A stretch of DNA of 64,000 nt from the NCBI GenBank assembly GCA_951406725.2, contig OX597817.1, forward strand, positions 52,266,001 to 52,330,000, given 5' to 3'. A program made the translations under genes and the position numbers. Each line of letters opens with the position of its first letter. Position 1 is the first letter of the stretch. The stretch comes from Octopus vulgaris. Taxonomy: Eukaryota. Positions 1-64,000 of this stretch are shown piece after piece. Below the pieces are notes generated by a model. It saw only the letters and a list, made by a program, of their open reading frames with translations. It was not told the DNA's origin and did no database searches.

Positions 1-467
1 TCGTGGTACAATGAAATCGAAAATAAACGAGAAAACTGAGAAAGTATTTATTACACGTTATGTATCTGTAGGTATGGGTGACCAAATTATATCACAAACA
101 CGTTGTTACTGGACTGCGGCAAGGCTGGGGCACCACTTTCAGGGGTTGACTTGAAAGAATCAACTCCAGTATTTATTTCAAGGAACATGGAACAAAATTA
201 ATGTCGAATTGCTAAGTTACAGATACGTAAACAAACGTACTTCGATTGTCACGTGGCAAAGGGATACATACGCACGCACACACGATATATGTGTACGTGT
301 GCGCATATACATGCATACATACACACATACATACATACATACCTGCATGCATGCATACATACATACATACATACATGTATATTAATTCACTCCTAATTAC
401 ATTTAGTAACGGTGTCGCGCAGAAGGACTGAACCCGAAATCACATGCCTGCGCCTATATGTATATAT

Positions 468-648
468 TATTGTGTCTGGGGAGAATCATTCTCTTTTAGT
501 ACCTTAATACTTAACACAATCACCGGTTCGATTTCCACTTAATTACTTATTTATAGAAAAACTAAATAAGTAAATGAGTGGAAATCGAAACGGCGAGTGT
601 GTTAAGTAATAAGACACTAAAAGAGAATGACTCACCAGACACAATAAA
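468..648. repeat. Foldback inverted repeat (~85-bp arms), Penelope-like terminal-repeat family
   Basis: ttgtgtctggggagaatcattctcttttagt...atttccactt is the reverse complement of agtggaaatcg...actaaaagagaatgactcaccagacacaa. The same family recurs at 20010-20331 and 28587-28821. Penelope assignment is inferred from the architecture. Confidence 0.7.
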
Positions 649-691
649 ATACACTTCAACAGACGAATCTTACAAAGCGAATACAAAATCG

Positions 692-692
<1 letters not shown>

Positions 693-752
<60 letters not shown>
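693..752. repeat. (TA)n microsatellite; other long (TA)/(CA)/(TACA) tracts at 6860-7220, 9524-9584, 24975-25018, 43830-44500
   Basis: Seen directly; these tracts explain the YI/HT/CV-rich ORFs in the track. Confidence 0.95.
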
Positions 753-754
<2 letters not shown>

Positions 755-1051
755 TATATGTACGTGTGTGTATACACACAAAGGTGTTCTTTTAACGCCC
801 ATGTTCCATGCTGGCATGGATTGGATGGTTGGATAGGAGCTGATGAGCCAGAGAACTGCGCCAAGATCCAATAACTGCGTCAACGTGGTTTCCACAGCTA
901 GATGCCCTTCCTAATGCCAACCATTTGACAGATATACTGGGTACTACCTCCAGCGAAGTCACCAACTAAAAAGAAACAAGACCACTCAACCGAGGTGGAG
1001 GGGGGGTTATTGACTGAGGTGGCTTTATTCCAGGTGATGAGCAGTTACTTG

Positions 1052-1516
1052 CTTAGCATTGAGATTACTCTGTCACAAGGCGGCGAGCTGGCAGAAACGT
1101 TAGAACGCCGGGCGAAATGCGTAGTCGTATTTCTTCTGCCATTACGTTCTGAGTTCAAATTCCGCCGAGGTCGACTTAACCTTTCATCCTTCCGGGGTCG
1201 ATAAATTAAGTACCAGTTACGCACAGGGGTCGATATAATCGACTTAATCCGTTTGTCTGTCCTTGTTTGTCCCCTCTGTGTTTAGCCCCTTGTGGGTAGT
1301 AAAGAAATAGAGATTACTCTGTCAAATGTAAGGCTTATTTATTCACATTGTTTTGACTTGATCATGCATTATCTCCTAGGATCAAGATTTTGAAAATGAT
1401 ATTTATTTTCAGAATGACATTGTGAGGAACTGAATCTGGCCAGTTTGAATGAAAAACAAGAACAAGAGGCAGAATATTCGAGCCTGATATGACCAGTTAA
1501 AATGCTAAAAGGTTAA
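1052..1516 (+). mobile_element. piggyBac-like MITE interrupted by a SINE; relatives at 5738-6325, 8220-8431 (-), 55560-56256
   Basis: Shared internal sequence. Family ends ...aatgctaaa(a/g)ggTTAA and starts (T)AAccctt(t)agcatt. The SINE at 1078-1310 is flanked by a duplicated gagattactctgtca. Confidence 0.65.
1078..1310 (+). mobile_element. tRNA-derived SINE family B (Meta-domain-like); copies at 3753-3965, 11580-11940 (-), 15023-15246 (-), 27889-28121 (-), 34071-34221 (-), 34577-34801 (-)
   Basis: A-box tggcagaaacgttag, B-box gagttcaaattcc, conserved core ctttcatccttccggggtcgataaattaagtaccag; many copies in the window. Confidence 0.85.
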
Positions 1517-2534
1517 AGTACAACAGAGGGAACCCCAGTTGGAAAACTAGATAAGTTAAAGGAAGATAGACTATAAGAGAAGTTTTACAGAGGATTTGAG
1601 AGGATGCACCAAAATAGGACGTATTTGCTTTAAGCATCATAGGTAATGAATCCTTAAAATAAAGAAAACGGGCAGCTGGGATAATGCATCTTTTTACTGT
1701 GATTTTACAGATTCGACTTTTTAATCCCAGATGTTTAAAACATATGACAAATAAGTAAACACTGAAAAATTACATAAGCGGTATGGATTAAAAAAAAAAA
1801 ATCGCCGTCTGCAAAACATACATATCTGAAGAAGTTTGGGACTTTTAGCATACAAGAGCTATTTTCTGACTATTCTTTAGGAACATCAAATGTGTGCCGG
1901 GGGATGTATGCATACACATCCCACTAAGGATGCCACAATGAACATCGCATATCAACGTCTGAGGTTCTAGTGTACAATGAGGAACCTCATGGTAGAGACC
2001 CCTCTCCAGGCATTCCAGGAGACAACCGTTTATATTCTCCCATAGTTCCCGCAAGGGAAATTACTACGTATCTCTAAAACCTGTAGCGGATCTCAGAATA
2101 TCACGACACTTATATAACATACACTCTGTTTTCAACTAAAATGTTTTTCACAATGTCACACCAGAATCTCTTTCCCCCATTTGTTTTTGTAATTTCAATT
2201 AATATCTGTAATCAAGTGGTTTCTGTTTCGTTAGAGAAACACTGTTTCTCAATGAACCTTTCAACTATGTCTGGCATGCAAATCCCTCTATCAATAAACT
2301 CCCTGCTCATGTGCATTGACAGGGCTCTTTCTGTTACTGTCATCTGTGCTCTGTGTTTGAACAAGTGGCTGCAACTGATGGGGAACACAAGACAAGTGAG
2401 AGTGTATACATTAAGAGGAAGCAGTTGAACAGAGAAACTAAGAGAGGGAGGAGGAAGAGAAGCCGGTGAGAGTAAGTGATATGAATATATTTCTACATAT
2501 ATATCATCATTGTCAGTTTCACGTCTGATATATA

Positions 2535-2729
2535 TACTCTTTTATTCTTTTACTCGTTTCAGTCATTTGACTGCAGCCATGCTGGAGCAGCATGTTTAGT
2601 TGAACTAATCGACCCCAGGACTTACTCTTTGTAAGTCTAGTACTTATTCTATTGATCTATTTTGCTGAACACTAAGTTACGGGGACGTAAACATACCAAC
2701 ATTGGTTGTCAAGCAATGGTGGGGGATAA

Positions 2730-2780
<51 letters not shown>

Positions 2781-2940
2781 ACAGGCTTCTTTCAGTTTCC
2801 ATCTACCAAATCCACTCACAAAGCTTTGCTCGGCTCAAGGTTATAGTAGAAGACACTTGCCCAAGGTGCCACGCAGTGGGACTGAACCCAGAACTATGTG
2901 GTTGGGAAAGCAAGCTTCTTACCACACAGCCATGCCTGTG
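2535..2940 (-). mobile_element. tRNA-derived SINE family A; copies at 5835-6206 (-), 18626-19021 (+), 21015-21418 (-), 25097-25400 (+), 31445-31828 (-), 41996-42300 (-), 42789-43107 (-), 53780-54155 (+)
   Basis: Head gtggctgtgtggtaag...gggttcagtccc (A/B boxes), internal (TA/TG)n, tail aaacaagtaaaagagt; highly similar copies. Confidence 0.85.
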
Positions 2941-5900
2941 CACACACACAAACAAAATATCCAGGAGTCCATGGATATTTGTATATAAATATATACATCT
3001 GTGCGCATGTGCAAGCACATGAATGACTATGAGCATGCATGCAAATGTATGTGTATTTACATATGCATGCATGTTATCATCTTCCTCCTCATATAAGATC
3101 CACTTTCCATGCTGGCATGAGTTGGACAGTTTGACACAAGATGGCAAGTCAGAAGGCTGCACCAGGCTTCACTGTCTGTTTTGGCATGGTTTCTATAGCT
3201 GGATGTCCTTCCTGATGGCAACCACCTGACAGAGTGGACTTAGTGCTTTTTATGTGGCACTAGCACTGGCAGGGTCAGCTTTGGCATGGTTTTTACAGCT
3301 GCATGCCCTTCCAAATGCTAATCATTTTACAATGTGGATTGGATGCTTTTTATGTGGCACCAGCACTGGAGGGGTCACCAAGTAACTCACATAAAAATCC
3401 TTTGAGGCGGGGTACTGGAGGAGGTGACCTTGTGTCAGATGAGGGGTATGACAGAGACAGAAACAGTGTATATGTATATATCTATAAATATCTCTCAAGG
3501 AATGGTTGGCATTAGGAAGGGCATCCAACCGTAGAAACATTGCCAGATCAGACTGGGCCTGGTGCAGCCTTCTGGCTTCCCGGACCCCAGTTGAACCGTC
3601 CAACCCATGCCAGCATGGAAAGCGGACGCTAAATGATGATGATGATGAAATATGTGGATATATGTACATATTACAATACAATGGGATCCTTCAAAAAACA
3701 AGGTTTTACACAACCTTGTTGATTTAGTGAGGAATATTATATTTCTAGTTTTAAGGCGGTGGGCTGGTAGAAACATTAGCACGCTGGGCAAAATGCTTAC
3801 TGGTATTTCATCAGTCTTTACATTCTGAGTTCAAATTCCGCTGAAATTGACTTTGCCTTTCATCCTTTCTGGGTCGATAAATTAAGTACCAATTGCGTAC
3901 TGAGTCGATCTAATCAACTGGCCCCTCTCCAAAAATTTCGGGCCTTGTGCCTAGAGTAGAAAAGAATATATTTCTAGTTTTGAGATGATCAAGGCAGCAA
4001 CTCACCCCCATTTCACCATGCCAGCAGACAGCCTTTAGGTGGAACCTAGAAATGATCCAGGATCTGTCCTTTATGGTATCATTATTTTCAGTTTTAGCAA
4101 ATATCTTTGCTTGTATTTGTTTTCTGTCTCGTATCAGTTGTTCTGCTTGTTGGTGCTTCTCTCAGACTTCACCATGGCTAGCTGTATTATCTTCACCTTT
4201 GCATTCAGTCATGATTTTGGCAGGCAAGTCAGGACCATTTCCACTTTTTTGGCATCTTACACAAGCATACTGGTAGCATGTGCCTTCTGGCCATCTAAGA
4301 AACATAAGAAATTTCTTTCACAGCTGATTTCTTTCTCAATGCTTGCCTCTTCTTCACCAATCACAATGCTCTCTAACAAGACCTATATGGCTTGAAGAAG
4401 GCATAAGAATCAAACAATGCTTTCCTTTTTCATTAGACCTATAGAAGCTATAGAGTTTCAGGGTCTCTATAATCAAATTGCTGGATGGAAGTGCTTAGCC
4501 ACATTCCATCATCATCATCGTTTAACATCCACTTTCCATGCTAGCATGGGTTGGACGATTTTGACTGAGGGCTGGCGAACCAGATGGTTACACCAGGCTC
4601 CAATCTTGATCTGGTAGAGTTTTTACAGCTGGATGCCCTTCCTAATGCCAACCACTCTGAGAGCGTAGTGGGTGCTTTTTACGTGCCACCAGCACGGGGG
4701 CCAGTCAGGTGGTACTGGCAATGACCTTGCTCGAATCTTTTTACAGGTGCCAGTAAGGCGATGTTGGTAACGATCACACTCAAATGGTGCCCTTTTACGT
4801 GCCACGACACAGGGACCAAGAAAATGCAAATTTCTTCCACCTGTCAATTTTGTTGCTTCAAGAAATTATAAGATTTCTCTTTCTATAAAATTGGCTTTAT
4901 GAAGAAGGTTCTTTTGCAAAACATGCATGGGCACTTAGATGTAGGGGAAATAATCCCTTTTCATAGTAAGGGGATTTACTTATAAGATGAAATGGATCGG
5001 TTGGCTAAAATGTATTTCTCATCATAAGGACAAGAGGATAATATTTCACATTTGCAGTTCAGACATATTCTTCAATCACTGTATTCAACCTTGACAAGGA
5101 AATATTTTTGCTTGTTTAATTATCTAAAAGTATGATAATAAGAAGCATGGAAAGACAGACCGACAGTTAAGAAACAGACATAAGACAGACGAGCATGTTT
5201 TAGATTAGACAGAAAATATAAAGAAAAAGAACTTTTTGAAAGACTGAAGAAAACAGAATACAACGGAGAAGAGTGATTAATTGTTAAACAAATTTGTCTA
5301 TTTCACTAAATTGACAGAATCATTTTGTAGGCTTATATTTATTCTGTTAAAGAATAGATGTATTTAGTTGCTAGATAGAAACAATATTTATATATTAAAT
5401 TACTGAATTACTTTGTCACAGAATTAAAGTATTTACCTTTGTTTAAATAAATAGCAAAATAGATTTACCTACAAGTTTATTAATTTCAGAAAGGTAAAAG
5501 GATATTATTCATATATAATAAAAGATAACAGCGGCTATTTATTACGATAATACATTTGTCTATTTATTAATTTTCTTAGAAGAAGCTTATTTCAATTTGT
5601 TCAGAGTCAAAGGAGAAACCTGTCAAGAAGGAAACAGAAAATCAGAAGAAAAAATCAATAACACGGGAGTAAGAAAATATAAAGATTACTTTATAGGTTG
5701 CTTTCATAAACTAAAATAATTAAAAAGTTTCTTACCACAAACCCTTTAAGCATTCTGATTACTCAGCCAAAATTCACATTGTTTTGAATTAATTATGCAT
5801 TAAGCTCATAGATTCTAAATTTTGATGGTGTGATCTCTTTTACTCTTTTATTTGTTTCAGTCATTTAACTGTGGCCATGCTGGAGCACCACCTTTGGTCA

Positions 5901-6583
5901 AGCAAATCGACCCCAGGACTTATTCTTTGTAAGCCTAGTACTTATTCTATCGGTCTCTTTTGCCAAACCGCTAAGTTACAGGGACATAAACACACCAGCA
6001 TCGGTTGTCAAGCGATGTTGGGGGAACAAACATACATATATACGACGGGCTTCTTTCAGTTTCCGTCTACCAAATCCACTCACAAGGCTTTGGTCGGCCC
6101 GAGGCTATAGTAGAAGACACTTGCCCAAGATGTCACGCAGTGGGACTGAACCCGGAACCATGTGGTTGGTAAGCAAGCTACTTACCACACAGCCACTCCT
6201 ACGCCTGTTTTATTTTTAGAATGACATTGTAGGTTTGGTATGAGAGGCTGAATCTAGATGGTTTAAACATAAAGTACATAGAATATTTGGGCCAGATATG
6301 GCTTGTTTGAATGCTAAAGGGTTAATTAAAAGATGTAAAAAACGAATGCCTGTTCCATTAATTCCTTATTTATAAACCCCAAAGGTTTATTAACTACACA
6401 TCTATTCTATGAGTTACTGAAGAAATAAACTGAGTTTGTAGATGCTTTACAACGTAACAATTTGCAAAAGACTTCAGTTGATACTGGAGCGGATTTCAGT
6501 TGATAAACTATAGGCAATGCTAAGACAACAAAAGAATGAAAGAGACCTCAATATCATGTAAACAGAGGAATTTATTTGTTAAT

Positions 6584-6792
6584 ATAATGTGACAATTATT
6601 TGGTAGCCATGATAAAACTCAGAGTTTCGGATGTCAGGTCAGAAATCCGAACTAGCATCTCTCCAGTTATCAGGCCATCAAAAAAGGCATTTTTTGACAG
6701 CCTGATAACTGAAGAGATGCTGGTGCGAGTTTCCGACTGGACACCCAAAACCCTAAGTTTTATCATGGCTACCGAATAATTGTCACATATTA
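6584..6792. mobile_element. Penelope-type inverted repeat; each arm has a decayed hammerhead (6611-6671 minus, 6704-6764 plus)
   Basis: ~100-bp arms. Inferred consensus gataa-CTGAAGA-gatg..catc-c-GAAAC-tctga-GTT-ttatc. Minus arm has CTGGAGA; plus arm has AAAAC instead of GAAAC. Confidence 0.6.
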
Positions 6793-6887
6793 TCATCATC
6801 ATCATCATCATCATCATTTAACGTCCGTTCTCCATGCTAGCATGGGTTGGGCGGTTCATATATATATAATATGTGCCAATTATTTGG

Positions 6888-6919
<32 letters not shown>

Positions 6920-7519
6920 TATATAAATATGCATATATAGTTGGAATTTACAAAAAAAAACAGGATGAAGACAGGTGTGTAAACAACAGATGTATCAGTT
7001 TACACACATAGTATACACATATATATACATAAATAAATGTATACATATATATACACACATATATATGCATATATATATACACGCACATATATATATATAC
7101 ATACATATACACACACACATATATATATATATATACATACACACACACACATATATATATATACACATATACATACATATATAAATATATACACACACAC
7201 AAACATGTATACAAATACACAGTGAAAGTAAAATATATAAAGAAAGTGAAACCTATTAAAACAAGCTTCTTAACCACACACCAACACACACAATTGAGTA
7301 AAATTCACAGAAGTGGGACATGAATTATTTCATTTGTTGACAGCTGTTTCATAATCTTAATCCAGTTACATCAGCAAAGCTAAAGTATCCTACACACATA
7401 AATATGCCTATAGATGCACATATATAGTTGTGTTGTAACAATGAATAAGATTTTATGGGCTTACCATGAGTTCTGTTTTATTTTTTGAATCCCTATTCGT
7501 GTGTGTGTGTATTCATAAA

Positions 7520-7900
7520 TTACTACAGCACTCCACTGGTTAATACAAAGAGGGTTCCAGTTGATCCTATCAACAGAACAGCCTCCTCGTGAAATTAATG
7601 TGCAAGTGGCTGAGCACTCCAGATATGTGTACCCTTAATATAGTTATCAGGGAGATTCAGTGTGACACAAGGTGTGACAAGGCTGGCCCTTTGAAAAACA
7701 GGCATAACAGAAACAGGAAGAGTGAGAGAAAGTTGTAGTGAAAGGGTACAGAAGGGTTTGCCACCACCACCTGCTGGAGCCTTGTGGAGCTTTAAATGTT
7801 TTCACTCAATAAACACTCACATATGCCTGGTCTGGGAATTGAAACTGCAATCTTATGACAGCAAGTCAGTTGCCCTAACGACTGGGCCATTGTGCCTTCA
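7520..7900 (-). mobile_element. tRNA-derived SINE family C and relatives; copies at 19040-19260 (+), 28300-28572 (-), 33270-33540 (+), 34900-35165 (+), 59870-60130 (-), 60200-60435 (-), 63820-64000 (-)
   Basis: Head ggcgcgtggcttagtggttagg...gtttcgattcc followed by ttgtgttcttgagcaaa(a/t)cacttcatttcac. Confidence 0.7.
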
Positions 7901-8079
7901 CATTCATAAATAATAAGGTGGAAAGAAAGTCCTGTCACATTTTTGGCATGATCAATTTGACGGTAGTTTTTCAATACTTACAAAAAAATTAACATTAACT
8001 TTTAAATTCTGTCTTCTCCTTTCTCTGCTGATTATTTTATACCAGGATGATTAAATTTGTATGAATTTTACTCTTTTAA

Positions 8080-8985
8080 AAGGAGTTTAGATCAGATCCA
8101 TATCAGATATTGCATGCTGTTTGAATTTATAAAGAGCTTTTCAGCAACAGAAGCAGCAAGAAATATTCATTCTGTCTATGGAAATGAATGTTATAAGTAT
8201 CAGGACATGCCAACAATGGTTTAGCCAGTTTTTCCAGCCAAAATATTCTGACTGTTTTATGTTGAAAGTGGCCAGATCTGGCCTCTCACACCTCCTCTAC
8301 AATGCCACTCTCAGACTAAATAATCACATCACTGAAATCTCAAAGTTATGAGACAATGCATGATTAATTGAAAACAAGGTGGATAAATAAGCACTGCATT
8401 TAACACAGTTATCTGAATGCTAAAGGGTTAAAGAGTAGACTGGCTGCTGAACCTTTCTTGGGTAGAATCATCACAAGTGATGAAAAATAGGATCTCTATA
8501 ATCATATCCAATGAAAATGACAATGATTAACTTCCAATGAAAAAGAAGAATCTGTCCCCAAACCAGAATTAGACATAAAACAAGTTATGTTGTGTTTGAC
8601 TTGACTTGAGACAGCATTCACCCAGGGTGGGTTGAGCTGGCTTCATTCATCCTCAATGCTGCATCTCTCACAAACGCCGACCAGACCTGGCGATTTGAGG
8701 CTAACGACCGCGTGATCTCCAACCATTCCTTATTCCAGCGGCGAACACCGTAGATATGGGGGCCTAGGTCGGGTTCCAGATCAGCCAGGTTTTCCGTTGT
8801 CCACCACATCATTTTCGCCAACCCTGAAGAGCTGGGGCAATTGCTTCATAGATGAATTCTCCTGGTTGACGACGGAAGGCATGACCCCAGCCAACGCAGA
8901 CTTGATCCTTCAAATATTCCTATGTTGTGTTTGGTGAGATATGAAGGGTGCCATTTATCATGACATGTTAAAGCAAAACAAGTGT
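8080..8985 (+). pseudogene. Decayed mariner transposase, split by a MITE and an RTE fragment
   Basis: Translatable patches IRYCMLFEF..SATEAARNIHSVYG, FLGRIITSDEK and VMLCVW*DMKGAIYHDML. Confidence 0.7.
8599..8920 (-). mobile_element. 5'-truncated RTE-type LINE 3' end with 13-bp TSD
   Basis: WLEITRSLASNRQVWSAFV C-terminus, (CAAGT)n tail, TATGTTGTGTTTG duplicated at 8586-8598 and 8921-8933. Confidence 0.75.
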
Positions 8986-9039
8986 TCTTTTGTTTAGGAG
9001 TAACACTCCTTTATGAATGACCAATGATGAGTGCATTAT

Positions 9040-9520
9040 CTTGTGATTCCGCTGGTCCAGTGGTTTCCCTTCATGGCAGAATTAATAGTCAGGACTATTT
9101 AAGCATTTTATCAGATCAAATTCATCCTATGTTTGCAGAACTGTTTCCAGAGGGAAACGCAATCTTTCAGGATGATAATGCACACAGCTAAAGTTGTTAC
9201 TGAATGGCACGAGCAACATTCTAGTGAAGTTGAACATCTTATCTGGCCACCACAGTCCCCAGATCTCAATATTATTGAACATTTATGGTGCATTTTAGAA
9301 AAGCAAGTAAGGAGCCAATGTCCTCCACCAACATCACTACAAGAACTGGAGACTGTTTTAGCTGAGGAATGGACAAAAATTCCTTTGGAAACAATTCAAA
9401 CTTTGTATGAGTCCATACCTTGTAGAATTCAAGCTGTAATTACTACCAAAAGCAGTCCTACCCTATATTAAAATGAATTTGTTTGAAACTTTAAGGTGTT
9501 TCCATTATTTTGCCCAACCC

Positions 9521-9523
<3 letters not shown>
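9040..9523 (+). mobile_element. Tc1-like transposon 3' half
   Basis: WPPQSPDLNIIEHLW motif (ORF 9133-9471); ends ...caacccctg|TA. Confidence 0.85.
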
Positions 9524-9588
<65 letters not shown>

Positions 9589-10172
9589 GGTAAAATGTCT
9601 GTTGTTTATACAAATCCACAATTTTTCAGTTAGAGGGCTCGCACTTTCTATGGTCATTCAAAACCATCCAAGGGTGGTCGTGTATATCTTTACATTTCCC
9701 CAGTCACACCACAAAGCCATTAAAAAATCAATAGAAGTGACTGTTTTGTGAATTTTCTATCCAAAACCCAATCAAAATGCTCGAAACTTGATATGCCAAT
9801 TGAATGCCAGCTAGCTGTAGGTGATTGGTCAGAGATTTGGACAGTACTCGCGTGTATGTGCATGCACTAGCACTATGACCCAGCGTTATGACCCATACTA
9901 TATATATATAGTAGAAATGGAACAAGGAGAATAAGCGACAGATTGATTGGACAACTGGAGATGTTTCAACAGGTGGACAAAAATTCAAAAGATATTGGTT
10001 GAAATGTAAACAAAGAATACATAAAATGTTATGCACAGCGAATAGCAGACTGAAAGAAAGCAAAAGAAGAAACAGGCTGACATTTTGGGTGAACCCTTTA
10101 TCAAAGTGGAGCAAGAAAGGAATAAGCAAGAAAAAAGAAACAAGAATATGTGGAGTATGTGCATAACATATC

Positions 10173-10204
<32 letters not shown>

Positions 10205-10296
10205 CATAGTGGGACTGAACCTGGAATCATGTAGTTAGTAAGCAAACCACTTAACACACAGCCACTCCTGCACCAATATATATATATATATATATA

Positions 10297-10870
10297 TCAT
10301 CATTTAACGTCCGCTTTCCATGCTAGAATGGGTTGGACGATTTGACTGAGGGCTGGCGAACCAGATGGCTGCACCAGGCTCCAATCTGATCTGGCAAAGT
10401 TTCTACAGCTGGATGCCCTTCCTAATGCCAACCACTCCAGGAGTGTAGTGGGTGCTTTGTATGTGCTACCGGCACAGGGCCAGTCAGGCTGTACTGGCAA
10501 CGACCACGCTCATATGGTGTTTTTTATGTGCCACTGGCACTGGCAACAACCTTGCTTGAATGTTTTTTCACGTGCCAGTAAGACGATGCAGGTAATGATC
10601 ACGCTCGAATGGTGTGTTTTACGTGACACCAGCACGGAGGCCAGATAGCCATTCTGGCAATGATCAGGCTCGGATGGTGCTCTTAATACCTTACTAGCAC
10701 GGGGCTCGAGTGCCAGTAATGCGACGCTGGTAACGATCACGCACCAATGGTAACTTTTAAGTGCCACTGGCATGGAAGCCAGTTAGCCGCTCTGTCAATG
10801 ATCACACTCATTTGGTGATCTTTGCACCCCGCTAGCATGGACGCCAGTCATCGAATTTGATTTTGATTTT
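10297..10870 (-). mobile_element. RTE LINE 3'-UTR-only insertion with (GAT)n tail; many similar copies (e.g. 3495-3648, 4507-4815, 13812-14100, 20640-21012, 31910-32330, 45870-46185, 48451-48588, 57257-57468, 60465-60955)
   Basis: Matches the 3' UTR of the long RTE copy (52385-52925): ggttggcgttaggaagggcatccag...catgctagcatggaaagcggacgttaaacgatgatgat. Confidence 0.85.
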
Positions 10871-10874
10871 TGAT

Positions 10875-11160
10875 TGAATGAAAATGGCAAAGCAAAGATT
10901 CTCTTAGACTTTGACATACAGACAGACTAGGTGTTAGGGCACTGAAGGTTAGATATAGTAGCCTTTAAGAGGGACAACAGTGCCTAACAATTAACATAGC
11001 ATTGCCAGGAGATCAACATGTTGTCATGAAAGAGAAATGGTTGACAATATGAAGACTTGAAAATTGACTCTCACAGCTACCACATCTTGTCATTGGAGCA
11101 TTGGGTACAATACCACCCAACCTGAAGAAACATTTGGACACTTTAGAAATAGCCTACATC
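10875..11160 (+). mobile_element. Decayed RLE-type (R4/Dong-like) LINE C-terminal fragment
   Basis: ENGKAKILLDFDIQTD*VLGH*RLDIV resembles the KILWDFxIQTD..RPDI endonuclease motif. Confidence 0.55.
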
Positions 11161-12671
11161 ATCATCTTCATCGTCGTTTTACGTCTGCTTTCCATGATGG
11201 CATGGGTTGGCAAGCCAGGAAATGCACCAGGCTCCAATCCGATCTGGTATTGTTTCTACAGCTGGATACCCTTCCTAAAGCCAACCACTCCGAGTGTCGT
11301 GGGTGCTTTTTATGTTCCACCAGCACAAGGGCCAGTCAGGCGGTACTGGCATCAGCCACGCTTGAATGTTGCATTTCACATGCCACCAGCATGAGAGCCA
11401 GTCAAGCGGCACTGGCAATGACCACACTCAAATGGTGCTTTCTGTGTGCCATGGCTTTACTTGGAACTGCACACATACTGCATAAAGTGATGTCTGTCTG
11501 AGGCCCTTGTGACTTGACAGCCAGCACAAAACCCTAGTACACACAATATTGAATACTGCGTAACATCATCAATAATAATAATCCTTTCTACTATATAAGT
11601 ACAAGGCCCTAAATTTTGGGGGAGGGGCTAGTTAATTACATCAACCCCAGTGCTCAACTGGTACTCATTTTATCAACCCCAAAAGAATGAAAGACCAAGT
11701 TGGCCTTGTTGGAATTTGAACTCAGAATATATATGGATGAAATGCTGCTAAGGATTTTGCCAGGTGTGCTAACTATTCTACCAGCTTGCTACTCTTATAG
11801 AAAATATAGGTACAAAGCCTGAAATTTGGTGGGATAGGACTAGTTGATGACACCGATCCCAGTGCTCAGCTGGTACATACTGACCCAGAAAGGATGAAAG
11901 CAAAGTCAACCTCAGCAGAATTTGAACACAGAACATAAAAAGCCACAAGAAATGCCTGTATACATAGATACATGTCCTCTAATAATATCCTCTATGTGTT
12001 ACCCAGTTTTAGCTATCTATATTTCAGTTTCTTAAAGAATATACCCAGTTTGTTTTTGCTCATGTTGTACAACCAGACATGAACTCAAATATATAAAGAA
12101 ATGTTATCATCCTCATCATCGTTTAACGTTCGTTTTCCATGCTAGCATGGGTTGGACGGTTCGACCGGGGTCTGGGAAGCCAGGAGGCTGCACCAAGCGA
12201 GGCTGGCAACGGCCATGATCGGTTGGTGCCTTTTACATGCCACTGGCTCGGAAGCCAGTCAAGGCGGCGGCCAGTGGTAAACAAAACTAATTCTATTAGG
12301 TCAAGCTACTATGCAGAGGCCTCCCTTGTTGGATCACACACATATATACATACAACATATATACTTAAATATAAAGCAAGACACACAGGTGCATCATGAA
12401 AAGCCTTTGTCTGGTGATTTTAGAGGGTGTAGCCATCTAGTCTTTTTCTTTGGCCCAGTGTGTTTGTGTATATACACACATAATAGGATATGATTTGAGT
12501 GATATTTGGCTACTATTTCAAAGTGTTGCAGGAGCAAACACAAACCAAACTTTTAAGTCATTGCTATTGTCATGTGTGTTGCAAATATTAAGAAAGGATT
12601 CGATTGGTTAAACAATTTCAGTACATAGTCCAATTAGTGAGCAGTGTAATTTAACAAAGTCCAATTAAATT

Positions 12672-13087
12672 AAACCACTCTATCGCTCCACCGCCGCTCA
12701 TGTCTCTTTGAGACATTTAGAAATTCAATATTTCTAATTACGGTGACCAGTGAATAGATTTCACTGTAAATATATATATTTGCGAAGGCTTGGCAGGTAT
12801 CTCAACTAGCAGGACTTGCTACCCTGGACTGATGATGGGCAAGACCCAGAAACATGCATGTCTTCAGGTTGCTAGTCCTAGCTGGTGGGGGTGCTTGCCT
12901 CCCCTTCGCAAATATAAGAACACAGGAAATGTGTCAAAGCCAACAGGAAGCGTCAATGCTTCCTAGGGCTAAATAGCGGTGATGTAATTCCCTTTACGGG
13001 GACTGTCATTTTATGTTGACAGTATACAACCACTCTATCGCTCCACCACTGCTCATGTCTCTTAGAGACATTTAGAAATTCAATATT
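12672..13087 (+). mobile_element. Non-LTR retrozyme-like element (355-bp unit plus 62-bp terminal redundancy, 12-bp TSD)
   Basis: Direct repeats 12673-12734 and 13028-13089 (3 mismatches); TCCAATTAAATT at 12660-12671 and 13088-13099; internal hammerhead; no ORF. Confidence 0.8.
12823..12868 (+). ncRNA. Type I hammerhead ribozyme, intact core
   Basis: Stem I cctgga/ttcagg; CTGATGA 12829-12835; stem II tggg/ccca; GAAA 12849-12852; palindromic stem III acatgcatgt; predicted GUC cleavage after 12862. Confidence 0.85.
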
Positions 13088-14474
13088 TCCAATTAAATTT
13101 TTCCTTTCATAAATTCTTTTTCTTTTCTTCAATTATGTAACCTTGTTGAATCCATTCAGCTTTTGTGTATTCACATTTCTCTATTCCAATGAAGGTAACC
13201 ATCTGTCTCCCCTACAGCAAAACAACTGTTCCTATCCCTCTATCATACTTTAACCACTCATCCCCTTTCATAAAGCCATCAACCTTAGTTGAGGGGGTTT
13301 TGTATCACAAGTTACTTGGCAATCTCAATGGTACAGTGAAATGGTTTGCATTAGGGAGGACATCCAGTTGTAAAAACCATGCCAAAGCAGACATCAAAAT
13401 TTGCTGTAATCATGCCAACATGCAATCATAAAAAAAGTGGGCATTAAAACAACGATGTGAGTGTATGTATGTATAATCATTATATATGTATATATATCAT
13501 ATTCACTATGTATCATACATATGCATTATGTGTATATATAATCGGGTAGAAAAAGTCAACCCTGCAATATAGAAGGCTGTAATAGAGAACATGTGTGCGA
13601 TTAGTAACATGTGATTAACGTGAGGTGAAAAATAGCCTTCGTAAATACACGGATTTCTGTAACTCAGCTGTGGATGTGTGAATATATTTCCTTTTGTCGT
13701 AGCATTTGACGACAAATTTACCTTCCCTATATGGTTTTTTGGGAGGAACTTGGGTTCTTTTTTTAAAAATTTTTATGCGTGTAGGGGTAAGCCGATTTTA
13801 TTAACTCAATACGTGATCGTTATCAGCGTCACCTTACTGGCACCTGTGCCGGTGGCACGTGTAAAAAGATTCGAGCGAGATCATTGCCAGTACCACCTGA
13901 CTGGCCCCCGTGCCAGTGGCACGTAAAAGCACCCACTACACTCTCGGAGTGGTTGGCGTTAGGAAGGGCATCCAGCTGTAGAAACTCTACCAGATCAAGA
14001 TTGGAGCCTGGTGCGGCCGTCTGGTTCGCCAGCCCTCAGTCAAAATCCTCCAACCCATGCTAGCATGGATAGCGGACGTTAAACGATGATGATGATGATG
14101 ACGAATACCTTTATTATTTATAATTAACATTGCTAATTGACATTTTCGAGGACCATTTCTTCTAGTGTTGATTTTGTTGTTGTCGATATATATACAAACA
14201 CACACACACACATGCTTTTAATGGGAAACGGAAAGGATAGAGGTTTTTTTTCCAGTTTTATTTATTTAGTACACCTACTTTCATACAAACGGATGCTGAA
14301 AAACAAATTTTCCAAAATTTTATTTTACAAGTGTTTACTCCCGCCTCTCGTTTGCATACGGTTTCCTTTTCCCCATGAGGTACAGGGACTTCAAAGAAAC
14401 AGCTATTCCAAAAATCCGCCTACACACACACACAAAGATAATGTATGGGTATACTTTCGTGGAAATCTATGTAC

Positions 14475-14501
14475 CTTAAACACACACAAACGCAATGCAT
14501 T
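14475..14501 (-). CDS. Candidate 27-nt in-frame microexon (NALRLCVFK) of the minus-strand gene
   Basis: ttgtctatttttacag acceptor, AAG|gtacat donor, phase 0-0, compatible with the MSASVDQ exon. No homology support. Confidence 0.3.
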
Positions 14502-15379
14502 CTGTAAAAATAGACAACTAAATTTATACCCAGAATAGCAAACAGGTCATCACAAACGACTGAATTGTTGTTTCGGTAAATATCAATGCATGTGGATAGA
14601 GCAGATCACATCGAGAAGTTAAAATGGTTTTTTTAAACTATTTTAACTGACTCCTAAAACTAAGTACAACGAGTATAAGCAACGACAGCTCAGATAACGA
14701 CTGAATTCGGTTGTTTATCATTGTTGATTACCTATACACGAGTGATATCTCCCATAAATTGGTTAATTTATAATATATTACAAACAAACACTGCTAGGGT
14801 AGATGAACGAAAGCGGTTTGTAAGTCTGCAGGTTTCGGGCGAGATAGAAAATCAAAACATTGATAGAAAGGGTTTGTTTTGATGTATCTTTCTGAAATAA
14901 ATACGTACAAATTATGAGCTGCCTGAACATGGTTACAGATCCGAAGTTTGAGAACATAAAACAATACAAAAGGAGGGTGTAGGAAAACGAAGAGGAAGTA
15001 AGTGGGAATATATATGACATACCTATTTCTTTACTACCCACAAGGGGCTAAACACAGAGAGGACAAACAAGGACAGGCAGAGGGATTAAGTCGATTATAT
15101 GCGTAACTGGTACTTATTTAATCGACTCCGGAAGGATGAAAGGCAAAGTCGACCTCGGCGGAATTTGAACTCAGAACGTAGCGACAGACGAAATGCTGCT
15201 AAGTACTTCGCCCGGCGTGCTAACGGTTCTGTCAGCTCGCCGCCTTATGACATACCCCAGCATGGTCACAGCTCGAAGATTGAAAAACATGAAAGAATGG
15301 AGAGGTGGTAGGAATAGGAAGTAGGTTGTGGGTATATATATATAAATAAGGTGTTGAGCATGTGTATAAATTTTTTTAC

Positions 15380-15400
15380 CTGATCTACACTGGCAGACAT
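15380..15400 (-). CDS. YTHDF: Probable first coding exon of a YTH-domain m6A reader (MSASVDQ); whole exon 15380-15660 including 5' UTR
   Basis: Acceptor tttttctttttcctttctag, first ATG in the exon with an in-frame stop 30 nt upstream, CAG|gtaaaa donor. Peptide and phase-0 intron match the recalled YTHDF3 start MSATSVDQ|RPKGQ. Only 7 codons are visible. Confidence 0.55.
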
Positions 15401-17699
15401 CACAGATGAGTTTTGGCCTGAAAGACTTCAATGATGATGGTAGTAGTGGTGGTCGTGCGGGATGTTGTTGTTGTTGTTAGTAGTTGTAGTTGTAGTGGTA
15501 AGAGTAGAGTATTGTAGAGTGGTGGTCGGTTAGCGACAAGTTTGGCAAGTGTCCGTCCGTTTTAAGAGTGAAGGTCTTGGCTGTACGATAACCGACGATC
15601 AGTAAAGTGGTGGTGGTCACAGAGAACGGTGGGGGATACGAATACGTTTAAATTACACTGCTAGAAAGGAAAAAGAAAAATGCTATGTCCCTCTTCTGAT
15701 GAGTCCTTTTTTTTTTTCTTGTTCTCCCTCATTCGAGGGATTTTCCGAGATGGGAGTGGGGCAAACAAATGCTAAAAACTCCAGGAATAGAATACATGTA
15801 AAAGAAAAAATACACTTATTAACAATTTTGCCCTTGGAATTTTTTAAGGGATATTTCCTTTCCCTGTGAGTTTGCTTCCTTGTGTAGAACTTTTGAGGGG
15901 TAAAAATTTTGCGGGTAAAAAAACCTTTGAAGATATATAGAATGAAGGGAGGGGACGGCTTGCGGGTAAGAGGGGCCCAACAAACCCCTTGAGGTCCGTT
16001 AAGAATATATATATATATGTATATAGTTATACATACATATATATATATTTATGCATGTAGAAAGGCTCCAGTAAAGGCGGTTTGCCAGTGAATGTAGCTT
16101 GTGAAGTGACGGAGCAAGAAAGTGAGGAGGAGTAGTATGAGTTGGGGTGATAGTTGTGGTGGCGGTCATTCAGGGATCGCAGTTAATAATGACGCTGAGG
16201 ACGTTGGTAAATATTCTGGACCTTGATCGTCGACTCTGAAGAAAAAGACACAAGGAAAAAAATAATAGAATCCAACAAATAATTAACAATTTTAATTAAA
16301 ATCTTGCTCATATCTATTTGCAACACTCTTTCTTTGTTCTCCTATTTTTTTAATATACACTGTTCCTTCTATGCTCACAGGTCGTATGTATGTGTATATA
16401 TATATAGACACACACACATATATATATATATACATACACATACTCATACACGTGTGTGTATGTGTATATATACACACACATGTGTATGAATATGTATGTA
16501 TGTGCGTATTTCCCCTATTTCTTTTTAATTCCGCTACAATTAAATTAGTTCTTTTTTGTCGATTTGTACATATATGGAAATCTTGTTTCCATGTATGCAT
16601 AGAGACAAAAATACTTTAATGCAAGACAAATTTAAAAAATTTAATAAGCACCCAAGAAATCGCATTACAGCTTATAATTTAATTTCTTGTGGTATTGAGC
16701 AAAAAAATTCCGCCAGAGTTGATAATTATTAGCGCAATTCTGTGGCTAAGTGTCCTGATTATGTTTATATTCTTCTTCTAAAGGAAAAATATCAAAGCTT
16801 TTCTTTCCTTTTGAGTTTATTTCGATTGCTTTTTATTTTTATCTGTTTTTCAACAATTGTTAATTTAGTTACGAAACATTTAATAATAAATTTGTCGGTT
16901 TTAATTAATAAATCTTTAAGAGCAAGGATCGTGTTTGTTTTAGGCTTTGCAGATAAAACTTAAAGGTTACCTTTTTGTATATGTAAATACAAATTACCGA
17001 TAGAAAACCATTTAACGATGACCAAACTTCGGTTCCCGGTACATTTTTAGTCACAAATGAAGAATAATAAAAGAACTGAGATGCAAGGTGGTGAGGGGGG
17101 AGTTGGACAAGTTCTCGCACTAATTAGAAGCAACCGTAAAAAGGAACGAAATTTTAGCGTAATAATATAATTATAAATTTTATTTGGAAAAAAAGAAAAA
17201 AAGTGTTATGCTTTCTTCTTTATTGTGTCACATTTAAAATAAAAATGATATATTTAAATAAGGAGAGGAAAACGCGCGGTAAAATATATAAATAACATTA
17301 ATTTCATGAAACGGACCGGCGGAAAAAGAACCGCAGTGAATACAGCTCGGGGCTTCCTAAGAAGGACGAAGGGGTTAGGAGACTCATTGTTCGTGTTATC
17401 GTGTTTGTAAGGGGTTCTTTGATTGTTTGTGGGGTTATTTCCCATGTTATATACATATATATATTGACAAAAGAAAACCATACATATTTCTCGACAAGTT
17501 ATCAGGTCACAAAGAAGTCATCGTGGTACATTCAAAAGTCTCCCCCACCACGATCTGTTGATCTGGTTCCGAGAAAACAAACTCATAACCTATATATATA
17601 TATATATTATGCATCTTGTGACTACGCAGAAGATCTCTAAATCATAAGAGATAACAAATATGTAGTTCGGTTCACTTTTTTTTTATTTAATATATAAAA

Positions 17700-18330
17700 T
17701 AAATTGAGACGGTTTGGGTATGGTGTCGAAGCAAACTCAATCTTCCCGGAAGCTAACCTCATTATTCGCTCATCTTTTTCCCTCCTCGCGCATATATATC
17801 ATTCTCAGGAGGGATCATTTTAGGTAATGGTTCATATTATGTTTCCATAGAACTTTAGTGGTTAGGTTGATGGTATGGTCCGTGTTACAGAGGTGAAAGT
17901 TTATATTTAAAATGCCCGTTAGTAGGTGTAGTGGTGCGGTCTACTTCGCGACACGCGCGCACTTCACGCACATAAATGTATACACACACACTCTGGTTCT
18001 TTGCAAAATAAAAAATGCTGCTACAGCAATCAAGATAGCACTGGTATTTTGGATTTCGTTGTCATTAAATCAAGCGTGCAAAAAGTTTTTTAAAAAAGTG
18101 GTGGGGTATGATATATGGTTTGACTTTATATACAGCAACACTGACACCAATCACACACACATCGTTCACCTCTAAATAACATAAAAGATTAATTAAAACT
18201 TAAATGTTTAATATTAATTTTTTTTAACAATTAAGCTTTAAAACACGTGATAAACTGACGTCACACGTCTTACATTCATTTTCGCCAAATTTTATGGACG
18301 TTTAGTCTTATTTTCGTAGTCAGGTACTCG
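17700..18330. promoter_or_regulatory. CpG-retaining promoter region with adjacent E-box and CRE
   Basis: Repeat-free and CpG-rich. CACGTG at 18244-18249, TGACGTCA at 18256-18263. Candidate first-exon donors GAG|gttagc (minus, ~17757) and CAG|gtactc (plus, ~18323). Confidence 0.55.
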
Positions 18331-20009
18331 TTCTATCGCCAATGGTTATATATTTCCTCATAGATATTCCTTTGATTAAGAACATGAATTTTTAGTTAGA
18401 AAAAATTATTCAACACACACATAGATATATTTAGAGAAAAATAGCATAAGTGCATTTATGTGCGCGTGTGTGTATATATCAACAACATCATTTAACGTAT
18501 GTCTTTCAAACTGGCATGGATTAGACTTTCAGATTATTTGACAAGCTGGACGACTGCGTCGAGTTCTCGTATCTGATTTGACATGGTTTCTACTGCTGGA
18601 TGCCTTTCCTAATATCAACCATTTGAGTGGCTGTGTGGTAAGTAGCTTGCTTACCAACCACATGGTTCTGGGTTCAGTCCCACTGCGTGGCAACTTGGGC
18701 AAGTGACTTCTACTATAGCCTCGGGCCGACCAAGGCCGTGTGAGTGGATTTGGTAGACGGAACCTGAAAGAAGCCCGTCGTATATATGTATATATATATA
18801 TGTATGTGTGTGTATATATTTGTGTGCCTGTGTTTGTTCCACCACCATCGCTTGACAACAGATGCTGGTGTGTTTACGTCTCCATAACTTAGCGGTTCGG
18901 CAAAACAGACCGATAGAATAAGTACTAGGCTTTCAAAAAATAAGTCCTGGGGTCGATTTGCTTGACTAAATGCGGTGCTCCAGCATGGCCGCTGTCAAAT
19001 GACTGAAAGAAGTAAAAGAGTGAACTAGGTGCTTTCTTCCACATGTCTTAGTGGTTAGGTTGTTGCATTCACAATTACAAGACTTTGCTTTCGATTCCCC
19101 CGCCGTGAGATGCCTTGTTTTTTTTTTAACAAAACACTTCATTTCACATTGCTCCAGTCCCACTGAGCTTTGATTGATTAACTCTGCGATGGACTGGCAT
19201 TCTATTCTGTAATAATGTTGTCATCTCAATCACTTATGTGCCATGGAAACTGGGTAAAACACCCTAAAACTTGAAACAGTAATCTCCCGGGATTGTTTGT
19301 TGATGATAATGCTCCAGTGAGTTTATCTAGTAACTTGCAAAATGCGGAGAAAAGTCTTCCCAACTGAGCGAGGGTGTAGTAGAGAGAGTGGTGGCTTTAT
19401 GCCAGGTGTGGAGAGGCTAAAGTATGATAAAGGGACAGGAACAGATGCTGTGCATGGGAAGACTCGTCAGGCCAAGTTAAATCAAAGTTGTGGCCATGCT
19501 GATGTCATGAAACCATAGTCATGGCCATTGCCAGTGCCATGTAAGCAGCACCTGTGAAATCAGAGTCAGACTGTTGTCAGTACCTTGTAAATGGTACCTG
19601 TGAGTCGGAGTTGTGGTTGTCGAGTAAGTACCAGACTTTAAAAAAAATAATAAATAAGCACCGGGGTAGATACAGTCAGCTAAAAATTCTTCAAGGTGGT
19701 GCCCCAGCATGACCACAGTCTAATGACTGAATCAAATAAAAGATAAATCAACTGACAATTTTCACTGATAATAGTATGTCCTTTTACAAGGAGGTCATCA
19801 TATGTTGTTGGAGAAGATTATCCAGATGTGGCCCCAGTTTCAGGGAATGTTCTTCTCAATTTGAAGCACTTGTACTTCTTGTGATATTGCATATCATGTC
19901 CAGAAAATTTGTTAGACAAATTTGCCATTATGGACAATGATAAAATGTATTATATCAGCTTTCCTTAAAATAAAAAAAAAAAGAATGATGAAAGCATTAA
20001 ATAAGTATG

Positions 20010-20331
20010 TATTTCACTTTTGGATTTGGTTTGCAAGATTCTTTATATGAGTTCGTGTGTTGAAGCATATTCTGTTGTATCTAGGGAGAGTCATTTTCTT
20101 TTTGTGCCTTATTATTTAACACACTCACCGATAAAATTTCCACTTATTTTTTTATTGTCCTAAAATTTTCGTTGTGTCTTGTAACCTTTTCAAAGCTATT
20201 GAAAAGGTTGCAAGACGCAGTGAAAATCTTAGGACAATAAAAATAAGAAAAAAGTGGAAATTTTACCGGTGAGTGTGTTAAATAATAAGGCACAAAAAGA
20301 AAATGACTCTCCCCAGACACAACAAAATATG
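20010..20331. mobile_element. Penelope-type foldback (~130-bp arms, centre ~20195)
   Basis: Near-perfect inverted repeat 20066-20331 with a degenerate hammerhead-like core TTGAAAA-g-gttgc..gcagt-GAAA near the centre. Confidence 0.65.
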
Positions 20332-22034
20332 TCTTTATTCAACATCAAACATTAATAAAACTTGTGGTGAGATCATTAAAAACATATTTTCTTATAGCCG
20401 CCAGTTTTCCTACAGCAAAACTTTCTATGGTGAAATTTCTATAACCATTACATATGTCTGAAACCATCTGCCCCACTGGATTGTTGGAGCATTAGAAATC
20501 AACACCATCTTTTTAACATTCACTTATCCATGCTTGCATTAGTCAGACATTGGGAAAGATTGGAATTGAACACTGCCACTTGTATGAAGGTGAAGCTTGT
20601 TTACAACTATTGTGTAATGTCAAGACATAAGTCTAGTAGGGTACCAAGAGCACCATCTGAGCGTGATCGTTGCCAGAGTGGCTAACTGGCTTCTGTGTCG
20701 ATGGCACGTAAAAGGGCACCATTCGAGCATGATCGTTACCAGCATTGCCTTACTGGCACCTGTGCCGGTAGCATGTGTAAAAACATTCGAGTGAGGTCAT
20801 TGCCAGTATCGCCTGACTGGCCCCATGCCGGTGGCACGTAAAAAGCACCCACTATACTCTTGGAGTGGTTGGCGTTAGGAAGGGCATCCAGCTGTAGAAA
20901 ATCTGCCAGATCAAGATTGGAGCCTGGTGCAGCCATCTGGTTCGCCAGTCCTCAGTCAAAATCGTCCAACCCATGCTAGCATGGAAAGCGGACGTTAGTC
21001 GATGATGATGATGTAATACTCTTTTACTTATTTCAGTCATGTGATTGCGGCCATGCTGGAGCACCACCTTTAGTTGAGGAAATCGACACCCAGGACTTAT
21101 TCTTTGTAAGCCTAGTACTTATTCTAATTATATCGGTCTCTTTTGCTGAACCGCTAAGTTACAGGGACATAAACACACCAGCATCGGTTGTCAAGCGATG
21201 TTGGGGGGACAAACACAGACACACAACGACATACACACATATATATACATATATACAACAGGCTTCTTTCAGTTTCCATCTACCAAATCCACTCAAGGCT
21301 TTGGTCGGCCCGAGGCTATAGTAAAAGACACCTGCCCAAGGTGCCACGCAGTGGGACTAAACCCAGAACCATGTGTTTGGTAAGCAAGCTACTTACCACA
21401 TAGCCACTCCTGCGCCTATTAATGATTGTATGTAGCAGAAAACTGACCAAAAGAAAAATATTAGTTGAAATGACCCTTTATTTTCATCATAACAATATAA
21501 GATATAACTTCTTCGAATTGTTGTTATACACAGATTATTTGTTGTTCTGTAATCTATTCTGTATTCTGTAGGTAGTTAAGTTCATCTTTCACTGATTGCT
21601 AGAAGGATGAATAAAAGAGAGAGATAAAGAATAAAACGATTTAACTCTCTTTGTTGACAAATAGAGAGGCTGGAAGTTGTGGGAGTCACACAGAGACAAA
21701 TCATAAGTGAAGGGAGAAAACCACAGAATATGCTCTCAGCATATAAGTCTTTCATTGATCAAATTGCAACAGATCTCCAGGTACACAGCTCATTCGTTCA
21801 CTCAACCATGATGAGATTGATGACTAACTGATGTCATATGATTTGACTATTATTAGACTGAAGGTCAAGATTACCAAACAAGACTGGATACAGTACTACT
21901 AGCACAGTTTTGAGAACACTTTGCCAGCTGGTCAGCATACTCACGTACATTTTAAAAGTCCAGTTTCTTTTGGGACAGACATCATATGTGTGTGTGTGTA
22001 TATGTATATACACACACACACACACACACATATG

Positions 22035-22073
<39 letters not shown>

Positions 22074-23416
22074 CATCATCATCATCATCGTTTAACGTCC
22101 GTTCTCCATGCTAGCATGGATTGGACGGTTCGACCGGGGATCTGGGAAGCCAGAAGGCTGCACCAGGCTCCAGTCTTATCTGGCAATGTTTCTACAGCTG
22201 GATGCCCTTCCTAACGCCAAACACTCCGTGAGTGTAATGGGTGCTTTTTACGTACCACCTGCACAGGTGCCAGGCGAGGCTGGCAACGGCCACGGTCGGA
22301 TTGGTGTATTTTACGTGCCACCGGCACGGAGGCCAGTCGAGGCGGCACTGGCATCGGCCACGAGTCGGATAGTGCTTTTTACGTACCACCAGACCAGGGA
22401 TCCTGGCTGGTTCAATTCGATTTCGATTTCGCTTGCCCCAACATGTCTTCGCAAGCAAAGGGGGTTGGCATGGGTGCCTGTCGTTGGATGAGGTTCTATA
22501 TCGACTTCGCTTGCCTCAACAGGTCTTTGTGTCCAAGGGAGGAAAGGCATGCATAAGTGGGCTGGGCTCACTTGACTTGCCTGGTCTTCTCACGTACAGC
22601 ATATTTCCAAAGGTCTCGGTCGCTGGTCATTTCCTCAGTGAGGCCTAAAGTTCGAAGGTCGTGCTTCACCACCTCGTCCCAGGTTTTGCTGGGTCTACCT
22701 CTTCCACGGGTTCTCTCAACTGCTAGGGATTGGCACTTTCTCACACACCTATCTTCATCCATTCTCGCCACATGACCATACCAGCGCAATCGTCTCTCTT
22801 GCACACCACAACTGATGCTTCTTAGGTACAACATTTCTCTCAAGGTACCAACGCTCTGTCGAGTATGTACACTGACATTACACATCCATCGGAGCATACT
22901 GGCTTCATTCCTCACAAGCTTACGCATGTCCTCAGCAGTCACAGCCCATGTTTCACTGCCATGTAGCATGGCTGTTCATACACATGCATCATACAGTCTG
23001 CCTTTTACTCTGAGCGAGAGGCCTTTAGTCACCAGCAGAGGTAAGAGCTCCCTAAACTTTGCCAGGCTATTCTTATTCTAGCAGTTACACTTTCAGCACA
23101 CCCACCCCAACTACTGACTTGGTCACCTAGATAACGGAAGCTATCAACTACTTCTAGTTTTTCCCCCTGGAATGTGACGGAAGTTGTTTTCTGCAGATTT
23201 TCGGAGGTTAATGCTCCCGAGCATCTGCCACATACAAAAACTATCTTCCCAGTTAGCCTACCTTTGACATTGCTGCACCTCTTATGTGTCCATTGCTTAC
23301 ACTGGGTACATCTTATAGAGTTTCTACCTACACTTTTTCTACAGATCGAGCAGGGCCATCTTCCTGAAGACATTTGTGGATTGTCTACCTTCCTACTTAT
23401 TACGACTTTGGTTTTA
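22074..23416 (-). mobile_element. 5'-truncated RTE LINE (PHD finger, C-terminal ORF region, 3' UTR)
   Basis: [32 protein letters not shown] and RRLRWYGHVARM; frameshifts; (GAT)n tail; both ends lie in (TA)n. Confidence 0.92.
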
Positions 23417-23439
23417 GATATATATATGTATATATATGC

Positions 23440-23472
<33 letters not shown>

Positions 23473-23533
23473 CATATGTATATATGTATATACACACACA
23501 CACATATATATATGTATATACATACACACACAC

Positions 23534-23830
23534 CTATATATATAAAACTGAGAATGTGTGTCTGTCTGTCAGTCTGTGTGAATCCCTAAAACTTGAGAAC
23601 TACACAACCAATTTCATTCAAATTTTACACATGCCTTACTTAGGGTCCATGTAGTGTCTAACTTCTTGCCTAGGGCGAGCCCACAGCAATATTATATCTT
23701 CTCCACTATTTCAGTATTACGTGTCAAAAGTGAAACAAAAACATCTCTCTATTGTAATGTCAGATACTTTCACTTTAATAGCGAAATATAAGTGGCATGA
23801 ACTGTATGTGAACATCCCTCTTATATGTAT
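23534..23830 (+). mobile_element. Non-autonomous Helitron 5' fragment; related 5' ends at ~9580 and 56776-57222
   Basis: ctatatatataaaactgagaatgtgtgtctgtctgtc start; the 56.8-kb copy ends in CTAG|T. Confidence 0.55.
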
Positions 23831-23946
23831 GTAATATAATTTCTTCTGAAACTTCACACTTTTCAATATGCTACACCACTGATTTTAATTTGATATTAAT
23901 CAAATTAATATTCAAATTTTCACCCTTATTATATTAAATTTAAATT

Positions 23947-23995
<49 letters not shown>

Positions 23996-24603
23996 TTATA
24001 TACATGTATATATATACATGTATTTCTATACATATAGGTGTATATGTATACATGTATTTGTGTGGATGTATATATATATAAATATATATGGAGGTCGGGC
24101 GGCTCTCAATTGACCAACCGTGAGGAAGATAATGATAATTTTAAATTCAAATCCAATAGTGTATTTATGTCATAAGGAAAATTACTAACTGGAACCAGGA
24201 TATACATATATACCGCTCTGGATCCTAATGTAAGCGTTATTAATAATATTATGAATGATAATAATGATAACATTAATGGTATTGACAACGATAATGATGC
24301 TAACTTTAAAGACACTTTAGACATTATTATGAAGTAATATAATGTACAATTCACTATGTATATTTGCATCTAGGTACTAATTTGTGTATGTTTATTATCA
24401 CAATATTAAGTCGAAAAACTGAGACATTGGATGTGGAACACATATATATGTTTACTAATTTATATTATTTATTTATATCATTATGTATATTTATATTTTT
24501 ATATGTATAGGAGTGTGAGTATATGCACTCATATGTATATGTTGTATTATGGGTATGCACCCACACCCATGTGGGTATATATGTAGACTGATTTTATTAC
24601 ATA

Positions 24604-24730
24604 ATCTCCGAAGAGGCCTCATGATATTTTTGTAAATGTCTCATTTATATCTATATATTGACCAACCATAAGGGGCTAATATTGGTAAAATGAGACATAC
24701 CTATCTACATGGCCGAAACAGCTGTAAGAT
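24604..24730 (+). ncRNA. Penelope-type hammerhead variant with long stem II, inside a PLE remnant (~24090-24960)
   Basis: atct-CCGAAGA-ggcc...ggcc-GAAAC-agct-GTA-agat; the stem II insert has its own helix atgtctcattt/aaatgagacat. Confidence 0.65.
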
Positions 24731-24972
24731 GTAATCTATACTTACATTTATATTTACTTATATTTATATTCTCTTTTATATATATTCCACTTATTATACA
24801 ACATTACTCTTTTATGTACACTTTTTTATGTACATTCCTTTATGTACACTGTTTTGTTCTGCTTTTATATTTAACCCTATAGTCTCTTATGTAGTGGTTT
24901 GATAAAGTATGTGATTGAGTATCATCTGGTAATTGATATTTGATTTAGATGTATTTCTCCATTTTCTTATCT

Positions 24973-25020
<48 letters not shown>

Positions 25021-25494
25021 TGTACATGTAATATGTACACATATATATACACATATATACAGGCATACATAAACACAAACACACACACACACATACAGGT
25101 GCAGGTGTGGCTGTGTGGTAACAAACTTTGTTCCAAAACACATGGACCTGGGTTCAGTCCCACTGTGTGGTGACTCAGCATGTGTCTTCTGCTATAGCCT
25201 CAGACCAACCAAAGCCTTGTCAGTGGATTTTGTAGACAGAAACTGAAAGAAATCAATCGTATTTATATGTATATATGTAAGTCTATGTGTGTGTGTTTGT
25301 GTTTCTCCTTCATCACTGCTTCACAACTGCTGTTCGTTTATTTACATCCCCATAACTTACTGGTTTCACAAGAAGAAACTGATAGAATAAGTACCAGGCT
25401 TATCAAAAAAAAAAAAAGAAAACCACTTCGCAGTATCTCATATTTTTTTTGCCCACACAGTTTACCTTTGTGTGTGTGTGTGTGTGTGTGTATA

Positions 25495-25831
25495 CATATA
25501 CAGACTGCAAACCCCTTGATTATTATGTGTGGGGCACAGTTGAGCGAGAGATCAACAAAACAACTCCTTGTAACACCAAAGATGAACTAGAGGCAAGAAT
25601 TATGACAGCATTGATCAACTTAAACAAGGAGACCGTCCAGAAGAGCTGCAAAAGATTCCAAAGTTGTCTGGAGGTCATGGTTCAGCCAATGGTGATTTTA
25701 TTGAATAAATTCACTCTTTAGTACTTCAAGATATTTTTATGTAATTTTGGTAAATATATCTGTTAAAATGATATGTCAGTGTTATTTTCATTTTTGTGTA
25801 ATTTAGATGCCAGTTTATTCACCACACCCTG
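25495..25831 (+). mobile_element. Tc1/mariner-superfamily 3' remnant
   Basis: DCKPLDYYVWG motif; ends ...cacaccctg|TA. Confidence 0.75.
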
Positions 25832-26177
25832 TATATGTATATTGGCTCCCATGCTGATGGCACGTAAAATGCACCATTCAAGCATGGCCAATGCCAGTAC
25901 TGCCTGACTGGCCTTTGTGCCAGTGGCACGTAAAAAGCACCCACTGCACTCTCAGAGTTGTTGGCGTTAGGAAGAGCATCCAGCTGTAGAAACATTGCCA
26001 GATTGGAAAGCGAATGTTAAATGACAACGATGATAATGATATGAAATGGCTGTAAGATATGATATGAAACAGATGCAAGAAGCTAAGAAAACAAATTTGT
26101 TAATAATAAATAATTAACTTCCTTATCTCCATTTACTTTTCTTCATTTAACTGGATATAAACTATATGCTTGATATA

Positions 26178-27467
26178 CAAGGGACGTTCAATAAGTAATG
26201 CCTCTGACCCACTTGCAGTTGTTTGATCTAGCTGAAATTTTGCATGTGCAATCATTTATATCTCTATAGAGTAAGTGGCAAATTACAGCTCTGAATTAAT
26301 TGTGGTTTCTGATTTGCAGGTGTTTGAACCGAGTCAAGTGTGAAATGGAGCCTGTTGAGTGTCGAGCAGTGATCCGGTTTTTGTATTTGAAAGGACACAC
26401 ACCATGGGAGACTTTTGATGAAATGAAAGTAGCTTATGGTGATGATGCCCCATCATATGACCTTGTAAAACGCTGGGATCGTGAATTCAAACATGGTCGG
26501 AACTCTGTGGAAACAGCTCCCAGATCTGGTCGCCCCTTCTGCCATTGATGAGGCATCTGTCCGTCAAGTTGAGGCTGCTATTTTGGAAGATCGACGCATA
26601 ATTATTCGCCAAATAGCCCATGAGGTCAAGATTAGTACCGGGTCTGTGGAAACTATCATTCATGACCATTTGCATATGCAAAAGGTGTCTGCCAGATGGA
26701 TTCCCAGGTTGCTCACGCCTTTCCAGAAGCAAGAACGCGTCAAGTGCTCGAGGGTGAATTTGGAGATGTGCCAAGAAGATGAGCCAAAATTTTTCAAAAG
26801 ACTGATTACACAGGATGAAACCTGGGTCCATCACGATGATCCAGAGACCAAAGCCCAGTCAATGCAGTGGAAGTACCGTGACTCACCCCCTCCAAAGAAG
26901 GCAAGGGTGCAGCCCTCCGCTGGCAAGGTCATGCTCACAGTCTTCTGGGACCAGGACGGAGTAGTGATGACAGATTTCCTGGCAAAGGGTACCACAATTG
27001 CAGGAGCCTATTATGCTTCACTTTTGAGGAAATTAAGAGAAGTTATCAAAATCAAGAGGCGGGGCAAGATCAGCAACGGCATCCTCCTCTTGCAGGACAA
27101 CGCTCCGGTTCACAACTCGCTAGTCGCCAGATCAGAAGCACAGGCGTATGGCTATGAACTCCTCCCCATCCCCCCTACTTTCCTGACCTTGCACCCTCTG
27201 ATTTTCACCTCTTCCCAATCATGAAGTTGTTTTTGAAAGGAAAGTGTTTCCCAGATGATGCAGCCTTGATTTCTGAAGTCACATCGTGGTTGGAGGACCA
27301 AGCTGGGGTCTTCTACAAAAACGGTCTCCAGAGCTGCATCAAACAATGGGAGAAATGCATAACTCTGGGTAGTTCCTATGTAGAAAAAGACTAATAACTG
27401 TGCCAAGTTTCGTTGCTCTACTGCTATGGGAAGTGGGTCAGGGGCATTACTTATTGAACGCCCCTCG
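26178..27467 (+). mobile_element. Full-length mariner transposon (1290 bp, Himar1/irritans-like)
   Basis: 37-bp TIRs with 3 mismatches (C[A/G]AGGG[A/G]CGTTCAATAAGTAATGCC[T/C]CTGACCCACTT); TA on both sides. Confidence 0.95.
26345..27394 (+). pseudogene. Mariner DD34D transposase with two frameshifts (~26535, ~27170)
   Basis: MEPVECRAVIRFL, WIPRLL, TQDETW, SAGKVMLTVFWD, LQDNA and PDLAPSDFHLF are split over three frames. Confidence 0.92.
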
Positions 27468-28586
27468 TATAACTATTGTTTTAAGGGAATTTTATTCCCC
27501 CAAAATACTAGGTATTGAACCAGTATTTCCTTGGATGCAACCATCCCTTCACGAGATTAACATACCCTCTAATTAAATTTATATATATATAAATTGTCAT
27601 CATCATCGTTTAACGTCCGCTTTTCATGCTAGCATGGGTTGGACGATTTGACTGAGGACTGGGGAACCAGATGGTTGCACCAGGCTCCAATCTGACGTGG
27701 CAGAGTTTCTGCAGTTGGATGACCTTCCTAACGCCAACCACTCCGAGAATGTAGTGGGTGCTTTTACATGCGGTTTGGAAGCCAGCTGCTTAACTGAACA
27801 GTCGAATCATAAATTATCTCATTGCTTCTTTTCCTTCTTCTCCTCTCATTCCTTCTGTTTTACTTTTCTTTTCCATCCTCATCACCTTCTATTTCTTTAC
27901 TACCCACAAGGGGCTAAACACAGAGAGGACAAACAAGGACAGAAAAACGGATTAAGTTGATTATATCAACCCCAGTGTGTAACTGGTTCTTATTTAATCG
28001 ACCCCAAAAGGATGAAAGGCAAAGTCGATCTCGGCGGAATTTGAACTCAGAACACAGCGGCGGACAAAATACCACAAAGCATTTTGCCCGGCGTGCTAAC
28101 ATTTCTGCCAGCTTGCCGCCTTTTAACTGACTCTATATTAAATTTTTGTTTGTATGTTTTGTTTTAACCCATGGCTGCATGGAAAACGGACGTTAAATGA
28201 TGCTGATGATGATGATGTATTCTGCTTTGAATTTTTTTCCTATAATCGTATAGAATATTTTTACTACTGCAATTTCTTGCTTTATATTCAGCTGCACAGC
28301 TAACACACTTTTCATATAACATGACAACACAATCAACCAGACTATAAGATGTCGTTACACATCGCTGTTCACAATGTGCTTTGCATCATTTTAGCTTTCA
28401 AATGGTGCTAACCCACTGGCTAAGTGAGCAGGCCAACAACTACCCCCGATTGGAAGGTTTGTCCATCGTAGGGTCACTCATTTACAGCTACGTGGACTGC
28501 AGCAATGCAGAATGAAGTGTTTTGCTCAAGAACACAATGCACTGCTCGGTTCAGGAATCAAGCCCACGATCTTTTTACTTACAATA

Positions 28587-28821
28587 ATATTTTCTGTTCT
28601 GTTGTGTCTGAGGAGAGTCATTTTCTTTTCGTGCCTTATAATGTAACACACTGACCGGTAAAATTTCCACTTATTTCTTATTTCCATTTTCCTAAAATTT
28701 TCGTTGCGTCTTGCAATCCTTTCCATAGTCTTAAGACACAAAAAGAAAATGACTCTCCCCAGATACAACAGAATATGCTTCAACACACAAACTCATATAA
28801 AGAATCTTGAAAACCAAATCC
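28587..28821. mobile_element. Penelope-type inverted fragments
   Basis: Same family as 20010-20331; gagagtcattttctttt and aaaagaaaatgactctc in inverted orientation. Confidence 0.6.
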
Positions 28822-28825
28822 ATAC

Positions 28826-30415
28826 CTACTTCTCAAACGCGGTGGGTACTTTCTTCTAAGCCAACTTTCTCTATTCTTCCACTCTGTCTTGACAATGGTG
28901 TTACTCCAGAACAGTGGAAAACTGCCAGTGCCATCCCTCTGTTCAAAAAAAGCGACCGCACATCGCCTGTCAACTATCGCCCCATCAGTCTTACTAGCTG
29001 CATCGCCAAACTGATGGAATCCTGTATCAGAGAAACCCTCTGGAACTTCTGGAAGTCTCACAGCCTCATCCAGCCGTCACAATTCGGATTTATTCCTAAC
29101 TCCAGCTGCTGTAGTCAACTCATCGAGTTTCTTGAGGACGTTACCCAAATCACTGATCGCGGACCCTGGGTGGATGTTGTTTACCTGGACTTTGCTGAGG
29201 CTTTTAACTCTGTGCCACACAAAAGACTTATGGTGAAGCTTTCTGCGTTGGGTGTAAGAGACGAACTCTATAACTGGTTGAAGTCCTTTATTTTCGGCCG
29301 AAAAGAGGTTGTCACAGTTCTAGGACAGCACTCTTCGCCCTATGAGATGGCATCCGGTGTACCACAGGGATCTGTTCTTGGCCCCACCTTTTATTTGTTG
29401 CATATGTTAATGACATAGATGCCAACTTAAAGAATGCCACAGTGCTGAAATATGCAGATGACATCAAGCTGTACCTCGAAATAAAGATATCAAATCCTGA
29501 ACACTACAGATCCCTATTGCAAGCAGACCTGGACACAATGCAGCAGTGGATCATGGACTGGCAACTCAAGCTGGCTGTGGGCAAATGTACCACCATGCAT
29601 TTTGGGAGGAGAAACCCAGCGTCCACCTACTCCCTCCACAACACTAGTCTCAAAAAGTCTTCATGTGAACGTGACCTGGGTGTTATTGTCTACAGTGATT
29701 TGCGTTGGACAAAACACATCGCTAAAATTGTCAAGAAGGCTGAGGGTGTCTTGGCATCACGCACCAAATCCTTTGTGAGCCGCTCTCCGGCTATCTATCT
29801 GCGGCTTTATATAGCTATGGTAAGACCTCACCTGGAATTTGCATCACCAGTATGGAACCCCTATCTTGCCCAGGATATCAATCGTCTGGAAGCCGTTCAG
29901 CGACGTGCAACCAAAAGAATACCCTCCATCAGGCATTTGCCATATCCTGAATGCCTTTACTTCCCTGGGCATGAACACATTGAAACTCCGACATCTGGCA
30001 GCTGACTTGGCAGACACCCATAAAATTATCAACCATCGTACAAACAATAACTCTGAGCACCTTTTCAAACTCCACCCATCTAACACCCATGGACATATTT
30101 ACAAAGCCAGAAAACAGCACAGCTCCCATGACTTCAGGAAACATTTTTTCATGCTGAGAGTTGCTGAAGCATGGAACAAACTGCCGGCATCAGTTGTTAG
30201 TTGTCGGAGCACTGCATCCTTCAAAACTTCCATGCTTTCTGAGATTCGCCAACACTACACCTGATTTTCTCCCCTCCATACACACACAAGCATGTATCTG
30301 ACTCATACATTGTTCGCTTTCCAGACATTTTTACATTACTGCATGTACTTTATATGCACTTTCTGACAAGTTGTGGTGCACCTGAGCACTGTATACAAAA
30401 ATTTCATTATTATTA
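28826..30415 (+). mobile_element. 5'-truncated CR1-group LINE (RT and 3' UTR), frameshifted
   Basis: NYRPISLTS, VVYLDFAEAF, GVPQGSVLGP, YADDIKL, VRPHLEFASPVWNP; (ATT)n tail. Confidence 0.93.
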
Positions 30416-30869
30416 TAAAAACGAAATATTTTCTGTTATAACCAAGATACTTTTGTAATGTTGTGTAATGTACGACTAGATTGCCTTAAGTATAATTAAT
30501 ATGCATTAATGCACTAAAAAGGAGTCTTCCCGAATATGTACTACTGAGATTGGGGTGGATCTAAGACACCCTGCATCTTTTATGCCATCAAATACAGTAT
30601 TTAAGCGGCTGATTTCCCAACGGCAGCAAAACTGTTTTATTATGCAAGGTACATAACTCTGTCTTAGTTTGCCTGGCTATCAAAAGTTCAAATTCGTTTT
30701 TGCTCATGATTGAATTATAAGTTAATAATAGGAAATAGAGCTAAATTAAAAACAATTTCTCCTAGGAAACTCAATTCATTGAATCTGAAAATAATAATGA
30801 AAAATTAATGTAAATCATTAAAAGAATTATATAAAAAGAATGACAATATATATTATATAAAAATATATA

Positions 30870-31248
30870 CTAGCAGTATCGCCCGGCGTTGCTCGGGCTT
30901 GTTTCGACCCTTTAGAATTGGAGCTTTTGAAAAGTAAAAATTTTGCCTTAGGTAGTTTGTTATTCTCTTTAAGTGAATATTTTTCCGGTTGAAATACACC
31001 GAAAAATGGCGACACAGCAGTAAAAAATAGGGATTCTCATAGAAAAAAAGCACCATTTTGATGTAAATAATTTTTGGTATTAACATGGCCCGATTTGAAT
31101 TTTATCTTCTATGGAAGGAAGAGCAAGCCTTCTTCTATCATATTCTCAATTTTGGTCAACTTGCACCGCAGGTTCTCGGAAGAGAGAGTGTTTGTTGAAG
31201 GCTACCAAACCTGCCATACACAGACAACTTCAGCTTTATACATATAGA
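30870..31248 (-). mobile_element. Non-autonomous Helitron (~380 bp)
   Basis: 5' TC, subterminal hairpin CCCGAGCAACGCCGGG, 3' CTAG, inserted at A|T, no TSD. Confidence 0.8.
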
Positions 31249-32964
31249 TATAAAAATATAGATTATATAAAAATAGTAAAAAATTATATCAATATAATAA
31301 AAAATTATATAAAAATAATTAAAAAATTTAATTATCCACCGTACTCATCCTTTTCCAAGATGGTGTGATTTGAAGGAGATGTAGCTGTTATTTCTAGCAG
31401 AGTAACACATCACAGAGATCATAGAGGCGTGCTTGTTGGCTTATACTCTCTTTACTCTTTTTATTTGATTCAGTCATTTGATTGCAGCCATGCTGGAGCA
31501 CCGCCTTTAGTCGAGCAAATCAACCCCAGGATTTATTCTTAAGCCTAGTACTTATTCCATTGGTCTCTTTTGCCGAACCACTAAGTTACGGGGACGTAAA
31601 CACACCAGCATCGGTTGTCAAGCGATGGGGGGACAAACACAGACACACAAACACACACACATATGCATATATACGACAGGCTTCTTTCAGTTTTCATCAA
31701 CCAAATCCACTCACAAGGCTTTGGTTGGCCCGAGGCTATAGTAGAAGACACTTGCCCAAGTTTCCACGCAGTGGGACTGAACCTGGAACCATGTGGTTGG
31801 TGAGCAAGCTACTTACCACACAGCCACTTGAAATTTATAATTTATCCTTATTTGTGGGGTTAATTTTGTTATATAGATAACCTGAAGGAGAGGCCTCTTC
31901 ATCATCATCTTTATCATCATCATCATCATCATCATCATTTAATGTCTGTTTTCCATGCTAGCATGGATTGGACAGTTCGACCGGGGTCTGGGAAGCCAGA
32001 AGGCTTCACCAGGCTCCAGTCTGATCTGGCAGAGTTTCTACAGCTTGATGCCTTCCTAATGCCAACCACTCCATGAGTGTAGTGGGTGCTTTTTACGTGC
32101 CACCGGCACAGGTGCCAGGCGAGGCTGGCAACGGCCACGATCGGTTGGTACTTTTTACATGCCACCGGCATGGAAGCCAGTCAAGGCGGTGCTGGCATTG
32201 GCCACATTCAGATGGTGCTTTTTACGTGCCACCGGCACAGGCATCACAACTACAATTTCCATTGATTTTTGATATTGATGTACTTGACTGAATAGGTCTC
32301 CTCAAGCACAGGGTCGAAACGGTTTTTCTCAACTTGCCACCTGCACAGGAGTCAACCTCTTCTATAATTATCATCATAACTCCAAAAATTGGTACAGGTG
32401 TGGGTTTGTGGTTAAGAAGTTTGCTCTTAAACTGCATAGCTTCAGGTTCAATTTCATTGTGCAGTACCTTGGGTATGTGTTTGCTATGATAGCCCTGGGC
32501 TGATCTATGCTTTATGAAGGAATTTGATAGATGGAAACTGAAAGGAGCCTGTCTTGTATGTGCGCGTGTGTGTATGTGTGTGTGTGTATGAGTGTGTGTG
32601 TGTGAGTGTGTGTGTGTATGTGTGTATGTGTATGTGTGTGTATGTGTATGTGTGTGTGTATGTTTGTGTGTGTGTGAGTGTGTGTATTTGTACGTATGCC
32701 CAGGGTATGATTTTAAACTGTATCCAGTAGCAGGGTACCTTTGTATGGGAGTTTCAGGGTTTTGAGGATTGTGGCATCACCTCTTAACCATTATTTTCCC
32801 CAGGTCTATTCTGACCTGGAGTGCTAGCACCTGTTAGGACCCCCAACTATGGGTTAACTAGCATATAAACCAATGAGAGCGAAGAACCCTTAATTCTTGT
32901 TAGAACTTCCTTCTTGGAGAATGTAACTCATATGAAAAAAAAATGCCTGAAGTGTGTGCATGTG

Positions 32965-33048
32965 TGTGAATGTTTACAATTTACACTTAGCTATGGTTAC
33001 AGATGATGTGAATGTTTACAATTTACACTTAGCTATGGTTACAGATGA
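32965..33048. repeat. Exact 42-bp tandem duplication
   Basis: tgtgaatgtttacaatttacacttagctatggttacagatga occurs twice. Confidence 0.9.
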
Positions 33049-33759
33049 TTACATCACCATTTGCTGCTGTGCTACATGTGATGACATCATCATATGTGTC
33101 TGAGCTGCATCCATTGGTTTTTTGTTGACATTTCCTGTCAATGAATCATCCATTATCTGTGTGCTTTCAAATTTCTCTGGAATAAAAAAAAAACATCCAT
33201 TACTTGAAAAACAGGTAAAGCTTGATGCCATGAGGAGTATTCAGCTGTAGAAATCCCACCTACATCGTGAGATCGTGGGTTCGATTCCTGAACCGAGCAG
33301 TGCATTGTGTTCTTGAGCAAAACACTTCATTCTGCTGTAAATGAGTAACCCTACGATGGACAAACCTTCCAATCGGGGGTAGTTGTTGGCCGTCTCCCCT
33401 AGCCAGTGGGTTAGCACCATTTGAAAGCTGAAATGATGCAAATCACATTGTGAACAGTGATGTGTAATGACATCTTACAGTCTGGTTGATCACGTGATCA
33501 TGTGATATGAAATGTGAGTTGGCAGTGCAGCTGGACATAAAGCCATGCCAAGACGAAAAAATCAGGCATCCCCATAAAAAAAATTAAGTCTTGAAATTTC
33601 ACTGTATTTAGATTAAATGATATAGTAAGTTTTCACAATCTGAAAGAGGACAGTATGCAACTGTTAGCTACGGTTGTTGACTACCTACAGAGCATTTCAT
33701 ATGCTCAGTCAGATGCTTCCAGGTGAGTTCCTGTGCAAACAATTAGGAACAAGAAATTT

Positions 33760-34352
33760 AGTATTTGTAAATCTCACAACGAGAGATATTCAGTAACAGC
33801 ACTTTGGAGTAAAGATTGTTTGCCAACATAACATGGCAGTCCTGGTTTAGGACGAATGTTGCTGTAATTTAGCCCTAGGAGACATCATCTCCAGCTGGCT
33901 ATATGACACGATCTGTATCCTTATATTTTCGAATAACAGCCGAACAATTATTCTGTGCTGATGAAGAGAAATAAGCCAGAAATCACGATACACAGATATT
34001 GTTTTGAGCTGAGTGGGGGTGCTGGATTCCCTTGTTCAAAAATATAAGGACACAGACCGTGTTGTATATATTTCTTTACTATCCACAAGGGGCTAAACAC
34101 AGAGGGGACAAACAAGGAGAGACAATTAAGTCAATTACAGCGACCCCGGTGCGTAACTGGTACTTAATTTATCGACCCGGAAAGGATGAATGGCAAAGTT
34201 GACCTCAGCGGAATTTGAACTGAAGATGATGTCTCTTGGGGCTAAATTACAGCAACATTAGTCCCAAACCAGGACTGCCATGTTATGTTGGTAAACAATC
34301 TTTACTACAAAGTACTGTTGCTGAATATCTCACGTTGTGAGATTTAGAAATA
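33760..34352. mobile_element. Penelope-type inverted repeat (~175-bp arms) with a decayed hammerhead in the spacer; right arm split by a SINE
   Basis: 33760-33930 is the reverse complement of 34035-34070 plus 34220-34352; ctgtg-CTGATGA...GAAA-tcacga-TA-cacag at ~33953-33994. Confidence 0.65.
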
Positions 34353-35490
34353 GTAATTTTCAAGTAGAGGCAGGTTTTGCGTTGTGAAAACGCAACCAGG
34401 GTTATATATGGGTTGAATGAATTAATCGTCATCTTTATAATTATTGTAATGTCCATATTTTTATGTTCACATGGGTCAGTTAGACTTTGTTGAGGTAGAT
34501 TTTCTAAGGCCAGATGCCCTTCTCGTCACCAACTTTTGCTTGTTTGTCTGATGGTGGCACTCATGACATTCACAACCTATTTCTTTATTGCCCACAAGGG
34601 GCTAAACACAGAGAGGACAGACAAATGGATTAAGTCGATTATATCGACCCCAGTGCATAACTGGTACTTATTTAATCGAGCCCAAAAGGATGAAAGGCAA
34701 AGTCGACCTTGGCGGAATTTGAACTCAGAACATAGCGGCAGACGAAATATCGCTAAGCATTTCACCCGGCGTGCTAACGATTCTGCCAGCTCGCCGCCTT
34801 AATGCCATGACACTCACAACCATCAAATGATGTCAAAGTAAGGAGACATAACACCTTCCCCTTCATATATACATGTGCGTGTGTGTGTATGTGTGTGTGA
34901 AGGTGCATGGCCTAGCAGCTGGATGTGTTCCACTCATAATTGTGAGACCATGGGTTCAATTCCCAGACTGGCTGTACATTGTATTCTTGAGCTAAACACT
35001 TCATTTCACGCTGCTCCAGTCCACTCAGCTGTAAATTGGATAACCCTGTAATGGACTGACCGTCCAATCAGCAGGTATGTTGGCCTGCTCACTTAGCCAG
35101 AGAGGTAACATCATTCAAAAGCTAAAATGATGCATAGTGCATTATGACAATATCTGATAATGTAGTTATATATCATCATCATCATTGTTTAACGTCCACT
35201 TTCCATGCTAGCATGGGTTGGACGATTTTGACTGAGGACTGGCAGCTGGTAGGCTACATCAGGCTCCAGTTTGGTCTGGCAAGGTTTCTACAGCTGAATG
35301 CCCTTCCTAATGCCAACCACTCTGAGAATGTAGTGGATGTTTTTTACATGCCACTGGTATGGGGCCAGTCAGGTGGCACTGGCACCTGTCACACTCAAAT
35401 GGTTCTTTTTATATGCCACTGGTATGGGAGCCAGTCATGCAGCACTGGCATTGACCATGCTCAAATGGTGCTTTATAAATATATATATAT

Positions 35491-36374
35491 ACGTGTAAGT
35501 ACCTTGAGAGAAAAGCTGGACCTAAGAAGCATCAGTTGTGGTGTGCAAGAGAGACGTTTGCGCTGGTATGGTCATGTGGCGAGAATGGATGAAGATAGTT
35601 GTGTGAAAAAGTGCCACACCCTAGCGGTTGAGGGAACCTGTGGAAGAGGCAGACCCAGGAAAACCTGGGACGAGGTGGTGAAGCACGACCTTCGAACTTT
35701 AGGTCTCACCGAGGAAATGACTAGAGACCGAGACCTCTGGAAGTGTGCTGTGCGCGAGAAGACCCGGCAGGACAAGTGAGTCCACAACCCGTGGCCTTCT
35801 ACATGGGATGGAGCCAGCCTACGTATGCATACCTTCCCTTCTTGGGACACAAAACTCTACTTGTGAAGACGTGTTGAGGCAAGTGAGGATCAGAATCGAA
35901 ATCGATCAATGGAAATTGCGGATGTGCTACCAGTGCCGGTGGCATGTCGAAACTCTGCTTGTGAAGACCCATTGAGGCAAGTGAGGATCAGAATCGAAAT
36001 CGATCAATGGAAATTGCAGATGTGTTACCAGTGCCGGTGGCATGTAAGAGAACCTTCCGTTTCGCGACCGTTGCCAGCACCGCCCCGTTTCGTGTTCGTT
36101 GCCAGCCTCGCCTGGCCCTCGTGCCGGTGGCACATAAAAAACACCATCCGTTCGTGGCCGTTTGCCAGCTCTGGCTGGCACCAGTGCGGGTGGCACGTAA
36201 AAAGCACCCACTACACTCACGGAGTGGTTGGCGTTAGGAAGGGCATCCAGCCGTAGAAACACTGCCAGATTTGACTGGGCCTGATGAAGCCTTCTGGCTT
36301 CACAGACCCCAGCAGAACCGTCCAACCCATGCTAGCATGGAAAACGGACGCTAAATGATGATGATGATGATGAT
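35491..36374 (+). mobile_element. 5'-truncated RTE LINE 3' end
   Basis: LREKLDLRSISCGVQERRLRWYGHV...KTRQDK*, almost identical to 52100-52384; internal tandem duplication in the 3' UTR; (GAT)n tail. Confidence 0.92.
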
Positions 36375-36653
36375 ACATACATACATACAACAGGCTTCTT
36401 TCAGTTTCTGTCTACCAAATTCACTTACAAGGCTTTGTTCAGCCTGGGGTTATAGTTGAAAACACTTGCCCAAGGTGCCATGCAGTAGGAGTGAACTACA
36501 AACCATGTGACAGGATAGCAAAATTCTTATCACACACACACACCAGATGTTGTTGGTGTCCAAATTCCTACCATTTGGCACTTGGTATAACTTCTCTTAG
36601 CTCATTTTTATCATAAACGTTCTCTACTCTTTTTGTACACATTTAAGACTTAC

Positions 36654-36728
36654 ATCTGACCAGAGTCAAGGTGAGACAACAGCTGCACTGACGATACATT
36701 GAAGCAGAGACACATGTCTGCAGCAGTC
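36654..36728 (-). CDS. Candidate exon of an unknown gene (TAADMCLCFNVSSVQLLSHLDSGQ)
   Basis: gtaagt donor, upstream pyrimidine tract, phase 2-2, in frame with the exon at 36859-36951. Confidence 0.3.
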
Positions 36729-36858
36729 CTTTTGTTCCAAGAAAATAAAAAAAATCTCTTATTGTTAACAGCATATGAATTCTGAAGAATTTGATGATTG
36801 CTCGAGATTATCTCCCTTGTTATATGAAGTCAGTTGTATTTGTTGCTAGGAGACTTAC

Positions 36859-36951
36859 TTTCTCTCATAGCAATGACATGTTGAATAAAACCAGAATTTA
36901 TCTTCTATGATATTCAGTGCACCTTTCTTTATGCATGTGTGTGTGCCATAA
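36859..36951 (-). CDS. Candidate exon of an unknown gene (YGTHTCIKKGALNIIEDKFWFYSTCHCYER)
   Basis: ctcttgctttaactgcag acceptor, gtaagt donor, 93 nt open in phase 2-2, non-repetitive. Confidence 0.4.
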
Positions 36952-37059
36952 CTGCAGTTAAAGCAAGAGGTTTAAAAATAGCTACTTGTATTATTTTGCA
37001 ATTTTTAATTATTATTTTTTTTTGCCAAATATATAGAAAACATTTGTGATCATCTTTAT

Positions 37060-38333
37060 CCCAAATCACTGATCGCGGATCCTGGGTGGATGTTGTTTAC
37101 CTGGACTTTGCTAAGGCTTTTAACTCTGTGCCACACAAAAGACTTATGGTGAAGCTTTCTGCGTTGGGTGTAAGAGACGAACTCTATAACTGGTTGAAGT
37201 CCTTTATTTTCGGCCGAAAAGAGGTTGTCACAGTTCTAGGACAGCACTCTTCGCCCTATGAGATGGCATCCAGTGTACCACAGGGATCTGTTCTTGGCCC
37301 CCCCCTTTTATTTGTTGCATATGTTAATGACATAGATGCCAACTTAAAGAATGCCACAGTGCTGAAATATGCAGATGACATCAAGCTGTACCTCGAAATA
37401 AAGAGGTCAAATCCTGAACACTACAGATCCCTATTGCAAGCAGACCTGGACACAATGCAGCAGTGGATCATGGACTGGCAACTCAAGCTGGCTGTGGGCA
37501 AATGTACCACCATGCATTTTGGGAGGAGAAACCCAGCGTCCACCTACTCCCTCCACAACACTAGTCTCAAAAAGTCTTCATGTGAACGTGACCTGGGTGT
37601 TATTGTCTACAGTGATTTGCGTTGGACAAAACACATCGCTAAAATTGTCAAGAAGGCTGAGGGTGTCTTGGCATCACGCACCAAATCCTTTGTGAGCCGC
37701 TCTCCGGCTATCTATCTGCGGCTTTATATAGCTATGGTAAGACCTCACCTGGAATTTGCATCACCAGTATGGAACCCCTATCTTGCCCAGGATATCAATC
37801 GTCTGGAAGCCGTTCAGCGACGTGCAACCAAAAGAATACCCTCCATCAGGCATTTGCCATATCCTGAATGCCTTTACTTCCCTGGGCATGAACACATTGA
37901 AACTCCGACATCTGGCAGCTGACTTGGCAGACACCCATAAAATTATCAACCATCGTACAAACAATAACTCTGAGCACCTTTTCAAACTCCACCCATCTAA
38001 CACCCATGGACATATTTACAAAGCCAGAAAACAGCACAGCTCCCATGACTTCAGGAAACATTTTTTCATGCTGAGAGTTGCTGAAGCATGGAACAAACTG
38101 CCGGCATCAGTTGTTAGTTGTCGGAGCACTGCATCCTTCAAAACTTCCATGCTTTCTGAGATTCGCCAACACTACACCTGATTTTCTCCCCTCCATACAC
38201 ACACAAGCATGTATCTGACTCATACATTGTTCGCTTTCCAGACATTTTTACATTACTGCATGTACTTTATATGCACTTTCTGACAAGTTGTGGTGCACCT
38301 GAGCACTGTATACAAAAATTTCATTATTATTAT
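37060..38333 (+). mobile_element. Second CR1-group LINE copy, near-identical to 28826-30415
   Basis: Same RT motifs, same frameshift at PECL and same tail. Confidence 0.93.
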
Positions 38334-38354
38334 AAAAAAAAAAAAGGATGGCTT

Positions 38355-38751
38355 ATCTTTATATATAAAGCTGAAGTTGTCTGTGTGTGGCCGGTTTGGT
38401 AGCCTTCAACTAACATTATCTCCTCCGAGACCCTGTGGCACAAGTTGACCAAAATTGAGAGTATGATAGAAGAAGGCTTGCCCTTCATTCCGTAGAAGAA
38501 AAAATTCAAATTGGACCATGTTGACACCAAAAATTATTTACATCAAAAAGGTGCTTTTTTGATCTATGAAAATCCCTATTTTTTACGATTTTTTTACTGC
38601 TGTGTTGCCATTTTTCAGTGTAATTCAACCAGAAAAATGTTCACTTAAAGAGAATAACAAGCTACATAATGCAAAATTTACTTTTCAAAAATTCCCATTC
38701 TAAAGGGTTGAAAAGAAAACAAGCCCAAGTAAAGCTGGGCTATACGGCTAG
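38355..38751 (+). mobile_element. Non-autonomous Helitron, same family as 30870-31248
   Basis: A|TC start, gccc..gggc hairpin, CTAG|T end. Confidence 0.8.
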
Positions 38752-38945
38752 TAACAATATACAAAGGTGAAAACTAAGGGAGGTAACTGCGCCTGAAGAA
38801 CTGTAAAGATTAGGAAAAGGAATTTTGGGTGTTAATGACATTTAGCCTCTCATGAAACCCAGATAGTGATGGTTATGATGATGATGATGACTGTGATGAT
38901 AACAGCAACAGCAACAACAACAACAACAACAACCACAACAACAAC

Positions 38946-38978
<33 letters not shown>

Positions 38979-39024
38979 CCTTTTTCATTTTTCCTGACAA
39001 CCTTAAGACAACATCCCTGCTAAT

Positions 39025-39853
39025 ACGTGGTCTGATCAATAAGCATTCAGACTGTTGCTATAGTAACGAAACTAAAGCATAGAAAGTGAAGCCGCTTAAC
39101 ACAAATTGACCTCAAACTCTTCTGTGCAGGTGTACTAAGTTTTAACATTCTAGCTCAATTCTGCTGTTTACAGCAATGCTTGGAAGGAAGGTGTGTAGCA
39201 TGTGATTGTTGCATTGATCATGACAGAGCAGAAAATCTGCAACAAAATTTGGCCAAAAGCTTGGTGATACCTACTCAGAGGCCTAAGCAAAATTTTCAAA
39301 AAGTTTTCATCTTTCTTGACACAGTCAAGGAGTTCTTTGTGCAACTGAAACCCAAGTGTCTTTTTTGGTCAGCTGAAGGCAGTTTTGACAGTCACGCATC
39401 TCATACCCAAATCTTCAGCGATAATGGACTGAACTGAACGATAATTAATCTGCACATCCTCTGATAACTCACGGAGGGTGATTTGATGATTTCTTCTAAC
39501 AGCTGCATGCACATCTGTGGTGTTTTCCTTAGTTCTGCTGGTTGCAGGTCTCCCAGAAAGTCTGTCAAGATCAGCATTTTTTTCGGCCTTCTTGGTAACG
39601 TCTGAACCATATGTACATTCGTGTGCAGCTCATACACTCCTCTCCATACACTTTCTGCAACTTTGCATAGGCCTCTGTCATGGTCAATGCGATGATCACA
39701 TGCTACACATGTTCTTTCCAAGCACTGCTGTAAACAGCGAAAGTGAGCTAGAATGTTAAAACTTTGTGCACATGCACAACTTTGTGCACATGCCTAGTGG
39801 CTTCATTCTGTGTGTTTTAGCTTCATTACTATGGCAACAGTCTAGATACTTAT
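39025..39853. mobile_element. Foldback element made of two inverted mariner-like 5' ends
   Basis: 39035-39260 is the reverse complement of 39650-39853 (e.g. aacattctagctca..tgtttacagcaatgcttggaa vs ttccaagcactgctgtaaacag..tgagctagaatgtt). Confidence 0.65.
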
Positions 39854-39868
39854 ATATATATGTATATA

Positions 39869-40245
39869 CTAGCAGTATCGCCCGGCATTGCTTGGGTTTG
39901 TTTCAACCCTTTAGAATTGGAATTTTTGAAAAGTAAAAAAATTTGCATTATGTAGCTTGTTATTCTCTTTAAGTGAACATTTTTCTGGTTGAGATACACC
40001 GAAAAATGGCGACACAGCAGTAAAAAAATCGTAAAAAATAGGGATTTTCATAGTAAAAAAGCACCTTTTTGATGTAAATAATTTTTGGTGTTAACATGGT
40101 CTGATTTGAATTTTTTTCTTCTACGGAAGGAAGGGCAAACCTTCTTCTATCATACTCTCAATTTTGGTCAACTTGTGCTGCAGGGTCTTGGAGGAGATAG
40201 TGTTAGTTGAAGGCTACCAAACCTGCCACACACAGACAACTTCAG

Positions 40246-40255
<10 letters not shown>
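39869..40255 (-). mobile_element. Non-autonomous Helitron, same family; RTE inserted at its 5' (TA)n end
   Basis: CTAG end at 39869-39872 with hairpin cccggcattgcttggg. Confidence 0.8.
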
Positions 40256-40276
<21 letters not shown>

Positions 40277-40279
<3 letters not shown>

Positions 40280-41334
40280 CCAAGTCAGTAGTGGGGGTGG
40301 GTGTGCTGAAAGTGTAACTGCTAGAATAAGAATAGCCTGGGCAAAGTTTAGGGAGCTCTTACCTCTGCTGGTGACTAAAGGCCTCTCGCTCAGAGTAAAA
40401 GGCAGACTGTATGATGCATGTGTACGAACAGCCATGCTACATGGCAGTGAAACATGGGTCGTGACTGCTGAGGACATGCGTAAGCTCGTGAGGAATGAAG
40501 CCAGTATGCTCCGATGAATGTGTAATGTCAGTGTACATACTCGACAGAGCGTTAGTACCTTGAGAGAAATGTTGTACCTAAGAAGCATCAGTTGTGGTGT
40601 GCAAGAGAGACGATTGCACTGGTATGGTCATGTGGCGAGAATGGATGAAGATAGGTGTGTGAGAAAGTGCCAATCCCTAGCAGTTGAGGGAACCCATGGA
40701 AGAGGTAGACCCAGCAAAACCTGGGACGAGGTGGTGAAGTATGACCTTCGAACTTTAGGCCTCACTGAGGAAATGACCAGCGACCGAGACCTTTGGAAAT
40801 ATGCTGTACGTGAGAAGACCAGGCAGGACAAGTGAGCCCAGCCCACTTATGCATGCCTTTCCTCCCTTGGACACAAAGACCTGTTGAGGCAAGTGAAGTC
40901 GATATAGAACCTCATCCGACGACAGGCACCCATGCCAACCCCCTTTGCTTGTGAAGACATGTTGGGGCAAGCGAAATCGAAATCGAATTGAACTAGCCAG
41001 GATCCCTGGTCTGGTGGTACGTAAAAAGCACTATCTGACTCGTGGCCGATGCCAGTGCCACCTCGACTGGCTTCCGTGCCGGTGGCACGTAAAATACGCC
41101 AATCCGACTGTGGCCGTTGCCAGCCTCGCCTGGCACCTGTGCAGGTGGCACGTAAAAAGCATCCACTACACTCACGGAGTGGTTGGCGTTAGGAAGGGCA
41201 TCCAGCTGTAGAAACATTGCCAGATAAGACTGGAGCCTGGTGCAGCCTTCTGGCTTCCCAGATCCCCGGTCGAACCATCCAACCTATGCTAGCATGGAGA
41301 ACGGGCGTTAAACGATGATGATGATGATGATGAT
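40277..41334 (+). mobile_element. 5'-truncated RTE LINE, closely related to 22074-23416
   Basis: DQVSSGGGCAESVTARIR..., internal stop at 40515-40517, shared diagnostic MLYLRS and RCVRKCQSL; (TA)n flanks. Confidence 0.92.
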
Positions 41335-41346
41335 ATATATATATAC

Positions 41347-42788
41347 TAGCAGACATACCCGACGCTGCTCAGGACTCAAATAACATAGTTTGTATATAAT
41401 GTACAGTTAAGTTGAAACATGTGATATGGGGAAGCGCAGCATTGACGACAAAACATTTGTGGGGTAAATGAAGAGCTAATTCGACTAAGTGATATGTCAT
41501 GCATCTGTTTGAAAGATTCTAAGCCCTAACTTTGTCATGGAAAAGTGGGTGGTGGGTATGTAATTTCTGAATGCGCCAAAAAGCTCTCAGTAGATATACT
41601 CTCCTTTGCGGCTGTCAGCACTGCCGCTACCATGCTGAATAATCAGCAGACATAGGAACTACATGTATATGATAACAGCACTACATGAAGGAAATATACA
41701 TGAAAGAAATGACATGGTAAGGTGGAGGATTGACAAGGAAGCACATGAAAACACCACTGCCATGTGATACTTCGGTTTGGAATCAATAGTCATGGCTCAA
41801 CTGTGCACTCCTTTGCATAAACAGTATGCGACCATTGTAAGGACAACTCAGCTCCCAAACAAAAACAATTCTGTATGCAGCCTCCAGGTATGTACGGTCA
41901 CATTAAGGACATCATCTCTAACTAACATGGTTGGGTCTTAGACATCATAAATTACTAGTTTAATGTATATGCGATATTTTGGTTTGTAATCAATAGCTCT
42001 TTTACTTGTTTCAGTCATTTGACTGCAGCCACACTGGAGCACCGCTTTTAGTTGAGCAAATCGCCACCAGGTCTTATTCTTTGTAAGCCTAGTAGTTATT
42101 CTATCAGTCTCTTTCGCTGAACCGCTAAGTTACAGGGATGTAAACACACCAGCATCGGTTGTCAAGCGATGTTGCGGGGACAAACACAGACACACAACCA
42201 CACACACACACATACATATATATGACGGGCTTCTTTCAGTTTCCGTCTACCAAATGCACTCACAAGGCTTTGGTCAGCCCGAGGCTATAGTAGAAGACAC
42301 GGGCTTCATCTATGCTTAGAAGAAAGACTTTGATACTGAAGCTAAAAGAAAATAGTTGATTAGTTGTTCAAGATTTAACATATTTTAGCATATTTTTCAT
42401 AATAAACATAGTGCGTTCCAAACGGTTTTTATTCCAACAAATTGCTACCTATGGTACAACGAGAACAGGTTATTATTGCTACCACTTAAACAATGCAGTT
42501 TAAAGTCTACATAGGTTCATCCATTTAATACAACCTTCTTATATCATTTCACTGGCTGTTTTTTCCAGTTTGAACTGAAATATTGCATGGACCATGCATG
42601 CATTCATACATACCTCAAGAAAGGGAGTTTCTGTTCCCAGGGTCCCCATTACTCATTATGTGAAACATTTTAAGAGTCTAAAATCATCTCTGGAACTTAA
42701 GTAATGTATGTTCCCAGTTTGGAGAAAATCAGTTGCAAACTTCAGAAGTTCTGCAGGTTTACACACACATATCCTCAGTTTTATATAT
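41347..42788 (-). mobile_element. Second Helitron family copy containing a SINE insertion
   Basis: CTAG end with hairpin cccgacgctgctcagg; the other end matches the 23534 Helitron 5' start. Confidence 0.55.
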
Positions 42789-43291
42789 CTCTTTTACTCA
42801 TTTACTTGTTTCAGTCATTTGACTGTGGCCATGCTGGAGTACTGCCTTTAGTTGAGCAATCGACCCCAGGTCTTATTCTTTGTAAGTCTAGTACTTATTC
42901 TATCGGTCTCTTTCGTCAAACCGCTAAGTTACGGGGACGTAAACACACCAGCATCGGTTATCAAGCGATGTTGGGGGAACAAACACAGACACAAAAACAT
43001 ATACACACATACATACATATATATATACACACACATACGACGGGCTTCTTTCAGTTTCCGTTTACCAAATCCACTCACAAGGCTTTGGTTGGCCCGGGGC
43101 TATAGTAGATAGTAAAAAGCACCCACTACACTCCCGGAGTGGTTGGCGTTAGGAAGGGCATCCAGCTGTAGAAACTCTGCCAGATCAGACTGGAGCCTGG
43201 AGCAGCCCCTGACTTCCCAGACCCCGGTCGAACCGTCCAACCCATGCTAGCGCGGAAAACGGACGTTAAACGATGATGATGATGATGATGA

Positions 43292-43328
<37 letters not shown>

Positions 43329-43346
43329 GAGAAAGGGAGAGATTTT

Positions 43347-43377
<31 letters not shown>

Positions 43378-43978
43378 CTTACACGCGTGCACACACACAC
43401 ACACACATACATACATATTTAATTTGCCACATGAACACATACCCAACCAAATTTACAATCAATGATCATTGATTTTTTTTTCTTATTGACTTCATTTTTT
43501 TTAGCCTTTTACCTTTCTTTCCGTCTGTATCTCTCCACCACCACCACCACCACCACTGCCATCATCATCATCAACATCATCATCAACATCATCATCAACA
43601 TCATCATCATCGTCATCATCGTCATGATTGTTGCTATGTCCCATGGCAGCCAAGACAATTACGTTTGTGTCAAAGCTGGTTGTGTAAAAGATCAATTCTT
43701 TATCAAGAAAGCTGATACCAAACCTCTGTTTCCAATCACATCCTTGCCACCTGTTACATCCAGCCACGCAGACGATGCCCTACCCAGTCTTTGTTCATAG
43801 GCTTAATCTACCCATGTCCACCTCTTCATTTACGTATACATAAGTGTACACATAAACACGCATACACATATACACATATACAGATAAATACATATACACA
43901 CAGATGCAGATATATACATTGAGATTTTTTTATACATTTACATATACATATATACACATCGTTATGTGTGTGTATATA

Positions 43979-44062
<84 letters not shown>

Positions 44063-44789
44063 CATACACATGTATATAGACATATACATATGCATTAAAA
44101 TATATAATTGTGTGGATATATGTACATACTGTATGCATACATACATATGCATATACATATACATACACACACATGTTTATTTAAATACAGAGATCCACAT
44201 ATCCACACACATACATACATATACATATGTACACATACACACACATATACATGTACATACATACATGCACACACACACACACATACACATGTCATATATG
44301 AACAGACACATTCACACAAATTTTAAACAGAAATACATTCATACCCACACATACATACACAGGTACACACATACGCACACATATACATGTCTCTCTCTCT
44401 TACTTACGCACCCACATACACACAGATGCCCACATGTCACTATGAGTCTATGATACACGCATAGGCTCTTAGATATACATACATATACATACACACATTT
44501 CTATAACTTAGTATCCCTTTTACGTGGCGAAATTATTTCACTTACTCATACACTTGCAGAATTCAAAGAACAAGATGAGACAAAGCAAAAGATTCTTTTG
44601 TATATCGTCATAAATATAAATATCTTTTAGTCACAATATCACATTAGATCTACACCATACTATATAAACACAATATTTATACATATATATACATATATTT
44701 ATATATATACTACATCTATTGTATAATACATACACAAAGAACTATCAGCTATATATATAAATATATAATTTACTAATAATATATATAAT

Positions 44790-44821
<32 letters not shown>

Positions 44822-45039
44822 TTTCTTTTTTTTAGATATAATATATATATAATTCTATAATAATTCTATAATATATATAATATATATATAATAATAATAT
44901 ATTCATTTCATTATTATTATTATTATATAATATAATATAATACTATATATTAATTTGTAGAATATTATAACTAAATATTTGCAATAAAAAAGAAAAAAAG
45001 ACATCAAAAACAAAGTGTACAACAGCAATAAGAACAACA

Positions 45040-45214
45040 ATGGGTTTTGCACAATTTCTAAAGGTTTGCCTTTTTGTCATGTTTAATATAAACTGCTCCC
45101 TTGTTTATGCTCGAATAAGTTTTCAAAAGGACCAAAGGATGGACTATGTGTTTCCCCCACTGATTGAGAAATCTGTTGATTCTAGAATTCCTGAAGGACA
45201 TCTAAGACCACTCG
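45040..45214 (+). CDS. Secreted JmjC/Cupin_8 protein, exon 1 (signal peptide)
   Basis: MGFAQFLKVCLFVMFNINCSLVYA-RISF...PEGHLRPL; donor G|gtaaga, phase 1. Confidence 0.85.
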
Positions 45215-45514
45215 GTAAGAAGATATCTTCTTTGAGTTTTGAATGAATGAATTTTAAAGCTCATAAATTAGTATTAATTAATCAAATAATTAATTAATTA
45301 ATGCAATTATTTATTTGTTATTTGCTCATTCTTATTTTTTTTACTCTGTATATTATTTTCATTTTTGTCTAAATCTCCTTCTTGATTTTTAAGTACCTGT
45401 TTAGCCCTTATCGTGAAAACCTATGACCAAATACATTCTGGCCTCAGTCGTCACTTTTCGCTGAATTTCATCTGTATTTACGTTCTGAGTCCAAATTCTG
45501 CCAAAGTCAATTTA

Positions 45515-45851
45515 TAAAAGAGGCAGAGTAGAATATGGGAGCCAGTATTAAGAAAAGATACAAAAGTAATAGGTTTATAAGCCCTACAATTCACTCTATA
45601 ATTGCCCATAGGCATATAGCATAGTGGTTAAGAGTGCGGGCTACTAACCCTAAAATTCCAGGTTCAATCCCAGAATAAATAAAAATAATAATAAAGAAAT
45701 TATTGTCTACAGTGCTCAGGTGCACTACAACTTGTCAAAAGTGCATATAAAGCATATGTACATTAATAACATCAGCAAAAATACCGTAGGAATGAGAACA
45801 GAGTACCCCAGTTGGACACCTGATGAAGGCTGGAGAGTACATCAGCCGAAA
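45515..45851 (+). mobile_element. tRNA-head plus hammerhead element, interrupted by a CR1 3' fragment and truncated after GAAA
   Basis: tRNA-like 45610-45673 (TAGCATAGTGG, GGTTCAATCC); acac-CTGATGA-aggctg..cagcc-GAAA at 45816-45851; homologous to 58390-58705. Confidence 0.7.
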
Positions 45852-46209
45852 GGTGAATATTGTACAAATGGAAATCGTAGTTAAGATACCCATGCCGGTG
45901 ATACGTAAAAAGCACCATCCGAACGTGGCAGATGCCAGTGTCGGTGACACGTAAAAGCACCAACCGATCGTGGCCATTTGTCAGCCTCCTCTGCCGGTGG
46001 CACGTAAAAAGCACCCACTACACTCATGGGGTGGTTGGTGTTAGGAAGGGCATCCAGTTGTAGAAACACTGCCAGATCAGACTGGAGCCTGGTACAGCCC
46101 CTGGCTTCCCAGACCCCGGTCGAACCGTCTAACCCATGCTAGTATGGAAAACGGACGTTAAACGATGATGATGATGATGATGATGAATTCTTCATTTCTA
46201 AAATATAGA

Positions 46210-46777
46210 ACAGTAAATCAACTTTGTCTTTCATCCTCTCTGGTCAGTGAAATAAAGACCAGTCTAGCACTAGGGTCGATGTAATCAACTAGTAGCCCCT
46301 CATTCTACCAAAATAGAAAGGATTATTATTATCATTATTGTAAAAGCAATTAAGGTGATGAGCTGGCAGATTTGTTAGCAGGCCAGGTAAAATGCTTACT
46401 AGCAGGCTTTACATTCTGAGTTCAAATTCTGCTGGGGTCAGTTTCACCTTTTATCCTTTCAGGGTGGATAAAATAAGTACCAGTTGAACACTGGGGTCGA
46501 TGTAATCGTCTCATCCCCCTTCCCCCAAAGTTGCTGCCCTTGTGGCAAAATTTGAAACCATTATTGTTAAAGCGATTGGCTGACAGAATTGTTAGCACAG
46601 CAGACAAAATGCTTTGCAGCATTTTGACCGTCTTTCCATTCCAAGGTTAACTTTGCTTTTCGTCAGGGTAGATAAATTAAGTACCAGCTATACACTGTGG
46701 TCAATAAAATTGACTAGACCCTCCTCCAATTTCAGGCCTTGTACCTATAGTGAAAAGTATTATCATCATCATCATCA

Positions 46778-46835
<58 letters not shown>

Positions 46836-47548
46836 CATTATTATTATTAAGGTGGTGAGGTGACAGAATCATTAGCATGATGGACAAAATGCTTGGCAGT
46901 ATTTCACCTGTCGCTGCATTCTGAGTTCAAATTCCGCTGAGATCGACCTTACCTTCCATCCTTTCAGGGTCAGTAAATGAAGTACCAGTGAAACACTGGG
47001 GTCGATGCAATCGACTAGTCTCCTTCCCCAAAATTTCAAGGCCTTGTACCTATAGTAGAAAGGATTATTAATATTATTATTATTATTATTAAGGCGGTGA
47101 GGTGGCAGAATCATTAGTATGCTGGAGGAAATGCTTAGCAGTATTTCGTCTGTCTTAATGTTCTGAGTTCAAATTCTGCTGAGGTCGACTTTGCCTTTCA
47201 GCCTTTCAGGGTTAATTAAATAAGTACCAGTTACACCCTGGGGTTGATGTAATCGACTTAATCCCTTCCCCCAAACTTGAGGCCTTGTGCTTCCAGTAGA
47301 AAGGATTATTATTATTGTTGTTGTTGCTATTAAGGTGGTGAGGTGTCAGAATCGTTAGCACACCAAGCAAAATGCTTAGCAGCCTTTTGTCAATCTTTAT
47401 GTTATGGGTTCAAATTCAATCAGGGTTGACTTTGCCTTTCATTCTTTCAGGGTCGATAAAATAAGTACCAGTTGAGCACTGGGGTTGATTTAATCAAATT
47501 AGCCCCTCCCCACAAATTGCTGGAATTATGCCTATGATGGAAAGGATC
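46210..47548 (+). repeat. Head-to-tail array of about six family-B SINEs separated by (ATT)n
   Basis: Units start aagg(c/t)ggtgag(c/g)tggcagaa near 46351, 46569, 46849, 47091 and 47332; most end tagaaaggattattatt. Confidence 0.85.
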
Positions 47549-47554
47549 ATTATA

Positions 47555-47587
<33 letters not shown>

Positions 47588-47929
47588 GAGTGAGAGAGCA
47601 GTGCATGCCATCAAAGTTACACTGGGGTACAAATATACGAAGTCCAATATACCCATCATGATGACCCATCTGATAAGAGTACACCAGGCACATATATCAC
47701 AACCATATGTGCGTGACATTGTGATCTCATATCAAGATAAATAGCACATGATCTTCATGTGGGGGTCCACTTAGTATTTTCTCCAGGTTGAGTAGCCCAT
47801 CCCACTCAAACGGTCCCTGAATTAGGATTGTTTAAGGATTTTGAACGAACCACACATGTTTCCAAAGGTAAATTATCTAAACCTCCAAGAATTCCTTTCA
47901 ACACACGGCTATGATGCTCCCCCAATACA

Positions 47930-48250
47930 GTTCCATTGGACTCTCTATTCCAATTTTCTTTATATTTCCCTTGATACCTTCTGATACTGTTCCCAAGGAC
48001 CCAGCAATAATTGGCACTATCTTCACCTTCTTCATATTTCATACTTAAGAGGGTTGTATTTATCTATTTTTTTGCCTTCCTTCTTGATTATTTGTGGGTC
48101 AGAGGAACATACAACATCAACTATATAGCATATGTGGTGCTCCTTGTTCACCAGGTCCAGTCTGCTATGCTCTAGCACCTGATCTGTTTGGATTGGGAAA
48201 TCCCAGAGGATTTTGCTAGTCTCCAACTCTGCCACTCTCTGCGGTTAGTG
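47930..48250 (-). mobile_element. RLE-type (R4/Dong-like) LINE fragment
   Basis: KILWDFPIQTDQVLEHSRLDLV..YIVDV..KKIDKYNPLKYEI and VPIIAGSLGTV. Confidence 0.75.
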
Positions 48251-49040
48251 CTCTGACAGAATTGTTAGCATGTTAGACAAAATACTTAGTAAAAAACATT
48301 TCATTTAATTTTTCCACAATTTAATTTTTTTTCATGCTTTACTCTAAGCTGAAAAAGTTGCAAAGACTGAAACCGGTACTAAAATGTTCTTCATGATAAA
48401 ATTATTTTAGCATTTTCTACCTTGTCTTATTTTCCTTATTTTCCTTATATGGCATCCAGCTGTAGAAACATTGCCAGATAAGACTGGAGCCTGGTGCAGC
48501 CTTCTGGCTTCCCAGATCCCTGGTCGAACCGTCCAACCCATGCTAGCATGGAGAACGGACGTTAAACGATGATGATGATGATGATGATATATGTATAGAT
48601 AAATATAAAGGAATACAAAAAATGGGACAAGAATGCAAAACATCCAAACAATTAGATGATACAAAAAAGGGAAAAAAAAAAAAAACAAAGACGGGTAATT
48701 TGGAGTTTTTTTTTCTTAGTCAAATTCCAGATTATCTTTGCAATTTCAGCTGGTTATACTCAAGATTGCTCCAATCTGGCTAGCCACAAGAAAAAAACTA
48801 AGCTAAGAGCACTAGATTCCTTGGGAAAAAGCAGCAAATGTATATGAAAACAAGGATGGAAAAAAATATGGAGAAATGGTACACAAATACAAATGCAAAC
48901 AACAGGACATTAACTACAGGTGTCTTTCGACTAAGGACGAATTAAATTAAGCTGGTGTGTGTAGAAGTAAAGCCTTATGGCAGCATACATATAATTATAT
49001 TGCATACATATATGACAATGTTTTTAATCATATTTTCTAG

Positions 49041-49206
49041 GGTTTCAGCGACATCCTGATGGCAAAGTACAAGAAACAAAAGGAATGCCCAGTCCGGAAT
49101 CATTCTACAAATATATTCAAGACAACCAGCCTGTAATGATGTCAGGAGCAATGAAGAATGTCCCAATAGCTAAAACATGGGAAAAAGATGATTACTTAAA
49201 GGAAAA
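49041..49206 (+). CDS. Secreted JmjC/Cupin_8 protein, exon 2
   Basis: tattttctag|...|gtaagt, phase 1-2; GFQRHPDGKVQETKGMPSPESFYKYIQDNQPVMMSGAMKNVPIAKTWEKDDYLKEK, a typical Cupin_8 N-terminus. Confidence 0.92.
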
Positions 49207-49530
49207 GTAAGTGACCGTTTTCTTTCAAAATTTTCCAAGATGATGAGAGGTCTTGGATCTGATACAATGGACATGTGGTTAGATTGATGCAGGAACGAAT
49301 CACAAGACAAATTCTTCAAGTCAAGCTAATTGCCAAAGGACCTAGTAGTAGACCCAGAACAAGATGGTTGGATGATATCTATAGCATGGGCCGCCTACAT
49401 GCAGGTCACTGACTACGTGCTTCCAACCTGTCAGGTCTGCATGCTTTATCACCTTCCCATCCCTGCAGGACTTTTGTAAAAAATAAAATAAATATACACT
49501 AAAAATAGATAAATATATACTAAAAATAAA

Positions 49531-52500
49531 TATGGGGTTGGTGGCGTGAGTATACTTATCGCTGAGAAATGGGTAGATAAAGTAATTGAGGTAATCAGAG
49601 TATGTGACAGAATACTTAAGATTAGATTAGTGCTTCATCATAGTTTAGCAACCATTATATCAGCCTATGCTCCTCAGTCGGGGCTACCCGATGGACAGAA
49701 AGACCGATTCTATGACACTCTACTGCAGACTACCTCGTTGACGAATGACAGAGACCTTCTCTTTGTGGCTGGTGACTTCAATGGTCACGTTGGACGACAT
49801 GCTGGGGGCTTCCATGGCGTACATGGAGGCTATGGCTATGGCTCCCGCAACGAGCAGGGAACCAGGCTACTGGAGTTCTGCGATGCAAATAATCTGATGA
49901 TTTGCAACACTAACTTCAGGAAACCTACCAGCCACCTAGTCACTTACCGATCGGGCCAACATACCAGACAAATTGACTACATCCTTGCAAGGCAAAGGGA
50001 GAGATGGCTGCTTATAAATGCCAAAGCCTTCCCAGGCGAAGAATGTACCCCACAACATAGACTGGTAGTTAGTGACTTCAGGATCAGGACTAGGAGGACA
50101 ACCAGAAGACGACCAATATGGAGAAGAAGGATCTGGAAAGCTTAAAGATCCTGCAAATGGACAGAGATTTAGGGACATATTACTTGAAGCCTTTGACGAA
50201 GTAGAAGGGGATAGAGCATCACAGGGGGTAGAAGACAACTGGACGTTTCTAAGATACAACCTGCTGAGAGCCACTGACAAGATCTGTGGCTGGTGCAAAG
50301 TCCCCTCTCGACCTAGAATAACGTGGTGATGGAACAATATTGTAGACAGGGCTATTAGAGAAAAGAGACAGGCTTGGAAGGTCTGGAAAAATGGGGGTAG
50401 CAGGGAATTGTATCAGACTGCCAAAAGAGAAGCTAGGAGACAGGTTTATTTAGCCAGAGGGGAAGCAGATAAGAAAAAATTTGCCAATGTTCTGCACCGT
50501 GAGGACCAAAGACTGGAGATGTTTCGCGTTGCAAGACAGTGTGTGAGAGAGAATCGTGATGTGGTAGGAGAGAAGTGTGTTCGCATGGAAGATAGTTCAC
50601 TTGCGCTAAATGAGGATGCAAAGAGAGAGGTTTGGAGACACCACTATGAAAGGTTGCTGAATAAAGAAAATGAATGGGATAAAGAGAGTCTGCCGAATGT
50701 TGACCCAACAGAGGGACCAGCTATCCGAGTTGATAGTTCCGTGGTAGCTAAGGCAATTAGAAGCATGAAGACAGGGAAAACCCCAGGCCCATCAGGAATC
50801 ACTGCAGAGATGCTCAAAATGTCTGGTAGTGTCGGCTATAGCCTAGTCACCCGTATAGTTAATCAGGTGATACACAAAGGAGTCATACCCAATGACTGGT
50901 GTAGCAGCATAATAGTCAACTGCTACAAAGGTAAAGGTGACGCCCTAGATACAAATAACTACAGAGGTATCAAGCTGTTGGATCAGGTGATGAAGGTTAC
51001 GGAGAGGGTCATAGCCCAACTAATTAGAGAGAGAGTTAGTTTAGATGAGATGCAGTTTGGGTTTGTGCTAGGGAAAAGTACCACTGATGCTATATTCCTG
51101 GTAAGGCAGCTGCAGGAGAAATACCTAGCCAAAGATAAGCCCCTGTACTTGGCTTTTGTTGACATGGAGAAAGCCTTCGACAGGGTCCCCCGATCCCTTA
51201 TCTGGTGGTCAATGAGGAAACTAGGGATAGATGAATGGTTAGTGAGAGCTGTGCGGGCCATGTATAGGGATGCTGCTAGTAAGGTGAGGGTTGGCAACGA
51301 GTACAGTGAAGAATTCCGGGTAGAGGTAAGGGTCCACCAAGGCTCAGTCCTCAGCCCCCTCCTATTTATCATAGTCCTCCAGGCAATAACGGAGGAATTC
51401 AAGACAGGATGCCCTTGGGAGCTCCTCTATGCTGATGACCTTGCTCTAATTGCTGAGTCGCTATCAGAACTGGAGGAGAAGTTTCAGGTGTGGAAACAAG
51501 GATAAGAATCGAAGGGCCTCAGAGTCAATCTAGCTAAAACCAAAGTCGTAATCAGTAGGAAGGTAGACAAATCACAAACGCCTTCAGGTAGATGGCCCTG
51601 CTCGATCTGTAGAAAAGGTGTAGGTAGAAACTCTATAAGATGCACCAAGTGTAAGCTATGGACACATAAGAGGTGCAGCAATGTCAAAGGAAAGCTAACT
51701 AGGAAGATGGTTTTTGTATGTGGCAGATGCTCAGGAACAATAAACACTGAAAATGCTCTGAGACCAACTTCCGTCACTTTCCAGGGAGAAAAACTAGAAA
51801 TAGTTGATAGTTTCCATTACCTAGGTGACCAAGTCAGCAGCGGGGGCAGGTGTGCTGAAAGTGTAACTGCTAGAGTAAGAATAGCTTGGGCAAAGTTCAG
51901 AGAGCTCTTACCTCTGCTGGTGACAAAAGGCCTCTCGCACAGAGTAAAAGGCAGACTGTATGATGCGTGTGTACGAACAGCCATGCTACATGGCAGTGAA
52001 ACATGGGCCGTGACTGCTGAGGATATGCGTAAGGTCACAAGAAATGAAGCCAGTATGCTCCGATGGATGTGTAATGTCAGTACTCATACTCGGCAGAGTG
52101 TAAATACCTTGAGAGAAAAGCTGGACCTAAGAAGCATCAGTTGTGGTGTGCAAGAGAGACGTTTGCGCTGGTATGGTCATGTGGCGAGAATGGATGAAGA
52201 TAGTTGTGTGAAAAAGTGCCACACCCTAGCGGTTGAGGGAACATGCGGAAGAGGCAGACCCAGGAAAACCTGGGACGAGGTGGTGAAGCACGACCTTCGA
52301 ACTTTAGGTCTCACTGAGGAAATGACTAGAGACCGAGACCTCTGGAAGTGTGCTGTGCGCGAGAAGACCCGGCAGGACAAGTGAGTCCATAACCCGTGGC
52401 CTTCTACATGGGATGGAGCCAGCCTACGTATGCATACCTTCCCTTCTTGGGACACAAAACTCTACTTGTGAAGACCTGTTGAGGCAAGGAGGATCAGAAT

Positions 52501-52925
52501 CGAAATCGATCAATGGAAATTGCAGATGTGTTACCAGTGCCGGTGGCATGTAAGAGAACCATCCGTTCGCGACCGTTGCCAGCGCCGCCCCGACTGGCCT
52601 CGTGCCTGTGGCACGTAAAAAGCACCATCCGTTCGTGTCCATTGCCAGCCTCGCCTGTCCCCCTTGCCGGTGGCACATAAAAAGCACCATCAGTTCGTGG
52701 CCGTTTGCCAGCTCTGTCTGGCACCTGTGCAGGTGGCACGTAAAAAGCACCCACTACACTCACGAAGTGGTTGGCGTTAGGAAGGGCATCCAGCCGTAGA
52801 AACACTGCCAGATCTGACTGGGCCTGATGAAGCCTTCTGGCTTCACAGACCCCCAGTTGAACCGTCCAACCCATGCTAGCATGGAAAACGGACGCTAAAC
52901 GATGATGATGATGATGATGATGATG
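49531..52925 (+). mobile_element. Near-complete RTE LINE (partial APE, RT, PHD finger, 3' UTR) in intron 2, with 12-bp TSD
   Basis: GDFNGHVG, IDYIL, YRGIKLL, QGSVLSPLLF, LYADDL; ACTAAAAATAAA at 49519-49530 and 52926-52937; frameshift ~50140, stops at 50327 and 51503. Confidence 0.95.
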
Positions 52926-53942
52926 ACTAAAAATAAAATTAGGGTTAGGGTTAGGGGGAAAGAAAGGACATATCGAGCAGAGTTCAGCAATGCCTGTGCA
53001 GAGTTTTAGGTCCAATAAGGCTTATATGACACCTCATAGACCCTTTCCTCTCTATTGACATTATCCAGAGACAAGTCAGAGCGAGATGTCTGGTGCCAAT
53101 ATGAGTCGCAGGCTCAGGGATGTGGGTGTACCATGATCTCTAACACAAACCAAAGACCCTGCAAAATGTCCAATGCCATTCCCTACATATCTGGTTTTAT
53201 ATCAGAGTGACCTTAACCTAGAGACATGCTTCAAGAGAAACTGATGGGTGCCTCACTCTCAGTGGTCTTCTAGCACACTGGACACCATCCCAGTATTTCT
53301 GCATGCCCATGCTATTGCTAGATAGCCATTAAGCCTGCACTAGGTTCATCTGACCTTTGAACAGGTCTTGTTTTTAATCCTGCTGGGTTTCTAGCAACCC
53401 TCCCCACCAGGGTAGCCTGCCAGTTTAGTCGCCAACAACCTGACCACGCAACAGGTTGTACTGGACACCATGTTACCAGTAGCACTTGCAAGAACCTCAT
53501 AAGTGACCTCACACATACGTACGTACATACATATATACATACATACATACATGCATACATGCATACATACATACATACATACATACGCACATACACGTAT
53601 ATATAGAAAGATAGGCAATTTCTCCTCACCCAAGACAGAGATAGGATTCAGTTGCTGCAGGGGTGACTAGCAGCTCCATTTGGAGAGGCCACTGCTCACC
53701 TGGAGGCTAGGAAGTTTCTAGAAAAGGTGAACCAAAAATTTACTATCTTTCTGTATGTATGTATGTACGTATGTATGTAGATGCAGGAGTGGCTGTGTGG
53801 TAAGTAGTTTGCTTACCAACCACAGTGTTCTGGGTTCAATCCCACTGCATGGTACCTTGGGCAAGTGTCTTCTACAGTAGCCTCGGGCCGACCAAAGCCT
53901 TGTGAGTGGATTTGGTAGATGGAAACTGAAAGAAGCCCATCG

Positions 53943-53994
<52 letters not shown>

Positions 53995-54341
53995 TGTGTA
54001 TGTATATGTTTGTGTGTCTGTGTTTGTCCCCCCAACATCACTTGACAACTGATGCTGGTGTGTTTATGTACCCGACACTTAGCGGTTTGGCAAGAAAGAC
54101 CGATAGAATAAGTACTGGGCTTACAAAGAATAAGTCCTGGGGTCGATTTGCTCAACAAAAAAAAAAGAACATACATACATACATACCTTGTTGTTGAAAT
54201 TCCAATGAAGGAGTCTGGAATCTAGGTTAGAAACTGACTCTTTCTCTATTGGCAAGAAATCTTGAAATAAAACTAAACAATGGCATATATATATATTTCT
54301 ATAATTATCTCATTTCTTTTATTTGAATTCAATTTTGTCAG

Positions 54342-54501
54342 GTATGGGAATATATCTGTGCCTGTGAGTGTGCGGAAACAACAATTTCCAGGTCAAGTGA
54401 GAATCGTTCAAATGAAATTCAAGAAATTCCTTCTTGAGTACATGTATGAAGACTGGTATCTTGCAACAACCATTCCACTTCAAATGGCTAGTGAACTAAC
54501 T
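54342..54501 (+). CDS. Secreted JmjC/Cupin_8 protein, exon 3
   Basis: ttttgtcag|...|gtgagc, phase 2-0; YGNISVPVSVRKQQFPGQVRIVQMKFKKFLLEYMYEDWYLATTIPLQMASELT. Confidence 0.92.
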
Positions 54502-54666
54502 GTGAGCTATAGATATGTTTTTTTTCCCCCACTTTTTCTCTCACTCTCTTGTTTGTTGTGTCCCCTTCTTTTTTTTTTCACTCTACTATCTCAATCTATC
54601 GTTCCCTTTTTCATATACATACATAAATACATACATACATATAAGTGAGCAAAAGTGTACGTACGC

Positions 54667-54714
<48 letters not shown>

Positions 54715-54716
<2 letters not shown>

Positions 54717-55000
54717 CAATTAGGACAAGAATGTAAAACATCCAAATAGACGATACAAAAAACACGGACAGGTCATTCGAAGCCGTTAATCTTCAGTCAA
54801 GAACCAGATCATCCTCGCAATTTCGGCTGATTAATCTTGAGATTGCTCCAATCTGGCCAGCTCCAAGGAAAAACTAAGCTAAGAGCATTAGATTCCTCGT
54901 GTAACATCGTTCATTTTTCTGTCCTTGTTTCGTACACATTTGATCCTTTTTCCAAGGAATCTAATGCTCTTAGCTTAGTTTTTCCTTGGAGCTGGGCAGA
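54715..55000. mobile_element. Penelope-type fragment with ~45-bp inverted arms; related copy at 48600-48975
   Basis: ccagctccaaggaaaaactaagctaagagcattagattcct vs aggaatctaatgctcttagcttagtttttccttggagctgg. Confidence 0.55.
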
Positions 55001-55671
55001 TGACTAGTGATTTCAGTAGCACTCACCAGCACCTTGGGTTAAACTCAACTGCCCTTGTCAGCTTATAAGATCACTGTTCCTAACGCCGACCACTATGAGA
55101 GTGGAGTGGGTGCATTTTATGTGCCACCAGCATGGGAGCCTGTCAGGCAGTACTGGCATTGGCCACGTTTGAATGGTGCTTTTTATGTGCCACACTTGGA
55201 ATTTGCATCACCAGTCTGGAACCCCTATCTTGCTCAGGACATTGACCTCCGGGAAACTGTTCAGAGACGTGCAACCAAGTGAATACCCTACCAGCTTCAG
55301 TGTTGCTGCCAGGAATTGAAAAATAGGGCAGATTTTTCTCACTTATTTTGTGATTTAGGGGGGATTTTTGAAAAGCAAAGGGGAATTCACGGCGGTGTTC
55401 ATCAAACAAATTAAACACACTACCTGGCAGTGGCTAAAACGCAAACTGATTGAGTTTGTGTATAAATTTTCTTTTTATGTTTGTTTCCTTTTACACAATG
55501 GCTAAAATTTTTCTGAAGCAGCACCCTCCTCCCACTAATTTTGTCTATGAGCCACCACTGCATTCAAATTACTCTATTAAATGTAATGCTTATTTGTTCA
55601 CATTGTTTTAAATTGATCATGCATTGTCTTATAACCATCAAGATTTCAATGATGTGACAGTTTATCTTTAA

Positions 55672-56145
55672 CCCTTTCGTTTCTGTATTTCTGTTGAGAT
55701 GCTCTGTGTTTCTTTCAATTACTTTAGATATAACAAAGAATTTAGTAAAATAACTTAGTTATCATTAAGCTAGTGTTAGGAACATAAATTGTGACTAAGG
55801 TTTGGTGGAAGATTTTAATTCAAAACTTATGTAAACAAGACATTTGTACTATAGAGCCAGAGCTGGTTTTAGCCAGGTTGGTATCGAAAGGGTTAAGAAT
55901 TTTTTCTCTATTATATATTTTAATCCTTTTCTTACCATATTTCTGTTGAGATGCTCTGTGTTTCTTTCAATTAATTTTAAATATAACAAAGAATTTAGTA
56001 AAATAACTTAATTATCATTAAGCTAGTGTTAGGAACATAAATTGTGACTAAAGTTTGGTGGAAGATTTTAATTCAAAACTTATGGAAACAACACATTTGT
56101 ACTACAGAGCCAGAGGTGGTTTCAGCCGGGTTGGTAACGAAAGGG
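55672..56145. mobile_element. Two tandem piggyBac-like MITEs (55672-55892, 55924-56145) nested in another piggyBac-like MITE
   Basis: TTAA flanks, CCCTTTCG..CGAAAGGG termini, ~221 bp each. Confidence 0.8.
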
Positions 56146-56294
56146 TTAAAATGACATTGTAGGAAAGATGCAAGAGGCTGGATCTGACTGGTTTGAACAT
56201 AAAACTGGTAGAATATATTTGAGCTGGATATGGTCAGTTTGAATGCTAAAGGGTTAATTTCAGATTTATAATAATTTTCATTTAAATATTTTAG

Positions 56295-56486
56295 ATTCCT
56301 CAATGTCTCAGTTGTGGATCTTATTTCCACCGTCTGCTTGAGTCTGAGTTATGGATTAGCAGTGGTTTTGCCAATACCCAACTACACAGTCATTCCGATC
56401 ATATTCTACACTGTTTGCAGTTTGGACGTCGAGATTTTATTCTCATGAAAAAGGAATACAAGAAAAATTTCGAATTTGTGGAAGAG
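56295..56486 (+). CDS. Secreted JmjC/Cupin_8 protein, exon 4 (metal-binding strands)
   Basis: tattttag|...|gtttgt, phase 0-0; IPQCLSCGSYFHRLLESELWISSGFANTQLHSHSDHILHCLQFGRRDFILMKKEYKKNFEFVEE. Confidence 0.92.
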
Positions 56487-57464
56487 GTTTGTGAGGCTGT
56501 TGTCTACATTACTTTCTCTCTTTTTGTCTGTCTCTCCTTGATCTCTCTCTCTTACCCTGCTCTCCCTTCTCTCTCTCTCTCTGCTCTCTCTCTCTCCCTC
56601 TCTTTTATCATTTGACATCCGTGTTCCATATTAGCATGGGATGGAGGTTCCACAGGACCTCACTAGCTGGTTGGGATGGGTAGCTGTGCTGGTTTTCAGG
56701 GTATAGATGGCAACTAGATGCTAGCTGTAGTCATTGGTATTAGGAAGAGCAAAAAATTAAAGAATTTATATATATCTCTATATCTATAAATGGCAAAATG
56801 TCTGTGTATCAGTATTGCTGCCAGGAATTGAAAAATAGGGCAGATCTGTATGTCTGTGTGTCCTTTATACAAATCCACAGTTTTTCACGTAAAAGGCTCG
56901 CATTTTCTATGGGCTTTCAAAACTGTCTGAGGGTGGCCGTGAAGATCTTTTCATTTCCCCAGTCACTCCAGAAAGCCATTAAAAAAATCGATAAACCGAC
57001 CCCTTATGCCCAACAGTTGAATGCGCATGCACATTTGCAGACAGTCTGTATGACTCTGCGCATTTTTGTGTTTTGCGAAGATGCGTTATCATGTGTTTTG
57101 GCTTTCAAATGTGCATGCTTTTTTGATTTGAGAAATGCAGAGAATGATTAACGAGTTAGACCAAGTAAATGACAAGAGAGAGGGATTTTCATGAAAGACC
57201 AAAAATGCTTGGCTAGCACTAGTGGTAGTATATATATATATATATATATATAAATATTGCCAGTACCGCCTGACTGGCCCTTGTGCTAGTGGAATGTAAA
57301 AAGCATCCACTACACTCTCAGAGTGGTTGGTATTAGGAAGGGCATCCAGCTGTAGAAACTTTGCCAGATTGGATTGGAGCCTGGTGCAGCCATCTGGCTT
57401 GCCAGCCCCCAGTCAAACCGTCCAACCCATGCCAACATGGAAAGTGGACGCTAAACAATGATGA

Positions 57465-57499
<35 letters not shown>

Positions 57500-57850
57500 T
57501 ATAATAAGAATAGTTTCAACCAGTGGTCAGCATACTTAAAAAACGTCCAAGGACCATGAATTCTATTTAAATATAAACAATAGGAGAGACCACTATGTGG
57601 ATCCCTTGTATACTAAAAATAGATGTCAAACCATCTTATCACGAAATCTGTGTTCTCAAATAAGCAAAACGCTAGATGTTTACGAGCTAGACAAATGAAA
57701 AGAAATACACATAGATATATAGTGGCCATGTAGTATGTAGCTTACCCCAGCATGGCGTCAGTCCAGTGAGAGAAGCAAGTGAAAGAGTGAAATGATAAAT
57801 AAATAAACTAAAGCAAAGCAAAATCACGAATTTTTGTTTTTATTTTTCAG

Positions 57851-57983
57851 TATCCCACATCAATTTCTGGTCATTCTCCACTGGACATGAACAAAATAAA
57901 CATGTTCAAACATACCAACTTTGCAAAAACCCCATGGGTATATGCTAGTCTCTATGGTGGAGATTGTCTGTATATACCGGCTG
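57851..57983 (+). CDS. Secreted JmjC/Cupin_8 protein, exon 5
   Basis: ttatttttcag|...|gtatgt, phase 0-1; YPTSISGHSPLDMNKINMFKHTNFAKTPWVYASLYGGDCLYIPA. Confidence 0.93.
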
Positions 57984-58216
57984 GTATGTATGTTACATTA
58001 TCTTACAAACATTCATAAAACCCAGGAATGGATTAATCCTTTTTCTGAGTATTGGAATCTCACTTACTACAATCTATATTTTGTTGTGTCTTCAGAGAGT
58101 CATTAAGCCATTTATTATACCACATGCACTGGTTCTTTACTGTTAGTTAATTGGTTTAATATCTAACCAACTAATCAATCATTTGTTTAAGGAATTGGTT
58201 AAACAATCAACCAGTT

Positions 58217-58797
58217 ATTTACATTATTTACATATTTGACATATTTGTCCTCATCTTGTTTCTTGTTAACACAACGTTTCAGCTGATATACCTTCCAGCC
58301 TTCATCAGGTGTCTTGGGGAAATTTCAAACCTTGGTTCTCATTCCTAAGGTATTTTTCGATGTTGTTATTATTATATAATAACCTCCTAAGCAGACCGAG
58401 TGCAGATATGAGCAGCATATGAGAATCGGTATTAAGAAAGGATAGAAAAATATAAGATTTATAAGCCCTGAAATACATTCCATAAATGCCCATTGGCATA
58501 TGGCATAGTGGTTAAGAGTGTGGGCTACTAACCCCAAGATTCAAAGTTTGATTCTGCCGCCGCCACCGCTGATGACAAAGACGACGCTGCCACTGCCAAT
58601 GTCACCGACAACAATGACAAATGCCTTAAGAATGAGAATCCAGGTTTAAAATTTTCCCAAGACACCTGATGAAGGCTAGAGTGTATATAAGCCAAAACGT
58701 TGTGTTAACAACAAATATGATGAGGACAAATATCTGTCAAATGTAAATAATAGAAATTATGTACATAATTCCTCGTCTCTTAAATATAGAACTGTAG
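58217..58797. mobile_element. tRNA-head plus hammerhead element with inverted terminal segment and 12-bp TSD
   Basis: AATCAACCAGTT at 58205-58216 and 58798-58809; 58217-58355 is inverted relative to 58621-58760; tRNA-like 58494-58555. Confidence 0.8.
58269..58312 (-). ncRNA. Minimal hammerhead ribozyme; the plus-strand twin at 58662-58705 has GAAA>AAAA
   Basis: acac-CTGATGA-a-ggctg..cagct-GAAAC-GTT-gtgt with palindromic ACGT stem III. Confidence 0.7.
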
Positions 58798-59229
58798 AAT
58801 CAACCAGTTGTTTGTTAGTCAAAGTTCTTTTGTCCTTGTTCATGACCTTTTTTGGTGACTTCACCTTGTTTCAATATTTATTCCAACAAGATGAATTCAC
58901 ATCAAGAATCTTGCAAACCAAATACAAAAATGAAATATAACCTATATATCTTATTAAATTCTTGTCATTGTTTAGCTCAAAATCAGTCCTGATTGTGAGC
59001 AAAGAATCCAATTACGATTGTTCCATCTTTATCCCCTAGTAGAGGGGAATGGGGGGAGCTGAGAGGCTGTATTCCAGGTGATGCTTTTACGATAGTAGCA
59101 TCTCTAGGTCTGCTGTATAAGTCTGTAGAACAGCACCTCCTCATCCAAGGTGAAAGTTTTGCGGATTTTTTAGGAGAGACATGTATTAATTTCAAAGAAG
59201 TACAAAACTCTAATCTCCTTCAATGTTGG

Positions 59230-59830
59230 ATCCTCTGGCTTCAATATACTTGTCATAGCATTCCAGTCACTTTATGAAGGTCCCTGAAAGTCCTCCAAGC
59301 TGCAAGTTTGTCACAGCCTTCATCATCTTCTTCAACCTGGGAAACAATGTGAAAGTCACAGGGAGCCAGGTATGGACTGTAGGGAGAGTAGGAGACTGTA
59401 TTGATACCTATCTGCATCAAGTAGTTGATTACCAGAATGGAATTGTGCACTTGTTGTACATTATCCTGGTACTCTGGCCTTTTGCAACAAAACTTCTTCC
59501 TGAACTCCCTCAAAACCTCTACAAAGTACTCTTTGTTGACCATCTGGTCAGAGGAAAGCCAGTAGATGTAGATAAAATCCCTTGCTGTTGGAAAAGGGGA
59601 TCAGCATGGACTTCCGGTTGGACTTGCTCTGTCTGATCTCTTGTGTCAGCAAAAAACAGATCCATAAGTAGTCTGAAGCATTTTATAAGTTTCTGTTACA
59701 TTTTCACCCAATTTAACACAAGACTTTATTGCATAACAAGCTTCCAAATTTACATTCTGACTGCATTCTACAAACAAGTCAGATGTGAAAAACTGTGTTT
59801 AGTAAGGTGTGTTCAAAGTACAGTTACAGC
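59230..59830 (-). pseudogene. Decayed, internally deleted mariner transposase
   Basis: VNKEYFVEVLREFRKKF..QDNV..HNS..YSPYSPYLAPCDF. Confidence 0.75.
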
Positions 59831-61218
59831 TGCCTCCTTCAATCTGGAATAACAAAAGTTATTAGATGTATAAAATAAAATAAATGCGCCCTTTTAAAGC
59901 CTAGCCAGGCTAATGGGCCTAGTTTCCCAGTTTCTATGGTGTATGTGTTCCCCAGCTGCACGGGATGCCAGTCCATCGCAGCATTACTCACTTTTGCCTG
60001 CTGAGTGGACTGGAGCAACGTGAAATGAAGTGATTTGCTCAAGAACACAACGCGTCACCTAGTCCAGGAATCGAAACCACAATCTTACGATCATGATGCC
60101 AACACCCTAACCACTAAGCCACGCGCCTCCACTTATTAGACGTATATATGACATATATATTATTAGACATATATATGGTATATGATTAGCCCACATTACT
60201 CCATGAGGAGCAGAGAGCCAGTTTCTTGGTTTCTCTGATTTATATATTTCCTCATGGGTAAGCACCAGTCCATTGCAGCATTTACCCCTTTTTGCCAGCT
60301 GAGTGGACTGAAGCAATGTGATAAAAAGGGTTTTTCTCAAGAACACAACACATTGCCTGGTCTCAGAACTGAAACCACAATCTTGCGATCATGAGTCTAA
60401 TACTCCTAACCACCAGGCCATGTGCCTCCACATGTGTAGTAATAATATACTAGAAACACAATCGGAATTGAAATCGAAATCAAATTCGATGACTGACATC
60501 CGTGCTAGTGGAGCGCTAAGAGTACCATACAAGTGAGATTGTTGCCAGAGCAACAAGCTGGCCTCTGTGCTGATCGCACATAAAAACACCATTCAAGCGT
60601 GATCGTTACCTGCGTCACCTTACTATCACTTGTGCTGGTGGCACGTGTAAAAAACATTCGAGCGAGGTCGTTGCCAGTGCCACTGGACTGGCTCCTGTGC
60701 AGGTGGCACATAAAAAGCACCATTTGAGTGTGGCCGTTGCCAGTACCGCCAGACTGGCCCTCGTGCCAGTAGCATGTAAAAACACCCACTACACGTGTGG
60801 TTGGTATTAGAAAGGGCATCCAGCTGTAGAAACTCTGCCAGATCAGATTGGAGCCTGGTGCGGCCGTCTGGTTCGCCAGACCTCAGTCAAATTGTCCAAC
60901 CCATGCTAGCATGGAAAGCGGGCATTAAACGATGATAATGATGATGATGATGATGATATATATATATATTGCCAGTACTGCCTGACTGGTCCTTGTGCTG
61001 GTGGAACATAAAAAGCACACACTATACTCTCAGAGTGGTTGGTATTAGGAAGGGCATCTAGCTGTAGAAACTTTGATGATGATGATGATGACAATAACCT
61101 AGAACCGTTATAACTGTCTCCCCTAAAAAAGTCACAAAACCCCTGGAATGTATCTCATAATCTTCTGTTTTACCATTTTGTGTCATTGGATGTATTATTA
61201 TTTTATTCTCTTCCACAG

Positions 61219-61382
61219 AATACTTGCATCAGGTGAGATCTTACGGAAGAGCCATTTCCTATACAATCCACTTTTCGCCCTCTACTCAGTTTGATCTGAG
61301 GGGCTGCTTTGGAGATGAAGTCCAAAAAACATTTAAACTTACAGATGCCAATTTCTTATGGACATTCACTGGAGGGCATAAG
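61219..61382 (+). CDS. Secreted JmjC/Cupin_8 protein, exon 6 (distal His)
   Basis: ttctcttccacag|...AAG|gtaaat, phase 1-0; EYLHQVRSYGRAISYTIHFSPSTQFDLRGCFGDEVQKTFKLTDANFLWTFTGGHK completes GDxLYIPxxxxHQVRS. Confidence 0.93.
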
Positions 61383-61535
61383 GTAAATTCTTTGAGCTTT
61401 AATCATTAATCTTTAACTTGCTTCAGTCATTGAACTGCAGCCATGCTGGAGCACCACCTTTGAAGGGTTTTTAGTTGAAGAAATCAACCCCAGTACTTGT
61501 ATTTTAAAAATCTGATATTTATTCTATCAATTTCT

Positions 61536-62100
61536 GTGATGTTAGTAGTGCTATAGGGTGTGATGGAGCTATGTGGTGTTGGTGGAGGGGATTGCAGATG
61601 AGGTGGATGGAAGTAAGGTTTGCAGGGGCTGGTGAGACAGGCAGAGGGCATGCATGGGCAGGAAGCTCATGGGGCAGTTTGAACAGAGATGGCAGAGAGA
61701 CAAGACATGTTTAATTTGTGAGAGTGACCACTGATTCCACTGAGGTCAATAGGTAAGGCCTTTTGTATTTCTTTCTCTCATTTACTTCATTTTCTGTTGT
61801 CCTTTTTTTCCATCACACTACAAGCTATTTTGGCCCCTAAAAAAAAGAAGCAAACGGGAGAAAGAAATACAAAAGGCCTTACCTGTTGACCTCAGCGAAA
61901 TCAGCGGTCACTCTCACAAATTAAACATGTCTTGTCTCTCTGCCATCTCTGCTCGAACTGCCCCCACGTGCTTCCTGCCCACGCATGCCCTCTGCCTGTC
62001 TCACCATCCCCTGCAAGCCTTACTTCCGTCCACCTCATCTGCAATCCCCTCCACCAACACCACATAGCTCCATCGCAGCCCATAGCACTACAAACACCAC
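61536..62100. repeat. Long foldback element (~240-bp arms, ~80-bp spacer) inserted in a family-A SINE
   Basis: 61536-61777 is the reverse complement of 61858-62100; AATTTCT duplicated at the flanks. Confidence 0.85.
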
Positions 62101-62748
62101 AATTTCTTTTACTAAAGCATTAAGTTACAGGGATGTAAACAAACCATCATCAGTCATCAAGCAGAGTGGGGAGGGTATAAACAAAAGTACAAAGACATAT
62201 TTTCCCTTATACTCACATTCTTGTAACTTGAGGGTATACACTGGTACTCTGTCACCACCATCTTTATCCCTTTTCTCAGCTACTCTCAACTACCCTTACA
62301 GAAAGTGGGGGTAGTCATATATCCCCTTTATAAGAAGACCCCTGTGTTTATCCCTCTATCATATATTAGTCTTCAACACCAAGCACAAAGCCACCTCCCT
62401 CCCTCTCTCAAATACACTCCCACTCAGTGGAGAGGGGGGTGTGCTTTTCTTTTCCTTTCTTTGTCTTGCAAGGTGCTCGATGACCCCACTAATGCTAGAG
62501 TTACAAAAAAAACCCAGAAAGAATGGAAAAGCACCCAGTACACTCTGTAAAGTGGTTGGTGTTAGGCAGGGCATCAGGCCATAGAAACTACTGTAAATCC
62601 TCGAGTATAGTCCACCCTTGAGTATAATACACCTGGGGATTTTAAGTGGGTTGTTTAACCATAAATGCCTTCATATGACATTAACAATAGGTCACCAACA
62701 TTGGTAGTAATACCATTTTACCATTTTTGCTTCTGATTTTCTTTCCAG

Positions 62749-62871
62749 CAACTATCTAATTTAAAATTCAGCCCAGAAAGTTTCCAGAAACTTCTACAAC
62801 TTTTGCTAGGAGCTGGAGACAGACTTTCTTTTCACCAGTTTGAACATTTTTATGACATGGCTTTAAAGCAA
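62749..62871 (+). CDS. Secreted JmjC/Cupin_8 protein, exon 7; gene probably continues beyond the window
   Basis: ttttctttccag|...|gtgagt, phase 0-0; QLSNLKFSPESFQKLLQLLLGAGDRLSFHQFEHFYDMALKQ; no stop codon reached. Confidence 0.8.
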
Positions 62872-64000
62872 GTGAGTATGATTTTTTTTAACCCTTTTGT
62901 TACCCTGTTTCATAGGGAACATAAATTAATATTAAATGTTGAGGGAAAGTTTTAATCTAGGTCACTTGAACCCTTTTGTTATATTTCATTTCAACATACA
63001 CACCTCACAATGCCATCCCTTCAATCCATTTTAAAAATAATTCCCTTTAACCCTTTTGTTACCATATTATTATTGATTAATTAGTTGTTATTTTTTATTA
63101 AACATTTTAAAACATTTAAATTTAAAATCCGGCAGGAACTTAGTTGCCAACCCAATACATATACATATATATATTAAATTAAATTAGAGATAAAACCACT
63201 ATTTAGGCAAATCAAACAGTGAAAAACATAAACCAAAACATAGAAATAAAATTAATTAATATAATATACAAAATATATAAAATATAAAATTCAAAATTTT
63301 AATTATTTAATATATATATATATATTACGGAGATGTACTTGCATAGCGAGTGACTTGATCTGAGATCGCGTGCTGGAACGAAAACAATTGCAGCGTGGAA
63401 GGTGTTTATAAGAAACACACAAAACCGTTAGATTCACTTCAACATTTAAATTTAATTTGTCAAAATATTGCAGGGGATGGAGGTGGCATAGAACAAGGAA
63501 GTATAAGTCACTTTTTGCATCTTTGATGTCTGATCTCTGCCTCTTAGTATCGGTTATTTTCCATCTGGTGTGTTCTCCTGATGATGAGCATGCATTTATT
63601 ATTGGCATAATGATGATCCCTATTTTTAATTTTTATTTCATCTAGTTACAGCTCACAAGCTGTGGCCATGCCGGGGCACTGCCACTTGGTGTTGCTACAT
63701 GATTTTACTTCGCGAATGCTTTTTAGCAACAATTGACATTTGGTGCATGAGAGAGTTTAATGCAGCTGCCCTTATCTGCACCTTTTTTTTTTGTGTGTAT
63801 ATATATATATATATATATATCACCGTGGTCACTGTGACCGACCAGGCTATCAGATGTTGCTACACATTGCTGGTCACAATACGCTTCGCATTGTTTTAGC
63901 CTTCAAATGATGCCACCCCGCTGGCTAAGCGAGCAGGCCAACAGAAGAAAGAGTGAGAGAAAGTTGTGGCAAAAGAGTACAGCAGGGTTCGCCACCATCC

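Follow-up and report, generated by a model that had tools for sequence, protein, structure and literature searches.

The two related repeats in the analysed stretch of Octopus vulgaris DNA (64,000 nt of contig OX597817.1; hereafter, the window) derive from an autonomous Penelope/Poseidon-type element, of which they are pieces truncated at the 5' end and decayed; they do not represent a new small parasitic element. The unit that they share, a tRNA-derived head, (AAT)n and a hammerhead, is the pseudo-LTR (pLTR) and ORF start of this Penelope-like element (PLE), and its head is, judging from sequence, likely to be a Pol III promoter. What is unusual is that the end repeat of a protein-coding PLE begins with a tRNA-type promoter and that runs of four T residues (T4) are absent throughout the element; it is because of these two features that the Pol III reading is considered likely. 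The two copies are laid out as follows, in window positions:

45526–45580, + strand: copy 1, terminal codons of the PLE GIY-YIG ORF, with the stop codon (45578–45580) within a "TATA-like" motif
45581–45603, + strand: copy 1, short spacer from ORF stop to head
45604–45672, + strand: copy 1, 5' hairpin and tRNA-derived head (A box 45617–45627, B box 45661–45671)
45673–45768, + strand: copy 1, A/T-rich linker, including a 74-bp piece of another repeat (45685–45758)
45769–45854, + strand: copy 1, ORF-start segment of the pLTR (ATG at 45792; truncated minimal hammerhead 45815–45854)
58205–58216, + strand: copy 2, left TSD, 12 bp
58217–58377, − strand: copy 2, inverted pLTR piece, from tail site 1 back to the linker (intact hammerhead core 58268–58313)
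58378–58464, + strand: copy 2, terminal PLE ORF codons, decayed (stop codon 58462–58464)
58488–58554, + strand: copy 2, 5' hairpin and tRNA-derived head (A box 58501–58511, decayed B box 58545–58555)
58555–58615, + strand: copy 2, simple-repeat linker, GCC/GAC-rich
58616–58797, + strand: copy 2, ORF-start segment of the pLTR (ATG at 58632), ending at tail site 2
58661–58706, + strand: copy 2, minimal type I hammerhead with G12 changed to A
58798–58809, + strand: copy 2, right TSD, 12 bp

The two copies are the same at 114 of 139 nt over 45526–45664 and 58410–58548, and at 34 of 40 nt in the hammerhead core (45815–45854 and 58661–58700). As the preliminary description had it, a simple-repeat linker is present in each, and motifs resembling A and B boxes lie around GGG-CTACTAA-CCC; the linker in most genomic copies is (AAT)n(AAC)n, unlike the GCC/GAC-rich linker of copy 2. 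The inverted end of copy 2 (58217 to about 58377) and its perfect 12-bp TSD are present as described, while the limits of the copies had to be adjusted: the direct part of copy 2 begins at 58378, 128 nt 5' of the A-box reference base, and copy 1 begins at about 45526. The upstream flank is indeed common to both copies, but it is coding sequence, the C-terminus of the PLE ORF, and the supposed TATA-like box (TTTATAAG) contains the ORF stop codon. Since ordinary 5' truncation explains why this stretch of ORF end remains, the circular or tandem RNA intermediate that its retention had suggested is unnecessary.

The preliminary description had taken the unit for a non-autonomous family mobilised by a PLE. 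The second part was borne out: the DNA upstream of the unit translates to RT (YVDD) and GIY-YIG-type motifs, and a search for an autonomous PLE sharing the unit identified one, with the unit as the pLTR and start of its ORF. The ORF end is followed in turn by the head, (AAT)n(AAC)n, the ATG, the minimal hammerhead, the two tail sites and the remaining ORF. The majority ORF has 835 codons, and its ATG lies 70 nt upstream of the hammerhead cut. A stop-free natural piece of 563 aa is 37% identical to an 836-aa Anolis carolinensis protein (P0057; E = 2e-108). The Pfam RVT_1 score of the ORF fell marginally below the cut-off and the Pfam search gave no GIY-YIG match; the GIY-YIG motif was placed by alignment to P0057. 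A single ORF with RT followed by a GIY-YIG endonuclease is the Penelope/Poseidon arrangement, an assignment drawn from pairwise similarity and structure rather than from RT phylogeny. Among 30 loci, L276, L284, L288, L297 and L302 have the order pLTR–ORF–pLTR, and L253 also displays the partial-tandem pLTR structure typical of Penelope-like elements. The ORF positions at which the upstream tandem pieces stop are scattered between about 60 and 1500 nt. None of the sampled loci contained an intact copy. Contigs of four differently labelled organisms cover the ORF end, head and tail, with borderline bridging records, and a metagenome scan gave distant PLEs only, none with the A/B-box pattern.

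The pLTR carries a minimal type I hammerhead, the core of which, compared by eye, is conserved in 116 units. In the window, the core is found in both copies, but the direct-strand versions are both damaged: that of copy 1 ends at the cleavage triplet and has lost the stem III palindrome and the 3' strand of stem I, and that of copy 2 has the change of G12 to A. An intact core occurs only in the inverted arm of copy 2. The suggestion that the ribozyme processes the templates fared badly, since the cut site has only one of 70 3' ends and three of 49 5' ends in its vicinity. Nor were head-to-tail arrays of the short unit present in annotated loci; the tandem hammerhead monomers with cleavage-set ends that define non-LTR retrozymes were thus not observed. 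The hammerhead is an ordinary PLE ribozyme, predicted to be of the dimer type, that leaves no trace on copy ends.

An exact 33-nt head pattern matched the genome 1992 times and an exact 32-nt tail pattern 3983 times; the reversed patterns gave no matches, so these are not chance occurrences. An exact ORF-start pattern, in contrast, matched 36 times. Copies were sampled from the start of one contig or as best-scoring hits, and the head-anchored and tail-anchored samples have five loci in common. Head and hammerhead are linked, with the hammerhead region downstream in 53 of 70 position-ordered head copies. Eleven of the 70 lack the tail segment; these were considered as free SINEs, and those viewed have no clear TSD and resemble damaged copies rather than SINEs. 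Free SINEs with the same head were represented only by weak cousins in 1.1 Mb of genome DNA.

The 5' ends cluster at the head. In 51 of 70 copies (49 of 68 after removal of two duplicates), the end lies no more than 24 nt upstream of the A-box reference base, a rate of 0.043 per nt against 0.011 beyond (binomial p = 7e-8), and the commonest ends, 17–19 nt upstream, include the whole hairpin (14/70). In the tail-anchored sample, read by eye, the head's edge is reached by 20 copies, of which 16 go no further, with a stop hazard of 0.062 per nt compared to 0.0035–0.0042 downstream. Two copies (L250 and L251) begin at this edge and continue into the ORF, and in 4 of 30 ORF-start loci an ORF piece is joined directly onto it. 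The 3' ends fall at tail site 1 in 30 and at tail site 2 in 21 of the 70 copies; two such sites, together accounting for 51 of the 70 ends, and inverted 5' ends are characteristic of Penelope-like elements. By a loose criterion, up to 49 of 70 copies have an inverted piece adjoining the 5' end.

The head has a perfect A box and a perfect B box and is tRNA-derived by sequence, with tRNA-Arg as the best match (49–50 of 74 nt) among 27 genomic tRNAs sampled. A tRNA-derived head with both boxes at the 5' end is a property of SINEs. The head does not fold as a cloverleaf, the tRNA stems having been lost, and ARAGORN and Rfam called neither a tRNA nor a hammerhead on the window or on a clean copy. 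RNase P-type processing at tRNA +1 was rated low because these stems do not pair.

A T4 run is the stop signal of Pol III. The coding strand of the majority sequence has none in 2387 nt, where 2.7–3.0 are expected by codon shuffling (P = 0.025–0.038), 4.0 by base shuffling (P = 0.015) and 5.3–7.0 under other codon usages (P at most 0.002). Broken T runs are likewise lacking from the majority sequence (joint P = 0.007), and none of 99 shared variants creates a T4. A control PLE family of the same genome, not a close relative, has 18 T4 runs in 1944 nt, and two metagenome relatives have 13 and 15 in about 1.6 kb. Part of the lack is due to composition, since the coding strand is T-poor (22% T versus 28.5% in the control) and the protein contains little Phe, which also holds for the relative P0004; the strictest test gives P of about 0.03. 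G4 runs are absent as well, which is not significant.

Pol III normally yields only short non-coding RNAs. A Pol III-type start, proposed in the preliminary description, nevertheless holds up in a strengthened form and is likely for this element, as the clustering of 5' ends at the head suggests. The RNA would start at the small GC hairpin, some 13 nt 5' of the A box (45604 would be the counterpart in copy 1), and run into, probably through, the ORF. As the 5' ends are scattered across about 20 nt, the start is placed by inference, and the three calls of an automatic TSD search are too few to fix it. At the tail sites, the RT-endonuclease would then prime internally and reverse-transcribe as far as the 5' end of the RNA. 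Short head-to-tail copies, probably dead ends, would arise in this way by the thousand; inverted and partial-tandem ends would come from template jumps or from fold-back at the hairpin, and longer 5'-truncated copies, both of those in the window among them, from priming on a read-through RNA at a downstream pLTR. Priming inside the RNA at tail sites was shown in vitro for the anole Poseidon, in which the template must carry the first 172 nt of the ORF (PMC11167929). Several points count against the Pol III reading: the hairpin alone could stop or divert RT, an uncapped RNA would have to be translated, and in PLEs studied so far, pLTR promoters are intron-bearing and of Pol II type (PMC8557442). 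In three unstranded RNA runs, depth tracked copy number, 87–89% of reads continued into unlike flanks, and neither start nor end peaks were seen. No RNA run appeared among the indexed runs listed for the element. That the coding PLE is transcribed by Pol III from end to end, with terminators purged over 2.7 kb, and translated uncapped via a tRNA-like and (AAU/AAC)n leader is a tentative proposal.

A somewhat unlikely variant has this Pol III part in common and differs on the mRNA: the protein would come from a rare Pol II read-through RNA, and the Pol III pLTR-head RNAs would be templates only. The large excess of head and tail matches over ORF-start matches and the scattered ends of the upstream tandem pieces are in line with it, whereas the absence of T4 along the entire ORF, beyond the first few hundred bases, is left unaccounted for.

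It is unlikely, too, that the element is a Pol II-transcribed Poseidon in which a captured tRNA-SINE (head and (AAT)n) is a passenger in the UTR, the 5' pile-up resulting from a chance Pol II start or RT fold-back. Head and (AAT)n do have the look of a simple SINE, an abundant SINE head of the genome is weakly similar to the 3' half of the element's head (profile score at most 19 bits), about 13 of 37 copies have a fold-back junction at the hairpin (by a rough regex), and the lack of T4 is only modestly significant in the strict test. However, a stall at the hairpin predicts ends 3' of it and the commonest ends include all of it; the boxes are perfect though the tRNA stems are lost, and no TSD is visible around head and linker in the majority sequence, as an inserted SINE would have.

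For the two window copies, a self-propagating, non-autonomous SINE-like family that a PLE mobilises in trans, with ribozyme processing and an RNA intermediate in circular or tandem form, is already largely refuted and very improbable: most copies are short head-to-tail units beginning at the head, the short and long classes differ in frequency at one diagnostic non-CpG site (p = 0.0006), and two minor alleles are present in 6/75 short and 0/41 long copies, but the main haplotypes occur in both classes, the cut site has no end peak, and the short copies end 129–154 nt into the ORF, where the anole Poseidon, of another family, is described as needing the first 172 nt on its template (PMC11167929). 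On a tree of low resolution, the short and ORF-bearing labels change 32 times, compared to 34.1 when shuffled. The short copies thus appear to form no separate lineage, as a non-coding SINE would, but are intermixed with the long ones.

Schistosome SM-alpha has a type I hammerhead in a short PLE-related unit. Animal non-LTR retrozymes are like the octopus element in this respect, but are tandem, non-coding and defined by the cut, whereas the octopus units are dispersed, lie in a coding element and have ends that ignore the cut (PMC7229834; 10.64898/2026.07.22.740005). The octopus ribozyme does not differ by sequence from metazoan PLE minimal type I hammerheads (PMC4209133): both have an extra base between positions 9 and 10.1 and a palindromic, loopless 15.2–16.2 pair predicted to need a dimer. 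A close parallel in structure is Poseidon_Ac (PAc) of Anolis carolinensis, which P0057, from its species and length, presumably is. As presented in the available part of the paper, PAc also has one ORF, about 835 aa long, that encodes RT and, at its C-terminus, a GIY-YIG-type domain, a pLTR overlapping the ORF start, a hammerhead that cuts downstream of the start codon, a pair of 3' tail sites, and inverted and partial-tandem copies; unlike for the octopus element, a tRNA-derived head or Pol III promoter is unmentioned there (PMC11167929). The Helenus, Ajax and Cassandra TRIMs have terminal repeats with a small-RNA-derived Pol III promoter, tRNA-like in Helenus, but are non-autonomous LTR elements (PMC10886601), and the RTE-1_DAn LINEs are autonomous non-LTR elements with a tRNA-like piece that differ from the octopus PLE in class (PMC5786205). 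No PLE with a tRNA or Pol III head was found in the literature searched; subscription journals, Repbase/Dfam entries and bioRxiv supplements lay outside its scope, and the head may thus have been annotated before.

Repeats that look like SINEs and number in the thousands may be the dead-end by-products of a single PLE, which is a trap for repeat annotation. If true, the Pol III reading would run counter to the usual division of labour, with Pol II serving coding retrotransposons and Pol III only non-coding, SINE-like passengers, and would provide a natural example of a Pol III RNA from which a long ORF is expressed. The question of how PLE RNAs are initiated and translated would also become directly testable with a 300-bp promoter fragment.

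The repeats at ~45526-45854 (copy 1) and 58217-58797 (copy 2) were confirmed in the sequence where the preliminary description had placed them, and the inverted end and 12-bp TSD of copy 2 are both present. The two copies have 139 nt in common at 82% identity, with the hammerhead core at 85%.

Other features of the window (window coordinates, forward-strand numbering)
22072-23063 and 40340-41331: a young dispersed repeat, present as two inverted 992-bp copies with 97% identity
30342-30416, 38259-38333 and 45685-45758: 74-bp piece of another repeat, the last inside the copy 1 linker; the three places are 91% identical
45860-46166 (and families D4-D20): the window is filled by several further abundant SINE-like families, one of which, ending in (GAT)n, directly follows copy 1
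58555-58615: copy 2 linker, of GCC/GAC/GAT triplets; AAT/AAC in most copies
58616-58794: tail (hammerhead-bearing segment) of copy 2; here and in homologues its length varies by 9-nt units, so the ORF frame is kept
58636-58655: second B-box-like motif, directly after the start codon and upstream of the hammerhead, also in homologues

The composition of the copy 2 linker may reflect microsatellite drift or clustered A-to-G change; a milder change of this type was seen at two other loci (L172 and L067).

The two copies do share the upstream flank reported for them. This flank is the end of an ORF, and its TATA-like motif includes the stop codon. Among the 30 best matches to the flank and tRNA-derived head of copy 2, similarity extended upstream for varying lengths (over the full 1.5 kb fetched in two), and translation of the DNA upstream of the head revealed RT and GIY-YIG-type motifs. 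Together with the results below, this makes the window copies 5'-truncated pieces of a Penelope-like element (PLE). A 563-aa stop-free natural piece has 37% identity to an 836-aa Anolis carolinensis protein, taken to be Poseidon_Ac. All 30 loci retrieved with a related protein belonged to this PLE family, five of them carrying a pseudo-LTR (pLTR) piece, the ORF, the head and a pLTR in that order. The majority of 68 pieces is an open frame of 835 codons; its ATG precedes the hammerhead cut by 70 nt and lies 21 nt from the start of the post-linker segment. Natural copies have a mean identity of 91% to the majority sequence, and none of the copies found was intact. Exact patterns, whose counts are lower bounds on copy number, matched the head 1992 times, the tail 3983 times and the ORF start 36 times in the genome (2.8 Gb, 227 contigs), with no matches for the controls.

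In a head-anchored sample, made up of the 70 head matches that come first by position, the 5' end lay no more than 24 nt upstream of the A-box reference base in 51 copies and at 28-38 nt in seven, mostly with short fold-backs mimicking upstream sequence; the other 12 continued into the ORF end. With two duplicates removed, the rate of 5' ends was 0.043 per nt at the head edge vs 0.011 beyond. A tail-anchored sample (the first 50 tail matches minus one with an N; ends judged by eye) had 5' ends in the post-linker segment (14), in the linker (9), inside the head (6), at its 5' edge (16) and beyond (4), making the edge a ~15-fold spike. The samples overlap by five loci, and two pairs are arms of a single insertion. 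Two of 30 ORF-start loci started at the head edge and continued into the ORF; in four, an ORF piece was joined to the head edge, a junction that would arise if RT came to the RNA 5' end there and then jumped. The inferred RNA start bears a GCCC/GGGC hairpin, and the fold-back junction predicted from it was found in ~13 of 37 copies by a rough count. The 3' ends clustered at two tail sites, 129 nt (30/70) and 154 nt (21/70) into the ORF, in agreement with the two positions at which anole Poseidon primes internally (PMC11167929). The hammerhead cut site was no hotspot of copy ends, contrary to the proposal that the element is ribozyme-processed.

The head has an A box and a B box of consensus type, spaced as in tRNA, and the cloverleaf is lost, a combination typical of SINE heads. 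Its closest match was tRNA-Arg among 27 distinct genomic tRNAs, a sample missing many isotypes. The head probably derives from a simple tRNA-SINE, ending in (AAT)n, that the pLTR took up; no free SINE carrying it was seen in 1.1 Mb of fetched DNA. At least three further tRNA-type heads occur in the fetched loci.

Pol III termination at runs of at least four T is established in vertebrates (PMC3141230) and may extend to this animal. The majority sequence has no run of four T (T4) on its coding strand, in the head or in the tail, against an expectation of 2.7-3.0 from codon shuffling (P 0.025-0.038), 4.0 from base shuffling and 5.3-7.0 with other codon usages. The 74 kb of natural copies contain 28 scattered T4 runs, with no site showing one in more than four copies, and no T4 run arises from any of 99 shared variants. 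A second PLE family from the same genome, a control that is only distantly related, has 18 in 1944 nt. Weighing against the T4 argument are the T-poor coding strand, the likewise absent G4 runs and the distance of the control. The control family, presumably Naiad-like from its look, is abundant (L062:2000-3150, L314-L343). Its majority frame spans at least 648 codons and its 3' region is long and T-rich; an A/B-box head was not seen in it.

In three RNA runs, depth was equal on both strands and tracked copy number, and most reads continued into unlike flanks; these reads are passenger transcription and uninformative on Pol III. Judging from the sequence, Pol III probably starts at the head, while read-through and translation of the resulting RNA are possible but rather doubtful. 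The putative (AAC)n leader is reminiscent of viral CAA-rich translation enhancers.

Among known elements, Helenus and Cassandra have a Pol III promoter in the repeat but are non-autonomous (PMC10886601), and RTE-1_DAn has a tRNA-like piece in an autonomous element but is a LINE (PMC5786205). A PLE with a tRNA-type head was not found in the papers searched, among them passages of PMC13282606.

The short, head-to-tail copies had been proposed to form a separate non-autonomous family. In a comparison of 75 short and 41 long (ORF-bearing) units, the main haplotypes were common to both, with one site of different frequency, and the two were intermixed on the tree (32 label changes vs 34.1 when shuffled). 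This argues against a separate short lineage, with moderate strength because the long set is biased by retrieval and the tree has ~220 columns. The anole Poseidon protein needs an ORF stretch on its template (PMC11167929), and the short copies end upstream of the corresponding stretch. We read the short copies as dead-end products of the PLE.
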